Source: an uncultured Bacteroidia bacterium
GTDB taxonomy: Bacteria > Bacteroidota > Bacteroidia > NS11-12g > UBA955
DNA: 64,000 nt
Reading direction: 5' to 3'
Assembly (NCBI GenBank): GCA_943788195.1
Contig: CALSPH010000002.1
Coordinates: 294,294-358,293, forward strand
The notes under the pieces are model-generated. The model saw only the letters and a program-made list of their open reading frames with translations. It was not told the origin of the DNA and searched no databases. Shown here in pieces: positions 1 through 64,000 of the stretch. Both the position numbers and the translations under genes were made by a program. How positions within the stretch are numbered: position 1 is the first letter of the stretch; each line of letters starts with the position of its first letter.

Positions 1-1039
1 CTGTAACATCAATTTTACACTTGGTAAAACAATATTTCAGGATTATTTCATGTGTATTGCGATGGTTGAAGTGTAGACTAGAAATATTCATGTCATACGC
101 ATAACCCAATCGAAGGTTTGGCATAAGGTATATCCCCAAAATTCCACTTACCGATTCCAAATTTTTGGTTGATAAACGGCTTGACATGCCCACTTGAATC
201 AATGGATTAATATCTGCCAATAGACCCATTGTGAGTGTTGGATTGGCGAAGTTAAAACGGTCCGATGTAAGGCTATCATGCCATATGCTTTTTTGATTGC
301 CCATTTGTGCTAATCCAAATGTGGTAAGAATGATCCCTGATCTTTTAATCATGGACTCCATATCAAAAGTTATGTATTGATGAAGACCCGGTGCCAGAGC
401 ATCAACATTGGCAAAACTAAACGGCCTGCCAGATACATTTTGTATAGCGTAACCAATATTTACATTGTGCTTCCCTTTGCTTGAATATGATATACCAAAG
501 CCATAATTGACATTATGTTTGGATGTACTTACTAGAGGAACTTTGGGATCAAAAGGGTCTTTATACACCAAACCATTGATATCAATAACCTTTTGCATCA
601 TACCCACATTGGCCCCTAAAGATAAAGTTGCTGCGGGTAAAGAAATGCGATAAGCCAAATCAGTCTTTAAATAATTGGTTTTCAAATACCCTGTTTCATC
701 TGCATAAAAAGAAAGCCCTGCCCCACCCGAAGAAATGCGTGATGTTTCACACCTCAACGGTATAGGCGCACCGTATGAGAAGCTAACGGTCTTTGCCCCT
801 TTGGCCCCTTCAAGGTGTGTTGGACCACCTGCATGGGTATTCAACAAAAAGGTTTGATCCTCGTATTGACTGTATTGTGTGCGTGTCAATAATGTTGCAC
901 AATGTCTTGCATTTTGTCCTGTAACCGCAGGATTAAACATTTGTTTGTTAAATAAAAATTGGGTGTATTGAGGATCTTGCTGGGCAGCACTCAGAATAGA
1001 TAAACTGAAACTAAGTACAGTGAGTAACGTTTTGTTCAT
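1..1039 (-). CDS. PorP/SprF family type IX secretion outer-membrane protein (3' end runs off window)
   Basis: Not in ORF track. Manual translation from ATG 1039: MNKTLLTVLSFSLSILSAAQQDPQYTQFLFNKQMFNPAVTG; same frame near position 1 gives NTHEIILKYCF. QDPQYTQ..NPA..G and THEI are PorP/SprF hallmarks. Confidence 0.9.
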   Translation of the reverse strand, partial: MNKTLLTVLSFSLSILSAAQQDPQYTQFLFNKQMFNPAVTGQNARHCATLLTRTQYSQYEDQTFLLNTHAGGPTHLEGAKGAKTVSFSYGAPIPLRCETSRISSGGAGLSFYADETGYLKTNYLKTDLAYRISLPAATLSLGANVGMMQKVIDINGLVYKDPFDPKVPLVSTSKHNVNYGFGISYSSKGKHNVNIGYAIQNVSGRPFSFANVDALAPGLHQYITFDMESMIKRSGIILTTFGLAQMGNQKSIWHDSLTSDRFNFANPTLTMGLLADINPLIQVGMSSRLSTKNLESVSGILGIYLMPNLRLGYAYDMNISSLHFNHRNTHEIILKYCFTKCKIDVT

Positions 1040-1122
1040 AGGTCTTAAATCATTACAGACCGTTCATGAGAAATGTCGTAGGTCTGTAATTCTAACGACC
1101 GAAGTACACTGAATATTATGTG

Positions 1123-1869
1123 CTACTTTTTCTGAGCTCGAATTATTAAGTTAGGTGTAAGTACCACATGCTTCGATGATCTCCCTGAAGCAAAAAGAAT
1201 CAGTTTAACACTTGAAGACTTTCTGAACCACAGCAGTTTTCTAACTAAATTCTTCAACGCACCCTTCACATACATATAGGATGGAAACACTTCCACATTT
1301 TTAAAATCTAATGAAAGCATTAGTTGTTCAGCAGCATTTTTATTCAAGAAATTTTCATGAGTAAAATCACCCATGGCAAACACGCTAGCCATTGGAGCGT
1401 CCATATTGGGAGTCCTAAAAATAGCCATCCCTCCTTTGCGAAGTGCTTTCTTGATGAGTTGAACCAAATCAACCAGCTCATCCTTTGTAAAATGCTCGAT
1501 GATATCCATCCCACTGATGACATCAAAAGCCGATTCATGCTTTTTCAAATAATCAAAAATATCCGCTTTAATCACTTCATGAACATTAAGCTGATGGGCA
1601 ATTTCAACTTGTTGGTCACTGATATCTATGCCAATTAAGTTTTTATACCCTTTTTTCTTACATGCCTCAATTAGGGATCCAATCCCACAACCCAAATCTA
1701 AAATTTCAATTTCCTTATTTTTTGCAGGCAAATAAGGAATCACTTCCTTTTGAAACTGATATTGTTCATCTAAAAACTTACGATTAACATCATCTTTATA
1801 ATTCCGACCGCTTTGGCGATCAAAATAGTCTTCATAGAAATATTTGCGATAGGACAACCCCATTTTCAA
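1123..1869 (-). CDS. Class I SAM-dependent methyltransferase
   Basis: ILDLGCGIG motif I, GIDIS, DIIEH, RTPN, DFTH; type often linked to surface glycan genes. Confidence 0.85.
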   Translation of the reverse strand: MKMGLSYRKYFYEDYFDRQSGRNYKDDVNRKFLDEQYQFQKEVIPYLPAKNKEIEILDLGCGIGSLIEACKKKGYKNLIGIDISDQQVEIAHQLNVHEVIKADIFDYLKKHESAFDVISGMDIIEHFTKDELVDLVQLIKKALRKGGMAIFRTPNMDAPMASVFAMGDFTHENFLNKNAAEQLMLSLDFKNVEVFPSYMYVKGALKNLVRKLLWFRKSSSVKLILFASGRSSKHVVLTPNLIIRAQKK

Positions 1870-1904
1870 GCCTGCGAAAATAGCCCTTTATTTGCCATAT
1901 AAAA

Positions 1905-2483
1905 ATGGGGCGACTAATATTTACCTATAAAGATTACAAAATTATTGCTGGAACAGACGAGGCAGGGCGTGGTTGTTTGGCCGGACCTGTAGTTGCAGCG
2001 GCTGTAGTACTTAGCAAACCGATCCCCGAATTAAACGATTCCAAAAAACTTTCAAAAAAAAGACGGAATGAACTGAGGAAGAAAATTGAAGAAAATGCGC
2101 TCAGTTTTCAAGTTGCTTTTGTCGATCATATTAAAATAGATGAAATTAACATATTGAATGCCTCGATACTGGCGATGCATCACGCAACATTAGGTTTACA
2201 AGTTAAACCTGAGATTCTTTTGGTTGATGGAAATCGATTCAAACCTTTGAAACAAATACCACATCAGACCATTATTAAGGGAGATGCAAAGTTTCAATGC
2301 ATCGCAGCTGCATCTATTCTTGCCAAAACATATCGCGATGATTATATGGATGCGATGCATGAACAATATCCCGAATATGGATGGGACACCAATGCAGGAT
2401 ACCCCACAGTTAAGCATAGAGAAGGAATCAAAGCGCATGGACCCACAAAAATCCATCGCATGACTTTTCGACTTTTACCTTAA
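1905..2483 (+). CDS. rnhB: Ribonuclease HII
   Basis: GTDEAGRGCLAGPVVAAAV, LNDSKKL, DGN, IKGDAKFQCIAAASILAKTYRD. Confidence 0.97.
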   Translation: MGRLIFTYKDYKIIAGTDEAGRGCLAGPVVAAAVVLSKPIPELNDSKKLSKKRRNELRKKIEENALSFQVAFVDHIKIDEINILNASILAMHHATLGLQVKPEILLVDGNRFKPLKQIPHQTIIKGDAKFQCIAAASILAKTYRDDYMDAMHEQYPEYGWDTNAGYPTVKHREGIKAHGPTKIHRMTFRLLP

Positions 2484-2503
2484 CAACTTCAGTAGTTATA
2501 AAT

Positions 2504-2511
2504 TATATTTG
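2504..2511 (+). promoter_or_regulatory. Bacteroidota -7 promoter box (TATATTTG) of rnpB
   Basis: Matches TAnnTTTG; ends 5 nt before the 5' arm of the RNase P P1 helix. Confidence 0.75.
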
Positions 2512-2515
2512 CCCC

Positions 2516-2893
2516 GCAACAGTTCGCTTTGTCGTCAGTCAGTTGACTGAAGGAAAGTCCGGGCAACACAGTGCAAATTGCTTCCTAACGGGAAGAGGGT
2601 TTTGAGTATTTAATATTCAAAATTCATAGCCAGTGCCGCAGAAAATAACTTTTCCATTTCGGTGGAATAAAGGTGAAAACGTGAGGTAAGAGCTCACGAT
2701 ATTTGGTGGTGACATTAAATATGGGTAAACCTCAGTTGTTGAAAGACCAAATATACTCTGGTTAAGAGTTGCACGCTCAAGCTTAGGCACCAGAGAGGGT
2801 AGGTTGATTGATTCCATGGGCAATCATGGAACTAGATAAATGACAAAGATGCTAATTTATTAGCATACAGAACCCGGCTTATAGAACTGTTGC
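2516..2893 (+). ncRNA. rnpB: RNase P RNA (bacterial type A)
   Basis: GGAAAGTCCGGGC (P4 5'), CAGTGCCGCAGAAA, AAGGTGAAAACGTGAGGTAAGAGCTCAC, GGTAAACC, ACAGAACCCGGCTTA (P4 3'); termini GCAACAGTTC/GAACTGTTGC pair as P1. Confidence 0.96.
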
Positions 2894-2897
2894 TTTT

Positions 2898-3836
2898 TTA
2901 TTTTGCTATGAAATTTACAATTTCAGGAGGCATTTCTTCCTGGATAAAGTGCTTCGCATTTTCCAGGATTAAGATATCTTCAGGTTTAATCTTCAATGCC
3001 TTGGTCACTTTTTCGGCCTGTTTTTCCCAAACCAATATCTTGTCATTCTTACCCCAAATCACTTTGGTATGAATATTTAAGGTATCCATCAAAGGAATGT
3101 AATCCGGCAACTTTTTAACGCATACATTGGAAAAAAACTGATATAACGCTCTATCTAACCGACCTTCGGTTGGCCCTATATACCCTTCTAGCATTTCCGG
3201 TGTACACATTTTTTTGTTGTTTAACCCATTCCCAATTGTAGCCTTCATGGTGCCTTTGCGAGACATATTTGAGGTGTAACTTTTAACATACAACTTGGAA
3301 ATCAAATTTCGTTTCATTTCCATGGGTGGATTAAACCCTTCTTGAGTAATAATGGTATTTAACAGTACCAAATTCGATACTTTCTTTGCATTTTGTTTCA
3401 ACATTTCCCAGGTCCAAAGGCCTCCTGCATCATGGCAAACATGAGTCCAAGAATCTATCTGCAAAGAATCCATCAGTTCCAGTAAATAAGACCCCATGTT
3501 GCCTGGATCATAAATATGATACCCTTTCGGTTTATCACTTTGCCCATAACCCAACATATCTGGAGCAATCACACGGTATCCTTTGGCAACTAGCTTATCA
3601 ATCATATTTCGATAAAGCCAAGAAGAAGTTGGGACACCATGTACTAACAAAATGCATTCTTGATTAGTGCTGCCTGCATCAATATATTTAATAACATATT
3701 GGTTGGAAAGCAATAGCGATTCCTGCCGTGCAATAAATCTACTATATCCTGAATTTGTGGTCATACTAGGCTGTGTATGCTTGCAAGATAGAACAAAAAA
3801 TAACCCAAAAAGAAATAAGATCAGTCTTGATGACAT
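2898..3836 (-). CDS. Alpha/beta hydrolase, haloalkane-dehalogenase-like, predicted lipoprotein
   Basis: HGVPTSSWLYRNMI, APDMLGYGQSDKP, nucleophile elbow HDAGG, C-terminal HFIQEE; lipobox VLSC. Confidence 0.8.
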   Translation of the reverse strand: MSSRLILFLFGLFFVLSCKHTQPSMTTNSGYSRFIARQESLLLSNQYVIKYIDAGSTNQECILLVHGVPTSSWLYRNMIDKLVAKGYRVIAPDMLGYGQSDKPKGYHIYDPGNMGSYLLELMDSLQIDSWTHVCHDAGGLWTWEMLKQNAKKVSNLVLLNTIITQEGFNPPMEMKRNLISKLYVKSYTSNMSRKGTMKATIGNGLNNKKMCTPEMLEGYIGPTEGRLDRALYQFFSNVCVKKLPDYIPLMDTLNIHTKVIWGKNDKILVWEKQAEKVTKALKIKPEDILILENAKHFIQEEMPPEIVNFIAK

Positions 3837-3839
3837 GAT

Positions 3840-5129
3840 CTATAAACTCCAATACTCTAATTCGTTGATTTTATCTCGATAAATACCCTTTAAATCTAAA
3901 AGAAAGGCATGTTCATTGCAAATGCTTTTAAACCATGATTGCGGCTTGTTTTTATATTCATCGTGTGCTACAGCCAAAATTATCCCATCATATCCAGAAG
4001 TTATTTCATCCGCTAAACTAAAGCCGTATTCTTCCTGAACATCATGACTGCTTGCATGCGGGTCTGCCACTTCAACATTCACTGAAAAAGATTTCAGTTC
4101 ATTCACAATATCTACTATTTTACTATTTCGAATATCAGACACGTTTTCTTTAAACGTAGCCCCCATGATTAGAATCTTCGACTGACGAATCTGTTTATCA
4201 TTTCCAATCAATTTTTTAATACTCACTTTGGCAATATGTGCCCCCATCATATCATTGGTGAACCTACCTGCTGCAATTACTCTAGGATGAATCCCTAATT
4301 CTGTTGCTCTGTATGTTAAATAATATGGATCAACCCCGATACAATGCCCACCTACTAAACCAGGATAGAACTTAAGAAAATTCCATTTGGTTCCAGCAGC
4401 TTCAATCACATCATATGTATTGATATTCATTTTATCAAAGATTAATGAAAGTTCATTCATCAAACTTATATTCAAATCACGTTGGGTATTTTCAACAATT
4501 TTTGCTGCCTCAGCCACCTTGATGGTGGGAGCCTCATGTATCCCGGCTTCAATAATAGAACCATACAAATCTGAAATGTTCCGCAAAGACTCTTTGTCAC
4601 AACCGCTTACAATTTTCGTTATTTTAGTAATGGTATTTACTTTGTCGCCCGGATTAATACGCTCTGGGGAATAGCCCACCTTAAAATCTTCAGGAAAACT
4701 CAGTTTGCTATATTTTTCAATAACAGGGATGCAGTCTTCCTCAGTACAACCTGGGTAAACTGTAGATTCATAAACCACATAATCTCCTTTGCTGATTACC
4801 TTACCTACTGCTTTTGATGCAGATTGAAGTGGCTTTAAGTCTGGATTTTTTCCATCGTCAATTGGCGTAGGCACGGCCACAATGTAAAAACTTGCTGCTT
4901 CTAAATCTTCCAATTGATCAGTAAAGACAATGTCCTTGTTTTTGAATTCATCTGATTCAATTTCCTTGCTAGGGTCTTCGTGGTTCTTGAGCATATCAAT
5001 TCGTTTAGAATTAATATCGAAACCGATAACCTTGTAGTGTTTTGCAAATTCAAGGGCAATTGGCAAGCCAACATAACCCATTCCGATTACACAGATTTGT
5101 TTGGTTTTATCTTTTATAGATTGAAACAT
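3840..5129 (-). CDS. UDP-N-acetylhexosamine 6-dehydrogenase (TviB/WbpO-like nucleotide-sugar dehydrogenase)
   Basis: GMGYVGLP, VPTP, YESTVYPG, SPERINPGD, PGLVGGHCIGVDPYY, FKENVSDIRNSK. Confidence 0.92.
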   Translation of the reverse strand: MFQSIKDKTKQICVIGMGYVGLPIALEFAKHYKVIGFDINSKRIDMLKNHEDPSKEIESDEFKNKDIVFTDQLEDLEAASFYIVAVPTPIDDGKNPDLKPLQSASKAVGKVISKGDYVVYESTVYPGCTEEDCIPVIEKYSKLSFPEDFKVGYSPERINPGDKVNTITKITKIVSGCDKESLRNISDLYGSIIEAGIHEAPTIKVAEAAKIVENTQRDLNISLMNELSLIFDKMNINTYDVIEAAGTKWNFLKFYPGLVGGHCIGVDPYYLTYRATELGIHPRVIAAGRFTNDMMGAHIAKVSIKKLIGNDKQIRQSKILIMGATFKENVSDIRNSKIVDIVNELKSFSVNVEVADPHASSHDVQEEYGFSLADEITSGYDGIILAVAHDEYKNKPQSWFKSICNEHAFLLDLKGIYRDKINELEYWSL

Positions 5130-5235
5130 GGACTAAAAATAAGGCGCAAAAATAGACCTTTGATTTTGATTAAGCAACAAAGCCTTTTCAACCATTGTTA
5201 TTTCTAACAATATTCTAACTTTGCACTAATAATTA

Positions 5236-5820
5236 ATGATTTATAGATTTAAAATAAGATTTGAGGACGAAGAGGATTTTGTATCTATCGTTGAGGTGAA
5301 CACCAAACATTCGTTCTTCCATTTGCATGATATAATGCAAACTGCAATTGGTTTTAATAAAAAGCAAGATGCCTCAATTTTTACATCCAATGACAACTGG
5401 AAACCTTTGAAAGAATTCAGTATCCCTTCTAACTACAATGAACTGATTGAAAAGGGAGAAAAACTCCCCTTGATTTCAGCCCATATTTTCGATCCATATC
5501 AAAAATTCATTTATATAGCGGATAAAGAGAATGAATGGGTGTTGGAAGTGGAGTTAATGCGTATTGCAGATGACGAGCAGAATGTAAAATATCCTAACGT
5601 TAAACGTACGGAAGGTTTTCCTCCACGTCAATTCGTTGCAGAGCCTATTATTGATGATGAGCCAAGTGCTGACATTGTGGATGAATTAGCTGCAATGCCT
5701 TCTTTTGATTCAATTGTCCCTAATCTTGATAAGGACAAGACCAAAACGGAGAATTCAGAATTAGACGAATTTCCAGACTTGGGTGATATTGACGAAATTG
5801 ATTTTAGCGAAGAGCTTTAG
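5236..5820 (+). CDS. pRiA4b ORF-3-like (TnpR-passenger family) protein with acidic tail
   Basis: YRFKIRFED..LHDIM..AIGF..ASIFTSNDNW..QKFIYIAD..W..EVEL..YP pattern; D/E-rich C-terminus; upstream of miaA. Confidence 0.65.
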   Translation: MIYRFKIRFEDEEDFVSIVEVNTKHSFFHLHDIMQTAIGFNKKQDASIFTSNDNWKPLKEFSIPSNYNELIEKGEKLPLISAHIFDPYQKFIYIADKENEWVLEVELMRIADDEQNVKYPNVKRTEGFPPRQFVAEPIIDDEPSADIVDELAAMPSFDSIVPNLDKDKTKTENSELDEFPDLGDIDEIDFSEEL

Positions 5821-5822
5821 GT

Positions 5823-6695
5823 ATGCCTAAGGCAATTATTATAGTCGGACCCACAGCAATAGGAAAATCAGGTTTAGCTGAAAAAATCGCACTTGAGAAT
5901 CAACTGCCAATCGTCTCTGCAGATTCAAGACAACTTTATAAAGAACTTAATATTGGGGTAGCAAAACCAGAATCTTCTGTTTTAGCATTAATCCAGCACG
6001 TAGAAATTGGTTCAATAAACATACAAGATGAAAATGACGTTGCATTTTACTGTAAGCGTGTAAGTGAACAGTTACGAACCATTGATGGTGATATTTTAGT
6101 TGTTGGTGGCACTGGGTTTTATATCAAAGCATTAATTGAAGGATTAGAAGACTTGCCTCCAAAAAATGATGAACTCAGAAAAAGATTAGAAAAGGGTTAT
6201 CAATCAGCAGGTATTTCCTATTTACAAGATCAATATTCAAAAATATCCCAACCATACCGCCTCAAGGATATGAATAATCCGCATCGTCTTATTCGTGCTA
6301 TTGAAATGGGCGAAAAAAAGGAGAATAAACGTTCCAAAGCAGCGCTGCATAATTACGAAATAACCATGGTGGGTCTTCAAATGTCCCGAGAAAAACTATA
6401 TCATAGTATAGACCTGCGCGTAGATCAAATGATAGAAAACGGTTTGGTTGAAGAGGCGCGAGAATTAATCCCATACAAGAATTTGCAGGCACTTCAAACC
6501 GTAGGTTACAGTGAATTATTTGATTATTTCGAAGGCATTTATAATTTAGAATTTGCTGTAGATAAAATCAAGCAGCATACACGAAACTATGCCAAAAGGC
6601 AAATAACGTACTTCTCAAATCAACTAGATGTCACCTGGTTTGATGCAGAAGAAACTGAAAAATTAAATACATTTGTTTCAAATAAACTATCATGA
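5823..6695 (+). CDS. miaA: tRNA dimethylallyltransferase
   Basis: GPTAIGKS, SADSRQLY, VGGTGFY, QTVGYSE, TRNYAKRQ. Confidence 0.96.
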   Translation: MPKAIIIVGPTAIGKSGLAEKIALENQLPIVSADSRQLYKELNIGVAKPESSVLALIQHVEIGSINIQDENDVAFYCKRVSEQLRTIDGDILVVGGTGFYIKALIEGLEDLPPKNDELRKRLEKGYQSAGISYLQDQYSKISQPYRLKDMNNPHRLIRAIEMGEKKENKRSKAALHNYEITMVGLQMSREKLYHSIDLRVDQMIENGLVEEARELIPYKNLQALQTVGYSELFDYFEGIYNLEFAVDKIKQHTRNYAKRQITYFSNQLDVTWFDAEETEKLNTFVSNKLS

Positions 6696-7459
6696 ATTTT
6701 GACTTTGCTTTATTGCTGGACCTAAATAATTTGGTCAGCTTACTTACGCTAACCTTTCTAGAAATTGTTCTTGGTATAGATAATATTTTATTTGTTAGCA
6801 TTATATCAGCTCGGGTTGAAGACAAGCATAGAAGAAAAGCAGCGAACTTAGGTTTAGGTTTAGCACTAGTTATGCGGATCATCTTTCTATTTATAATCGG
6901 ATTGATTATTCATTCGGCAAATTTGGTTTTATTTACAATTCCTGTTGACTTTCCTGGTGCCGATATCAGCATTAAAGATCTCATCGTTTTTTTGGGAGGT
7001 GTTTTTCTTATTTATAAAAGTGTTACTGAAATTCATGATAAGGTAACGGGTTCTGGTATCGCGAATGAAGCAGCAACGGTTACCCTAACATGGGGCAAAG
7101 CGATTGTTCAAATAGCCATGATTAATCTTGTGTTTTCTTTGGATAGTATCATCACTGCCATTGGTTTAGCAGGTGATAACATAGCAATTATGTTTGTTGC
7201 CGTAGTGGTGTCAATGGTGGTCATGATTATTATTACCAACCCATTAAGCAAATTCGTTGAAAAGCATCCTACTATCAAAATTTTGGCTTTAAGTTTTCTA
7301 CTAATGATTGGTGTGTTGCTGGTAGCAGAATCATTTGAGCAACATATCAATAAAGGGTATATCTACTTCTCGATTGCTTTTGCCCTCTTGGTTGAGTTTT
7401 TAAATATTGCTTATCGCAGAAAAAAGGCAGGAAAAGGAAATGTCATCAGCAAGAACTAG
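6692..7459 (+). CDS. TerC family integral membrane protein
   Basis: LEIVLGIDNI, VFSLDSIITAIG, HPTIKILALSFLLMIG, KGYIYF. Confidence 0.92.
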   Translation: MNFDFALLLDLNNLVSLLTLTFLEIVLGIDNILFVSIISARVEDKHRRKAANLGLGLALVMRIIFLFIIGLIIHSANLVLFTIPVDFPGADISIKDLIVFLGGVFLIYKSVTEIHDKVTGSGIANEAATVTLTWGKAIVQIAMINLVFSLDSIITAIGLAGDNIAIMFVAVVVSMVVMIIITNPLSKFVEKHPTIKILALSFLLMIGVLLVAESFEQHINKGYIYFSIAFALLVEFLNIAYRRKKAGKGNVISKN

Positions 7460-9639
7460 AAGGTTCGGCTCAGTAACTCTCCAAAGGCCACTAAGTTCTT
7501 TAGACCATCCATATTGGCGAGTTTAAAGTCTCTAAAGATCAACAATTCTCTGCCATTAGATTCAATGTAATAGGCTTTCTGTGCGCTTAAGGTTTGGATT
7601 AAATCTGGGGTGAAAAAAGATTCAAGCTCTTGGCGGTTGTTGCCAATAATTTGAACTTCATCATCCAAAGCACTAAAATGTATTTGAGCATCCGTTCGAA
7701 AAGCGAAATCTCTAATACGATCATATAGTGAGAAATTTTCAATGGAAAATTGGGGTATTTCTTTACCCATCTTAAATGATAAAGCTGTGGTGCGCAAAGA
7801 GTCCTGCGCACTAAGTTCGCCCTCATGGAAAAGTACGTCTGCAACTTCAAATTGAATTCCATTTTCCCAAAACCCATCAATTCGATTGAACCGATACTCA
7901 AAAGGTCGAGTCTTGAAGTATGGGAATGTTTGATAATGACCTATGTGATAATCTGGCTCTGGGGTAAAATTGAACTTTCTATTTAATGAATACCGTTTAA
8001 GACGTATTTGGCGTTGGGTATGGAGTGAATTCTTTTTCCAAGTAGTTTCAAGCAAGTGCAAGGCTGTGGGATGTGGAGATGAAGAATGATGATTCTCTAA
8101 ACCAGTAATATCAAGATACCCCCCCTTTTTCTCATGCAATAAGCTTTGCTCATTCAAATATTCCAATACGGTACGGTCTACTACTTGGGTCTCCGACAAA
8201 TCAATCTTAGCTGAAGCATTTGCGGGTATCAAGTCAATTTGTTTTTGAATTTTGAGTAAGCTAATAAAATTAATAACTCCTTTCATTTTTAAAACAAATC
8301 GATCTTTTCCTTCTTTTAGTTTGATGTATGGATGCTTACTCGACTTCCAAAACTTAACCAATGTGGTATCTGCCAGAAAAAAGGAGAGTAAAAAGTCCAT
8401 CACAGTACCAACAATAATTCCAGTTAAAAGGCCATATCTCAGAGTAGCATAAAATGTTATCGTAAAAATCACAAGTTGCTCCCATCCTTTTTTAAAGGCT
8501 TTTCTAAAAATTCGAGGCGCACATAGTCGGTAACCGGCCACCACTAACACTGCTGCAAGCGCTTCTTTTGGCAGTAAGTTGATAAAAGGTATGGCAACAA
8601 TCAACATGATTGCCAACACAAGACCATGACTAAAATTGGAAAATCTTGTCATTCCGCCAACGTGCACATTCACACTACTTCTAGCAATAACAGTAATTGC
8701 AGGCATACCACCAATAAGAGAAGACACTGCAGTTGTAAAACCACTTGAGCTCAGATCTTTATCAAGATTTGTTTTTCTACTTAAGGGATCGATTTTATCA
8801 ATTGCCTTGGCGCTTAATAGGTTTTCAACCAATAAAATAATAAATATATTAAATGCTTGAATCCAAAATGCGAAGGTTTCAAGTCCTTTAAAGTTGGGTA
8901 AATTAAAATTTGCAAATGCATTTTTATCAATATTAATCAATAGATTATCGCCAACTTGAGCATTCATTCCTAAGAACGAAACTACTTTATTATGTTGTAA
9001 TCCAAATATCAAAACTATGGCCACATTTATCAAAAGCACCCAGATTGCAGCAGGAATAGTGCGCACTGTTTTAGATGGAACTTTCTTGTGATAGATTAAT
9101 ATGGCGATACTAATGACCCCGAGAATAAATGATATGGGATTTGCTTCAGTGATTTTACTTGGAATCTCAGCAAGCGCATCTACAGGGCTTAACGCATTAG
9201 ATGTATAACCAAACAATTCATCCATTTGCTTCACGACAATTATAAATCCAATGCCGGCTAATAATCCATTTATGGCTCCAGAAGGAAGAATTTGGGCATA
9301 ATTACCAAGTCGCAAAACACCTGTGAGAATTAATAATACGCCAGCGAAAAAAGTGCACGTTAAGAGCACTGCAAGGGGATTTTCATATAACCCACTTTCA
9401 CTAAATACAGAATAAGCAAAAATCAAGGCAACAATTGACCCTGCACCTGGACCTTTAATACCCACATGGGTGCCTCCAAGGACAAAACCCAACAATCCGC
9501 CTACTATTGCAGCGAAAATCCCTGCCTGTATCGGATACCCAACTGCGAGTGCAATCCCCATGGACAGTGGCAATGCCACAAAACTGACACTTAAACCTGC
9601 CAGTATATCTAATTTCCAATATTTAAAAATGTTCTTCAA
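7456..9639 (-). CDS. SulP/SLC26 anion (sulfate/bicarbonate) transporter with STAS domain and extra C-terminal domain
   Basis: DILAGLSVSFVALPLSMGIALA, IKGPGAG, GGMPAITVIARSSVN; STAS-like IDLSETQVVDRTVLE. Confidence 0.9.
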   Translation of the reverse strand: MKNIFKYWKLDILAGLSVSFVALPLSMGIALAVGYPIQAGIFAAIVGGLLGFVLGGTHVGIKGPGAGSIVALIFAYSVFSESGLYENPLAVLLTCTFFAGVLLILTGVLRLGNYAQILPSGAINGLLAGIGFIIVVKQMDELFGYTSNALSPVDALAEIPSKITEANPISFILGVISIAILIYHKKVPSKTVRTIPAAIWVLLINVAIVLIFGLQHNKVVSFLGMNAQVGDNLLINIDKNAFANFNLPNFKGLETFAFWIQAFNIFIILLVENLLSAKAIDKIDPLSRKTNLDKDLSSSGFTTAVSSLIGGMPAITVIARSSVNVHVGGMTRFSNFSHGLVLAIMLIVAIPFINLLPKEALAAVLVVAGYRLCAPRIFRKAFKKGWEQLVIFTITFYATLRYGLLTGIIVGTVMDFLLSFFLADTTLVKFWKSSKHPYIKLKEGKDRFVLKMKGVINFISLLKIQKQIDLIPANASAKIDLSETQVVDRTVLEYLNEQSLLHEKKGGYLDITGLENHHSSSPHPTALHLLETTWKKNSLHTQRQIRLKRYSLNRKFNFTPEPDYHIGHYQTFPYFKTRPFEYRFNRIDGFWENGIQFEVADVLFHEGELSAQDSLRTTALSFKMGKEIPQFSIENFSLYDRIRDFAFRTDAQIHFSALDDEVQIIGNNRQELESFFTPDLIQTLSAQKAYYIESNGRELLIFRDFKLANMDGLKNLVAFGELLSRTF

Positions 9640-9713
9640 ATTGCAACGATGCCCTAAGAACGCAAAGAAAACCCTTTTCGCGAAAAAATTACTATTAAGC
9701 CAAGTAAACCTAT

Positions 9714-10460
9714 CTATTTGATTTTTAAATAATCAAATTTGGCAAAGCCCCATTTCTGAAGTCTATATTGAACTGAAACCCACATTACTCCCAGGCCATA
9801 TTTCATACTTCGTTGAAAATTAATAGAGCTTGCTTCTTCAAAATATTTTGTGGGGCAGGTTACTTCTCCAACCTCATAACCAGCCATAAAAATCTGAGCT
9901 GTCATTTGATTGTCGTACACAAAATCATCTGAGTTTTTTTCTATATCAATTTTATCAAATATTTCAGTAGAAAAAGCACGGTACCCAGTGTGATATTCAC
10001 TCAATTTTTGTCCGATCAAAATATTCTGAAATAAGGTTAAAAACCGATTAGCGACATACTTATATTTAGGCATACCCCCTTTTAGTGCCCCTTTGCCTAA
10101 AATCCTCGATGCATAAACCGCAGGATATACCCCATTCGCTATAATGCTGCACATACTCTTTACTAAAAGAGGTGTGTATTGATAATCAGGATGGACCATA
10201 ATTGCGATATCTGCATTCAGTTCAACCGCCTTATTATAACAGCTTTTTTGATTTCCACCATATCCGCGGTTGGCATCGTGCACAATCACATGATTAATAC
10301 CTATTTTCTTGGCTAAAGCTGCTGTATCATCTTTTGAAGCATCATCCACCAAAACGGTTTCATCCACTATATCAAATGGCAATTCCTTAAATGTTTTTTC
10401 TAACGTTTTTGCTGCATTATATGCAGGAAAGACCACAACAACCTTTTTGCCATCAATCAT
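9714..10460 (-). CDS. Glycosyltransferase family 2 (polyprenol-phosphate-sugar synthase-like)
   Basis: VVFPAYNAA, VDDASKD, NRGYGGNQK, HPDYQY, EYHTGYRAF. Start moved to ATG 10460 (ATGA overlap with nhaD stop). Confidence 0.9.
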   Translation of the reverse strand: MIDGKKVVVVFPAYNAAKTLEKTFKELPFDIVDETVLVDDASKDDTAALAKKIGINHVIVHDANRGYGGNQKSCYNKAVELNADIAIMVHPDYQYTPLLVKSMCSIIANGVYPAVYASRILGKGALKGGMPKYKYVANRFLTLFQNILIGQKLSEYHTGYRAFSTEIFDKIDIEKNSDDFVYDNQMTAQIFMAGYEVGEVTCPTKYFEEASSINFQRSMKYGLGVMWVSVQYRLQKWGFAKFDYLKIK

Positions 10461-11821
10461 AAAGCAAACATTGCATAATAAACGGCTGCACCAGCAAAAT
10501 AGCCAATGACAGCCAGCCAACTGATCCTTTTCAAATACCAGCCAAAATCGATTTTTTCAAGACCCATTGCAGCAACTCCAGCTGCTGATCCAATAATTAA
10601 TGCACTTCCGCCGGTTCCAGCACAATAAGCTAGAAATTCCCAAAAATGTCCATTGGCTGCAAAAGCCCCTGAAGGGGCAATATCATACATTCCTTGCGCT
10701 GCTGCAACCAATGGAACGTTATCGACAATGGCTGAAAGCAAACCAATCACTATATTTATGGAATAAATATTACCTGAGAAGGCGGCATCCAAAGAGGTGG
10801 CAACGGTTCTTAAATGACCCACTTCTTGAAGGGCAGACACCGCTAACAATATTCCAAGAAAGAACAATACACTGGCGACATCAATCTTTTGCAAAACACC
10901 AATAATAGATAATGGGTGTCTAACTTCTTTACTTTTCCCCTTGTGCATTATTTCCGTAGCTGCCCAAACGACACCCAAACTCATCATCATACCCATAAAC
11001 GGGGGTAAATGAGTCACTGTTTTGAATATGGGAACAAAAATCAATCCCGCAACACCCAATAAGAAGACAAACATTCGTTCACCAGGAGTGGTTGGATTTA
11101 AGTAATGGTCTTCCGTTTCTTGCCGAATAGGTCGTTCAACATTTCCTTTATATGTAAAACTCAATATGGTTAGTGGCACTAAAACCGTAACTAAACTAGG
11201 TATGAAAAGATCCACAACCAAATTGGGAACATCCGGCAACTGGCCTTTAATCCAAAGCATTGTTGTGGTAACATCCCCAATAGGAGACCAAGCACCCCCA
11301 GCATTGGCCGCTAAAACCACCATACCAACATACATCCATCTTGTTTTTTGATCGGTTACCAGTTTTCGCAGTAATGAAATCATTACAATAGTAGTCGTAA
11401 GATTATCTAATGCAGCTGAGAAAAAGAATGTTAATATGCAAATGATCCAAAGTAATTTAGTCTTATTGGTTGTTTTAATTCGATTAGTAATTACGGCAAA
11501 ACCTTCATGGGCATCCACAGTCTCCACAATGGTCATAGCACCGATTAAGAAAAATAAAATACTGGCTATTTCACTAATGTGATGCAACAGACGATGCTCA
11601 AAATAGTATGCTAAACTTGGATTAATGGTTTCCTTTAGGCCTTTCCAAGTCTCAAAATTTTCAGCCATATGAGGTGCCACGTCTTCTGAACCTAATACAA
11701 ATAAAGTCCAACAAAGAACCCCAGTTAGAAGTGCACTAGCAGCCTTATCAATTTTAATTGGATGCTCTAATGCAATGGCTGTATAGCCTAGAATAAATAC
11801 GATGATAATTGCAATTGCCAT
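10457..11821 (-). CDS. nhaD: Na+/H+ antiporter NhaD
   Basis: LDNLTTTIVM, AANAGGAWSPIGDVTTTMLW, DNVPLVAA, AGTGGSALIIGSAAGVAAMG. Confidence 0.93.
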   Translation of the reverse strand: MAIAIIIVFILGYTAIALEHPIKIDKAASALLTGVLCWTLFVLGSEDVAPHMAENFETWKGLKETINPSLAYYFEHRLLHHISEIASILFFLIGAMTIVETVDAHEGFAVITNRIKTTNKTKLLWIICILTFFFSAALDNLTTTIVMISLLRKLVTDQKTRWMYVGMVVLAANAGGAWSPIGDVTTTMLWIKGQLPDVPNLVVDLFIPSLVTVLVPLTILSFTYKGNVERPIRQETEDHYLNPTTPGERMFVFLLGVAGLIFVPIFKTVTHLPPFMGMMMSLGVVWAATEIMHKGKSKEVRHPLSIIGVLQKIDVASVLFFLGILLAVSALQEVGHLRTVATSLDAAFSGNIYSINIVIGLLSAIVDNVPLVAAAQGMYDIAPSGAFAANGHFWEFLAYCAGTGGSALIIGSAAGVAAMGLEKIDFGWYLKRISWLAVIGYFAGAAVYYAMFAL

Positions 11822-11872
11822 ATTCCTTTATTTTGGTGCAATTTTCATACTTAAAACAGCATTTTCAAAATT

Positions 11873-12325
11873 TTATATTCCACTAAACGCTAAATCTTCC
11901 AAAAATTGCTTGTTTACAACATCATAATATATATGCTGTAGTCCATTACTCAGCATTATATATCGGGGTTTTTCGGATTGTGCATAGGTTAAACTCTGAA
12001 TAAGTGTTTCCTCAGTAAGTTTTATACTTGGAGCCTTACACTCTACTAACAGGATAAGATTAAGAGAATTATCATACACTTTAAGATCATATCTTTTCTT
12101 TAAACCATTGAAACTGGTCCCTTTTTCGATACTAATTAGGCCTTTACCTAATTGTTTATGTTCTATTAAAAAGGACACTATATGTTGCCTCACCCATTCC
12201 TCTGGTGTTAATTGGATATATTTTTTTCGCACTCTGTCAAAAATGTACGTTTTTTGTGCTCGAGTTTCGAAATTAAACGAATAAACAAATGGTTTGAAAT
12301 TGAGTTCGTAAAGTACCTTGATAAT
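11873..12325 (-). CDS. Stand-alone HsdR N-terminal-domain (HSDR_N_2) protein; start uncertain
   Basis: IFDRVRKKYIQLTPEEWVRQH, RYD, LVECKAP, SNGLQH; divergent from holA. The ORF-track extension to 12412 overlaps holA. Confidence 0.8.
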   Translation of the reverse strand: MIKVLYELNFKPFVYSFNFETRAQKTYIFDRVRKKYIQLTPEEWVRQHIVSFLIEHKQLGKGLISIEKGTSFNGLKKRYDLKVYDNSLNLILLVECKAPSIKLTEETLIQSLTYAQSEKPRYIMLSNGLQHIYYDVVNKQFLEDLAFSGI

Positions 12326-12337
12326 CGCAAAACTAAG

Positions 12338-13348
12338 ATGTCTAAGCCCACATTTGAAAGTATAATCAAAGAAATTAATGAAAAAACATTTCATTCCATC
12401 TATGTGCTGCAAGGAGATGAAACCTATTATATTGATAAAATTGTTGATGCTCTAGAACAAAACGTGCTTTCTGAAGCAGATAAAAGTTTTAACCAAACCA
12501 TTGTTTATGGGAAAGAAGCCAACGCCATGTCAGTATCAATGGCCGCCAAAAGATATCCGATGCCTCCGGCCCAACATCAATTAATTATTGTCAAAGAGGC
12601 GCAGGCAATGAAAGATATTGAAGGACTGGCGAACTACTTTGAAAACAGCACTTCGAGTACTGTGCTTTGTTTGGCATTAAAAAACAAAAAACTAGACGGG
12701 CGAAAAAAACTTGCCAAGTTGGCCAAAAAGTTCTGCCTTTTTAACTCCGACCCCATCCGTGATTACCAAGTACCTAATTGGGTAGAGGGATATATACGCT
12801 CTAAAGGAAAAAATATTGACGGAAAAGCCAACCTTTTAATCACTGAATATTTAGGGAACAGTCTTTCTAAGGTGGCGAATGAAATTGATAAGATGCTCAT
12901 TAATATTGGAGATGCCGCTGTCATCACACTTAAGCACATCGAGGAAAATATTGGCATCAGCAAGGATTATAATGTATTTGAATTGCAAAAAGCAGTAGGA
13001 ATGAAGCAGTTTAACAAAGCCATTCAAATAGCCCACTACTTTGCAAGTGATGAAAGGAAAAACCCCATTATCCTATCGATTGCGAATTTGAACACCTATT
13101 TTATTAAAATACTCTTATACATTGAGAATAGGGGCAAACCAGATTTTGAATTAAGCAAAGTTCTGGGCCTTCGAAATGATTATGCTTTGAGTGAATACCG
13201 GCAAGCTTCCTCTAATTATACCAAAGAAAAAGTAGAAGAAATTCTCGGTTTACTCAAGTATTATGACCTCAGAAGTAAGGGAGTTGAAAGCAGTGGAGAA
13301 GATGAAGGAAAGCTTTTAATTGAGCTGCTGGTTAAAATCATGAAATAA
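12338..13348 (+). CDS. holA: DNA polymerase III subunit delta
   Basis: YVLQGDETYYID, FNQTIVYGKE, KRYPM, IVKEAQ, IGISKDYNVFELQKA; start set at ATG 12338. Confidence 0.93.
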   Translation: MSKPTFESIIKEINEKTFHSIYVLQGDETYYIDKIVDALEQNVLSEADKSFNQTIVYGKEANAMSVSMAAKRYPMPPAQHQLIIVKEAQAMKDIEGLANYFENSTSSTVLCLALKNKKLDGRKKLAKLAKKFCLFNSDPIRDYQVPNWVEGYIRSKGKNIDGKANLLITEYLGNSLSKVANEIDKMLINIGDAAVITLKHIEENIGISKDYNVFELQKAVGMKQFNKAIQIAHYFASDERKNPIILSIANLNTYFIKILLYIENRGKPDFELSKVLGLRNDYALSEYRQASSNYTKEKVEEILGLLKYYDLRSKGVESSGEDEGKLLIELLVKIMK

Positions 13349-13442
13349 AATCTATATAAATATTACAGAAGTATTATACTCTAATATAAGTAAAACGGTT
13401 ATTTTTATTTATTTTCACGGACTTAAATTGATTTAACGAAAT

Positions 13443-15371
13443 ATGAAAAAACATTACTTAACTATTTTAGGATTAGCATGCACTACTTTATTGTTTGGGC
13501 AAACAAATGCTGATTTATCTAACGTAGCAGTTGAAGCATCTCCTAAGATGACAACTTCTGTTTACGAACAAACTAGCGCAAGTACATCAACAACGGCAAG
13601 CACCAATTCTAATAATATCAGAAGAAGTAACGCGGCAGTTGTTGTTGGAAACACTAAATACGACCTTCAGACGAATGCTGCCGTTGCAAGACGAGTAATT
13701 TTACATAGCAATGGAACCGTATCCATGGTATGGACACAAGCAGCAGATGATGGTTTTCAAGAAAGAGGTGCTGGATACTATTATGTAAGTCAACCTGGTG
13801 GTTGGTTTAACCCAGGTCCACTTAACAATGTTCGTTTGGAATCTATTCGAACAGGATGGCCTCAAATTGGAGTCATGACGAATGGAAATGAATTCACACT
13901 CGGTCATTTAGCATCTGACGGCGGATGGGCTAGAGCAGAGAACACAGGATTAGGAACTACCTTCGCCCAAACAGACGCTAGTGTGAATGACGATGGTCTT
14001 TGGAAGCCTATTTGGGGGCGAATGTCCAATACTGGTGATACAGTACACTTGGTTTCAAGCTATACCGATTCAAGTGCAGTTGGTGAGTTAAGAGCTAAAA
14101 CAATCAATGGTGTATATGCAGCAATGACTTATTCTAGATCATTAGATGGTGGTAAAACTTGGCCAATCAGCCATATTACCTTACCTGGTTACGATTCGAC
14201 AAGATATAACTCAGGTGGAGGTGACCAATACAGTATTGATGCTAGAGGTAATGTGGTTGCAATTGTAACAACCGATATACTTGAAGATTTAGCATACTGG
14301 AAATCTACAGATTACGGTTTGACTTTTACTAAAGTAATAATTGATTCATTCAAATACGCTCCATACACATCAAAGACATTAATGTTGGACACTCCATTTA
14401 CCCAAGACGGTACGAGCACTGTTGTGGTTGATAAAGGAGGAAATGTGCATGTTGCTTGGGGCATCAGTAGAGCATTTGATGACGATACAACAAACGAAAC
14501 ATATTCTTTCTATCCTGGTACTGCAGGTATTGGCTACTGGAATGAAATTGATCAAAACATTGAAGTAATTGCAGTTGGATCTGACCTAGATTTAAATAAC
14601 GATGGTATATTAACTTTTGCTCAAGGTAATATAGCTAACCTAAGCGGAGGGAATTTGCCTACAGGAGTTAACCACGTGGCGCGAACTGGAAATACAAGTA
14701 TTATGACCATGCCAAGTATGGGTATGGATAAAAACGGAAGAATTTTTGTATCCTTTTCATGTGTCAATGAACAAGCTATTGATCAAATATGGAGTCTTAA
14801 CTTAAGAGATGCCTATATTGTAATGTCTCAAGATACCGGAAAAACTTGGGCTGATCCATTAAACGTAACAAACCTACAAGAGAAAGAAGTAGCTTTCCCT
14901 TCTATTGCAAGAGATGTTGATGATTATATTCATATGCAGTTTCAATCAGATGACATCCCTGGAACCAATTTACAGAACAACGTGGATGCAATAGGAAACC
15001 ACCCTGTTGTGGAAAATGATATTTGTTACATTGCTGTGCCAGTAAGTCAAGTGATTGCCGCATCATTAGATGATGTTGCTTTAAGTGTAGATAAAATCAC
15101 TTCTTCTAAAGTATTTGTTGTTGGTCAGAACCAACCAAATCCTTTTATCGGCTCAACTGATGTTACTATTTACTTGAGTAACCCTTCAAACTTAAACGTT
15201 ACAATTACCAATATTGCTGGTAAAGTTGTTAGTTCATTCAAAACAGACGAATTAGCGACTGGTAACCATATTGTTACCATTGACGGAAGCAAACTTAAGT
15301 CAGGAATATACTTTTATACCATGTCAGCTAGCAATGGCGAGACTGTTACCAAGAAAATGGTTGTAAAGTAA
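13443..15371 (+). CDS. T9SS-secreted BNR/Asp-box beta-propeller protein with type A CTD
   Basis: Signal peptide; Asp-boxes SRSLDGGKTW, STDYGLTF, SQDTGKTW; CTD QNQPNPF..GKVV..LKSGIYFY..TKKMVVK. Confidence 0.85.
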   Translation: MKKHYLTILGLACTTLLFGQTNADLSNVAVEASPKMTTSVYEQTSASTSTTASTNSNNIRRSNAAVVVGNTKYDLQTNAAVARRVILHSNGTVSMVWTQAADDGFQERGAGYYYVSQPGGWFNPGPLNNVRLESIRTGWPQIGVMTNGNEFTLGHLASDGGWARAENTGLGTTFAQTDASVNDDGLWKPIWGRMSNTGDTVHLVSSYTDSSAVGELRAKTINGVYAAMTYSRSLDGGKTWPISHITLPGYDSTRYNSGGGDQYSIDARGNVVAIVTTDILEDLAYWKSTDYGLTFTKVIIDSFKYAPYTSKTLMLDTPFTQDGTSTVVVDKGGNVHVAWGISRAFDDDTTNETYSFYPGTAGIGYWNEIDQNIEVIAVGSDLDLNNDGILTFAQGNIANLSGGNLPTGVNHVARTGNTSIMTMPSMGMDKNGRIFVSFSCVNEQAIDQIWSLNLRDAYIVMSQDTGKTWADPLNVTNLQEKEVAFPSIARDVDDYIHMQFQSDDIPGTNLQNNVDAIGNHPVVENDICYIAVPVSQVIAASLDDVALSVDKITSSKVFVVGQNQPNPFIGSTDVTIYLSNPSNLNVTITNIAGKVVSSFKTDELATGNHIVTIDGSKLKSGIYFYTMSASNGETVTKKMVVK

Positions 15372-15390
15372 CATTACTTAGCTTTAATCT

Positions 15391-15423
15391 AAAAAGCCCT
15401 TTGCATTTTGCAAAGGGCTTTTT
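15391..15423 (+). terminator. Rho-independent terminator
   Basis: AAAAAGCCCTTTGCA-TTT-TGCAAAGGGCTTTTT after the T9SS gene. Confidence 0.85.
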
Positions 15424-15483
15424 ATTTATTCACAGGTTTTGCAAATAGAGTTAATTAGAGCGCATTTTTTTTAGATTTGCTGT

Positions 15484-16842
15484 ATGGCAAAAATTCTTGT
15501 TATTGATGACGAAGAAAGCATAAGAAATACCCTGGCTGAAATCCTTGAGTATGAAAAGTACACTGTTGACAAAGCAGAGAACGGTAAAAAAGGGATCGCT
15601 ACACTTAAAAAATCAGAGTATGATGCAGTGTTATGCGACATAAAAATGCCTATCATGGATGGCATGGAGTTTCTGGATGAATCCACAAAGCTTTATCCAG
15701 ACCTTCCAATTGTTATGATTTCTGGCCATGGCACAATTGATACTGCTGTTGAAGCAACCAAAAAGGGAGCTTATGATTTCATAACTAAGCCACCAGACTT
15801 AAATCGCTTACTTATCACCATTCGGAATGCACTAGATAAAACTAATCTAGTAACGGAAACTAAAATTCTCAAACGTAGAGTTAATAAGACTAAAAGCATT
15901 TTAGGTAAAACGCCTGCCATTGAAAAGATAAAACAAACCATTGAAAAAGTGGCTCCTACAGAAGCAAGAGTATTAATTACTGGAGCCAATGGAACAGGAA
16001 AGGAACTAATTGCAAGATGGATTCATGAGAAAAGTGTACGAGGCTCCCATTCATTGATAGAGGTGAACTGTGCAGCAATTCCCAGTGAACTAATTGAAAG
16101 TGAACTATTTGGTCATGAGAAAGGTAGTTTTACTTCTGCGGTCAAACAACGTATTGGTAAATTTGAATTAGCCGATAATGGAACCTTGTTTCTTGATGAG
16201 GTAGGCGACATGAGCTTAGCTGCTCAGGCCAAAGTTCTTCGAGCTATTCAGGAAGGTACCATCGCACGAGTTGGAGGTGACAAGGAAATAAACGTGAATG
16301 TGAGGGTTATAGCGGCAACGAATAAAAACCTTCTAGAAGAAATTGAAAAGGGGAATTTTAGACTTGATCTATATCATAGACTTGGGGTGATTTTAATACA
16401 CAACCCTACACTGAATGAAAGAGAAGAAGACATCCCTGTTATTGCTGAAAAGTTCATTGCTGAGATTTGTGAAGACAACGGGATACCAAAAAAAGAATTC
16501 ACCAAAGAAGGATTTGATGCATTAAAACAAATCAAGTGGACAGGTAATATCCGTGAACTACGTAATGTGATTGAACGCATGGTAATCCTATGTGGCAGCA
16601 AAATAAGTGCGGATGATGTGTTCAACAACGCAAATCCAGCAGCTCGAATTCATGAGGGCATGAATAGCGTGGATGAATTCGAAAAGTTTCAAGAATTTAA
16701 AGACTTTGCCGAAAAACTCTTCATAAAGAAAAAGCTTGAAGACAACAATTGGAATGTTGCCAAAACTGCTCAGGAAATAGACATTCAGCGCAGTCATCTA
16801 TATAATAAAATTGAGAAGTTTGGTTTAAAGCGAACCAGCTGA
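15484..16842 (+). CDS. NtrX/NtrC-family response regulator (REC-AAA+-HTH)
   Basis: Receiver DIKMPIMDG, Walker A GANGTGKE, ESELFGHEKGSFTSA, FLDEVGDM, WTGNIRELRN, C-terminal Fis-type HTH. Confidence 0.93.
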   Translation: MAKILVIDDEESIRNTLAEILEYEKYTVDKAENGKKGIATLKKSEYDAVLCDIKMPIMDGMEFLDESTKLYPDLPIVMISGHGTIDTAVEATKKGAYDFITKPPDLNRLLITIRNALDKTNLVTETKILKRRVNKTKSILGKTPAIEKIKQTIEKVAPTEARVLITGANGTGKELIARWIHEKSVRGSHSLIEVNCAAIPSELIESELFGHEKGSFTSAVKQRIGKFELADNGTLFLDEVGDMSLAAQAKVLRAIQEGTIARVGGDKEINVNVRVIAATNKNLLEEIEKGNFRLDLYHRLGVILIHNPTLNEREEDIPVIAEKFIAEICEDNGIPKKEFTKEGFDALKQIKWTGNIRELRNVIERMVILCGSKISADDVFNNANPAARIHEGMNSVDEFEKFQEFKDFAEKLFIKKKLEDNNWNVAKTAQEIDIQRSHLYNKIEKFGLKRTS

Positions 16843-17783
16843 TGCGTATCGGCAATTCCATAGCCGAAGCTAAGAAGCACTTAGACCTAAACGGAATTGT
16901 TGCAATTCCAACTGAAACAGTTTATGGATTGGCGGCTTGCGCATTGAATGATGAAGCCATTCTCAAAGTATTTAAAGCAAAAAACAGGCCTCATTTTGAT
17001 CCACTGATTGTGCATGTTGCCAATGGTACTGAGGCTAAGAAATATGCTGAGATTCCAACAAAACTGCAGCCATTAGCAAATGAACTTTGGCCTGGACCAT
17101 TGACATTGTTATTGATCAAAAAACCAATGATCTCGGATTTGGTCACTGCAGGTAGTGATTTCGTTGCCCTCCGAGTGCCTAAGCACGCTTTAACGCAAAC
17201 ACTTCTTAGTCAACTGAATTACCCATTGGTGGCTCCTAGTGCAAACCCCTTTGGATATGTTAGTCCAACTACTGCTCAACATGTAGCCAAAAACCTCACA
17301 TCTGTAGATTATATTTTAGATGGTGGTGCATGCGAACATGGAATTGAATCAACCATCATTGGTTTAGAACAGAATCAAATTTTCGTGTACCGATTAGGCT
17401 CCACCTCATTGGAAGAAATTGAGCGGATATGTAATGAACCAGTCCAGCTGAAAATTCAAAACAACAGCAACCCGAAAGCACCTGGGATGCTCGACAAGCA
17501 CTATTCACCAAAATGTCGCCTAAGTATATATAAACCAGAAAAAGATGCAGCAGACCGCACGGGAAAGGCTTTAATTTGGTATGGAGAGGATGCACCTATA
17601 GGATATGAGAACGTATACTTTCTTAGCAAGGAAAAGTCATTGGATGAAGCGGCAAAGAACTTATTTGCCATTCTTAGAGATTTGGATGAAAATCAATGGA
17701 GCAAGGCAGAAATTAATCTGGTACCAAATCAAGGTATTGGCAGAGCGATTAACGATCGCATTAAACGTGCCTGTGTAATTTAA
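16842..17783 (+). CDS. sua5: L-threonylcarbamoyladenylate synthase (Sua5/TsaC2)
   Basis: PTETVYGLA, KNRPHFDPLIVH, WPGPLT, APSAN, PGMLDKHYSP, AINDRIKRA. Confidence 0.94.
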   Translation: MRIGNSIAEAKKHLDLNGIVAIPTETVYGLAACALNDEAILKVFKAKNRPHFDPLIVHVANGTEAKKYAEIPTKLQPLANELWPGPLTLLLIKKPMISDLVTAGSDFVALRVPKHALTQTLLSQLNYPLVAPSANPFGYVSPTTAQHVAKNLTSVDYILDGGACEHGIESTIIGLEQNQIFVYRLGSTSLEEIERICNEPVQLKIQNNSNPKAPGMLDKHYSPKCRLSIYKPEKDAADRTGKALIWYGEDAPIGYENVYFLSKEKSLDEAAKNLFAILRDLDENQWSKAEINLVPNQGIGRAINDRIKRACVI

Positions 17784-18808
17784 GGCTTGTATTTAGCCTT
17801 TTTTAATATTTCTTCTGGGCTAAACTTGTGGAGCAAATTAAAGCTATTCTCCTCCCCTGTTTCTTCCATGTATTTTTTAAGAATTTGATAACCCGCAAAT
17901 ATTGCAATCCGAGGGGGGGCGCCATCAGCAACTCCAGAACGAATGCTTGATGGAGCTTCCCCTATCAAAGGGCGATACTTTTTATACTCACTCTCAAACA
18001 GCAATTCCTCCTTAATTAAATATTGCCAAATATTCTTCTCTTCTTTTAGCGCCCACTCCCATTGCTCTTTACTGTACTCAAATAACTTATATTCTTCTCT
18101 ACAAGGCATCAACCTACTCAATTCATAAATCTTTGCAGCTTCAATTAACATCATCGCCAACATGTTGTTCGGCTTATCTTTTTCAAAAAGAACAAATTCC
18201 CTTCTTACCAATTCCCTTCCCACATTTTGAACTAAATAATCTTTTGTGTAATACGCGTATTTAAATTGGGGATAGAACTGCGGATATGCTTCAAAATCAC
18301 TCCCTAAATACATATCAAGATCTACAAGTATATTGGAGTCATTATAAATCCATGCATTGAAACCGGCAAAACCACTGTAACACGTATTAATTTTAGGGAA
18401 TATTCGTTTTGGGTATCTAAGTTTATAATATCTACTCAATATGTTCAATTCTTTTCTAATTAGGCTGAAATCTCCCATTTCTTGAATAATCCGTTTTCTT
18501 ATTTCTTGGTTTTGAGCGCTATTTATATGGCGGAAAATATTTTGGTCAAAATCTGGATGCGTTCTATTTATACTATAAATCTTATCTAAATATAACCTAT
18601 AAAAATTGCTATCAACTTCTTCTATCTTTTTTAAGCCCTCTACCAACCTCTTAGGGTTGTTCAATCCATAAAAAGAACTATCAAAACGATATATTTCGCT
18701 ATGCGCATCTACCTCCTCAATCGCTTTATGATTGCAATCATTACAAGAAAAAAAAGCGACTGCAATTAATAGTAAAGCGAAGTATGGAATATTTTTTGTG
18801 TATTTCAT
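17780..18808 (-). CDS. gldB: Gliding motility lipoprotein GldB-like
   Basis: Lipobox FFSC; YRFD, LDMYLG, QWEWALKEEKNIWQYL, EAP, PPRIAIFAGYQI..YM, YKP end; near nadE. Start set at ATG 18808. Confidence 0.8.
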   Translation of the reverse strand: MKYTKNIPYFALLLIAVAFFSCNDCNHKAIEEVDAHSEIYRFDSSFYGLNNPKRLVEGLKKIEEVDSNFYRLYLDKIYSINRTHPDFDQNIFRHINSAQNQEIRKRIIQEMGDFSLIRKELNILSRYYKLRYPKRIFPKINTCYSGFAGFNAWIYNDSNILVDLDMYLGSDFEAYPQFYPQFKYAYYTKDYLVQNVGRELVRREFVLFEKDKPNNMLAMMLIEAAKIYELSRLMPCREEYKLFEYSKEQWEWALKEEKNIWQYLIKEELLFESEYKKYRPLIGEAPSSIRSGVADGAPPRIAIFAGYQILKKYMEETGEENSFNLLHKFSPEEILKKAKYKP

Positions 18809-18845
18809 CAAATTATAGAACTTTGCAAAAATCAATAAGATAACT

Positions 18846-19601
18846 ATGACAAACAAGAAAAATTGCCTACTCATACTCATTTTTTTATTTTCAATCGGAT
18901 TAGTGGCACAAGACGCTGCTCCTGCTAAAAAAACTCAATTTGGATTTCGAGCGAGTCCTAACCTTACCTGGAGTAAAATTAAGTCTGGACCAGTTGAAGG
19001 AGACGGTACTGGATTAGGATTTTCTTATGGTTTAATGGCTGATTACAATTTTAGTCAAAACTATTTCCTAAGTTTTGAAGCCTTAGTTACATCTATGCGT
19101 AATAAAATTGTATCCAAAGACAGTTTATACCAAGGAGACCAGGGCGTTGGAGCTTACTACACCAATGTGAAGCAAGATTATAAACTTCAATATCTTCAAA
19201 TTCCTGTTTCTTTGAAAATGAAGACCAATTACATCAATGGCATGAGATATTACTTTCAAGCTGGATTAGCTCCAGGTTTTTTGATTTCTAGAAATGTAAC
19301 TACATCTGCTAGTCCAGCTCTTCGCAAAGAAGGAGAATGGTATTCACCTAATGCATCGGATAATGATAAAGGAGATTTTCAAGAAGATCCGAGCAATCCA
19401 GAATCACAAGCATTTACAAATAATGTTGGTTTATTCCGAGTACCTTTAATTATTGGTGCTGGTTTTGAATATAAATTATCGGGAAACACCGCATTAACCG
19501 CTGGCCTACGATGGGACAACGGATTTACTGATATTTATCGTGATAAGAATACCGTAGGAATCAACAACTATTTAGGACTTTCTGTAGGTATTTTATTTTA
19601 A
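18846..19601 (+). CDS. PorT-like outer-membrane beta-barrel protein
   Basis: Signal peptide, FGFRASPN, LQYLQIPVSLKMKTN, amphipathic strands, terminal Phe. Confidence 0.75.
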   Translation: MTNKKNCLLILIFLFSIGLVAQDAAPAKKTQFGFRASPNLTWSKIKSGPVEGDGTGLGFSYGLMADYNFSQNYFLSFEALVTSMRNKIVSKDSLYQGDQGVGAYYTNVKQDYKLQYLQIPVSLKMKTNYINGMRYYFQAGLAPGFLISRNVTTSASPALRKEGEWYSPNASDNDKGDFQEDPSNPESQAFTNNVGLFRVPLIIGAGFEYKLSGNTALTAGLRWDNGFTDIYRDKNTVGINNYLGLSVGILF

Positions 19602-19605
19602 GTAT

Positions 19606-21231
19606 ATGCGCTACATGCTCTGCCAAACTGACCCCATAGTTGGGGACATTGAGGGCAACAAAACGAAAATTCTCGCCGATATTAACCAAGCTAGAAACGA
19701 AAATTGCGATTTTGTAATATTTCCAGAACTTAGCATTTGCGGTTATCCACCGGATGACCTTTTAGATTATTCCTCCTTTGTAGATCGATGTGAAAATGCT
19801 ATTAATGAAATAGCTCTTCAAAGCAAAGGTATCACTATCATTATAGGCGGCATAGAACGTAATAAAGGCGTGGGTCGCAAACTATTTAACACCGCGTTTA
19901 TCCTACAAAATGGATTGATCATTGAGCGTATACATAAAACATTACTACCCACATATGATATTTTTACTGAGCATAGGTATTTTGAAGCCAATGCGGAATT
20001 CAAACTAATTTCAATCAATGGGTTACAAATTGCAGTGAGTATTTGTGAAGATTTATGGGACAGGCATAATTCATTTGAATATATCCAAAGTCCAGTTAAC
20101 CAACTTGCTAAATTAAAACCAGATTTGCATATTAATATTTGCGCATCGCCTTTCCATTTAACAAAATTTAAGAAACGTCAAGAAGTTATTGAAGATTGTG
20201 TTGCAAGACAGGATTGTCCTCTCATCTATTTAAACCAATCCGCAGCACACACTGGCATTTTATTCGACGGTGATAGTGGGGTGTATAATAAACAAGCCCA
20301 GAAAGTGTTGGATTTGCCTCTTTTTCAAGAGGCTACGGCCATATATGACGATGCTGTTCACAATGTACCCATACAAGACCATGACTATGATGATGACATG
20401 GCTATACTTTATCAAGCATTGGTTTTTGGTATTCGATCCTACTTTGAGAAAATGGGTTTTGCTAAAAAGGCACTACTCGGAAGCAGTGGAGGTATTGATT
20501 CAGCGGTCATTCAAGCATTAGGGAGTGCTGCGCTTGGGGCAGAAAATGTACTAGCCGTGCTTATGCCTTCAGAATTTAGCAGTGATGGTAGTATTACAGA
20601 TGCGGAAAAACTTAGTAAAATATTAGGCAACCCCTATGAAATATTGCCAATTAAGAACGCCTACGACAGCATACTGAACATTGTTCAACCCATCTTTAAG
20701 GACACTCCTTTCTCTGTTGCCGAAGAGAATATTCAAGCACGTAGTAGAGGGCTCATACTAATGGCAATAAGTAATAAAACTGGAAGATTCTTGCTAAACA
20801 CTAGTAATAAAAGCGAGATGGCTGTAGGCTATACTACTTTGTATGGCGATATGTGTGGAGGATTATGTGCTATTGGTGATGTATACAAAACGCAATTATA
20901 TGAATTGGCTAAATACATCAATCGAAATGAGGAAATCATTCCATGGAGTATTATCAATAAGGCTCCGTCTGCTGAATTAAGACCTGATCAAAAGGACAGC
21001 GACTCTCTGCCTGAGTATAACCTATTGGATCAAATACTTGAATTGTATATAGAAGACCAGTTAGGGAAAGAGGAAATTATTCAATTAGGTTATGATTCAC
21101 AGATCGTTAACCGAGTTGTTGATTTAGTAAATCGAAATGATTTTAAACGCTGGCAGGCTGCACCCGTGATTAAAGTAAGTACCAAGGATTTCTCTTATGG
21201 CCGAAAAATGCCATTGGTTGCTAAGCACTAA
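19606..21231 (+). CDS. nadE: Glutamine-dependent NAD+ synthetase
   Basis: Nitrilase domain (FPEL..GYPP, ICEDLW) plus SGGIDSA, NIQARSRG, NKSEMAVGYTTLYGD, PSAELRPDQKD. Confidence 0.96.
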   Translation: MRYMLCQTDPIVGDIEGNKTKILADINQARNENCDFVIFPELSICGYPPDDLLDYSSFVDRCENAINEIALQSKGITIIIGGIERNKGVGRKLFNTAFILQNGLIIERIHKTLLPTYDIFTEHRYFEANAEFKLISINGLQIAVSICEDLWDRHNSFEYIQSPVNQLAKLKPDLHINICASPFHLTKFKKRQEVIEDCVARQDCPLIYLNQSAAHTGILFDGDSGVYNKQAQKVLDLPLFQEATAIYDDAVHNVPIQDHDYDDDMAILYQALVFGIRSYFEKMGFAKKALLGSSGGIDSAVIQALGSAALGAENVLAVLMPSEFSSDGSITDAEKLSKILGNPYEILPIKNAYDSILNIVQPIFKDTPFSVAEENIQARSRGLILMAISNKTGRFLLNTSNKSEMAVGYTTLYGDMCGGLCAIGDVYKTQLYELAKYINRNEEIIPWSIINKAPSAELRPDQKDSDSLPEYNLLDQILELYIEDQLGKEEIIQLGYDSQIVNRVVDLVNRNDFKRWQAAPVIKVSTKDFSYGRKMPLVAKH

Positions 21232-21257
21232 TAAATCTGTTTAAATATTTTTCTTAT

Positions 21258-21443
21258 TTAACTAACAAACAAATGTTGATGTTTTACATTTAGTAAAAGT
21301 TCCTTCGCCAAAACTGAAAGTTTATCCTCAAAATCAGACTCTACCGAAAGTCCTTCACTAGCAATCTTTTTGCGCTGTTTAACGATAGATTCTTTCTCAG
21401 ACTCATCGATTAACAGGTTGATATTGTTCATTTCAATTGACAC
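21258..21443 (-). CDS. Small hypothetical protein (61 aa)
   Basis: Fills the intergenic gap; TAATTTTG -7 box at 21455-21448 ends 5 nt before the GTG. Confidence 0.5.
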   Translation of the reverse strand: MSIEMNNINLLIDESEKESIVKQRKKIASEGLSVESDFEDKLSVLAKELLLNVKHQHLFVS

Positions 21444-21567
21444 ACCTCAAAATTAAACAAAAAATAGCACAATACACCTTAAGTTTTCAACAAATAAGTA
21501 CTTTTTAGTAAAAATGGGCTGTATAAGTGCCCCCAAGCAAGCTGCTTTAATATGCTATATTTACAAA

Positions 21568-24045
21568 GTGAAAACCCCTCTTAAATTACTTATCCTAGCC
21601 TTAATCCTTGTGGTTATTGGGATATTTATTAAGAATAGCTATGCCAAACAAGAGGAAAAGATGAGTGCAGCGCATTCTAAAAAAGTTGAGCACCATACTG
21701 CATCCTTTTTAAAAGCAAGCACAAATAATTGCACGCAATGTCATGAAGGAATAGAAGACATTAGAAACAATGAATCTGGTATGATGCAGGCCATATTGAA
21801 AAAGGCAAAAATATCTGGATTCGAAGGAAATGATTGTATCATCTGCCACGGGGGCAACCCCAATACGAATAATAAAAATCTGGCACATCAAGGTTCTCCT
21901 ATATACTTCAAGGAGAACAAAGGACCAAAAGCATTTTACCCAGACCCGGGTAGTCCTTGGATTAATGAAAACACGTGCGGTATGTGTCACCAAGAACAAG
22001 TTGCGGTTCAATTTAATTCATTGATGGCTACCGAGGCAGGCAAGATTCAAGGTTCACAGTGGGGTTTTGGAGCGCCCAATGGATATAATCATGATTGGGC
22101 CAATTTTGATGTGGAAGAGAAACCCATTCATAAACGATTGGGTACGGAGGTGTACAAAAAATATATGCAACAACTTCAGGAAGCCGAACCACAAGTGTTT
22201 CCAAAAAAAATGCATGAACTGCCAAAAGCACCTACCAAAGACGAGGTAGAGAAAAATCCAAGTTTAGCAATGTTTACCTATATCCGACAGGAATGCCAAC
22301 GTTGTCACACAGCAAGTAAAGGAAGAGAAAAAGTAGGTGAGTTTAGAGGTATAGGTTGCAGTAGTTGCCATATTCCATACTCCAGCAAGGGTTACTACGA
22401 AGGAAAAGATAAGCAAATAGACAAAAGCAAGCCTGGGCACATTCTAGTGCATAATTTACAAGGCACCCGAGAATGCGTGGTGAGTGTAAACAATAAATCA
22501 TATACTGGCATTCCTTCTAAAACCTGTGTTACCTGCCACAACCGCGGAAGGAGAATTGGTCCATCGTTTATGGGTTTAATGGAAACCGCATATAAGTCGC
22601 CATTTATGTCTTATGGAGAAGATCAAGAACAGGTAATGGGCAAGAATTACTTACACCTGCATGCCGATTTACATAAAGACATTGGTATGCTTTGTCAAGA
22701 TTGCCATACCAGCCAAGATGTGCACAGCGATGGGCTTCTTGCAGGCACCACGATGGCCCCTGTTGAAATCGAATGTCAAGATTGCCATGGCACCCCTAAT
22801 AAATACCCTTGGGAACTTCCTATTGGGTATGGAGATGAGGTTACCGGTTCTGTACCAGCAACGGGTAAAGGACGTGGCGTAGCAGACTCCTTTGCAGCTT
22901 ATTTAAGAAAAGGCACCGTATACCCTAAAGAAGATGGTTATTTGCTGTCTGCAAGAGGAAACCCAATCCCCAAAATGGTTAAAAAGGGCAATAAGGTGCT
23001 CTTGCATAGTGCAGGTGGGAAAGATTTTCTATTCTCACCATTAAAAACCCTGCTCAAAGAAGATAAGCTAAGTGAAGATGCAAAAATTGCGATGGTTAGT
23101 ATCGATGGACATATAGACAATTTGGAATGCTATGCTTGCCATGATGATTGGGCTCCACAATGTTATGGATGCCATATAAAAGTAGATTATTCTGGAGATG
23201 ATAAAAAAACAGATTGGGTGGCTACAACAACGGATCCGGATAAAAATGGATTAGCTTCTGACGCCAAACTCAACTTAACTAAATTTCTAATTGAAGGAAC
23301 CGTTACAGAACAAAGGAGTTATTTGAGATTTGAAGACCCGCCTTTAGCCGTGAACGGAGAACATCGCGTTAGCCCTTCAATACCCGGTTGTCAAACAACG
23401 GTAACTGTGATAGGAAAGGACGGGAAACCCCTTATTCTGAACAAGATATTTAGAATTAAGGACATGGAAAATGGTGGCACACATGGACAAAAAGCACTTG
23501 ATATGGCCGTGTTACACCCGCATACCGTTTCTAAGAAAGGGCGCAGTTGTGAAAGTTGCCATGGCAACCCTAAAGCAATGGGATATGGCATTGCTGAAGG
23601 AAAGATATTTTCAGATCCGTCTAAAGGATATGGCATAGATATAACCAATCCTGAAGGTGAATACATGGCGAAAAACTTTACAGAACAGATCAATGCCATA
23701 CCAGATTTAGATCATGATTGGAGTCGCTTTGTTACTGAGGAAGGTGAGCAATTGCAAACTGTAGGACATCACTTAAGTGGTGAAAGACCACTGAACAATG
23801 CAGAACGTGCTAAACTAGATCGCAGAGGCACATGTAAATCTTGTCATAGCCTTGTTCCGGATAAAGATCCAGCAGCAGGACTGCTCTCTCATATAAAGGA
23901 TGTAGGTGGAATAAAAATAGATACTGATTTACACAACAACATTCTGAAAAAGAGTATTCGCTTGACCGCATGGGTGCAAGCAATCCTCATCTTATTAGCC
24001 CTTTTCTTTATAGGCCGATTTATAGTAAAACGAATTAATAAGTAA
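21568..24045 (+). CDS. Dodecaheme c-type cytochrome with N-terminal signal/anchor and C-terminal TM helix
   Basis: 12 CxxCH: CTQCH, CIICH, CGMCH, CQRCH, CSSCH, CVTCH, CQDCH x2, CYACH, CYGCH, CESCH, CKSCH. Start GTG 21568 (MKTPLKLLILALILVVIG) preferred over ATG 21514. Confidence 0.9.
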   Translation: MKTPLKLLILALILVVIGIFIKNSYAKQEEKMSAAHSKKVEHHTASFLKASTNNCTQCHEGIEDIRNNESGMMQAILKKAKISGFEGNDCIICHGGNPNTNNKNLAHQGSPIYFKENKGPKAFYPDPGSPWINENTCGMCHQEQVAVQFNSLMATEAGKIQGSQWGFGAPNGYNHDWANFDVEEKPIHKRLGTEVYKKYMQQLQEAEPQVFPKKMHELPKAPTKDEVEKNPSLAMFTYIRQECQRCHTASKGREKVGEFRGIGCSSCHIPYSSKGYYEGKDKQIDKSKPGHILVHNLQGTRECVVSVNNKSYTGIPSKTCVTCHNRGRRIGPSFMGLMETAYKSPFMSYGEDQEQVMGKNYLHLHADLHKDIGMLCQDCHTSQDVHSDGLLAGTTMAPVEIECQDCHGTPNKYPWELPIGYGDEVTGSVPATGKGRGVADSFAAYLRKGTVYPKEDGYLLSARGNPIPKMVKKGNKVLLHSAGGKDFLFSPLKTLLKEDKLSEDAKIAMVSIDGHIDNLECYACHDDWAPQCYGCHIKVDYSGDDKKTDWVATTTDPDKNGLASDAKLNLTKFLIEGTVTEQRSYLRFEDPPLAVNGEHRVSPSIPGCQTTVTVIGKDGKPLILNKIFRIKDMENGGTHGQKALDMAVLHPHTVSKKGRSCESCHGNPKAMGYGIAEGKIFSDPSKGYGIDITNPEGEYMAKNFTEQINAIPDLDHDWSRFVTEEGEQLQTVGHHLSGERPLNNAERAKLDRRGTCKSCHSLVPDKDPAAGLLSHIKDVGGIKIDTDLHNNILKKSIRLTAWVQAILILLALFFIGRFIVKRINK

Positions 24046-24161
24046 CCGTAGAAATAAATCTAGGCATTTAGAAAAAATGTGGTTTTCAGAACTGACTGGA
24101 TAACCCCATGAGCTTGAATGATTCTTTTATCAAACATAGGAGGCTGCTAACATAAGAATCC

Positions 24162-25241
24162 TTATATCAACTGATTGATCATAACATCTGAGACTTCGTT
24201 CAAATGAAGTTTTAGTTCCAAATCGCTTTTAATTTTGGCAGTTCGTTGAGGAGTGCAATTGGCCAAAGCTGCAATGATTTGATCCTGCTCCGCTTCACTC
24301 TGAATCAACTCTTCTACTGCTTCACGATTCAATATTAGATTAACTAAACTGATAAATTTAATTTTCACCAATCGCTTCCCTAAAAAATAGGATAGCGCAC
24401 TTGTTTTATAGACTACCACCTGTGGACATCCGATGAGTGCAGCTTCCAAAGTGGCGGTCCCACTGGTCACAATAGCTTTATCCGCAACCTTCAACAAGTC
24501 CCAAGTTTGCCCTTCGATAAGATTCGTCTCATTTATACTTGGGTCAATATTATAATAAACCTCTTTCTGTATTCCCGGAGCCTTTGCTATAACTGGATGA
24601 CAGGCTCCCAGTTGATGTGCTACTTTCATCATGGTTGGCAACATACGTTCGATCTCCTGCTTTCTACTTCCGGGCAATAGTGCTAAAACGGGTTTATGCG
24701 CATTAATCCCAAATTCAATATTGGAATATTCATATGAGCCAATTTCGGATAAGGTTGGATTGCCTACATAATAGGCTTCCTTAAATCCTTTGCCTCGAAA
24801 ATAATCTTCTTCAAAGGGCAGAATACAATATAGATAATCCACCCGTTCTTTAATCTTTTTGATACGCCATTCTGCCCAAGCCCATATTTTAGGCGCAATG
24901 TAATAATGAATTTCAATTTTACTCTGTTCCCGAATTCTTTTGGCCACGCGTAGATTAAAGCCCGATGAATCCACTAACAATAGTTTATCTGGATTGGACG
25001 CAATAATATCATCAACCACCTGATCCATGATCCACTTGAGCTTCTTTCGCTTTTTGAACACTTCCCAAAATCCCATTATGGCAATTTCCTTAAATGAAAA
25101 TTGTATATCAGCTCCTTGAGCCCGCATTTTCTCCCCTCCCATGCCTCTAAAAGAAATTGTCTCATTCACCTTTCTTAATTCAGAAATAAGATTTGCAGCG
25201 TGTAAATCTCCAGATGCCTCTCCTGCGATTACATAAATCAT
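24162..25241 (-). CDS. lpxB: Lipid-A-disaccharide synthase
   Basis: [46 protein letters not shown]. Confidence 0.95.
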
Positions 25242-25242
25242 A

Positions 25243-25542
25243 TTAAGCAAAATATTTAATGTAGACGATTAAGATGCCGGTAAGTATCGTTGCTATAAAA
25301 ACACCTCTTGCAATCAGTTCTTTTTTCAAAGCAATAAAGAGCATGAAAACAGCTAAGTTCAAAATTGCCCCTAAAGATAGTTTCTTACTCAACAAACCGG
25401 TGCTATATGACGTTTCAATATATTCAAGAACTTCATAATTGGAATAATGCACCAAATAGATTCCCATTACAATAATGCAGGGGCAGATTAAACCTACCAG
25501 CACACCAATTAACATTTTTGGAATCATTTCACTTGGCTTCAT
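25243..25542 (-). CDS. Hypothetical membrane protein (3 TM) in surE-lpxB operon
   Basis: Hydrophobic 99-aa ORF packed between surE and lpxB; LNLAVF..ARGV..AT. Confidence 0.7.
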
Positions 25543-25545
25543 ATC

Positions 25546-26313
25546 TTATTCTTCTAATGTCCAGGTATTGATTATGGATATTGCGGTGTGTGCTGTTAAA
25601 TCAAACTGGGTCGGCACTACACTCACAAACCCATTGCTCAGGGCCCATTCATCCGTATCAGTGCCTTTGTCTGGATTGACGAAATCTCCTTTCATCCAAT
25701 AATAGGTACGTCTAAATGGATCTTCACGTTTTAAGAAACTTTCATCCCAATGTGCGTTGGCCTGGCGACATACTTTTATGCCTTTAATTTCTGTTCCTGT
25801 TTTGGGGATATTTACATTGAGCAATACCCCTTTTGGCAAACCGTTTTTTAAGGTCTCTTTAGCCAAAAGTGTCACATATTTACGTGCATGGTCAAATACA
25901 GCGTCATGGGCATAATCGCATAATGAAAATCCAATTGCCGGCATATCATCTATCGCAGCTTCAACAGCTGCAGACATGGTACCTGAATAAATGACATTAA
26001 TTGAAGCATTGGACCCATGGTTAATTCCAGACACCATTAAATCAGGTTTTCTAGGCACCAACTTATCTAAAGCGATTTTAACACAATCTACTGGTGTACC
26101 GTTTACTTGATAGGCTTTGGTCTCACCAAACAAATCTACTTCGGCCACCCGCAAAGGACTATCCATGGTTATGGCATGTCCCATGCCACTTTGTGGACTA
26201 TCAGGTGCAACTACAATTACATCTCCCAATTGTTGCATCTCATGAACCAAAGTTCGAATTCCTTTTGCGGTAATTCCATCATCATTACTCACAAGTATTA
26301 AAGGCTTTTGCAT
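25546..26313 (-). CDS. surE: 5'/3'-nucleotidase SurE
   Basis: LVSNDDG, VVAPDSPQSG, GTPVDCV, SGINHGSN, YSGT; start ATG 26313. Confidence 0.96.
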   Translation of the reverse strand: MQKPLILVSNDDGITAKGIRTLVHEMQQLGDVIVVAPDSPQSGMGHAITMDSPLRVAEVDLFGETKAYQVNGTPVDCVKIALDKLVPRKPDLMVSGINHGSNASINVIYSGTMSAAVEAAIDDMPAIGFSLCDYAHDAVFDHARKYVTLLAKETLKNGLPKGVLLNVNIPKTGTEIKGIKVCRQANAHWDESFLKREDPFRRTYYWMKGDFVNPDKGTDTDEWALSNGFVSVVPTQFDLTAHTAISIINTWTLEE

Positions 26314-26424
26314 GTTTGGCAAAGATAGTTATTGATAGAAGAGTTTTTAGTTTTTGGGGATCCGATTTATTCACCTTCCATTGGATAGGTTCTCCAATGA
26401 ATATGTTATCGAAATTATTGAGAC

Positions 26425-26461
26425 AAAAAAAACTCCACTAACCGAGGGCTAGTGGAGTTTT
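26425..26461 (-). terminator. Rho-independent terminator of HU gene
   Basis: AAAACTCCACTA/TAGTGGAGTTTT stem with T8 tract on the minus strand. Confidence 0.85.
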
Positions 26462-26478
26462 AAATTTAGAAATTAATC

Positions 26479-26751
26479 TTAATTTACTGAACCAGACAAG
26501 CCAGCTCCAGCTTTAAATTTAGCAACTTTTTTAGCTGCAATTTTAATTTCTTTTCCAGTTCTTGGGTTTCTACCAGTTCTAGCTGATCTTTGGCTTACTG
26601 AGAAAGTACCAAATCCAATTAATCTAACGTCTCCGCCTTTAGATAATTCTTTAGTGATTGTGTTAGTTACAGCATCAACTGCTCTTCCTGCGTCTGCTTT
26701 AGACAAGTCAGCTTGACCTGCTACTGCATCAATTAATTCTTTTTTGTTCAT
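26479..26751 (-). CDS. hup: HU DNA-binding protein
   Basis: [33 protein letters not shown]. Confidence 0.95.
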
Positions 26752-26884
26752 GATTTATAATATTTTAAGTTTTGTTAATTAAACATACGCAATGTAGCAC
26801 CAGTATTGGGTTTGAGCAAATTATTGAATAATTTACTTGTCCACATACATACTAGTAGGTATCTTTGTGCCAATACGAAACATT

Positions 26885-27910
26885 ATGAATTATACTATAT
26901 TTGGAAATACTGGACTGAGAATCAGTGAGTTATGTCTTGGAACGATGACATTCGGAAATGCATGGGGCTGGGGTGCTGAAAAGTCCACTTCTCAGAAAAT
27001 TTTTGACTTATACACAGCCAAAGGTGGCAATTTTATTGACACTGCGAACCTTTATAGCAACGGATTAAGCGAAAAATACATCGGAGAATTCATAAAATCG
27101 GACCGGCACCATTATGTTGTTGGCACCAAATTCACCTTGAAAGATACCTTTGATAACCCGCCTAAAGATCCGAATAAAAGTGGTATGCATAAGAAGAACA
27201 TGATTCGCAGTGTAGAGGCTAGTTTGAAAAGATTGAATACAGAATTTATCGATATTCTTTGGGTACATGCATGGGATGAGTTTACTTCAGTTCAGGAGTT
27301 GATGAAAAATTTAGAGCAGTTGGTTCTATCGGGAAAGGTTTTACATATAGCTATTTCAGATAGTCCAGCATGGAATGTATCTCAAGCCAATATGTTAGCA
27401 GAGTTGAAAGGCTGGTCATCTTTTGCAGGACTGCAAGTGGAGTATAGTCTGATCCAACGAAGTGCGGAAAGGGACCTTATACCTATGGCCAATAAGCTTG
27501 GTCTAACCGTAACCCCATGGTCTCCCCTAGGAGGAGGTATCCTTTCTGGGAAATATAAGACTGGGAAAGAAAAAGGCCGCGCTAACCAAGGAAGTCGTTT
27601 AACCCCTAAACGTCTTCAAATTGCACAAACCGTAGCACAAGTTGCCAAAGACATTGGAGCTCAGCCTTCGCAGGTCGCCATTAAATGGATGATGCAAAAG
27701 CATAATAACGTAGTACCTATTGTGGGAGCCCGAACCATTCAACAAGCTAAAAGCAATTTAGGCGTGTTAGACATACAATTACCTGAAGAAGCAATGCAGC
27801 AACTGGATGAGGTAAGTGCTATAGAACTGGGCTTCCCTCACGACTTCTTAAAAAGTGACAATGTAAAAAGCATAGTGTATAGCGATACCTATGATCGGAT
27901 CAAGCGATGA
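26885..27910 (+). CDS. Aldo/keto reductase
   Basis: LCLGTMTFG, FIDTANLY, SLKRLNTEFIDILWVH, WSPLGGG, PIVGART; start ATG 26885. Confidence 0.93.
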   Translation: MNYTIFGNTGLRISELCLGTMTFGNAWGWGAEKSTSQKIFDLYTAKGGNFIDTANLYSNGLSEKYIGEFIKSDRHHYVVGTKFTLKDTFDNPPKDPNKSGMHKKNMIRSVEASLKRLNTEFIDILWVHAWDEFTSVQELMKNLEQLVLSGKVLHIAISDSPAWNVSQANMLAELKGWSSFAGLQVEYSLIQRSAERDLIPMANKLGLTVTPWSPLGGGILSGKYKTGKEKGRANQGSRLTPKRLQIAQTVAQVAKDIGAQPSQVAIKWMMQKHNNVVPIVGARTIQQAKSNLGVLDIQLPEEAMQQLDEVSAIELGFPHDFLKSDNVKSIVYSDTYDRIKR

Positions 27911-28494
27911 AAAACACGCGCAGTATAATCATACAGACCGCATTTGAGGCCATTCATAAAAATGGGTTTCATCAATTACGCATTGATAAGGAAATTGCCA
28001 AATTGGGAATTACCAAGGGAGCATTTTACCATTATTTTAAAAGCAAAGGTGAATTATTAAAAGCCGTTATAATTGAGATCTTAGGACCGGGATTTGTGAA
28101 ACCCTGGAAATCTCTTGTGCATTCAGAAGAACATATCATTGATGCTATTCAACATCTGTTGCAAAACCATATTGACCAATCCTCGCTAGCCGAGATTAAA
28201 TACGGCTGCATTTACAATAACTTAGTACATGAAGTCTCGGTAGAATTGCCTGAAGTACGCGAGGTACTATTAGTGTATTTCGAAGAAATACTATCCTACT
28301 TGGAACAAGCCATTTCACAAGGAATAGTAAAAGATCAAATTAAACCTTCCTTAAAACCGAATGATCTTTCCTTATTAATCATGTCAGTCTATAATGGAAG
28401 TAACTCCATGAATAAATTGTATCAAAAATCTACCCCCTACAAAAAATCAATTAAATCAATCATATTATTATTAGAAAGTATACGCAATGAATAA
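27907..28494 (+). CDS. TetR/AcrR family transcriptional regulator
   Basis: HTH LGITKGAFYHYFKSKGEL; GC motif (YGCIYNN) typical of NemR-like TetRs. Confidence 0.88.
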   Translation: MKNTRSIIIQTAFEAIHKNGFHQLRIDKEIAKLGITKGAFYHYFKSKGELLKAVIIEILGPGFVKPWKSLVHSEEHIIDAIQHLLQNHIDQSSLAEIKYGCIYNNLVHEVSVELPEVREVLLVYFEEILSYLEQAISQGIVKDQIKPSLKPNDLSLLIMSVYNGSNSMNKLYQKSTPYKKSIKSIILLLESIRNE

Positions 28495-29068
28495 AAGAAC
28501 AAATCTTAAAAAATATTTTGAAACAGGAATTGACTACAATCAATATCTTAATAATGAAGAAGCGCTTATTCAATCGACTGAAGAATTTGAATTTCGCCCC
28601 TATCATGAGTTGAATGAACGTAGAATGAAGCGGAATAATAAAATCGCTGAAAAAAGCATTCAAATAAGCGCTTCACAAAAAGAAATGCTAACCAACAAAA
28701 AAATATTGATTATTACGGAAGGATGGTGCGGTGATGCCTCACAAATCGTTCCTTATGCCGTGAAAATTGGTGAAAAAGCGGATATAGAAGTGAAATTAGT
28801 GTACCGAGATAAAAACACCGAATTGATGAATGAGTATCTCACCAATGGAGGAATGGCAATCCCGGTGGTCATTTTAGCAGATGAAAACTATGAGCCGATT
28901 GATTATTTTGCCCCTAGACCAAAAGAAGCACAAGAATTGATGCTAAAAATGAAAGCAGACGATACGCCAAAAGATGAGATTAGTACTGAATTACAAAAGT
29001 GGTACAACAGCGATAAGGGTGCACAAACCATTCAAGAAATTATGGCCATGACCGAACTTACCGTGTAA
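28487..29068 (+). CDS. Thioredoxin-family protein (single-Cys WCGDA)
   Basis: TEGWCGDA, RD..LM..YLTNGGMAIP, PRP, LQKWYN.DKG. Confidence 0.85.
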   Translation: MNKRTNLKKYFETGIDYNQYLNNEEALIQSTEEFEFRPYHELNERRMKRNNKIAEKSIQISASQKEMLTNKKILIITEGWCGDASQIVPYAVKIGEKADIEVKLVYRDKNTELMNEYLTNGGMAIPVVILADENYEPIDYFAPRPKEAQELMLKMKADDTPKDEISTELQKWYNSDKGAQTIQEIMAMTELTV

Positions 29069-30146
29069 CTTGACCGTCTACACTGATATTCAATTTCTGT
29101 AGGTACGGATCATTTAATAACAAGTAACCTGTTTTACGCTGTCTGCCCTTGCGATTGATTGAGTCAAACACAACGGTAACGACTGCTTTCTCACCAGGTG
29201 CAATTTGAGCTTTATCTACACTTATTCTCATGCAAGCACAAGGTGAAAAAATCTTCTTCACTTTAAGTGTATCACCTCCTGTATTGGTCAAATGAATGGT
29301 GTCTCTTGCGGTTGCTCCTGAAGCAATCGTGCCATATAATATTAACACCTTTCCTACTATGGCTTTCGGCTGCTCTAATTTCCATTTCCTTAGCTTGCGT
29401 TTCGATTTTGGCGGTGTTTCAAAATAAGGCACAACAAATCCTTGAAGTAAAACCATTTTAGAAGCATTGGCCTTATCATTTGTATTAATAAAAAAGTACT
29501 TCTTCACCGGTCCATAATCGTAAAACTGAGCTCCATTTAAGGTGAAAAATATCTCCTTTTGCTCTCCGGGCTTGAGTATGAATGAATTCGTATTTGCTGT
29601 GATCCAATTTGGGAGGTTGCGAAAACCCAAAACAGTTCGATTGAATTCACCATCATTCATAACAATAATAGAGAACGTTCGTTTTTCATTATCATTCAGC
29701 GTATCAAAATACAATACTTTCTTATTAAGGTATAAATCGCTTGCCGTTCTTGTGACATTGAATTGTTTATTCTGATCGGGTTGAACATCGCCAGCTATAT
29801 AAACCATGGTGATAGTGGGGTTGCTATTGGAGTGAATCGCAATCTTTTTTTGAAATTGCCCTACACGCCCTTGTGCTTTATATTTCACTTTCATCACCGC
29901 ACTTTCTCCTGGGGCAATTACTTTTTTACTAATTTCTGGAACTGTACACCCGCATTCAGGTTGAACCTCAGTAATACGCAAAGTATCTTTCCCTGCATTG
30001 CTTATTGTAAAAAGACAAGTAGCCCGATCGGACTCATAGATCTTCCCATAATTATGCAGTTCCTTATCTACCAGCAATTTTGCTTGTCCAAACAGTTGAG
30101 CACATACCAATAAACTTAAACTTAGCAGGATTACTTTTCTCATCAT
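29058..30146 (-). CDS. DUF1573 Ig-like repeat protein
   Basis: Signal peptide; three Ig-like units, including N.G...L.I..V..ECGCT...IAPGE and N.G...L......PCAC...IAPGE. Confidence 0.85.
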   Translation of the reverse strand: MMRKVILLSLSLLVCAQLFGQAKLLVDKELHNYGKIYESDRATCLFTISNAGKDTLRITEVQPECGCTVPEISKKVIAPGESAVMKVKYKAQGRVGQFQKKIAIHSNSNPTITMVYIAGDVQPDQNKQFNVTRTASDLYLNKKVLYFDTLNDNEKRTFSIIVMNDGEFNRTVLGFRNLPNWITANTNSFILKPGEQKEIFFTLNGAQFYDYGPVKKYFFINTNDKANASKMVLLQGFVVPYFETPPKSKRKLRKWKLEQPKAIVGKVLILYGTIASGATARDTIHLTNTGGDTLKVKKIFSPCACMRISVDKAQIAPGEKAVVTVVFDSINRKGRQRKTGYLLLNDPYLQKLNISVDGQVTR

Positions 30147-30197
30147 CTATTCAATTACAAACAAGATGCCATTTATAGTTATAAAGTTGTTTTGCAT

Positions 30198-30818
30198 TTA
30201 CAATTCTTTGCGTTTAAATAGGCAAAAAACAAATTCCTGCTCTGTTCCAAAAGGAGTCTGATGCGCTTCCAATTTACTGTCGACTAACTCAAACTGACCT
30301 CCAAACAATTCTGTCAACTCTTCTGGGTTGTATTGAGAAATTTCTAAGCCACTGCATTTCCTTGGACCCGCTTTAGAAAAAGTGCCGATACACAAATAAT
30401 TATGTGCCATTCGATTAACTTGCTCAACATATTTTTGTTTCTCAGCTTCTGTTGTTAAGAAATGAAACACAGCACGATCATTCCAATAGTCAAAAGATGC
30501 ATCACTTGTAAAATTCAGCACATCCGTTTCAACCAAAGTTACCTTATCTAAATCCTGTTCCAGTAATTCATCGGACAATTGTTTCAAAGCATTTGCAGAA
30601 ACATCCAATGCCGTCAGTTGCTGAAACCCCGTATTTAACCAAAACTCGAGCATTCCTTTTCGTCCTGATCCAACATCAATCAATTTAGCATCCGAGGCTA
30701 ATTCAGCCTGATTAAAGAAGGATGCAGCAACACCTAAATTGAGCTGTGTCCAGCTCACTTCATTGGATGATTTATGCGCATAAATTTGTTCCCAATGCTT
30801 TTTGTTCACTCCATCCAT
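30198..30818 (-). CDS. Class I SAM-dependent methyltransferase
   Basis: HWEQIY..VSWTQ, IDVGSG, WNDRAVFHFL, GTFS..GP.KCSGL, HQTPFGTEQEF. Confidence 0.85.
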   Translation of the reverse strand: MDGVNKKHWEQIYAHKSSNEVSWTQLNLGVAASFFNQAELASDAKLIDVGSGRKGMLEFWLNTGFQQLTALDVSANALKQLSDELLEQDLDKVTLVETDVLNFTSDASFDYWNDRAVFHFLTTEAEKQKYVEQVNRMAHNYLCIGTFSKAGPRKCSGLEISQYNPEELTELFGGQFELVDSKLEAHQTPFGTEQEFVFCLFKRKEL

Positions 30819-30907
30819 CTGCAATGCAATTAGGGCATTAAACGTGGAAAAAGCAAGTTTATAAAACAAATTTTAGTTTTAAACTTTAATTACCTTTGAA
30901 CAAGCAG

Positions 30908-31930
30908 ATGAATCCCAATTTAAACCCGGATAAAGACCCGAATAATACCGAACAGGATATCGAAGCCGTCCTCAGACCTGCTGAATTCAGTGAATTCCAT
31001 GGTCAAGATAGCATTCTCGAGAATCTTAAAATATTTGTAAAAGCTGCGAAACAGCGTGGTGAAGCATTGGATCATGTATTGTTACATGGCCCTCCTGGTT
31101 TGGGAAAAACTACTTTGGCCAATATTATCGCCAATGAGCTTCAATCTGATTTAAAATTAACCAGCGGACCTGTATTAGAAAAACCAGGTGATTTGGCTGG
31201 AATGCTTACCAATTTAGATGAAGGAGATGTCCTCTTTATAGATGAAATACATCGTCTTTCTCCTGTGGTTGAAGAATACTTATATTCTGCCATGGAGGAC
31301 TATCAAATTGATATCATGATTGATACTGGACCCAGTGCAAGAAGTGTTCAAATTACCATTGAGCCATTTACTTTGGTGGGAGCAACCACACGAAGTGGTT
31401 TATTAACTTCTCCTTTGCGCGCTCGTTTTGGAATAACCAGCCGTTTACAATATTATAATACTGAAATACTCTCTGGGATTGTGATTCGCAGTGCAGGAAT
31501 ACTAAACGTGCCGATAGAGAAGGAGGCCAGTATAGAAATAGCTCGAAGAAGTAGAGGTACTCCTCGAATAGCCAACGCATTGCTTCGCAGAACGCGTGAT
31601 TTTGCCCAAGTAAAAGGAGATGGCACCATCAGTCTTGAAATCGCTCAATATGCGCTGAACGCTTTAAATGTGGACAGTCATGGCTTGGATGAAATGGATA
31701 ACAAAATCTTAAATACCATTATCGATAAGTTTAAAGGTGGGCCGGTGGGTATTAATACCATTGCCACAGCAGTAGGTGAAGAAGCAGGCACAATTGAAGA
31801 AGTGTATGAGCCTTTTCTGATACAAGAAGGATTTCTCCAACGTACCGCACGGGGACGTGAAGTAACTTTGAATGCCTATGAACATTTGGGTAAAATCAAA
31901 CACCCCACACAAGGCGATTCCTTGTTTTGA
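30908..31930 (+). CDS. ruvB: Holliday junction helicase RuvB
   Basis: [50 protein letters not shown]. Confidence 0.98.
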
Positions 31931-32847
31931 GCAATTCTACAAATACATCCATACTTAAAACTGAGGCTGCTCGACTGGGTTTCTCTTTTTGTGGAATTGC
32001 CCAAGCTGAACGATTAGATCAAGAAGCTATTCAACTTGAAAATTGGCTAGCCAAGGGGTATCATGGAAAAATGGGATATATGGAAAACCATTTTGACAAG
32101 CGTGTGGACCCAAGAAAGTTAGTACCTGGCGCTAAGTCAGTCATTTGTCTCATTTATAATTACTACCCAAAAGAAGAACTCAAAAGTAAAGAACATAAGA
32201 TTGCTCGATATGCATATGGCGAAGATTACCATCATGTAATCAAAGAAAAGTTGAGCAAATTGGTTCATGTGGTAAGTCCAGATTTGGGGGAATTTGAAGG
32301 TCGTGTTTTTACCGACAGCGCCCCTGTCATGGAACGACAATGGGCTGCCAAAGCAGGATTGGGTTGGCTTGGAAAGAACACACTATTATTGAACAAAGAA
32401 ATGGGCTCTTATTTCTTTATCGCAACAATTATTAGCGATTGGGAATTTGAATACGATCAACCCATAAGGGATTACTGTGGTACTTGCACCGCTTGTATAG
32501 ATGCCTGTCCTACCGAAGCGATAAACCCTGCTGGTTTTCTTGAGGCCAATAAGTGCATTTCATATTTAACGATTGAACTGAAGGATGAAATCCCTTCTGA
32601 GTTTAAAGGCAAAATGGATCATTGGGCTTTTGGTTGTGATGTTTGTCAAGAGGTTTGTCCATGGAATCGTTTCTCCCAACCGCATCAAGAAAAGGCTTTT
32701 AAGCCCAATGAATTATTGCAGGCAATGGATGACAAGCAATGGGAGGAAATCACCCAAGAGATTTTCAGCCAAATGTTTAAGAGGTCTGCTATTAAAAGAA
32801 CTAAGTTTAAAGGCTTAAAGCGAAATATTCGATTTTTGACAGACTAA
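31927..32847 (+). CDS. queG: Epoxyqueuosine reductase
   Basis: [60 protein letters not shown]. Confidence 0.96.
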
Positions 32848-32889
32848 ATGCATGTCCACCTACATATTATTGTATTTTTGATTAGTCAT

Positions 32890-34953
32890 ATGAATTCTTC
32901 TAAGGCTTTTACTCTACTATCTCTACTATGCCTAATTACTGGATTACCTTCGGCTCAAGCCCAATCAAAGGTGGCCTATTTAGCCGAATTTAACACCGGT
33001 TTTGACCTATGTGAATTACACGAAATGAACATTTCCTATGGCACTAAAATCGGCAACATAGTGACCCTGAATTTAGATCAAGAAGATGTACAAAAACTCC
33101 ATTCATTTCCAAGACTGCTACTTCTTAAAAAAGCAGCTAAAGTTTATCCAGAATTGAAAAGAGCAATCCCTGATCTTAGGGCGGATAGCGTTTGCATGGC
33201 CACCGAACTAGAAACGGGCTACACAGGTAAAGATGTAATCATTGGGGTAACCGATTGGGGTTTCGACTATACCCATCCCATGTTTTATGATACTGCGCTG
33301 CAAGAAACACGCATCTTAGCTGCATGGGACCAATTCAAAACAAGCGGCCCACACCCTGCAGGATACTCATACGGAACCATGCATGAAGGAACTGCGGCTT
33401 TAATGCAAGCCGAAAAAGACACCTTTAATGTGTATGATTATGCTACGCATGGAAGTCATGTTGCGGGCATTGCCGGTGGAGGTGGCGCTGGTATTGGACT
33501 CAAAGGAGTTGCTTATGACGCCAATTTCTTAATGGTTACATTTTTAATAAATGAAGCAGCAGTTATTGATGGAATTGCATGGATGAAGAAGAAAGCGGAT
33601 CAATACAAAAAACGTTTAGTAATTAATATGAGTTGGGGTTTATACAATTTCGGCACCCTCGATGGTACATCCTTGTTAAGTAAAGCGCTCGATTCATTCT
33701 CAAATCAAGGCGTGGTGTTTGTTACCTCGGGCGGAAACAATGGTGGTGTGAATTTTCACATAAAAAAGGATTTCAATCAAGATTCAATTCAAACTCGAAT
33801 AGATTTTTATCCCTTTAATGCACATCCTCATATGTGGGGACAAAGTATCAGTATGTGGGGCGAGCAAGGCAAGCCCTTTTCATTTCAAGTTTTACTACTC
33901 AATGGAGCAAAGCAAACAATATACAGTTCAAAGGAGTTTAATACTTCCACACATCTTGGGTATTTCGATACAAGTATCATCATTGGATTAGACACTTTTA
34001 CCTATAATCTCAGCGGTTCAAATAACCACCCGCATAATAACAACCCAAATTTTCAGTTGCGGGTTCAGGATAAACGGAATAAATTTATTGTAGGTCTTAA
34101 GTCATGGTCTAGTTCCGGAACGGTTCATTATTACAATCTAGTGGAATTAACCAATGGAGTTGGTAACTGGGGATTGCCCTTTACCTCCATAAAACCAGGC
34201 TGGTTAAATGGAGACAATGCATATGGCCTTGGCGAACCGGCATCTAACCGATCAGTCATCACCGTGGCTGCACACGTACCTGAAATCAAATTGCAAAGTG
34301 GTCAAATTGCTGGTGGCGGGCTGGCTAACTTCTCGAGCCGTGGACCGACCATAGACGAACGTTCTAAACCCGATATTTCTGGACCAGGTGTAGATATTGA
34401 ATCTTCCATTTCTTCGTTTACCACAAGGGATTATACCCTGACCCGCAATGTCAATTTTAAAGGGAAAGACTTTCCAATGGCGCGCTTTTCAGGCACCAGT
34501 ATGTCTTCGCCTGCAACTGCAGGTGTGGTTGCAATGATGTTGCAGGCCAACTCCAGCTTATCTGCAGAGCAGGTTAAATTCATCCTAAAAACAACTGCAC
34601 GTCAGGACCTACGAACAGGAGTTATAGGCGATACTGCATCCAAATCCTGGGGATGGGGTAAAGTAAATGCGCTTGCAGCAGTTCAAATGGCTGAGCGGAT
34701 GAGACCAAGCATACCTTCAGACTCAGTTCCTCCCAAATATCAGATATACCCCAATCCAGCTAAAGATAAACTATTCTTTTCGGGTGACTGGAATTCCGTT
34801 TACACTGCTACGCTTTACGATTTAAAAGGCAAAATCATAATAACTGGAATGATTGGGTCACATACTTTCTTACCACTTGGCCATATCCAAGATGGGTTTT
34901 ATTTGCTCAAGATTGAAGGGTTCAGCGATATTTTCCGAGTGGTATTGAACTAG
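32890..34953 (+). CDS. S8 subtilisin-like peptidase with T9SS type A CTD
   Basis: Triad VTDWG / HGSHVAG / GTSMSSP; large insert in the catalytic domain; CTD IYPNPAKD..YDLKGK..GFYLLKI. Start could also be 32848. Confidence 0.92.
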   Translation: MNSSKAFTLLSLLCLITGLPSAQAQSKVAYLAEFNTGFDLCELHEMNISYGTKIGNIVTLNLDQEDVQKLHSFPRLLLLKKAAKVYPELKRAIPDLRADSVCMATELETGYTGKDVIIGVTDWGFDYTHPMFYDTALQETRILAAWDQFKTSGPHPAGYSYGTMHEGTAALMQAEKDTFNVYDYATHGSHVAGIAGGGGAGIGLKGVAYDANFLMVTFLINEAAVIDGIAWMKKKADQYKKRLVINMSWGLYNFGTLDGTSLLSKALDSFSNQGVVFVTSGGNNGGVNFHIKKDFNQDSIQTRIDFYPFNAHPHMWGQSISMWGEQGKPFSFQVLLLNGAKQTIYSSKEFNTSTHLGYFDTSIIIGLDTFTYNLSGSNNHPHNNNPNFQLRVQDKRNKFIVGLKSWSSSGTVHYYNLVELTNGVGNWGLPFTSIKPGWLNGDNAYGLGEPASNRSVITVAAHVPEIKLQSGQIAGGGLANFSSRGPTIDERSKPDISGPGVDIESSISSFTTRDYTLTRNVNFKGKDFPMARFSGTSMSSPATAGVVAMMLQANSSLSAEQVKFILKTTARQDLRTGVIGDTASKSWGWGKVNALAAVQMAERMRPSIPSDSVPPKYQIYPNPAKDKLFFSGDWNSVYTATLYDLKGKIIITGMIGSHTFLPLGHIQDGFYLLKIEGFSDIFRVVLN

Positions 34954-34992
34954 GGAAACAATAATTTAAATTCCTCAAAGAACATTACCCAT

Positions 34993-35022
34993 AAAAAAAG
35001 GGACCCACTAGGAGCCCCTTTT
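34993..35022 (-). terminator. Rho-independent terminator facing the minus strand
   Basis: Minus strand AAAAGGGGCTC-CTAGT-GGGTCCCTTTTTTT; the stem has two G.U pairs that work only in minus-strand RNA. Confidence 0.75.
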
Positions 35023-35144
35023 CAAGCATACTTTATCTCTTATATTACCACTCGCATGGCAATTCGTTCATACTGAGTCCAAAATGCGTACCAGACTATA
35101 TTTTAAATTAAAAAGAAGTAACGTTCATAGCATACTTTTTGATT
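34993..35144 (-). ncRNA. Candidate ~150-nt small RNA or micro-ORF transcript
   Basis: TACTTTTG -7 box at 35156-35149 and an oriented terminator at 35022-34993 with no long ORF between them. Confidence 0.45.
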
Positions 35145-35272
35145 TAATCAAAAGTAGATTAGCTTTTGAAAACAGGCAATACGCACAAATACGTATTATG
35201 CATACGTATAATTTCAATATTCCCTTTTCAAGATACATTTATTCCTGAATAAGCCCTATTTTTGCCGCATTC

Positions 35273-37042
35273 ATGAATACGGAAGCTCATCTTGAAAACA
35301 GCGTAAAAGAAGCCCTTAAAAGCCTATTTGAAACAGAAATTGACCCAAAGCAAATTAAGATTGAACTCACCAATCCAGACTTTGAAGGAGATTTTACGGT
35401 TTTGGTATTTCCCTTTGTGCGATTCAGCAAGAAATCTCCTGAGGAAACTGCCGATATGTTGGGGCAAGAATTGAGAAAATCCAACCCATGGATTATCAAT
35501 CACAATGTAATTAAAGGTTTCTTAAATCTGAGCTTAAGCCATTCATATTGGCTTGATTGGTTAAAAAACGTGGATCTAAGCACCATCGGAAAAGCGGAAA
35601 ACAAACCTGCGGAAAAGGTGATTGTAGAATATTCGTCACCCAATACTAATAAACCCTTGCACCTTGGACATATCCGAAATAACCTTTTGGGTTACAGTGT
35701 AAGCGAACTGCTTCAGTTTTACGGATACGATACCAAGAAAGTAAATCTAGTAAACGACCGGGGCATCCATATTTGCAAAAGCATGCTTGCTTACCAACGT
35801 TTTGGGAACGATGAAACACCCGAAAGCGCTGGCGTTAAAGGAGATCATTTGATTGGCAAATATTATGTAGTTTTCGACCTCGAATACAAAAAAGAAATCC
35901 AGTCCTTAATAGATGCAGGCTTAAGTGAAGATGACGCAAAAAAGCAAGCTCCACTTATACTAGAAGCGCAAGCGATGCTTCAAAAATGGGAGGCCAATGA
36001 GACCGAAACCGTTGCACTTTGGAAGAAACTAAATGAGTGGGTGTATGCCGGTTTCAATGAAACCTATACTACTTTAGGAGTAAGCTTCGATAAATTCTAT
36101 TATGAATCGGAGACCTACTTATTGGGTAAGGATATTGTACAAGAGGGACTCTCGAAAGGACTTTTTTATAAGAAAGAGGATGACTCGGTATGGATTGATT
36201 TAGAAAAAGAAAAATTAGATCATAAATTACTGCAGCGTGGAGATGGAACTTCAGTCTATATGACCCAAGATATGGGCACTGCAGATCTCAAATACAAGGA
36301 TTTTGGATGTGACAAATCCATCATTGTGGTGGGAAATGAGCAAGACTATCACTTCAAAGTGTTGTTTAGCATCATGGATAAACTTGGAAGGCCTTATGCC
36401 AAAGGGAATTACCACCTTTCGTATGGCATGGTTGATTTACCCAGTGGTAAAATGAAAAGCCGTGAAGGCACTGTGGTAGATGCAGACGATTTAATGGCTG
36501 AGATGATTGCGGATGCCAAAGAAAAAACAGAAACTCTAGGCAAAACGGATGGCATGTCTGAAGCGGAAAAGAATCAATTGTATTACGATATTGGAATGGC
36601 AGCATTGAAATACTTTATTCTAAAAGTAGACCCTTCCAAACGCATGTTATTTGACCCCAAAGAGTCGATCGATTTACAAGGCGATACAGGACCCTTTATT
36701 CAATACAGTTATACCCGAATTCGATCCATACTTCGCCAGGCTGAAAATTCAGAAGTGCATACGGATCAAGCATTGGAAACATCCGAACGCAATCTCGTGT
36801 TGCTACTAAGCCAATTTGGCAACGTGGTTAAAAAAGGTGTGGATCAATACAGCCCGGCACTTGTGGCGAATTACATATACGAGCTAGCGCGGAGTTTTAA
36901 CAAACTATATGCGGAGGTACCCTTATTAAAAGAGATGGATGAAGCAAAAAAAGCCAATCGAATGGCATTTTGTACGCTTACCGCCCATGTCCTAAAATCA
37001 GGCTTAGGAATATTGGGAATTAATGCACCTGAAAGAATGTAG
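35273..37042 (+). CDS. argS: Arginine--tRNA ligase
   Basis: VEYSSPNTNKPLHLGHIRN, DGTSVYMTQD, KMKSREG, GDTGPFIQY, PERM end. Confidence 0.98.
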   Translation: MNTEAHLENSVKEALKSLFETEIDPKQIKIELTNPDFEGDFTVLVFPFVRFSKKSPEETADMLGQELRKSNPWIINHNVIKGFLNLSLSHSYWLDWLKNVDLSTIGKAENKPAEKVIVEYSSPNTNKPLHLGHIRNNLLGYSVSELLQFYGYDTKKVNLVNDRGIHICKSMLAYQRFGNDETPESAGVKGDHLIGKYYVVFDLEYKKEIQSLIDAGLSEDDAKKQAPLILEAQAMLQKWEANETETVALWKKLNEWVYAGFNETYTTLGVSFDKFYYESETYLLGKDIVQEGLSKGLFYKKEDDSVWIDLEKEKLDHKLLQRGDGTSVYMTQDMGTADLKYKDFGCDKSIIVVGNEQDYHFKVLFSIMDKLGRPYAKGNYHLSYGMVDLPSGKMKSREGTVVDADDLMAEMIADAKEKTETLGKTDGMSEAEKNQLYYDIGMAALKYFILKVDPSKRMLFDPKESIDLQGDTGPFIQYSYTRIRSILRQAENSEVHTDQALETSERNLVLLLSQFGNVVKKGVDQYSPALVANYIYELARSFNKLYAEVPLLKEMDEAKKANRMAFCTLTAHVLKSGLGILGINAPERM

Positions 37043-37107
37043 ACACTTGATAATGATGAACACTATCCCGTTGTTGATTGTTAATTTTACCTCTCTAATA
37101 ACCCCAC

Positions 37108-37625
37108 ATGAAAATACTCGCATTTGCTGGAAGCACCAGTTCAACATCCATTAATAAACAACTCGTAGAGTTTACCAGAAATTTGTTCACTGAGCATGAA
37201 TATGAAGTAGCGGATCTGAATGATTACGAAGTGCCCATTTACAGTTCTGATCGTGAGAAGGCTTCCGGAGTTCCAGAGCGAATCCATGCTTTTGCGGCCA
37301 AAATAGATGCTGCGGATCTGTTAATCATTTCACTCGCAGAACATAACGGTGCTTACAGCGCTGCATTCAAGAATCACTTTGACTGGCTTTCTCGTATTCA
37401 AGACCGCAAGGCCTGGGGGATAAAAACATCTTTGTAATGGCTACATCTCCTGGAGCCAGAGGTGGTAAAGGGGTATTGGAAATTGCAGCCGACCGATTTC
37501 CTCGCAATGGTGGAACAGTAGTTGGCACTTACTCCTTTCCTAGTTTCTATGATAATTTTAAGGATGGGCAAATTGAGAATGAAGCTTTGCTTGCAGAACT
37601 ACAGGAAAAAATAAACGCAATTTAA
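37108..37625 (+). pseudogene. NADPH-dependent FMN reductase, frameshifted
   Basis: KILAFAGS..SINK..AEHNGAYSAAFKN then ATSPGARGG in another frame; one more G in the G5 run at 37415-37419 restores WGDKNIFVMATSPG. Confidence 0.8.
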
Positions 37626-38092
37626 TCCTTCCAAACTCCAAAAAGCTCTTCTAGTTTTTTGTGGCGGTAATTAAAAATTCCTTTCAATTGCTTTTTCACG
37701 AATAGGCTGTGCGCGATGCTTCCTAAAAACCCGAGCGGCAATTTATAATCCACCTTATCAATACACTCCACGCCACCTTCAATCTTTCTAAAAAAGTGCT
37801 TGTGATGCCATAAAGCATAGGGTCCAAAGCGTTGCTCATCCACAAAATACTCTTTATCTGCAACATGGGTTATTTCTGTCATCCATGGCAAGGGGATACC
37901 TAAAACGGGTTTAACGGTATAGGTAATAATCTGCCCAGGATACATCTTTTCTCTTACATCGGTAGAGGTAATTTTAAAGCCCAAATGATCAGGCGTAATG
38001 GTTGCCAAATTCTTGGGAGATGAAAAAAACTCCCAAGCCTCTTCTAAAGTAATGGGAACCTTTTGTTTTGTTGTGATGGAGTAGAATGCCAT
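37622..38092 (-). CDS. SRPBCC/START-fold protein
   Basis: AWEFFSSPKNL..ITP, WMTEITHV, FVDEQRFGPYALWHHKH, IFNYR. Confidence 0.9.
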   Translation of the reverse strand: MAFYSITTKQKVPITLEEAWEFFSSPKNLATITPDHLGFKITSTDVREKMYPGQIITYTVKPVLGIPLPWMTEITHVADKEYFVDEQRFGPYALWHHKHFFRKIEGGVECIDKVDYKLPLGFLGSIAHSLFVKKQLKGIFNYRHKKLEELFGVWKD

Positions 38093-38128
38093 ATAGTAGG
38101 AATAACAAGCTGTCTACATTTTAGTTTG

Positions 38129-38154
38129 CAATAAGTTGTATATACAACTTATTG
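38129..38154. promoter_or_regulatory. 26-bp perfect palindrome, probable MarR operator
   Basis: CAATAAGTTGTATATACAACTTATTG between the divergent SRPBCC and marR-like genes, just upstream of a TACATTTG box (38158-38165). Confidence 0.75.
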
Positions 38155-38592
38155 TTATACATTTGTTCCATCAATTCATCTTATCCAAATATAGAAGCCT
38201 GTAATCCTACCCAATGCATTGCTTCTAAATTGATGAAAAGCCATCGCCTGATCAATACCCTGTTTCGCAAGCATATTGCCCGGCATGGTTTAACCAACAG
38301 CCAATGCAGCCAACTTTTAGTGCTATCGAAACGAAGAGAAATTAGTCAAAATACACTTGGTCAAGTGCTTTTTTTAGAAAAATCTTCTGTTAAACGGAAT
38401 ATGGAAAAATTGACCGAGCGTGGATATTTTGACAAAACAGCTCAACCTAAAATTGTAATTACCGCAGCAGGTCTTAAAAAAATTGACTCAGTGATCCCTG
38501 CTTGGAACGCGGCCATGCAGGAAGCCACCAACCTATTGGGTGATGATGGCATTGCAGCACTTGATCTTGTACTCATTAAATTGACTTCATAA
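38152..38592 (+). CDS. MarR family transcriptional regulator (start uncertain)
   Basis: HGLTNSQ..LL, SQNTLGQVLFLEKSSVKRNMEKL..RGY, ITAAG, PAW..A; Cys-rich N-terminus CNPTQC. Confidence 0.85.
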   Translation: MLYICSINSSYPNIEACNPTQCIASKLMKSHRLINTLFRKHIARHGLTNSQCSQLLVLSKRREISQNTLGQVLFLEKSSVKRNMEKLTERGYFDKTAQPKIVITAAGLKKIDSVIPAWNAAMQEATNLLGDDGIAALDLVLIKLTS

Positions 38593-38595
38593 AAT

Positions 38596-39291
38596 ATGTT
38601 ATCCCTATCCTACTACCTTCTCAGCTTACTCATGGTGTTTCTGATGCTACTTGCGATTTATAAACTTCAGAAAAAGAGAGGCAAAAACCCAAAACCAGCC
38701 ATCCAATACGCAATATTTATGCTTATTATTTGGTTTTCATACCTATTCAATCTATCCCTTTCAGGTTTTTTATTTGAGCTGCAAATGCCACCGCGCATTC
38801 CACTTTTTCTCTTTCTTCCTATTGCCATTTTCACTATCCTGTTTTGCCGTAGAGCAGTGAAGAGTGCATGGATCAAAGACCTTCCATTAACTTGGCTCAC
38901 CTACCCTCAGTGTTTCAGAATCTTCGTTGAGTTGATATTACTCTACACCTTTTATGCCGGTATCATTCCGAAAGAAGCCACCTTTGAAGGATTGAATTTT
39001 GATGTACTCATGGGTATCAGTGCGCCTTTTATGGCTTATTTCATCTTTCACAAAACACGCCTCAATAAAGGCATAGCAGTATTCTGGAATATCTTCGGGA
39101 TTCTTATGATCCTTTTTGTAGCCTTTATTATTGGAAGTTCCTTTTACAATCCAAGCATTTGGGGTCAATCTTCCACCATGGTTTCCAATCAATTCTTAGC
39201 ATTCCCTTACTTGTTGGTTGCAGGATTTCTTGCACCCCTAGGCATCTTCATGCATGCCGTTTCATTGGCTAAAATTAAGGCTATGAATTAA
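38596..39291 (+). CDS. Hypothetical multi-pass membrane protein co-transcribed with marR
   Basis: About 7 hydrophobic segments; QCFRIFVE, TFEGLNFDVLMG, FPY..V..FLAP..H motifs. Confidence 0.75.
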   Translation: MLSLSYYLLSLLMVFLMLLAIYKLQKKRGKNPKPAIQYAIFMLIIWFSYLFNLSLSGFLFELQMPPRIPLFLFLPIAIFTILFCRRAVKSAWIKDLPLTWLTYPQCFRIFVELILLYTFYAGIIPKEATFEGLNFDVLMGISAPFMAYFIFHKTRLNKGIAVFWNIFGILMILFVAFIIGSSFYNPSIWGQSSTMVSNQFLAFPYLLVAGFLAPLGIFMHAVSLAKIKAMN

Positions 39292-39321
39292 GTCGCAGAC
39301 TAAAAAACAAAATAATAATTA

Positions 39322-40110
39322 CTATTTAAGGAGTAAAATATCTGAGCTTTTCAGCATGAAATTTTTACGTTTATCTTTCAACCGCAAATCTGAAGTACCA
39401 TTCTTAACAGTGGCTTTGCCGAAATTCATTTGACTCATACTCAATTCTCCTTTTTTGAAGGTTATGTATTGCCGTATTTTATTCTTAAATGCTACCGTAT
39501 CTATTTGCTTGAGTGCAGTATCTTTTTTAATATAGTTGACATGAAAATAAGTATACATTAAAAGGATATGGGTTTCCTTATTCTTTGCGTTAGACCGTTC
39601 TAAATCTTTATCCAACATAGATAAGAACAAAGGGTTAATCATCTCAAAATCAAGTATATCCATTTCTACAATGGAAAAGTTAGCATTGCAACTTTTCACC
39701 TCTCCTTTGGAACAGCTTTCAATAAAAGAACGATCCACTTCTCTAGTAAAAACAAATGAGGCATATTTAGGTCTAGCTCCTATATTGTATTCATAAGAAA
39801 TGGGGTCAGTTGTGTACATTTTACAGCGTAAATTGCTATCGCTAAATGTCACTTCCTTTTTGTCTTTAAATTCGAACGTAACCTGATATCGTTTTATAAA
39901 ACTGTGCTTCGTTTCCTGTTCAAATAGCCCTACAGCACCTATTCTATAATTTTGACGTATTGAAATGTAATAATGTTTTTGATTAAGAGAATCTTTCTTA
40001 ACAGAAAAGCTATACCCTTTACCCACTAAAGTAGTATCCAGACTCATCTTTCCGTTAATCTCAGTACTTTTCGCCATGGTGGCTGTTGATGCAAGCAGCC
40101 CCAAAATCAT
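39322..40110 (-). CDS. Hypothetical exported protein
   Basis: 262-aa ORF with hydrophobic N-terminus; no recognised domain. Confidence 0.6.
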   Translation of the reverse strand: MILGLLASTATMAKSTEINGKMSLDTTLVGKGYSFSVKKDSLNQKHYYISIRQNYRIGAVGLFEQETKHSFIKRYQVTFEFKDKKEVTFSDSNLRCKMYTTDPISYEYNIGARPKYASFVFTREVDRSFIESCSKGEVKSCNANFSIVEMDILDFEMINPLFLSMLDKDLERSNAKNKETHILLMYTYFHVNYIKKDTALKQIDTVAFKNKIRQYITFKKGELSMSQMNFGKATVKNGTSDLRLKDKRKNFMLKSSDILLLK

Positions 40111-40201
40111 AGAAAAAATGAATCGTTTTGGAATATAAGATCAAAGGTAGGTCTTTTGGGAAATGATTAAAACGAATCACACACAAAATGGTTAGGTTAA
40201 T

Positions 40202-40894
40202 ATGAAAAACATTTTAATAGTGGGTGGAACATCCGGAATTGGGAATGCCATTGCCAAGCAATTGAATTCAGACCATCAGCTTTTCATTAGTGGCCGAAAA
40301 TCGCATAATTTAGATGGAATGGATGCCAACTTCATTCAATGGAATAGCAACGATGATTTTGAAACCTCAACACTCCCCGAAATAATACATGGCCTGGTAT
40401 ACTGTCCAGGAACAATTAACCTAAAACCATTGAGTCGACTAACCGAGGAAGACTTGCTAGAAGATTACAAAGTAAACGTGGTGGGGGCATTCAAAGTGAT
40501 CAAGGCACTTCTACCAAATCTAAGGAAAGCAAAAGGCAGCTCTATTGTTCTTTTCAGTACAGTTGCATCAAACACAGGGATGCCCTTTCATGCAAGCATT
40601 GCCGCAGCAAAAGGAGGATTACAAAGTATGGGTCTTTCCATCGCGGCAGAATTAGCCAAAGCCCAAATTAGAGTAAATTCTATTGCACCCTCGCTCACTG
40701 ACACTCCTTTAGCTGAAAACTTACTTTCTACTGAAGCTAAACAGGAAGCTTCAGCAGCAAGACATCCCTTGAATAAGGTGGGTTCAGCCAATGAATTAGC
40801 CTCGATGGCCGCCTATTTACTCTCCGATCAGGCTGGTTTTATTACGGGTCAAATTTTTGGAGTGGATGGCGGCATCGGAAGATTAAAAACTTAA
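40202..40894 (+). CDS. SDR family oxidoreductase
   Basis: VGGTSGIG, PGTINLKP, FSTVA, HASIAAAKG, VNSIAPSLT, TGQIFGVDGG. Confidence 0.92.
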   Translation: MKNILIVGGTSGIGNAIAKQLNSDHQLFISGRKSHNLDGMDANFIQWNSNDDFETSTLPEIIHGLVYCPGTINLKPLSRLTEEDLLEDYKVNVVGAFKVIKALLPNLRKAKGSSIVLFSTVASNTGMPFHASIAAAKGGLQSMGLSIAAELAKAQIRVNSIAPSLTDTPLAENLLSTEAKQEASAARHPLNKVGSANELASMAAYLLSDQAGFITGQIFGVDGGIGRLKT

Positions 40895-40986
40895 TCAGTC
40901 ATTGGTCAATTTCTAATCACCGCTTATCTAAGAAACCAATACCTGTGCTCAAATATTGATTACCTTGGGGTCATAACATTTATGCT

Positions 40987-41301
40987 ATGATTATAACCAA
41001 TACAGAAACAATCGCAAACAGAGAAATCTCAGAGACTTTGGGCGTTGCTAGAGGCAGTACCGTTAGAGCCAGAAATATCGGTAGAGACATTTTTGCTGGA
41101 CTTAAGAATATTATTGGTGGCGAAATTGAAGAATACACTAAGCTACAAGCACAATCTCGAGAGCAAGCCATGGAACGTATGATGTTGGATGCGACAAAGA
41201 TGGGTGCGGATGCCGTTGTGAACCTTAGACTTACAACATCAATGGTAATGCAAGGATGTTCAGAGATCTTAGCTTATGGAACGGCCGTTAAATTGAAATA
41301 G
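40987..41301 (+). CDS. YbjQ/UPF0145 family protein
   Basis: LGVARGSTVRA, IIGGEIEEYT, GADAVV, EILAYGTAV. Confidence 0.93.
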   Translation: MIITNTETIANREISETLGVARGSTVRARNIGRDIFAGLKNIIGGEIEEYTKLQAQSREQAMERMMLDATKMGADAVVNLRLTTSMVMQGCSEILAYGTAVKLK

Positions 41302-41302
41302 C

Positions 41303-41437
41303 ATGGAAGGATTAGTCATCGCAATTTTTAGTTTACACGGCCTATTTTGGTTGGCCATGCTGGGTCTTCTGGTTTACTTCATTTTTAGAAGAATTCAAAT
41401 CAAAAAAACCGAAACCTTCGAGGATCGAGATAATTAA
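41303..41437 (+). CDS. 44-aa single-TM protein after ybjQ
   Basis: Below ORF-track cutoff: MEGLVIAIFSLHGLFWLAMLGLLVYFIFRRIQIKKTETFEDRDN; ATG is separated by 1 nt from the ybjQ stop. Confidence 0.7.
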   Translation: MEGLVIAIFSLHGLFWLAMLGLLVYFIFRRIQIKKTETFEDRDN

Positions 41438-41440
41438 GCA

Positions 41441-42094
41441 TTAAACGGATTGAACGCCTCCCGGGTGACAAATCACAAATACTTCACTTTTTAAGCGCTT
41501 CTTTAATCGGTATAATCCAGTTAACATACCGATTGCAGGCAGAATGATTTGTTGTTTGCCAAAATAAAAGCAGGGCAAAGTTATCCCCTGTTTGGCTTTA
41601 CCCCGAATATGGTAACCCGGGTGCAAATGACCTGAGACACAAAAGTATCGCTTCAAATCTTGATCGCTGGGTTCATGTTTTAGCAAAATTTTATTTTCAA
41701 ACTTCAACTCGGTAAACACTTCTTCAAATCCCATTTCTAAATAAATTTCATTTTCAAATACATCGTGATTTCCTTTGATCAGTATCCAACTGGCACTGGA
41801 TTCCTTTATGAGGTCTTTCAAAAAAGAAGCATTTCCGAGCGTACGGCTATGGAATAAATCACCTAAAACATAAATCGTCTTAAAATCATGTTGATTCATT
41901 AAGGATTGAATATTCTCCATATCCGATAAATGTGCCGATTCATTTAGGGCATACCCATTCTTGCGCAAATGCGCAGCACGACCTAAATGGAGGTCTGAAA
42001 GAAGCAATGCACTTTGTTCCATCCAGAACAAGGCCTTTTGGGGCAAAGCTTGCCAGTTTTGCTTGAACAATTGAATCGAAAAGGAATTTTCCAT
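41441..42094 (-). CDS. pdeM: Ligase-associated DNA damage response metallophosphoesterase PdeM-like
   Basis: KALFW, SDLHLG, LGDLFH, GNHD, HEP, SGHLHPG, LPCF, ILPA.G..TG. Confidence 0.85.
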   Translation of the reverse strand: MENSFSIQLFKQNWQALPQKALFWMEQSALLLSDLHLGRAAHLRKNGYALNESAHLSDMENIQSLMNQHDFKTIYVLGDLFHSRTLGNASFLKDLIKESSASWILIKGNHDVFENEIYLEMGFEEVFTELKFENKILLKHEPSDQDLKRYFCVSGHLHPGYHIRGKAKQGITLPCFYFGKQQIILPAIGMLTGLYRLKKRLKSEVFVICHPGGVQSV

Positions 42095-42162
42095 CTTAAG
42101 AAGGCGAAATTAAGGGAACATATCATTTTTATATATAGATTTGTCTCAATTAAATTCGAATA

Positions 42163-44964
42163 ATGACCCGTCTTTTATCTTTGGTTCTTGTGTCCGGCTT
42201 GCTGGTAATAACAACCTTATCCGCTAAAGCTCAAAATAAAATACAAGGAACCATCCTCGATTCTTTTGCCACCACCCCGCTAGCTTTCGCCGCAGTTAAG
42301 GTGCTGGATCAAAATAAATCAACAGTTACAGACTTCAATGGCTTTTTCGAATTGAAGAATATTCAATTGCCAGCAAAACTCAAAATTTCTTTCTTTGGCT
42401 ATTTTACAAAAATTGTCCCAGTAGACTCAACTAATAAAGATTTGAAGATCGAATTGGCCCCTGCTGCAAAATCGGTAAAAAAGGTTGTGGTTAAAGGTGA
42501 TCCTATATCAGAAAAGAAAAGAGAGCAACCCTTAACTGTAGAAAGCATGGGCCTTAGTGCAATTAAAGCAACGCCTGCCGCTAATTTTTATGAAGGTCTT
42601 GGACACCTTAAAGGGGTAGACGTTACTGCAGCGAGTTTGGGCTTCCGTGTAATCAATACGCGCGGTTTTAATAGTACAAATCCTGTTAGATCGCTGCAAC
42701 TCATTGATGGTGTAGATAATCAATCACCTGGACTAAATTTCTCTTTAGGGAATTTTCTAGGTGCCTCTGAGATAGACATTTTCAAGACTGAAATATTTGC
42801 CGGTGCGAGTACCGCATTCTTTGGCCCCAATGCATTTAATGGGGTAATTAACATGACCACTAAAGACCCTTGGCGTTTCCCAGGGTTGACCGTTTCGGCC
42901 AAAGTGGGTGAACGAAACTTATATGAGTTTGCACTGCGACAAGCCCAAGTTTTTAAAAACAAGGCAGGCGATGACAAATTCGCATATAAAGTGAATATTT
43001 TTACGATGCGCGCAGTAGATTGGGCGGCTGATAATCAAAGTGCAAGTACTGCAAGCTTTAATGGAACTGACAATAATGGTAGTTACGATGCAGTAAATCG
43101 ATATGGTGATGAAAACCTCAGCGAGTCGGATAATAATTTTACAGGGACCAATTCCTTTGTACAATATCCAGGTTTAGGAAGGTTTTATAGAACCGGTTAC
43201 TGGGAGAAAGATCTCGTAAATTACAATACCCGAAACACAAAGTTTAATACACTACTTGCGTATAAGGTTGATAAAAAGAATGAGCTTCAGTACCAATTTA
43301 ATTTTGGTGAAGGCTCTACGGTGTACCAAGGTGAAAATCGATTTAGCCTAAAAGACATCAAATTTTACCAGCATAGAGTTGAATACAAAGCACCTAAAGG
43401 ATTTTTACGCATATACTCAACAAATGAAGATGCAGGGAACACCTATGATGCTGTGCTCACCGGTTTACTTTTACAAGAAAGTGCCAAGGGCAATACAGAG
43501 TGGAGTCAAGATTATACGGGGTATTGGATTAAAAATGCAAGACCACAAGTTAAAGGGATTCCTGGTTGGCCAACCAGCTTTTTTAATAACCCGGATGCTT
43601 TTCGCATTGCAGATTCATTGCTCATTGTATACGATACATTAATTGATCGTTTACATCAAGAAGCGCGTCTTGCAGCGGATGGCAAATTATCCGCTAATGG
43701 TTTACCGCATATCAATCCAACAACAGACCGATATACTCCCGGAACCTCTTCATTTGACAGCATGGTTAACTCACTCACCAGCAGAAAATCATTGATTGGC
43801 GGAGGAAGCGGTTTCTATGACAAATCCAGATTGATTCACATTCAGGGACAACGTTTATTGGAATATAAGAATTACACCTTTACGCTTGGTTTCAGCGGAC
43901 GGATGTACACTCCTGATACACGTGGAACTATTTTTAGCGACACTGGAAATGTAACCATAACCAACCGAGAAGCTGGTATATACGGGGGTGTAGAGAAAAA
44001 GTACTTTGATGACAAAATCAAGGTAGCAGCAAATTTCCGAGTGGACAAAAATCAAAATTTTAAGATGTTATTTTCACCCGCTGCATCTCTTATCTATTTG
44101 CGTAACCCAAAAAACACTTGGCGATTCTCTTTTTCTAGCGCCATTCGGAATCCAACCTTGGCTGATCAGTATTTGTACTACAATGTCGGTAGAGCAATAC
44201 TTATTGGTAATATCAATGGGGTAGATAGTTTAATTACTGTAGAATCGTTACGTGATTTCGTAAATACACAACAGCAAGATACCTTAAACTATTTTAACAT
44301 TTCACCCATTCAACCTGAGCAGGTAAAAACACTTGAGGCAGGTTACAAAGGTGTGGTTCTCAAAGATAAATTAATGATCGATGCGAGTTATTATGTAAGT
44401 TTTTACACCAATTTTATCGGTTACAAAATTGGCGTCATTGCAGAAATTGATGATACCCTAAATCGAGTTACCGGAGCCCAGGCCTACCGTGTTGCTAGCA
44501 ATTCAGAAGATTTGGTGTTAACTACTGGAGGATCCATAGGGCTGACTTACAGCTTAACCGACCATTTAAATGTAACTGGCAATTATTCATGGAATGAGCT
44601 CAATCGTTTGGGCTCCACTGACCCTTTAATTCCGGCTTTTAATACCCCTCGGCATAAATTTAATCTAGGCTTCTCGGGTAACCAACTTAGATTTAAGCTT
44701 GCATCCATACGAGTAAATGACTTGTCCTTTAATACAAATTTCAAATGGATCGAAGGGTTCTTATTCGAAGGTTCTCCTCAATTTACAGGTGAAATCCAAT
44801 CCTATTACTTATTGGATGCTCAAGTGAGCAAATTCTATGTAAAGCATGGACTAACGCTGAAAATTGGAGCAAGCAATTTAACCGATAACCGTGCTTATCA
44901 AGTATATGGTGGGCCTCAAGTAGGGCGGTTGGCTTATGCCTCTATACTTCTTGACATCAAATAA
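42163..44964 (+). CDS. TonB-dependent outer-membrane receptor with N-terminal carboxypeptidase-regulatory-like domain
   Basis: TDFNGFFEL, plug INTRGFNS..QLIDGVDNQSPGLNF..GPNAFNG, PEQVKTLEAGYK, KIGASNL, GGPQVGR. Confidence 0.93.
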   Translation: MTRLLSLVLVSGLLVITTLSAKAQNKIQGTILDSFATTPLAFAAVKVLDQNKSTVTDFNGFFELKNIQLPAKLKISFFGYFTKIVPVDSTNKDLKIELAPAAKSVKKVVVKGDPISEKKREQPLTVESMGLSAIKATPAANFYEGLGHLKGVDVTAASLGFRVINTRGFNSTNPVRSLQLIDGVDNQSPGLNFSLGNFLGASEIDIFKTEIFAGASTAFFGPNAFNGVINMTTKDPWRFPGLTVSAKVGERNLYEFALRQAQVFKNKAGDDKFAYKVNIFTMRAVDWAADNQSASTASFNGTDNNGSYDAVNRYGDENLSESDNNFTGTNSFVQYPGLGRFYRTGYWEKDLVNYNTRNTKFNTLLAYKVDKKNELQYQFNFGEGSTVYQGENRFSLKDIKFYQHRVEYKAPKGFLRIYSTNEDAGNTYDAVLTGLLLQESAKGNTEWSQDYTGYWIKNARPQVKGIPGWPTSFFNNPDAFRIADSLLIVYDTLIDRLHQEARLAADGKLSANGLPHINPTTDRYTPGTSSFDSMVNSLTSRKSLIGGGSGFYDKSRLIHIQGQRLLEYKNYTFTLGFSGRMYTPDTRGTIFSDTGNVTITNREAGIYGGVEKKYFDDKIKVAANFRVDKNQNFKMLFSPAASLIYLRNPKNTWRFSFSSAIRNPTLADQYLYYNVGRAILIGNINGVDSLITVESLRDFVNTQQQDTLNYFNISPIQPEQVKTLEAGYKGVVLKDKLMIDASYYVSFYTNFIGYKIGVIAEIDDTLNRVTGAQAYRVASNSEDLVLTTGGSIGLTYSLTDHLNVTGNYSWNELNRLGSTDPLIPAFNTPRHKFNLGFSGNQLRFKLASIRVNDLSFNTNFKWIEGFLFEGSPQFTGEIQSYYLLDAQVSKFYVKHGLTLKIGASNLTDNRAYQVYGGPQVGRLAYASILLDIK

Positions 44965-45015
44965 TGCTATTTAATCCCAGATTTTGACTAACTTGCGAAT
45001 TAAATCAAATAAACA

Positions 45016-46491
45016 ATGAAAAAAATATACTTAACCCTTACTGCCATTATCATGGCAAGTTGTCTAACTGCCCAAGTGCGCTACGTGGAGAAAGTCTTTA
45101 CAGATGTGGATGTAACATCTGATGTGACTTATGGCACAAACATTACGGTAATCACAGGTTCGCCTGCTGCACAGGCTCTAAAAATGGATATTTATGAGCC
45201 AAAAGGAGATACTGCTACTATGCGTCCCTTAATCATTTTTTGTCCAACTGGAAGTTATCTACCCCGCTTTGTTAACCAACAACCCGTTGGTGATAAAACA
45301 GACAGTGCAACGGTAGAATTTGCTAAAGAGTTCGCAAAACGAGGCTATGTGGTAGCAAACATTGCCTACAGGCAAGGTTGGTTAATCCTTTCTCCAGATC
45401 AAGATGTACGAACAGGAACCATTCTAAATGCAGTTTATCGTTCTATTCACGATGCAAAAACTGCAGCACGTTTTATGTCTAAAACAGCAGCCTTAGAGGG
45501 TAATCCATATAAAATTGATTCTACGAAAGTGGCTATTGGAGGAAATGGTACTGGTGGTTATGTTGCCATAAATACCGTATCTCTTGATAAGGTTTCTGAG
45601 TTGTACATTGATAAGTTCATTAATTCATAAAACAGCCAGATGAGCCTTACGTGGATACCGCATTATCAGGAAATATTGATGGCACTAACGTGAGACCATG
45701 TAAACTTGGCAAATTGGGCAAACCATTCTGCTAATTTCAATTTTGCATTTACCATTGGTGGTGCATTAGGAGACAGCAGTTGGATTGAGCCAGGAGAAGT
45801 TCCTGTTGTATGCGTGCATGGCGCACAAGATCCATTTGCTCCTTACAATACAGGTATTGTTTTTGTTCCAGGAACAACAACATCAGTAGTTGAAGTAAGT
45901 GGTGGATTTGGCATAATGACAAAGGTAGATGCATTAGGAAATAATGCGGCTTATAAAGGAAAAGTTGGAGGAAACCTTTCAGCTATCTTAAATGGACGAG
46001 ACGGAATAGATGGTTTGTATACCATTCAAGGGGCAATCAATGGCTCTGGACCATGGGAATGGTATGATACTACCTGGATTAAAGCAAATGTAACCGACGG
46101 AGCGGCCATCGTAACAAATGCGCTTAAATCAAATCCGAATATGAGTAAGCAAAAAGCAATTCCGTTTATTGATACCATTTGCAAATACGTTGCTCCACGA
46201 ATGGCTGTAACAATGGGATTTGTTACGGACTATGCATTAGGTGTAAATGAAATTGAAATTTCAGATGCAAGTGCATATCCAAATCCACTTTCGGCTAACT
46301 TAACTATTGCAGCTAAGTCTGAAATTGAGAAAATTACCATTTTAGATCTTTCTGGAAAAGTGATTAAGGAACTGAAAGGCAACGAATCACTAAATCAAAA
46401 AGTGGATTTTGCTGGATTTTCTGGAGGCAATTATATCCTTCGTATCGAAACTACGAAAGGCATAAGCACGCTTAAAATCACCAAACAGTAA
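45016..46491 (+). pseudogene. T9SS-secreted esterase-fold protein, split by two compensating indels
   Basis: RYVEKVF..LKMDIYEP.GDT..RPLII, RGYVVANIAYR, HGAQDP; CTD YPNP..LDLSGK..GNYILRI. Both ORFs share one frame; the coding segment between ~45624 and ~45703 reads in a shifted frame. Confidence 0.75.
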
Positions 46492-46507
46492 CTGCCATAA
46501 ACACAGT

Positions 46508-46544
46508 AAAAAACCCATTCACCAATTTGGTGGATGGGTTTTTT
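46508..46544 (+). terminator. Rho-independent terminator
   Basis: AAAAAACCCATTCACCA-ATT-TGGTGGATGGGTTTTTT. Confidence 0.85.
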
Positions 46545-46558
46545 ATTTTATTTTGAAT

Positions 46559-46590
46559 CTTTAGGTCAGGTTGAAAAACTTGTCCTAAAG
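46559..46590. repeat. REP-like palindrome, left copy
   Basis: CTTTAGGTCAGGTT-GAAA-AACTTGTCCTAAAG; shares the GTCAGGTT core with copies at 48535-48617. Confidence 0.55.
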
Positions 46591-47100
46591 TCTCATTTCA
46601 CTCAAAAACTAAACACTATTTAAAGGTGATCTTCAAAATACTGGTTGATCTTGCCTACATTTACATGTAAGATATTGACTATCATGCAAATTCATCCCAC
46701 AATTATATTATTTGTATATTTCTGCCTCGTTTTTGCGTGCAATTCAACAAGTCAAGTAAAGAAACCCATCCCATGCATTGACAACTTTATTACAATAAAC
46801 GATAGTAATTATTTGGACTTTCTGAATTCATCCAATCCAATAATAAGCAAGAGACAACTTAAACCTTATTTAACAGAGCAAAACAGAAGTTTATATCTAA
46901 AAGAGTACCATAATAAAAAATCGAAATTTTATAAAAAGGAGGGTGTATTGATATCTGAAAATTTCACTGCTGATATTTTAGCAAACAAAGGCTCACAAAA
47001 CACATGGTTTAATCTTGTGGTTTTTTACAAATCAGGAAAAACAACCGAATATCACTTTGCAAAATGCGGAAGAGAAAGTTCAGTATTATATACTGCTTAC

Positions 47101-48434
47101 CAATAGTGTCCTAAACGATTTTAAATAACTCAAATAGTCTTATTTCTATTGGGTTTCGCTTACTGTTTCGTCATTTTTAAAATAGTACCCCCTGTATTTC
47201 CTTTTGAGGTGGTGGATGTTTGTTCTCAAAAGGTTGATCAAGCCATTTGATTAAATCTACTTTTACAAATAGATTAAGCCTTATAAATGCGACCAGATTT
47301 GATAAATACCATTTGTGTTTTGCTATTGCTTTTAATGCCTTTAGGACAAGTATGGTTATAAGTGCAGTCCATATTTGGATCATTACGGCATTTTCACTAG
47401 TGCCAATAAAGGACTTAATGTGTAAGAGTTGCTTTATCTCTCTAAAAAATATTTCTACTTGCCATCTAGCCTTATAAAGCTCACTTATCGTGTTTGCTGT
47501 CCAAGACATTTGATTTGTAATTACCTCTATTACCTGCTGGTTTTCATCATCCCATATGGCTACTCTTCTTAGCTTCTTTGAGTATTTCTTTTTAGATTGT
47601 AAACCAGTGAGCTTAATGATTTCATCTTTTAGGATATGCTCCTGTTTTCCTACTGGCAGATCGTTTTCTTTAATTGTAATAAATTGGATGTTTTCTTTAT
47701 GCCTAATTACAAAAAATACTCCTTTGCTGTCCCAGACATCCAACAAAGAAAGATCATTGTTGAAACGGTCAGCTACAATCACACTCCCTTTCAATAATGG
47801 GATATCATATGCCCCTTTATTATCTGCAGTTTTGCCATCAGTAATATTCACATATGCCGGTAAATTACCATCATAATCTAATAGTGTATGCATTTTTATT
47901 GCTCCTTTCGAGGTTTTGTATTTTGCCCAATCAAACAAGCTAAGACAAAGACTAATTGTAGTAGCATCTAATAATAAGATCTTTGATTTTATTCTAAACT
48001 TTACACGCTTTAAAGATGCTTGCTGTCCTAAACTATCTAACAAACAATAGTAGTAATCTCTAAAGAGTTCCCAGCTACGATGTTTGTTTTGATAACTTAG
48101 AGTAGATTTAGATGGAGCTTTAATCATACCCAAATGGGATAAGTTGCCTGTGGCTGAACGAAGACCATTGCTTATATCCCGAACAGACTGGCTTTTTGCA
48201 AACTGGCAAAATAACATAGAGACTAAATGAGACCAACTAGTAAAACCCTTTTGATGCTTATCACTTTCGTGAGTATTTACTAGTGTTTTAAACTTTGAGC
48301 GATCTAATCTGGATATTATTTGAGAGAATAAGGTTAAATTTGTCATCGAGAAAGGTTTTTTTTGTTATGCAACTCAAAGATAATTTGAGATACAGAATTC
48401 CTTTCTCTTTTTTTTAACGTTTAGGACGCTATTG
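47101..48434 (-). mobile_element. IS4-family insertion sequence, 1334 bp
   Basis: IRs CAATAGTGTCCTAAACG (47101-47117) and CGTTTAGGACGCTATTG (48418-48434), 16/17 match; 9-bp TSD ACTGCTTAC at 47092-47100 and 48435-48443. Confidence 0.96.
47177..48346 (-). CDS. IS4-family DDE transposase (DUF4372 N-terminus)
   Basis: LFSQI..WSHLVSMLFCQF, LDATTI, KMHTLLD, ADR, YKARWQVEIFFREIKQ (YREK signature). Confidence 0.95.
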   Translation of the reverse strand: MTNLTLFSQIISRLDRSKFKTLVNTHESDKHQKGFTSWSHLVSMLFCQFAKSQSVRDISNGLRSATGNLSHLGMIKAPSKSTLSYQNKHRSWELFRDYYYCLLDSLGQQASLKRVKFRIKSKILLLDATTISLCLSLFDWAKYKTSKGAIKMHTLLDYDGNLPAYVNITDGKTADNKGAYDIPLLKGSVIVADRFNNDLSLLDVWDSKGVFFVIRHKENIQFITIKENDLPVGKQEHILKDEIIKLTGLQSKKKYSKKLRRVAIWDDENQQVIEVITNQMSWTANTISELYKARWQVEIFFREIKQLLHIKSFIGTSENAVMIQIWTALITILVLKALKAIAKHKWYLSNLVAFIRLNLFVKVDLIKWLDQPFENKHPPPQKEIQGVLF

Positions 48435-48534
48435 ACTGCTTACATTGATTGTGATACGCTAATGCATCAAATAATAATTGATGAGAAAGGACCAAAATAC
48501 TGTTCAGTAAAAATTAAGTAGGCGGAAATTCAAC

Positions 48535-48617
48535 TGAAGTCAGGTACTTGCCGTCATGTTTTCCAACCTGACAAACCTAATGCCTTTTTGCAAGTCAGGT
48601 TGCAAAACCTGACTTCA
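48535..48617. repeat. REP/REPIN-like palindrome cluster, right copies
   Basis: Perfect AAGTCAGGTT-GCAA-AACCTGACTT (48592-48615), plus TGAAGTCAGGT (48535) and AACCTGAC (48565). Confidence 0.6.
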
Positions 48618-48632
48618 ACTAAAAACTAATTA

Positions 48633-50813
48633 CTAATCACTCTGCAAATGATCTTCAAAATACTGGGTAATCTTGCCCATGAGATGCAACCGATCTTTAC
48701 CTCTTACATTATGCGGATGGCCGGGATATACAAAATAGTCCAAGTTAATGTTGTTGGCATCTACAGCAGATTTAACATACAATAAACTGTGCTGCCAAAG
48801 AACCACCGGATCATCCGTTCCATGTATCATCAATAGACGCCCTTTAAGGTTGCCTACGTATTGCAGTAAACTATTCTTAGCAAAACCTACATCATTCTCC
48901 TCAGGGGTGTCCATATAGCGTTCTGTGTACATGATTTCGTAATAGTTCCAATCAATCACTGGTCCTCCTGCTACACCTACTTGATAAGCCTCTGGATGCC
49001 GAGTCATTAAACTTGTCGTCATAAATCCACCAAAACTCCAGCCATGCACTCCCATTCTTGTGGTATCCACATAATGAAGTGACTTTAAGTATTGAACACC
49101 TGCCAGTTGATCTTCTAATTCTAAGTCCCCTACTTTGGCATGAATGGCACTCTCAAATTCAAAACCACGGTTCTTACTCCCTCGGTTATCCATCGTAAAT
49201 ACGATGTACCCTTTTTGAGCCATCATTTGCATCCAGTAATTGGAACCTCCCAAAAATCGATTGGTGATCATTTGTGCATGCGGCCCACCGTAGACATAGG
49301 TTATAACTGGATACTTCTTGGTTGAGTCAAAGTTTGGAGGTGTAATCATACGGCTGTAAAATTCCGTTCCGTTCGCCTTGATTTTGAATATGCGGGTATT
49401 TCCCAATTTATAATCAGCCAAAGGGTTCTTTGCATTATGTAAAATTTTCTTAATTTCCCCATCCACATCAATAATTTGTGTACGATTGGGAACATCCATG
49501 CTACTGAACATATCAATCCAAAGCGTAAAATCTTCATTGGGTATGCAGTAATGATTTCCGCTCTCTTTCGTTATAGAACTGGTGGTTTCATTCACTGCAT
49601 CAACATGATAATAGTGAGTTTCTAAGGCACTCTTTTTTGTAGCCGTAAAGTAAAGTTCCTTTACTTCTTTGGTTAAATATGGCAGGTCCTTATCTTGGCC
49701 CACGATACCCGTTACCATCCAATTCCCTTGGGTAATCTGCTTTTTCAGTTTCCCGTTTTTGTACAAATAAATGTGATTGAATCCATCACGCTCGCTTTGC
49801 CAATAGTAACATCCTTCTTCCCCATTCTGATATAATGCAGGGTTTTCAGGTTCAACATATCTGCTATCGGTTTCTTTAAAATGTGTTTTTACCTTTGCTC
49901 CGGTAGCTCCATTATACTCCTCCAGCTCCATTTTATTTTGTGCTCGATTTAAACGCGCAATCAATACATTCTTTTCATCCGGTGTCCAAGCGATATTCGT
50001 GAGATAGGTTTCTGGGTCTCCACCCGTTTTTAAATAAACTGTGGTTCCATTCTTCACGTTATAAACACCTACCGTCACATGATGACTTTTAGCACCTGCC
50101 ACAGGATATTTTATGGTTCTCATAGAGGCTGGGGTATCTTTCAAGTTGTAAATGGGATAATCGGTTACCATCGTTTCATCCATCCGATAAAAAGCTAAAC
50201 TGGAACCATTTTTACTCCAAAAAAGACCACCCATAATGCCAAACTCATTTCGATGTACTGCCTGGCCATATACGATTCCTTTACCACCATCTGCGGTTAC
50301 TTGTGAAGCCGCTTCATCCAAGTGCTTTACGAATATATTGTCATCTTTAACATAAGCTAGGTTTTTGCTCTTACGGTGAAAATCCATCGCTTGAGCGGAA
50401 GGGAAAGTCATAAATTTTGTCGCTTTTTTGGTTTCCAAATTGTAGTGGTATTCCACTTTTTTATGGATAAACGACATGGTATTCTTATCCTCAAATGTGA
50501 TTCTTGGCAAACTTTTTAGAGTGTCTCCAATTCCTAGTGCAGCTGCATTTGCAAAGGCTTTAAAATCAAAGGTGGTATCTGTAGTCTTTGCATCCACATT
50601 ATAAAAGATCAATTTATTCCGTTGATCTGGTTGAACGTAAAAAGCGGTGTTCGTTCCTTTTACCCAACCCATTTGAGATAAGCGTTGCGGCCTTAGGCTT
50701 CTGTTTAAAACTGCATCGTTAAGAGTTAATTGTTTGTTCTGTGCTTGAGTGGAGCCAGCTATGCTGAGCAACATAATTGCACAAATTGCAGTAATGTGGT
50801 TTCTTATTTCCAT
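48633..50813 (-). CDS. S9B dipeptidyl/prolyl tripeptidyl peptidase (DPP IV family)
   Basis: HRNEFGI, YPVAG, VYGGPHAQ, GWSFGGFMT, YTERYM, HGTDD.V, YPGHPHNV. Confidence 0.94.
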   Translation of the reverse strand: MEIRNHITAICAIMLLSIAGSTQAQNKQLTLNDAVLNRSLRPQRLSQMGWVKGTNTAFYVQPDQRNKLIFYNVDAKTTDTTFDFKAFANAAALGIGDTLKSLPRITFEDKNTMSFIHKKVEYHYNLETKKATKFMTFPSAQAMDFHRKSKNLAYVKDDNIFVKHLDEAASQVTADGGKGIVYGQAVHRNEFGIMGGLFWSKNGSSLAFYRMDETMVTDYPIYNLKDTPASMRTIKYPVAGAKSHHVTVGVYNVKNGTTVYLKTGGDPETYLTNIAWTPDEKNVLIARLNRAQNKMELEEYNGATGAKVKTHFKETDSRYVEPENPALYQNGEEGCYYWQSERDGFNHIYLYKNGKLKKQITQGNWMVTGIVGQDKDLPYLTKEVKELYFTATKKSALETHYYHVDAVNETTSSITKESGNHYCIPNEDFTLWIDMFSSMDVPNRTQIIDVDGEIKKILHNAKNPLADYKLGNTRIFKIKANGTEFYSRMITPPNFDSTKKYPVITYVYGGPHAQMITNRFLGGSNYWMQMMAQKGYIVFTMDNRGSKNRGFEFESAIHAKVGDLELEDQLAGVQYLKSLHYVDTTRMGVHGWSFGGFMTTSLMTRHPEAYQVGVAGGPVIDWNYYEIMYTERYMDTPEENDVGFAKNSLLQYVGNLKGRLLMIHGTDDPVVLWQHSLLYVKSAVDANNINLDYFVYPGHPHNVRGKDRLHLMGKITQYFEDHLQSD

Positions 50814-51403
50814 TGAAAAGTATTGATTAAATGCTCTATATCCTCTTTTACGAACTGATATACAGGCAAAATGCTATCGGGAACTGTTTTCTTGTTAAAG
50901 TACAATGCAGCCCTAAAAAAATGCTTGGAACTATCAGTAAGATAAAAATTTAAATTGGTTGCTGTGTTGCCTTCAATGAGATACATATTTCCGTAAATAT
51001 GATCTGCTTCCCTACTCATTTCTATCGTTTGAATATCATCTGCCTTAAAAGAATGCTCAAAGGCCAATCTCCGAGTTTCTTCCCGCAAATCATCTAAGTC
51101 TTTCATATTATTAAGTGATGAATAGCTAAGGTGCAGTGTAGCATTAAATGGAGTGAAATTTAGATTTTTCCAATATCGCTCATCGCTATTCACGGTAAAC
51201 TTACTCTCTTGAGTAGAAACCAACTTGCTGTAGACAGGCTGCTCAAACTGATAAGGTAAACCCTCCTCAGTTAACTTATATTCATGCTCTGGGTAAAAAA
51301 TGCGCGGATAAACTGGTGGCTTGGGCACTTGAACATCGCTGTTGCAAGCGCAAACCAATATTAAAAGGATAATTAGCTTATTTGCCGTCTTCAGATGACC
51401 CAT
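50804..51403 (-). CDS. gldD: Gliding motility lipoprotein GldD
   Basis: Lipobox VCAC, PKP..YPRI..P, EH..KA..I, GNTATNLNFYLTDS.KHFFRAALYF, DSILPV. Confidence 0.9.
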   Translation of the reverse strand: MGHLKTANKLIILLILVCACNSDVQVPKPPVYPRIFYPEHEYKLTEEGLPYQFEQPVYSKLVSTQESKFTVNSDERYWKNLNFTPFNATLHLSYSSLNNMKDLDDLREETRRLAFEHSFKADDIQTIEMSREADHIYGNMYLIEGNTATNLNFYLTDSSKHFFRAALYFNKKTVPDSILPVYQFVKEDIEHLINTFQWK

Positions 51404-52703
51404 TAATCTCTAGTTTAATTCTATTTAGTTTTCTGTTATTGGCACTTTCCACAGTAAAAACCAGGTTTTCATGTTTGATCTCCTCGCCCTTAACAGGTAT
51501 TGATCCAGATATTTCCATTAACAAACCAGCCAAGGTATCTGCCTCATCCGCATGTTTACCAAATATCGAAACGTCCAATTTAGCAATGGCACACACGTCC
51601 ATTAACATCGTCTGGGCATCAAAAATAAAACGGTGTTCGTCCAGCTTAGAATAATTGATATTGACTTCATCAAACTCATCCATTATTTCGCCAAAGACTT
51701 GTTCTAAAATATCTTCCATGGTAACCAGGCCTTCTGTACCGCCAAACTCGTCCACTACGATAGCCATGTGAATTCGTTTCTCTTGAAACTCTGCCAACAA
51801 ATCATCGATACGTTTTTTCTCTGGAACAAATAATGCAGGCCGGATCAGTTTTTTCCAGTCAAAATCTTCCTCCGCATCTGCATGCTGCAGTAAATCTTTT
51901 ACATAAATAATTCCTTTAACATCATCCATGTTTTCGCCAATGACCGGGACCCGTGAGAATCCTTTTTCATTTGCAAAACGGAGGACATTAAATGAAACTT
52001 CATTGATATCTAATGCTTCAATTTCTGTGCGCGAAGTCATAATCTGACTAGCAGATAAACTGCCGAATTTTATGATACTTTTTAGAATTTCTTTCTCCTC
52101 TTTAGGCGCTTCCTCGTCAGAGGTGATATCAATGGCATGGGTAAGCTCATCGATACTCACATTATTGATTTGCTTTTTAAACCGGTCATCCAAAACGGTT
52201 GTCATACGCACCATAATCCCGACAACAGGACTCAACATTTTACTCAAAAACAGAAGAATGGGCGAAACCTTCACCCCAAAACTAACATTGTTTGCTGTGG
52301 CATAAATCTTGGGAATTAATTCCCCGAATACAAGCAACAGAATAGTTTCTGCTAAAATTTGGACTAACTTTTTACTAAAGTCAGAACCAAGGGTAATATA
52401 TCGCTCGATAAAACGCGCAGCGATTAAAACAAAGGCGACATTTACCGTATTATTCGTTAATAAAATAGTTGCCAATATTCTTTTTGGCATCTCAAGAACT
52501 CGATTCAGTTGCGTTTTTGGTTTTCCCTCATCAAGTGATTCTACTTCTGACCTTGATATGCTATAAATTGCACTTTCTGACCCTGATATTATTGCTGAAA
52601 AAAGAAGAAGAACAATTATTGCAACGAGCGATAGCACCAAGCTCAAAACATCAATTTGGAGCGGTGCTAAAAAAATGAACGGTTCACCTGCAATATCTGT
52701 CAT
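51378..52703 (-). CDS. gldE: Gliding motility-associated CNNM/CBS protein GldE
   Basis: SGSE.A, FGELIPK.YA, FSRVPV, AIVVDEFGGT.GLVTMED; ssb-gldE-gldD synteny. Confidence 0.9.
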   Translation of the reverse strand: MTDIAGEPFIFLAPLQIDVLSLVLSLVAIIVLLLFSAIISGSESAIYSISRSEVESLDEGKPKTQLNRVLEMPKRILATILLTNNTVNVAFVLIAARFIERYITLGSDFSKKLVQILAETILLLVFGELIPKIYATANNVSFGVKVSPILLFLSKMLSPVVGIMVRMTTVLDDRFKKQINNVSIDELTHAIDITSDEEAPKEEKEILKSIIKFGSLSASQIMTSRTEIEALDINEVSFNVLRFANEKGFSRVPVIGENMDDVKGIIYVKDLLQHADAEEDFDWKKLIRPALFVPEKKRIDDLLAEFQEKRIHMAIVVDEFGGTEGLVTMEDILEQVFGEIMDEFDEVNINYSKLDEHRFIFDAQTMLMDVCAIAKLDVSIFGKHADEADTLAGLLMEISGSIPVKGEEIKHENLVFTVESANNRKLNRIKLEINGSSEDGK

Positions 52704-52710
52704 TGGTTGA

Positions 52711-53181
52711 TTAGAAAGGAAGGTCGTCTTCCATTTCGTTATGCGAATTATTCAAATCGTTTGAACCTGCAGTTTCGGTTTTAACAGGACTTGATTGTGG
52801 AGCTTGACTACGCTCTACGTTACCACCATCATTCGTAGTTGAAGGCCTTCCACCCAGCATTTGCATGGATCTGGCACGTATTACAACACGAGATCTTGGC
52901 TCATTGGTATCTTTAGTAGTCCATTTTTCTGTTTTTAGCTGGCCTTCTATATAGACTGAGTCGCCTTTCTTTAAGTATTGCTCGGATACTTTAGCAAGGG
53001 CATCCCATAATTCAATATTATGCCATTCGGTATTAGTTACTTTCTCACCTTGCCGATTGGTATACGTTTCACTAGTAGCAATGGAAAAATTTGCAACTGC
53101 TCTTTGATTGTCTAAATATCTTACCTCAGGATCTTTACCTAAATTTCCGATTAGTATTACTTTGTTAACTGCTCCTGCCAT
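52711..53181 (-). CDS. ssb: Single-stranded DNA-binding protein
   Basis: VNKVILIGNLGKDPE, TEWH, YIEG.L, C-terminal DDLPF. Confidence 0.98.
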   Translation of the reverse strand: MAGAVNKVILIGNLGKDPEVRYLDNQRAVANFSIATSETYTNRQGEKVTNTEWHNIELWDALAKVSEQYLKKGDSVYIEGQLKTEKWTTKDTNEPRSRVVIRARSMQMLGGRPSTTNDGGNVERSQAPQSSPVKTETAGSNDLNNSHNEMEDDLPF

Positions 53182-54173
53182 GCTTTTATCATTTTATTCA
53201 TTAGTTGGTGGGTTGGATAAGCGCTTCCTATCTCTCCCAACGCTACTTCAAATATACCTTTATTTTGGCTCAATCTTGAAGGTATTTTATTTACTTTCCA
53301 CAACTTTGCCTCAATGCGTTGATGGCTTAATTGATGCTGAAAAGTCCCAATCAGCGTAGCATTACTTTCAACTTTTGAATTTACCGATTCCTCCATTGGA
53401 AATTCATATAAATTTTGCCAAATTCCTTTGCTATTTCTATGCACAAGGGATAGCTGATCTTGATTTTGGCTTAAGTAATAGTTGAAATATTTTTGACTTA
53501 CTTTAGTACGTGTTGATTTGAACGGGATTCTGTTAACAAGTCCCTCCTTTTTCGCTTGGCAATTCATGGCAAGGACACAACTATCGCACTTGGTGAGTTT
53601 AGGGGTACATATTTGCGACCCCATTTCCATAATGGCTTGATTGAAAAGGTCTGGTTTAAACCCTTGGATTTCTTCTTGAACATAGGTGTTGATGCTGCGT
53701 AAGGTTGCCCCTTTATTAACTGGCTCCTGAATGCCTAGGTAACGTGAAACCAAACGAATGACATTGCCATCCACCACCGCCACCGATTCTTCAAAAGCAA
53801 AAGATGCGATTGCAGCCGCAGTGTATGGACCAATACCAGGAAGTTGAAGCAATTGAGCATAGGTTGAAGGAAAAAAACCACCAAAATCTCGCTGTACTAA
53901 CCGAGCGCATTTATGCATATTTCTTGCCCGCGAATAGTACCCCAAGCCTTGCCAAAGTTTTAGTATATCGGTCTCTTCTGCATTCGCAAAACCGTTTAAG
54001 TCAGGATAATGCTTTATGAATTTCTCATAGTAAGGCAACCCTTGAGATACTCTTGTTTGTTGCAAAATAATTTCAGATAGCCATATCCGATATGGATCCT
54101 TGGTTTCACGCCAAGGCAGACTTCGCCCATTTTCAGAATACCAGCCAATTATTTCATTTGAAAAAAAGCTCAA
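53157..54173 (-). CDS. mutY: A/G-specific adenine glycosylase
   Basis: LPWR, SEIILQQTRV, WQGLGYYSRARN, LPGIGPYTA, VDGNV, 4Fe-4S CTPK..KCDSC...NC. Confidence 0.96.
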   Translation of the reverse strand: MSFFSNEIIGWYSENGRSLPWRETKDPYRIWLSEIILQQTRVSQGLPYYEKFIKHYPDLNGFANAEETDILKLWQGLGYYSRARNMHKCARLVQRDFGGFFPSTYAQLLQLPGIGPYTAAAIASFAFEESVAVVDGNVIRLVSRYLGIQEPVNKGATLRSINTYVQEEIQGFKPDLFNQAIMEMGSQICTPKLTKCDSCVLAMNCQAKKEGLVNRIPFKSTRTKVSQKYFNYYLSQNQDQLSLVHRNSKGIWQNLYEFPMEESVNSKVESNATLIGTFQHQLSHQRIEAKLWKVNKIPSRLSQNKGIFEVALGEIGSAYPTHQLMNKMIKAWQEQLTK

Positions 54174-54249
54174 GATATTTATTATTTATTTCGTTAAAAA
54201 CATTATTTATTTGCAGTTGTTCTAATAAAGATTAAAATCTACAAACATT

Positions 54250-54552
54250 ATGACTAAGGCAGATATTATAAACGAAATAAGCGAAAAAACTGGAATTGAA
54301 AAAGTGGTGGTTACACAAACCATAGAAACTTTCTTTAAATCCATGAAAGGAAATATGGTTAAAGGAAACAATATTTATTTCAGAGGCTTTGGTTCATTTA
54401 TACTGCAGCACAGAAAAGCAAAAATTGGAAGAAACATTACTAAAAACACTTCAGTGGTCATCGATGAACATTTTATTCCAAAATTTAAACCTTCAAAAGA
54501 TTTTATTGAAGCAGTAAAATCAAGCGAAAGTGTTAAATCTAAACTAAAATAG
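54250..54552 (+). CDS. HU/IHF family DNA-binding protein
   Basis: MTKADII..IS.KTG, YFRGFGSF, GRNI.KN, IPKFKP. Confidence 0.92.
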   Translation: MTKADIINEISEKTGIEKVVVTQTIETFFKSMKGNMVKGNNIYFRGFGSFILQHRKAKIGRNITKNTSVVIDEHFIPKFKPSKDFIEAVKSSESVKSKLK

Positions 54553-54565
54553 TTTCCTTTGTCTT

Positions 54566-55360
54566 GTGAAAGCGAACAAGACCAAAATATCAATAATAAT
54601 ACTGTCACTTTTTCTAGTGGCAGTTTTTTTTTATTTAAAAGGGCGAAACACAGATACAGCAACCATCTTGCCTAGAACTGAACCAATTGGACACTCGAAA
54701 GCCAAACCATTAGATGAAACCAAATGGTATCGCGTTGCGTATCAAGAGGCTAACGACAGTTTAAAAACCCTAATACAAAACAGTCCCATTCGTGCTGAAG
54801 CTAACCCTGCCAATAAAACAGCTTACCAAAGCATTTTGGCGAAAGCACTTTCTACCGACAATTTTGTTATTGCGGGATTTGCTCAAGAAAAAATTGCCGA
54901 ACTGAATCGCACTGATACAAACTACATGATTGCGGCAGATTTGTTTATTCTGGAAACGGAAAAAGGCGAAGATCCGGATAAGTCAAGGTTTGCATTAGCT
55001 AAAGCAAAACAACTCTATCTAAAAGCAACTGAATTGAACCCAAATAATATACTGGCGAACAACAAACTTGCCGTTTCAATCATACAATTAAATGAAGACC
55101 CTCCAATGGTTGGAATTGGGTATATTAAGAAGAGCTTATCAATTGACAGTAATGATTTGAGCACCAACCTTTTGTATGGTCAACTTTTGCTCATGTCAGG
55201 TCAAAACGAAAAAGCTATTAAAGTTTATAATAAATTAGTAAATTTGCAGCCCTCTAATGCAGAGTTTCTATTTAAGTTGAGCGACATTTATGGTCAACTT
55301 GGTAATACACAAAAGGCAAAAGAGTTTTTAGATAAAGCAAAGAATTTAAACCAACCATAG
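54566..55360 (+). CDS. Tetratricopeptide-repeat protein with N-terminal membrane anchor
   Basis: Hydrophobic N-terminus; TPR helices (KATELNPNN, PPMVGI, SGQNEKAI, GNTQKA). Confidence 0.8.
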   Translation: MKANKTKISIIILSLFLVAVFFYLKGRNTDTATILPRTEPIGHSKAKPLDETKWYRVAYQEANDSLKTLIQNSPIRAEANPANKTAYQSILAKALSTDNFVIAGFAQEKIAELNRTDTNYMIAADLFILETEKGEDPDKSRFALAKAKQLYLKATELNPNNILANNKLAVSIIQLNEDPPMVGIGYIKKSLSIDSNDLSTNLLYGQLLLMSGQNEKAIKVYNKLVNLQPSNAEFLFKLSDIYGQLGNTQKAKEFLDKAKNLNQP

Positions 55361-55362
55361 AT

Positions 55363-55452
55363 ATGCCAAGCGGTAAGAAAAGAAAAAGACATAAAATTGC
55401 TACCCACAAGAGGAAAAAACGTCTAAGAAAAAATAGACATAAGAAGAAATAA
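55363..55452 (+). CDS. 30S ribosomal protein bS22 (mS38/COX24/AURKAIP1-like), 29 aa
   Basis: Below cutoff: MPSGKKRKRHKIATHKRKKRLRKNRHKKK, directly upstream of rng. Confidence 0.85.
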   Translation: MPSGKKRKRHKIATHKRKKRLRKNRHKKK

Positions 55453-55478
55453 TTCTTCCTATTTAGCAATCCATTAAT

Positions 55479-57041
55479 TTGAGTAAAAACTTATTTATCA
55501 ATGCAAGTAAAGACACAATAGAGGTCGCTCTTGTCAATGATAAAACATTGTTAGAATACCATAAATTCCCCAGGAACAATGTGCTTTCTGTAGGTGACAT
55601 TTATATGGGCAAGGTAAAAAAAGCTATGCCCACTTTAAATGCTGCTTTCGTAGCTATCGGTGCTGAAAAGGACGCCTACCTGCCATACTTGGAATTAGGT
55701 CCGCATTTCAACTCCGTAAATAAACTGATGCGAATGGGTGTTTCTGGGTTCAAACTGGACAACAGGCTAAATCGCTTTAAACCAGAATCATTGCTTGAAA
55801 AACAAGGTAAGATTGCGGATGTATTAAAAAAGAATCAAAGTGTAATTGTTCAAATCAGTAAAGAGCCCATTTCTAATAAAGGGGCAAAAATAACTACTGA
55901 TCTTTCTTTTGCCGGAAGATTTCTTGTTCTACTCCCTTTCTCAAGTAAAGTTAATATCTCGAAAAAGATAGGGAACCCTGAAACGAAGAAAAGACTTCGC
56001 GAACTGGTCAAAGAGATTAAGCCCAAAAACTTTGGACTCATTATTCGAACCGTTGCTGAAGATGCCGCAGACAATGATGACATCAGAGCAGACATGGATG
56101 AATTGCTAAAAAAATGGGATACCTTCTATACCAATTTAAAAAGCGCTGAACCCACCCGAAAATTACTATCTGAAGACAATCGATTGCGCTCTCTTTTGCG
56201 CGATATGATTAACGAAAGTTATTCGCAAATTGTTTGTAATGACGAATCCATTTACAATGATATCAAGAGCTATTTTAAAGCCATTGATCCATCTAAAGAG
56301 AACCTCATTAAGCACTTCACTAATAGTAAGGAACGCATATTTGACCATTATGGAATCACCAAGGCCATAAAAGCATCCTTTGGCAAAACAGTACCTGTTG
56401 CAAATGGACCCTATTTAGTAATTGAACATACTGAGGCGCTTCATGTTATAGACGTAAATAGTGGTAGATCAAAACAACCTGACAAAGGCCGTGAAGAGAA
56501 TATCGTTGAAATAAATAAGGAAGCGGCAAAAGAGGTAGCACGCCAGTTGCGTTTGAGAGACATGGGTGGCATCATTGTTATTGATTTTATTGATTTGAAA
56601 GCTCCTAAACACCGCAAGGATGTTTTGGAAACCATGCAAAAAGCAATGTCTGCTGATCGGGCCAAACATACCATTCTGCCGATGACCAAGTTTGGTCTGA
56701 TGCAAATTACCCGAGAGCGTGTAAGACCAGAGGTGGTAATTTCTACTACGGAAACATGCATTACTTGTAATGGTACAGGAAGAATGGAGAATTCGGTATT
56801 AATTGTAGACAAAATAGAGAATGATTTGGAGTACATAATCCAAAATCAAAATCAAAAAGGATTAATTGTTACGGTGCATCCTTATATTTATGGTTACCTG
56901 AAACATGGATTCATGAATTTATGGAGAAAATGGCAGTGGAAGCTTAAAAGCAAAATGACTTTGTTGAAAAATGACAAGCTAAACCTAAACCAATACTCGA
57001 TAGAAAACAAAGAAGGTGAAGCCCTTGTCTTAACTGAATAA
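55479..57041 (+). CDS. rng: Rne/Rng family ribonuclease
   Basis: VGDIYMGKV..LNAAFV, KEPIS.KG, IEHTEALHVIDVNSG, RQLRLRDMGGIIVIDFID, C..C.GTG. Confidence 0.94.
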   Translation: MSKNLFINASKDTIEVALVNDKTLLEYHKFPRNNVLSVGDIYMGKVKKAMPTLNAAFVAIGAEKDAYLPYLELGPHFNSVNKLMRMGVSGFKLDNRLNRFKPESLLEKQGKIADVLKKNQSVIVQISKEPISNKGAKITTDLSFAGRFLVLLPFSSKVNISKKIGNPETKKRLRELVKEIKPKNFGLIIRTVAEDAADNDDIRADMDELLKKWDTFYTNLKSAEPTRKLLSEDNRLRSLLRDMINESYSQIVCNDESIYNDIKSYFKAIDPSKENLIKHFTNSKERIFDHYGITKAIKASFGKTVPVANGPYLVIEHTEALHVIDVNSGRSKQPDKGREENIVEINKEAAKEVARQLRLRDMGGIIVIDFIDLKAPKHRKDVLETMQKAMSADRAKHTILPMTKFGLMQITRERVRPEVVISTTETCITCNGTGRMENSVLIVDKIENDLEYIIQNQNQKGLIVTVHPYIYGYLKHGFMNLWRKWQWKLKSKMTLLKNDKLNLNQYSIENKEGEALVLTE

Positions 57042-57071
57042 GCTCCTATTTCTTTCAAATACGCGATCATC

Positions 57072-57100
57072 ATGACCTGGTTTCTTCGGTCATTTTTTTT
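57072..57100 (+). terminator. Probable rho-independent terminator after rng
   Basis: ATGACC-loop-GGTCAT followed by a T tract. Confidence 0.55.
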
Positions 57101-57172
57101 GTATCCGTTTTTCAATGAGCGTATAAAAGTTTGTATTTGGCAAAACAAAAACGAAAAATAATAAAAACTAGC

Positions 57173-57997
57173 ATGAAAAAATTACTATTACTTGCCATTC
57201 CTCTATCCATGATGATAGCTTTTGGCGCATGTAAAAAAGAAAAAACAGAGCCAGGTACTGATGACACTACGGGTGGAAGCGGCGCTTCAAACGGGCTTGT
57301 AGTGGAGCAAGTTAACAATTCATTAATCACTAAAGCTACAGCTACATGGTGCGGTCCTTGTGGAGCTTGGGGCTGGACATTATACAATGATATCATTACA
57401 TCAAACAAAACTTCTGCTAAATTTATCAGTCTTTATGCCAGCACAAGTTCTAGCTGGGACAACAATCTTTTCTATACCGCTGATGCAGCTGTTTTAGCGC
57501 AAGCCTTTGGTATTAAAGGATATCCAACTATGAGTACAAATGGTGTTAACACCATGGAGTATTCTTCAAGCGGTGGTATATATACCGCTCAATCAAAGAC
57601 AAATACAGACAATGCAGCATCTGCTCATAAAAGTGCTACTGTAGTTGCAAACTCAAATCATAATTTGACTATTGATGGATCAACAGCCAAGGTTAAAGTT
57701 ACCACTAAATTCTTTGAGGCAGGAAGCGGAGATTATTATATTGCTGCATACTTAACTGAAGATAAAGCAAAAAATAGACAAGCTAGTCAAACTGGTGTGG
57801 TTGAGCATCATCACGTTTTTAGAGCTTCATTTGCTACTGCTTGGGGTACAAAAATCAGCAACACAGGAGCAAATGGAACGGAGAATTTTGACTTTGAAGT
57901 TGCTATAGACAACTCTTGGGTTAAGGCTAACCTTGAAGTAGTAACCGTGATTTATAAGAAAAATGGTGCGAAATACGAATTTGTTAATGCGTATTAA
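57173..57997 (+). CDS. Omp28-related lipoprotein with thioredoxin-like CGPC, paralog 1
   Basis: Lipobox FGAC, TATWCGPCG, GYPT, YYIAAYLTED, HHHVFRA, W..ANLEVV; start ATG 57173. Confidence 0.85.
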   Translation: MKKLLLLAIPLSMMIAFGACKKEKTEPGTDDTTGGSGASNGLVVEQVNNSLITKATATWCGPCGAWGWTLYNDIITSNKTSAKFISLYASTSSSWDNNLFYTADAAVLAQAFGIKGYPTMSTNGVNTMEYSSSGGIYTAQSKTNTDNAASAHKSATVVANSNHNLTIDGSTAKVKVTTKFFEAGSGDYYIAAYLTEDKAKNRQASQTGVVEHHHVFRASFATAWGTKISNTGANGTENFDFEVAIDNSWVKANLEVVTVIYKKNGAKYEFVNAY

Positions 57998-58014
57998 AAC
58001 ATCCGAATAATATT

Positions 58015-58046
58015 AAAAAGCCCTTCCAAATGGAAGGGCTTTTTTT
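58015..58046 (+). terminator. Rho-independent terminator
   Basis: AAAAAGCCCTTCCA-AA-TGGAAGGGCTTTTTTT. Confidence 0.88.
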
Positions 58047-58205
58047 ATAAATACAGATTTCACTTATTCCGCTATAAATCGAGTGTTTACTTTACATGCA
58101 ACAAGAATTTAAAAATAATTTCAGTCATTTTTCTGCAAGATGGTTTTTCTTAAGAAGAAGAATAGGTACATTTGAAGGAATTAAAAAAATTAATAACAGT
58201 AAAAT

Positions 58206-59054
58206 ATGAAAAAATCGTTACTACTTGCCATTCCTTTATCAATGATGATAGCTTTTGGCGCTTGTAAAAAAGAAAAAACAGAGCCTGCTAATGACACTAC
58301 TGGTGGAAATTCAGGCCCAGCTGCCATTGCAGCTACCCAACAATCTACTATCTTTTATATGTCAGGTAACTGGTGTGGACCATGTGGTTTATACGGAGCG
58401 CCTGCAAAAAAAGCCATGAATACTAAACATGGAGATAAAGTAAATATTATAGCTTGCCAATTAAATGGTTCTGGTGCTACAGATCCTTTAAATAATGCTA
58501 ATGCAAATTCACTAGCAGGTGTATTTGGAGTAAGTGGTGTACCAACTGCGTATATCGTTGCCAATGCTGAAGGATCAGCAGTAAATGGAGGATCAGCAAT
58601 GCAAGCTAATATGGATGCTGCGATTCTTGCGGATGTTGGTGTGTCTGATGTAATTGCTAATATGGCGATTGAAAACGTTAAATTAGATGGAACAAATCTA
58701 TCTTTTGATACACGAACTAAATTCTTTAAGTCTTTAACAGAAGAATACCGATTAGCTGCTTACGTTATGGAATCCGGAATTGCTGGGAGACAATATTCTA
58801 GTGGTTCAGGATGGGCTGATTACAATTTTAACGATGTTCTTAGAAAAAGTGTTACTTCATTGGTAACTGGCGACAAATTGATCACAGGTCCAGCCGCTGA
58901 TCAAGAATACCCAAAATCAATGACTACATCAATCACAAGTACATGGAATGCTGCAAACTTGAAAGTTGTTCTTGTTCTTTGGAGAGCAGTTCCAAACTCT
59001 TCAGGTGGTACTACAGTAGCAGTAATAAACTCAGTTTCTGCATCAGTTCAATAA
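58206..59054 (+). CDS. Omp28-related lipoprotein with thioredoxin-like CGPC, paralog 2
   Basis: Lipobox FGAC, GNWCGPCG, GVPT, YRLAAYVME, DVLRK, WNAANLKVV. Confidence 0.85.
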   Translation: MKKSLLLAIPLSMMIAFGACKKEKTEPANDTTGGNSGPAAIAATQQSTIFYMSGNWCGPCGLYGAPAKKAMNTKHGDKVNIIACQLNGSGATDPLNNANANSLAGVFGVSGVPTAYIVANAEGSAVNGGSAMQANMDAAILADVGVSDVIANMAIENVKLDGTNLSFDTRTKFFKSLTEEYRLAAYVMESGIAGRQYSSGSGWADYNFNDVLRKSVTSLVTGDKLITGPAADQEYPKSMTTSITSTWNAANLKVVLVLWRAVPNSSGGTTVAVINSVSASVQ

Positions 59055-59071
59055 GTAGAATAACAATACAT

Positions 59072-59107
59072 AAAAAAACCATCAGCCAAATAGCTGATGG
59101 TTTTTTT
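59072..59107 (+). terminator. Rho-independent terminator
   Basis: AAAAAAACCATCAGC-loop-GCTGATGGTTTTTTT. Confidence 0.88.
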
Positions 59108-59139
59108 ATGCCCTCATAATTATCCTTACCTTTGTTAGG

Positions 59140-60069
59140 TTGGCAAAACACAATCATACGCATGGAGATAATCATGCTCACAAGCATCATGATCACGCTC
59201 ATGGACATCCTATCGTAAAAAACATGTTTTGGGCGTTTATTATTAATGCCGTATTTACAGTTATTGAGTTTATTGGAGGCATTATGTTTAATTCAACTGC
59301 AATTCTTGCAGATGCCGTTCATGACCTAGGAGATTCAATTGCTCTGGGCTCTACTATTCTTATTGAAAAGAGATCCTATAAAAAGAGAAACAATCAATTT
59401 ACATTTGGCTATAGAAGGCTTTCTGTGCTCTCTGGATTAATAAATGGCATCATACTTCTAACCGGTTCCGTTTTTATGACCACACGTGCTATAGATCGCA
59501 TTATGGCTCCTCAGGATGTAAATAGTGTTGGCATGTTTTGGATGGCAGTACTTGGTGTATTATTTAATGGTGTTGCTGTATTAAGTCTAAAAAGCAAAAA
59601 TAGTGGACTAAACGCTCGTGCCTTGTACTTGCACTTGCTTGAAGACGCCTTGGGCTGGGTGGTAGTACTCATTGGAGCCATAGCTATTTATTTCTTTGAT
59701 CTTCCCATTATCGACCCCATCCTTTCCCTAGGCTTGAGCATATTTATCGCGTATAATGCCATCCGTTTGCTAATCCCAGTGTATCACATTCTAATGGAGT
59801 CAACTCCCAGGAGTTTAAATTTGGATGAACTTGAAGCAAAGATAAACTCAATAGAAGGACTGATTGAAATACATGATGTACATACCTGGAGCTTAGATGG
59901 AGAATACCACATTCTATCTGCTCATGTTACGGTACAAAAAGAATTAAGCGATGATACAATCATTAAATTAAAGAAAACCTTGATTGCAATTTGCAAGGAA
60001 TTCCAAATATTTCACACCACGTTTGAAGTTGAACGCGAAGGAGATGAATGCATGTCGGATTGTGATTAA
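59140..60069 (+). CDS. Cation diffusion facilitator (CzcD/ZitB-like Zn/Co/Cd efflux)
   Basis: His-rich N-terminus, S.AILADAVHDLGD, FTFGYRR, LHLLEDALGW, IHDVHTWSLDG, HTTFEVE. Confidence 0.93.
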   Translation: MAKHNHTHGDNHAHKHHDHAHGHPIVKNMFWAFIINAVFTVIEFIGGIMFNSTAILADAVHDLGDSIALGSTILIEKRSYKKRNNQFTFGYRRLSVLSGLINGIILLTGSVFMTTRAIDRIMAPQDVNSVGMFWMAVLGVLFNGVAVLSLKSKNSGLNARALYLHLLEDALGWVVVLIGAIAIYFFDLPIIDPILSLGLSIFIAYNAIRLLIPVYHILMESTPRSLNLDELEAKINSIEGLIEIHDVHTWSLDGEYHILSAHVTVQKELSDDTIIKLKKTLIAICKEFQIFHTTFEVEREGDECMSDCD

Positions 60070-60075
60070 CCTAAT

Positions 60076-61719
60076 TTAAAACCAGCTTAGTTTGCGTAAA
60101 TCAGCATTCAATCGATAACCCACCGAGATAGAAGTGCCTGTACCAATGTATTTTGATCCAGATCTATGTTGAACTCTTAGGTCAAAAAAGCTTGCATAAC
60201 CTAATCGATAGGAAATAGATATATCCGCCATCAATGCATTGACATTTTGCCCTTGAAATAAATCATTATTAAAATCTTGAACGCGTGTAGAATTAGACCT
60301 GAGTATATTTCCGCCATAATTATTACCTGCAAGACTTGAATCGACACCCTTTCTTACCACACTGAACGAAGCACTGAACATGATCAAATCATCTTTGCGA
60401 AACAACTTTCTGATTTTAGGTACATAATGTATGCGTGTAAATACCTCATGGAAATTTGAACCCAATGGATGCGCCAAACTTTGATTAAAATGAGCATAAT
60501 TACTGCCGGTATTAAAATGACTATAGGTATAAGGTCTTACTCTATTGTACTCACTACTTATACTAAACAGGCCCAATTTTGATTCTGTTTTGGCATACTT
60601 CGCACCTAATTGATAACCATACTTATTAGCCCACCATCCATTTTTCTGGCGCACAAATTTGATATTAAACTCATCCAATACAAATTGACCATAGAAAATC
60701 ATATTAAAATTAGTGTGTTGTTTAAAGTCAATGGCCATCATAACATTATCATTACTCCCTGCATCAATTTCAACGGCTCTAAGAAAAATAATTGGGTTTA
60801 AGTAACTGATATCATACCCAGTTTGCGTACTGTCTACGCGCTGAAACATTACCATTTCTGAAAGGCCAATAAAAGTACCTTTTCCAATCTTGGCAGAAAT
60901 TCGATGCATTGCACCATACTTTGGAGTAAAAAGACTATTCCCTAGCAATGGAGAGTAGTCGGTATATTTCGAGAATATATTCTGATACTCAATTCGTTTA
61001 CCAAATTTGGTGTTTAGTTTTAAGAAAAGATAAGGTGCTGCAAAGTCACTTAATATTAGAGACCTTTCTCCAAAACCAATGAAATTTCGATCATTCCCAA
61101 ATTGAGCGGTTACAAAATCCTTAATTGGGCTAAAGGTTATGTATCCTGTAGCGCCAATATAATCATACCCTTTGTTCTTAAAATTTTTCCACCAAATTTG
61201 CCCAGGTATAACATCGTTTCGATTGCCAAAACTATCAACAAAGCCAGGACCTACCCATTGGTTTTCAGTAATACGACTATAAAAACCTAAACCATACTTC
61301 CCGCCAAGGTTTCCTTTAAACTCCACTCCTCTTGAATTAACAAAGGTTGATTTTGAGCCCGCCTTTCCTCCACTTAAACTTAACACTGGGTTCAAGAAAA
61401 TTTGATACTTCTGACCCTTCTCATAGTATAAATTCCCTCGATTCAGATAAAAAGGCAATTTACGTTTAGCCATACTATCTGGGTTGAAATCTGTTCTTAA
61501 ATTAAGTGCAACAAGTGACGACCCGTCAGGTGCCAAATTAGCAAAATGCTGTTTGTTATGCAGTTTTTTTGCTTCAACATCATAATTGCTATACCATAAC
61601 TCCTGCAATGAACCTGAATTTCTATACCAGCTTTGGGCATATATCCGAGTACCCGACATCAATACTACACAAAGTAGAATCCGAATAAAAATGGTCAATT
61701 TGAGATAATTTGACTGCAC
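60076..61719 (-). CDS. Outer-membrane beta-barrel protein (Wzi/RemB-like)
   Basis: Signal peptide; FG.D.NFIG.G.RSLILSD, YLNPIIFLR, YGQFVLDEF, EYNRVRPYTYSH, LAHPLGSNF.E. Confidence 0.7.
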   Translation of the reverse strand: MQSNYLKLTIFIRILLCVVLMSGTRIYAQSWYRNSGSLQELWYSNYDVEAKKLHNKQHFANLAPDGSSLVALNLRTDFNPDSMAKRKLPFYLNRGNLYYEKGQKYQIFLNPVLSLSGGKAGSKSTFVNSRGVEFKGNLGGKYGLGFYSRITENQWVGPGFVDSFGNRNDVIPGQIWWKNFKNKGYDYIGATGYITFSPIKDFVTAQFGNDRNFIGFGERSLILSDFAAPYLFLKLNTKFGKRIEYQNIFSKYTDYSPLLGNSLFTPKYGAMHRISAKIGKGTFIGLSEMVMFQRVDSTQTGYDISYLNPIIFLRAVEIDAGSNDNVMMAIDFKQHTNFNMIFYGQFVLDEFNIKFVRQKNGWWANKYGYQLGAKYAKTESKLGLFSISSEYNRVRPYTYSHFNTGSNYAHFNQSLAHPLGSNFHEVFTRIHYVPKIRKLFRKDDLIMFSASFSVVRKGVDSSLAGNNYGGNILRSNSTRVQDFNNDLFQGQNVNALMADISISYRLGYASFFDLRVQHRSGSKYIGTGTSISVGYRLNADLRKLSWF

Positions 61720-61771
61720 CTACTGCAAAGTAGGGTTAAAAAATGAAATAAAACAATTAATGGTTGACGTG

Positions 61772-62818
61772 CTACAGAACGAGCAAAGCATCACCGTAAG
61801 TTCTAAACTTATATTTTTCCTTAATTGCCGTTTCGTAAATCTCCATTGCGAAGTCATAACCAGCAAATGCTGCAGTAGCCATCATCAATGTAGATTTTGG
61901 AGCATGGAAATTGGTCAAAAAGCAATTAGGAATTTTAAAATCGTGTGGAGGAAAAATAAACTTATCTGTCCATCCTTCGCCCATATTTAGAGTGCCTATA
62001 GATGAAACGGATGACTCTAGAGCTCTAAGAGCACCAGAACCTACTGCCAAAATTTTTCTTTTATTCTCTTTGGCATCATTCACCAATGTGGAAGTATCCT
62101 GTGGTATAAAGTAATACTCACTGTCCATTTTATGCTTGGTTAAATCTTCAACCTCAACGTCTTTGGTAGTGCCTAAACTTTGATGAAGTGTTACTTCAGT
62201 AAAGTTGATGCCTTTAATATCCAAACGCATCATAAACTCTCTAGAAAAGTGCAAGCCTACTGCAGGTGGCATTACTGCTCCAACTTCTTTAGCAAAGATG
62301 GTTTGATACCATTCGTTATCTTCTTCCTTTAGCTCTCTTTCTAAATACTTCGGTATGGGTGTCTGACCTATTTTGTCCACCACTTTGGTAAATTCTTCCT
62401 CAGACCCATCAAATAAGAACCGAATCGTTCTTCCTCTAGAGGTTGTATTATCCACCACTTCAGCTACCAATTCATCTTCTCCAAAGTAGAGTTTATTTCC
62501 GACACGAATTTTCCTTGCTGGATCAACCAATACATCCCATAATCGGTTTTCTTTATTCAACTCTCGCAACAAGAAAACTTCTATTTGAGCACCGGTTTTT
62601 TCTTTGTTGCCATACATTCTAGCTGGAAATACTTTCGTATTGTTCAACACAAAAACATCCTTATCATTAAATATTTCAAGTAGATCAACGAATTTTTTGT
62701 GCTCAATTTTCCCTGTTTTACTGTCAGCAACCATTAAACGGCAATCATGACGATCTTTGTTTAATCCTTGTGATATTAAGTTTTGGGGTAATTCAAAGCC
62801 GAATTTGGATAATTTCAT
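61772..62818 (-). CDS. queA: QueA-family protein with divergent conserved motifs
   Basis: [37 protein letters not shown]; several family motifs altered (see findings). Confidence 0.85.
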
Positions 62819-62978
62819 ATAGGAGTAGCGCTAGTTTAAAGCAATTTTTTAAGGAGTGCAAAAGTACTTGTTTATGTCTTGAAACAAAAATAAAATAGCG
62901 TAAAATTCAACCATATAAATATTGCCTCTTATCGATTTTGGGCAATTGCTATAAACAAATTTCCTAATTTGCGCTGAA

Positions 62979-64000
62979 TTGTTCAAATACCATATTGCCT
63001 ATATAAAACTCGCATTTGAGGCTATACTAAGCCACAAATTACGATCAGTACTCTCAGTTCTTGGCATTACCATCGGTATATTTTGCATTATAATGGTTTT
63101 TACTGCCGTAAGTTCATTAGAGAAACACGTCAAAAGCAGTGTAGAAAGCTTTGGCACAGATGTTATTTTCATTCAAAAATGGCCTTGGACCTTTGGGAGT
63201 GATTATCCGTGGTGGAAGTATTACCGAAGACCTTCACCTACATATAAGAACTTTGAATTACTTGAGAAGCAACTAAAAGGAACGGTTATCAAGCATAGTT
63301 CATACGTTACAGGGATAAACAACGTTAAAATTGTAAGCAATAAAATCATTATTGATAATGCAAGTGTAGTTGCATGCACGCATGATTACAGACATGTTCA
63401 AGAGTTTAATTTAGAGAAAGGGAGGTATTTTACAGAATTTGAAAGTGGGACAGGTGGTAACGTTGTAATAATTGGTAACCGTATTGCTGAAAATTTAAGT
63501 TTAGGTGAAAATGATCTGGGTAAACAAATAACGATTAATAAAATTCCAGCCAGATTGATAGGCATTCTTAAGAAGCAAGGAGACAATCTTTTAGGCAAGA
63601 ACAACGATGACTTGGCATTTACACCCTATTTATTCTTAAACAAGAGCTATAACCTCCAAAAAGAAGGCTCAGAACCCAGTATGATGCTTAAAGTGAAGGA
63701 CAACATACCTCTAGATGAAGCAAAGGCCGAAGTAAGAGGGATTCTTCGTACCCTGCTCAAATTAAAAATAAAAAAGGAGGATAATTTTTCGATTAATCAG
63801 ATATCCATGCTGACCGCCAATTTATCTGTACTCTTTAATAGCATTAATATAGCGGGCCTACTTATTGGCATTTTTTCCGTGCTTGTTGGAGGGTTTGGCG
63901 TGGCTAATATTATGTTTGTTTCGGTAAAAGAACGAACCAATCTTATCGGTATACAGAAAGCTTTAGGTGCCAAGCGAAGATTTATTCAAAATCAATTTAT
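62979..64000 (+). CDS. MacB/FtsX-family ABC transporter permease (runs off window)
   Basis: Not in ORF track. From TTG 62979: ..KLRSVLSVLGITIGIFCII..; the same frame ends VGGFGVANIMFVSVKERTNLIGIQKALGAK. Confidence 0.9.
   Translation, partial: MFKYHIAYIKLAFEAILSHKLRSVLSVLGITIGIFCIIMVFTAVSSLEKHVKSSVESFGTDVIFIQKWPWTFGSDYPWWKYYRRPSPTYKNFELLEKQLKGTVIKHSSYVTGINNVKIVSNKIIIDNASVVACTHDYRHVQEFNLEKGRYFTEFESGTGGNVVIIGNRIAENLSLGENDLGKQITINKIPARLIGILKKQGDNLLGKNNDDLAFTPYLFLNKSYNLQKEGSEPSMMLKVKDNIPLDEAKAEVRGILRTLLKLKIKKEDNFSINQISMLTANLSVLFNSINIAGLLIGIFSVLVGGFGVANIMFVSVKERTNLIGIQKALGAKRRFIQNQF

Follow-up and report, generated by a model that had tools for sequence, protein, structure and literature searches.

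A predicted membrane-tethered dodecaheme cytochrome c, related to Geobacter ExtM, in an uncultured Bacteroidia bacterium

The nadE-lpxB locus and the predicted protein

The stretch of DNA analysed here (the window, 64,000 nucleotides) comes from an uncultured Bacteroidia bacterium and carries an open reading frame for a cytochrome with 12 c-type heme motifs (21514..24045, forward strand, 843 aa from ATG, stop codon included in the coordinates), which a reading-frame check of the window found intact. The gene order is gldB (-), a gene for a small outer-membrane beta-barrel protein, nadE (+), the cytochrome gene, lpxB (-), an ORF of 99 aa and surE (-). The upstream neighbour nadE (19606..21231, +) codes for NAD synthase and is unrelated to redox chemistry, and the downstream lpxB (24162..25250, -) is convergent with the cytochrome gene. 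A first, sequence-only reading of this DNA had described the gene as lying between these two without an adjacent quinol dehydrogenase, porin or molybdoenzyme, and this is borne out by the neighbouring ORFs, among which no quinol dehydrogenase, large porin or molybdoenzyme adjoins the gene. Contigs from an independent DNA run span both the nadE-cytochrome and the cytochrome-lpxB-surE junctions; the arrangement is therefore not an assembly artefact. With 41.1% GC the gene falls in the top 3.9% of genome windows, its GC3 is 34%, and neither value gives a sign of transfer. In the same-genus genome compared across the locus, nadE and lpxB lie on separate contigs. Scans for a sigma-70 promoter and a terminator at the cytochrome gene did not rise above shuffled sequences. 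Much of the gene is covered, at an identity of at least 99%, by contigs from two metatranscriptome runs; both runs belong to the same study as the possible source, the coverage extends equally to neighbouring genes and spacers, and it may stem from DNA carry-over.

Translation probably starts at GTG 21568 (V19) rather than at the ATG, as judged from homolog alignments: residues 1-18, an N-terminal extension with C3 and C14, are unconserved, and the 86%-identical homolog P0002 begins at the valine equivalent to V19. This start agrees with the length of about 825 aa given earlier. Read from the GTG, the N-terminus is a probable Sec signal peptide (MKTPLK-LLILALILVVIGIFI-KNSYA, 21568..21645, +) with an inferred cleavage site before KQ, and the homologs likewise begin with Sec or lipoprotein signal peptides. 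The AlphaFold2 model (pLDDT 90.6, pTM 0.85) shows helices 22-53 and 804-842, and the protein has two hydrophobic segments, residues 21-39 and 820-838. The second segment is a predicted C-terminal transmembrane helix followed by a basic cytoplasmic tail (..GRFIVKRINK; 23971..24042, +), and it is present in 119 of 121 close homologs. It is preceded by a juxtamembrane stretch (H793, H807, K813, A819, W820 and Q822; 23890..23979, +), whose residues are conserved at 0.91-1.00 across 92 core sequences; of the membrane helix, no more than its hydrophobic character is kept.

The motif scan located the CxxCH motifs at residues 73, 108, 155, 261, 282, 338, 394, 421, 539, 550, 679 and 774, all on the forward strand, and found no CxxCK, CxxxCH or CxxxxCH in the 843-aa protein. 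Heme 1 (C73, 21730..21744) is invariant in 113 sequences, which together with the scan also support heme 2 (C108, 21835..21849), heme 3 (C155, 21976..21990), heme 4 (C261, 22294..22308), heme 5 (C282, 22357..22371), heme 6 (C338, 22525..22539), heme 7 (C394, 22693..22707), heme 8 (C421, 22774..22788), heme 9 (C539, 23128..23142) and heme 11 (C679, 23548..23562). Heme 12 (C774, 23833..23847) is modelled in a low-confidence linker beside the membrane, and heme 10, the variable one, is described below. When all six frames of the complete 2.53-Mb genome sequence were scanned, the only other ORF with more than two CxxCH was ActA of alternative complex III, with six, and the twelve motifs are therefore not due to chance. 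The features read from the sequence at the outset, namely 12 CxxCH, a signal peptide, a C-terminal transmembrane helix with a basic tail and the lack of CxxCK, were thus all recovered from the ORF, the motif scan and the model.

A search of the genome for cytochrome c maturation genes, suggested along with the sequence-only reading, found a Ccm system (CcmC, CcmD as CcmD_alt, CcmE and CcmF; G000:C2:615.6-619.4 kb); ResB was not found in the genome. With 12 CxxCH motifs, a signal peptide and Ccm genes, the general features of a c-type multiheme are in place, and the protein is very probably an exported, membrane-tethered 12-heme cytochrome c. Its host looks like an aerobic heterotroph. The c-type cytochromes of the genome are those of alternative complex III and cbb3, together with five paralogous proteins of the di-haem peroxidase/MauG kind; the annotated CxxCH ORFs showed no Sox, TsdA, Nrf or NirS-type cytochromes. 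In addition, neither a Rieske protein (PF00355) nor a cytochrome b (PF00033) turned up in the genome, whose completeness is 94.5%.

A stand-alone relative of ExtM

The closest named relative is ExtM (GSU2935), the 12-heme cytochrome of the Geobacter extHIJKLMNOPQS cluster, a cluster equivalent to Cbc6/CbcMNOPQR. In that genus, ExtM functions next to a Rieske/cytochrome b module, and Cbc6 contains the further cytochromes ExtN and ExtS; ExtM belongs to the small set of cytochromes that are conserved throughout Geobacter. A link to the Geobacter Ext dodecahemes had been raised as a possibility, and it proved to be real: BLASTP against a bona fide ExtM (P0218, which scores 826 bits on NCBIfam NF040943 with its equivalog cut-off of 800) gave 27% identity with an E value of 1e-60 over residues 71-699. 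Hemes 1-11 of the two proteins are collinear, heme 12 lies near the C-terminus in both, and they have PGCQT..TVIGK in common. On NF040943 itself the cytochrome reaches 195.8 bits (E 1e-57, residues 242-692), below the 800-bit cut-off, so that it is not an ExtM equivalog. The collinear 12-heme layout and the PGCQ-bearing beta-domain between hemes 10 and 11 place it in the ExtM superfamily. With ExtM it shares the order of its 12 CxxCH motifs, the N-terminal signal peptide and a beta-rich domain lying between hemes 10 and 11. It differs from ExtM in insertions that add about 220 residues, in a C-terminal membrane helix with conserved juxtamembrane residues, both of which ExtM lacks, and in its setting, where Rieske, cytochrome b, ExtN and ExtKL genes are all missing. 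It is also not part of a Cbc6 or ExtMNOPQS module, given its nadE and lpxB neighbours and the missing PF00355 and PF00033. Models for ExtK or ExtL were not among the NCBIfam matches of the cytochrome at E values up to 1.

A database search returned 2609 matches to the cytochrome in many phyla. The earlier description of the gene as an orphan therefore stands for its neighbourhood only and does not apply to the protein. The family is present in at least 568 species genomes from Campylobacterota, Aquificota, Bacteroidota and others, including about one in ten sampled Campylobacterota, and its carriers cluster among sulfur-oxidising Campylobacterota and Aquificota. Sulfurimonas, Hydrogenimonas thermophila and Persephonella, which can be cultured, are among the homolog sources. 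Among relatives of the host it is patchy (2 of 120 other genomes of the same taxonomic family). Identity across phyla amounts to 53-64% over about 800 residues for the listed homologs other than P0002. The annotation of family members goes no further than 'multiheme cytochrome' or 'cytochrome c554 and c-prime', literature searches returned no paper on a stand-alone ExtM-like sub-family, and a term search of a survey of Desulfuromonadia cytochromes gave no mention of ExtM or GSU2935 (PMC11492766). The survey of homolog loci revealed no conserved redox-partner gene beside the homologs in any phylum, and neither this locus nor 63 homolog loci showed a porin-cytochrome partner adjoining the gene. 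The lack of a conserved neighbouring partner and of a Rieske protein and cytochrome b in the genome both fit with a self-contained protein. Judged by sequence, the cytochrome belongs to an unnamed, widespread and strongly conserved sub-family of the ExtM (GSU2935/Cbc6) superfamily. Its initial description as an uncharacterised exported multiheme cytochrome is supported, and no full-length match to a characterised family was obtained; ExtM is named but not characterised, and in the available parts of the papers concerned no activity is demonstrated for it (PMC5877670, PMC13591261). The cytochrome thus represents a very large, well-conserved and entirely uncharacterised family, a stand-alone relative of ExtM.

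Heme 10 and Cys626

Heme 10 (C550, 23161..23175, +) is modelled on a beta strand within a beta-rich domain (residues 547-666, assigned by DSSP of the model; 23152..23511, +), which also carries Cys626 (codon 23389-23391) in the PGCQ motif (23383..23394, +). Two Cys outside the heme motifs had been pointed out in the sequence-only reading, in GTREC and PSIPGCQ, and C321 and C626 are indeed the non-motif Cys residues of the mature part. The two fared differently. Cys626 is a Cys in 92 of 92 core sequences and is associated with one heme, but the GTREC Cys (Cys321, 22474..22476, +) is not conserved, with Cys in 7 of 42 sequences and Ala in 22.

Among 193 sequences, heme 10 and Cys626 are both present in 170 and both missing from 14, with heme 10 alone in 6 and the Cys alone in 3. 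Where heme 10 is lost, C550 and C553 are replaced by Tyr and other residues, and Cys626 by Tyr, Ile or Leu. A comparison of 152 sequences with heme 10 and 11 without it showed the largest drops in conservation for R344 (0.96 to 0) and R601 (0.93 to 0), followed by C626 (0.97 to 0.09), K377 (0.90 to 0.09) and H752 (0.88 to 0.09). The candidate axial residues H125, H313, H387, H404, H533 and H670 stay at 0.82-1.0 in sequences without heme 10. In independent pairs (n=8), the Cys differed in the same direction as the heme in 4.8, in the opposite direction in 0.3 and not at all in 2.9 (median p 0.125), and near-full-length rows left 4 independent pairs (p at least 0.25); the association does not reach significance because the independent losses are too few. 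Six sequences, four of them with PGGQ, keep heme 10 without Cys626, which counts against a link between the two, and one true ExtM lacks H752 yet has heme 10 and the Cys, which counts against one for H752. The Arg and Lys residues that track heme 10 may bind its propionates only.

The 92 core sequences contain ten fully conserved non-motif His residues, which together with M171 and C626 provide 12 candidate distal ligands for 12 hemes. In distant members H404 is exchanged for Met and M171 for His, as would be expected of axial ligands. In His/Cys-ligated cytochromes of the TsdA, SoxAX and DsrJ type, a Cys thiolate serves as the sixth ligand of a c-type heme; the sign of a comparable role for Cys626 is its co-variation with heme 10, which is indirect. 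Selenocysteine was not found at the position of Cys626: database fragments neither begin nor stop at that point (the last residue of P0265 is 624, within an unrelated tail), none of 29 Campylobacterota matches has an in-gene TGA, the one flagged TGA lying upstream of the start, and a metagenome scan for NG..R.SP..PG-TGA-Q, which covers core-like motif contexts, gave 60 matches with none in a multiheme frame.

A working analogy for this site, and for nothing further, is MccSep (ExtKL, GSU2937-2936), the neighbour of ExtM. According to the available part of its description, MccSep is a polysulfide reductase with a His/Cys heme, a soluble, tetrameric pentaheme selenoprotein, in which Sec325 (..SIPDGUP..) from a beta-sandwich domain reaches the His/Cys-ligated heme, R83 and K372 matter and two chalcogen residues are needed (PMC13510729). 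In the cytochrome, Cys626 sits similarly in ..SIPGCQ.. of a beta-rich domain beside heme 10, and Arg and Lys residues track this heme in the family. Unlike MccSep, which is marked by a heme-ligating Cys and a catalytic Sec or Cys from an Ig-like domain, it has twelve hemes instead of five and one conserved non-motif Cys only, so that the likeness is a motif resemblance and not membership; PDB sequence searches with the cytochrome or the family profile did not match MccSep.

Possible functions

We tentatively favour, at just short of an even chance, the view that the cytochrome is a self-contained electron-transfer enzyme of the periplasm, tethered to the membrane, in which a Cys-bearing heme is the candidate active site and sulfur compounds are possible substrates. 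The protein would be exported by its Sec signal peptide, a periplasmic domain of about 750 residues would receive 12 c-type hemes through Ccm, and the single C-terminal helix with its basic cytoplasmic tail would anchor a cytochrome that, unlike Geobacter ExtM, stands alone. Contact with the respiratory chain, for electrons passing to or from the menaquinol pool or a membrane complex, might be made at the membrane-proximal heme 12, a site that would also include the conserved juxtamembrane residues H793, H807, K813, W820 and Q822; that the cytochrome oxidises quinol is something we infer. Such an arrangement would be functionally analogous to NapC/NirT/NrfH/CymA and Geobacter ImcH, which are multiheme proteins with a single membrane helix, a membrane-adjacent heme and no b-type partner, although the anchor of the cytochrome is C-terminal and not N-terminal as in NapC/NirT/NrfH/CymA. 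Membership of the NapC/NirT/NrfH family itself was considered and rejected: PF03264 scored 19.2 bits against a cut-off of 24.1, with residues 45-114 aligned to the wrong part of the profile (positions 100-166), and the N-terminus is a signal peptide with the anchor at the other end.

From heme 12, electrons would then run down the heme chain to heme 10 in the beta-rich domain, where Cys626, His752, Arg344, Arg601 and Lys377 could together act on a small anionic substrate, as a site of catalysis or of ligand switching (His/Cys, or a His/His pair with a thiol close by). On the conservation data we regard a catalytic heme 10/Cys626 site as possible, though somewhat doubtful. Polysulfide, thiosulfate or another sulfur or selenium species would be the most plausible substrate. 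The hint towards sulfur comes from the clustering of carriers among sulfur oxidisers of the Campylobacterota and Aquificota, and from the polysulfide reductase ExtKL next to ExtM; a sulfur substrate is conceivable but unlikely. The aerobic-heterotroph look of the host and its lack of Sox, TsdA, Nrf and NirS-type cytochromes count against the catalytic and sulfur reading.

A substantial alternative, to which we give a chance somewhat lower than that of a catalytic site, is a non-catalytic electron relay or store that connects the membrane chain (menaquinol, alternative complex III, cbb3) with periplasmic acceptors, for example the five di-haem peroxidase/MauG paralogs, with Cys626 being structural or tuning the potential at heme 10. 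The several periplasmic di-haem enzymes of the genome need an electron donor, the conserved candidate ligands suffice for all 12 hemes to be six-coordinate, and the neighbourhood of the cytochrome gene has no conserved gene for accessory or substrate-handling functions. Two reports, in the portions available, treat ExtM as the cytochrome c component of Cbc6, a putative quinol:cytochrome c oxidoreductase (bioRxiv 10.1101/2021.04.15.440034; PMC13591261). However, the loss of heme 10 along with Arg, Lys, His and Cys is more reminiscent of a pocket than of a relay step, the identity across phyla is high for a mere wire, and even ExtM retains the beta-rich domain that bears heme 10 and the Cys.

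Catalysis of another kind, by a nitrogen-oxide or hydroxylamine reductase or oxidase resembling octaheme OTR, NrfA or HAO with a five-coordinate or unusually ligated catalytic heme, seems highly improbable. In OTR and other octaheme MCC enzymes the catalytic heme is ligated by Lys. Foldseek of the model against the PDB gave no match at E of 0.001 or below, and OTR of Shewanella oneidensis (1sp3), its top match at E of about 1, is the only solved structure above background; in VIA-align of the whole model it alone exceeded the noise of the C-terminal helix (rmsd 4.6, 265 aligned residues, 19% identity, model residues 80-774), with a Z of 6.6 that is within the tool's range common for unrelated models. 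The likeness extends weakly over most of the heme domain, but OTR has eight hemes, no membrane anchor and no beta-rich Cys domain shown to correspond, and Pfam and PDB sequence searches gave no sequence-level match to it. Domain 470-720, folded separately with moderate confidence (pLDDT 73, pTM 0.45), had no solved structural relative above Z 2.8. A weak match of the family profile to NrfA chains (residues 360-447, E 2.5e-7) spans generic heme motifs only, as did all matches in the PDB sequence searches with protein and profile. The cytochrome lacks CxxCK, has no Pfam or NCBIfam match to Nrf, HAO or OTR at threshold (the NrfB-type PRK11659 reaches E 0.19), and other denitrification cytochromes were not seen among the annotated CxxCH ORFs. 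We consider a component of extracellular electron transfer for metal or mineral reduction or oxidation, as served by the large multihemes of Geobacter and Shewanella, even less probable. Pfam matches to MtrC/MtrF domain II/IV and cytochrome c7 speak for it, as does the Geobacter cluster of ExtM, which in the available text includes an outer-membrane porin (PMC5877670). In contrast, the C-terminal helix and basic tail indicate tethering to the inner membrane, the porin-cytochrome partner is absent from all loci surveyed and the genome encodes just one other multiheme.

Returning to the tethered enzyme with an active heme 10, one might speculate that the stand-alone dodecahemes are an unrecognised, self-sufficient respiratory enzyme, which is linked to quinol at heme 12, turns over a sulfur or selenium species at the Cys/His/Arg/Lys site of heme 10 and is common to sulfur oxidisers of vents (Sulfurimonas, Sulfurovum, Nitratiruptor, Hydrogenothermaceae) and to marine Bacteroidota, the latter having acquired it by gene transfer. 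This full picture is unlikely as a whole; if true, it would provide the first functional clue for Geobacter ExtM. If heme 10 is a catalytic site, the sulfur or selenium cycle of vents and of the sea would gain an enzyme; if it is not, the family would define a new kind of tethered electron hub. Heme 10 with its five tracking residues and the juxtamembrane patch make a concrete, testable site, and culturable carriers exist.

Gene model and membrane topology

The cytochrome gene is one unbroken frame of 843 codons (window 21514-24045, + strand) in which CxxCH occurs 12 times, at residues 73, 108, 155, 261, 282, 338, 394, 421, 539, 550, 679 and 774 (numbered from the ATG). A motif scan of the protein returned zero CxxCK, CxxxCH or CxxxxCH sites, which bears out the motif count of the sequence-only reading and the lack of a CxxCK site. 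Only one other frame in the whole 2.53-Mb genome exceeds two CxxCH motifs in a six-frame scan, that of the alternative complex III protein ActA, which has 6, and a density of twelve is therefore not due to chance. The length of ~825 aa proposed in the same reading is accounted for by a GTG start at 21568 (V19), the position at which the nearest homolog, P0002 (86% identity), begins. From this codon the N-terminus reads as a typical Sec signal peptide (MKTPLK, hydrophobic core, KNSYA/KQ), and the homologs carry Sec-type or lipoprotein-type signal peptides. Non-motif cysteines are C321 and C626, both pointed out previously, as well as C3 and C14, which sit in an N-terminal extension common to no homolog.

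The previously predicted N-terminal signal and C-terminal transmembrane helix with basic tail are both present, the helix spanning residues 820-838. Such a helix is found in 119/121 close homologs, and an N-terminal hydrophobic segment is detectable in 85/121. An AlphaFold2 model built from 113 sequences reached a pLDDT of 90.6 and a pTM of 0.85, low confidence being confined to residues 1-19 and 55-60 and to the heme 12 linker (774-796). We infer that the signal peptide is cleaved, that the heme domain is periplasmic and that the C-terminal anchor ends in a cytoplasmic tail. Past heme 12, residues H793, H807, K813, A819, W820 and Q822 are conserved at 0.91-1.00 while the helix core is merely hydrophobic, a pattern suggestive of a functional site where the protein meets the membrane. 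Such a site could dock a membrane complex or bind quinol, as is known from NrfH/CymA-type enzymes. As the Pfam NapC/NirT match of the query is below threshold, the idea of a quinol site rests on analogy.

Relation to ExtM and family distribution

A link to the Geobacter Ext dodecahemes, tentatively raised before, holds as homology. ExtM is the 12-heme protein GSU2935 of the extHIJKLMNOPQS cluster, as named in PMC5877670, and it is also counted in Cbc6/CbcMNOPQR, which two further sources introduce as a putative quinol:cytochrome c oxidoreductase without an assigned role (bioRxiv 10.1101/2021.04.15.440034, PMC13591261). P0218 (619 aa), which at 826 bits is a genuine ExtM among the representatives, aligned by BLASTP at its residues 29-529 with residues 71-699 of the query (27% identity, E 1e-60); hemes 1-11 are collinear, VTPGCQTFLTVIGKNGE pairs with SIPGCQTTVTVIGKDGK, and the twelfth CxxCH of ExtM is likewise close to the C-terminus. 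The ExtN model and NF040968 (labelled ExtO) both matched residues 522-708 at about E 1e-23. We rejected the query as an ExtM equivalog, since the NCBIfam ExtM model (NF040943) scored 195.8 bits (E 1e-57) against a cut-off of 800. In contrast to true ExtM, the query is ~220 residues longer, possesses a C-terminal anchor and is without a Rieske/cytochrome b partner.

The protein had been described as an orphan, which is not the case at the protein level: of 7029 candidates from a word-indexed search, 2609 proteins reached E <= 0.001. The top 120 are 764-880 aa long and 53-86% identical to the query, derive from Bacteroidota, Aquificota (Persephonella), Campylobacterota (Hydrogenimonas), Akkermansiaceae and others, and bear generic annotations such as 'multiheme c-type cytochrome' or 'cytochrome c554 and c-prime'. 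Searched exhaustively, the 50%-identity representatives yielded 1273 matches, 155 of them at E <= 1e-30. Counting one genome per species, at least 568 species genomes encode a relative (568 of the 600 pattern matches listed); Sulfurimonas, Sulfurovum, Nitratiruptor, Hydrogenimonas, Hydrogenothermaceae and diverse Bacteroidota make up most of the best 80. Our literature search found no description of a stand-alone, anchored ExtM-like sub-family.

Carriers make up 29/301 genomes in an even sample of Campylobacterota and 2/120 other genomes of the window's own taxonomic family, both from one other genus, and the gene is absent from a same-genus genome that is 99% complete. A quick LG+G4 tree with 74 rows placed the query and P0002 in a clade dominated by Bacteroidota, with a Myxococcota MAG among its members, and the two copies from the same taxonomic family lie in a different, well-supported subclade; the label changes four times for Bacteroidota and twice for Campylobacterota. 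This patchy and non-monophyletic presence suggests gene transfer, or else numerous losses, within Bacteroidota. Base composition of the gene (GC 41.1%, GC3 34%) gave no transfer signal.

Genomic setting of the gene and its homologs

Neighbour annotation confirmed the position between nadE and lpxB without an adjacent redox partner. Upstream lie gldB, a small OM beta-barrel and nadE, downstream on the opposite strand lpxB, a 99-aa ORF (window 25243-25542, - strand) and surE, and no quinol dehydrogenase, large porin or molybdoenzyme adjoins the gene. Contigs from an independent DNA run bridge both the nadE-cytochrome and the cytochrome-lpxB-surE junctions. A 61-aa ORF (window 21258-21443, - strand) within the 282-bp nadE-cytochrome spacer is a candidate gene; neither it nor the 99-aa ORF has a Pfam family. 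Further upstream, a protein of 642 aa bearing a C-terminal sorting domain for type IX secretion (window 13443-15371, + strand) is followed by a sigma-54-dependent response regulator (window 15484-16842, + strand), which fits a gliding, T9SS-bearing Bacteroidota.

With regard to cytochrome c maturation, the genome encodes CcmC, CcmD, CcmE and CcmF. It also encodes alternative complex III; no ResB, Rieske protein or cytochrome b turned up in this 94.5% complete genome. The remaining c-type cytochromes are cbb3 FixP, small cytochromes and five di-haem cytochrome c peroxidase/MauG paralogs outside the window (contig 1: 984100-985203, 956465-957658 and 49384-50325; contig 3: 27358-28263 and 28260-29357), the two on contig 3 being adjacent. 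Five di-haem periplasmic enzymes are an unusually large set for a 2.5-Mb genome, and they would need an electron donor.

We counted 63 of 80 homolog loci; the other 17 were left out as short or with a cut match. Campylobacterota homologs (in loci such as L025, L035, L041 and L066) lie inside a conserved housekeeping block. Its upstream part, seen in 19-20 loci, comprises EamA, a DAHP-synthase-family gene, lumazine synthase and nusB; downstream, 19 loci have an MqnC-like radical-SAM gene of the futalosine pathway, and in 8 loci a DUF302 gene comes in between, immediately after the homolog. The position next to the MqnC-like gene hints weakly at a connection to menaquinone; it reflects the synteny of one lineage. 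In three Aquificota loci (L008, L011, L014) the homolog is directly followed by a ~1056-aa fusion of ResB and CcsA, a system II cytochrome c synthase that could be a dedicated, or simply a nearby, heme lyase. No conserved redox partner was seen in the Bacteroidota loci, and few neighbours recur in other loci. Standing alone is therefore a property of the family.

Heme 10, Cys626 and possible function

The two cysteines singled out by the sequence-only reading fared differently. C321 (GTREC) is irrelevant, because this position is Cys in 7/42 sequences and Ala in 22/42. C626 (PGCQ) is Cys in 92/92 core sequences (>=48% identity) and in 15/21 distant ones, and it tracks the heme 10 motif. Both sites could be read in 193 sequences, of which 170 carry heme motif and Cys, 14 lack the two, 6 retain only the heme and 3 only the Cys. 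Position 626 of the six heme-only sequences is Val in two and part of PGGQ in four, namely the ExtM-like P0185, P0203, P0206 and P0207. Where heme 10 is lost, its cysteines are replaced by Tyr and other residues and residue 626 by Tyr, Ile or Leu, as if the heme pocket were filled. Selenocysteine was not found at the Cys626 position in database fragments, 29 Campylobacterota matches or a metagenome motif scan of core-like contexts.

The candidate distal ligands of the core set amount to 12 for 12 hemes, namely C626, M171 and ten fully conserved non-motif His (125, 193, 313, 387, 404, 533, 670, 753, 793, 807). Some distant members have Met for H404 or His for M171, swaps that read as the usual signature of axial ligands. 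This count would fit one His/Met and one His/Cys heme.

For every position, we compared conservation in 152 near-full-length sequences that have heme 10 with that in 11 lacking it. After the motif itself, the largest drops are R344 (0.96 to 0) and R601 (0.93 to 0), followed by C626 and G625 (0.97 to 0.09), K377 (0.90 to 0.09) and H752 (0.88 to 0.09); the other candidate axial ligands H125, H313, H387, H404, H533 and H670 stay at 0.82-1.0. A set of one Cys, one His, two Arg and one Lys is reminiscent of the pockets that bind anions in catalytic multiheme enzymes; the pentaheme polysulfide reductase MccSep, with C239, U325, R83 and K372 in its active site (PMC13510729), offers a comparison. Our best reading is a self-contained, tethered periplasmic oxidoreductase, in which electrons would enter at the membrane end and the reaction would take place at heme 10/Cys626. 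The substrate would most plausibly be a sulfur or selenium species, because of where the family is common and because of His/Cys heme chemistry, discussed for TsdA, SoxAX and MccSep in the same source. For this genome the sulfur reading is weakened, as the organism looks like an aerobic heterotroph and no other sulfur-respiration genes were noticed; none of its annotated CxxCH ORFs encodes a Sox-, TsdA-, Nrf- or NirS-like cytochrome.

A non-catalytic electron relay or store is nearly as likely. Few phylogenetically independent contrasts are available, which speaks against a catalytic pocket: for heme 10 and Cys626 there are 8 pairs (same way 4.8, opposite 0.3, unchanged 2.9; median p 0.125), and with full-length rows only 4 (test residues same way 1.7-2.8, controls 0-1.0; p >= 0.25). 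The absence of H752 from true ExtM also counts against it, and the Arg and Lys that track heme 10 may be mere propionate holders. An OTR/NrfA-like nitrogen enzyme is less likely. Foldseek with the query model gave no match at E <= 0.001; its top row was the Shewanella octaheme tetrathionate reductase 1sp3, also the sole VIA-align row above C-terminal-helix noise (Z 6.6, rmsd 4.6, 265 aligned, 19% identity, model residues 80-774), and this likeness of the model is a lead only, since a Z below 8 is common for unrelated models. The 470-720 domain, folded separately and less confidently (pLDDT 73), had no structural match. Less likely, too, is an extracellular electron-transfer role for this Ext-related protein, whose gene has no large porin beside it.

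One sub-clade (with P0128, P0131 and locus L114, G349:C3:66000-69000) has lost heme 10, with CYGCH changed to YYGYD or YYGYK and Cys626 to Ile, and can be regarded as a naturally occurring 'site-minus' variant; in some of its members, P0131 and the L114 gene among them, the C-terminal membrane helix is missing as well.
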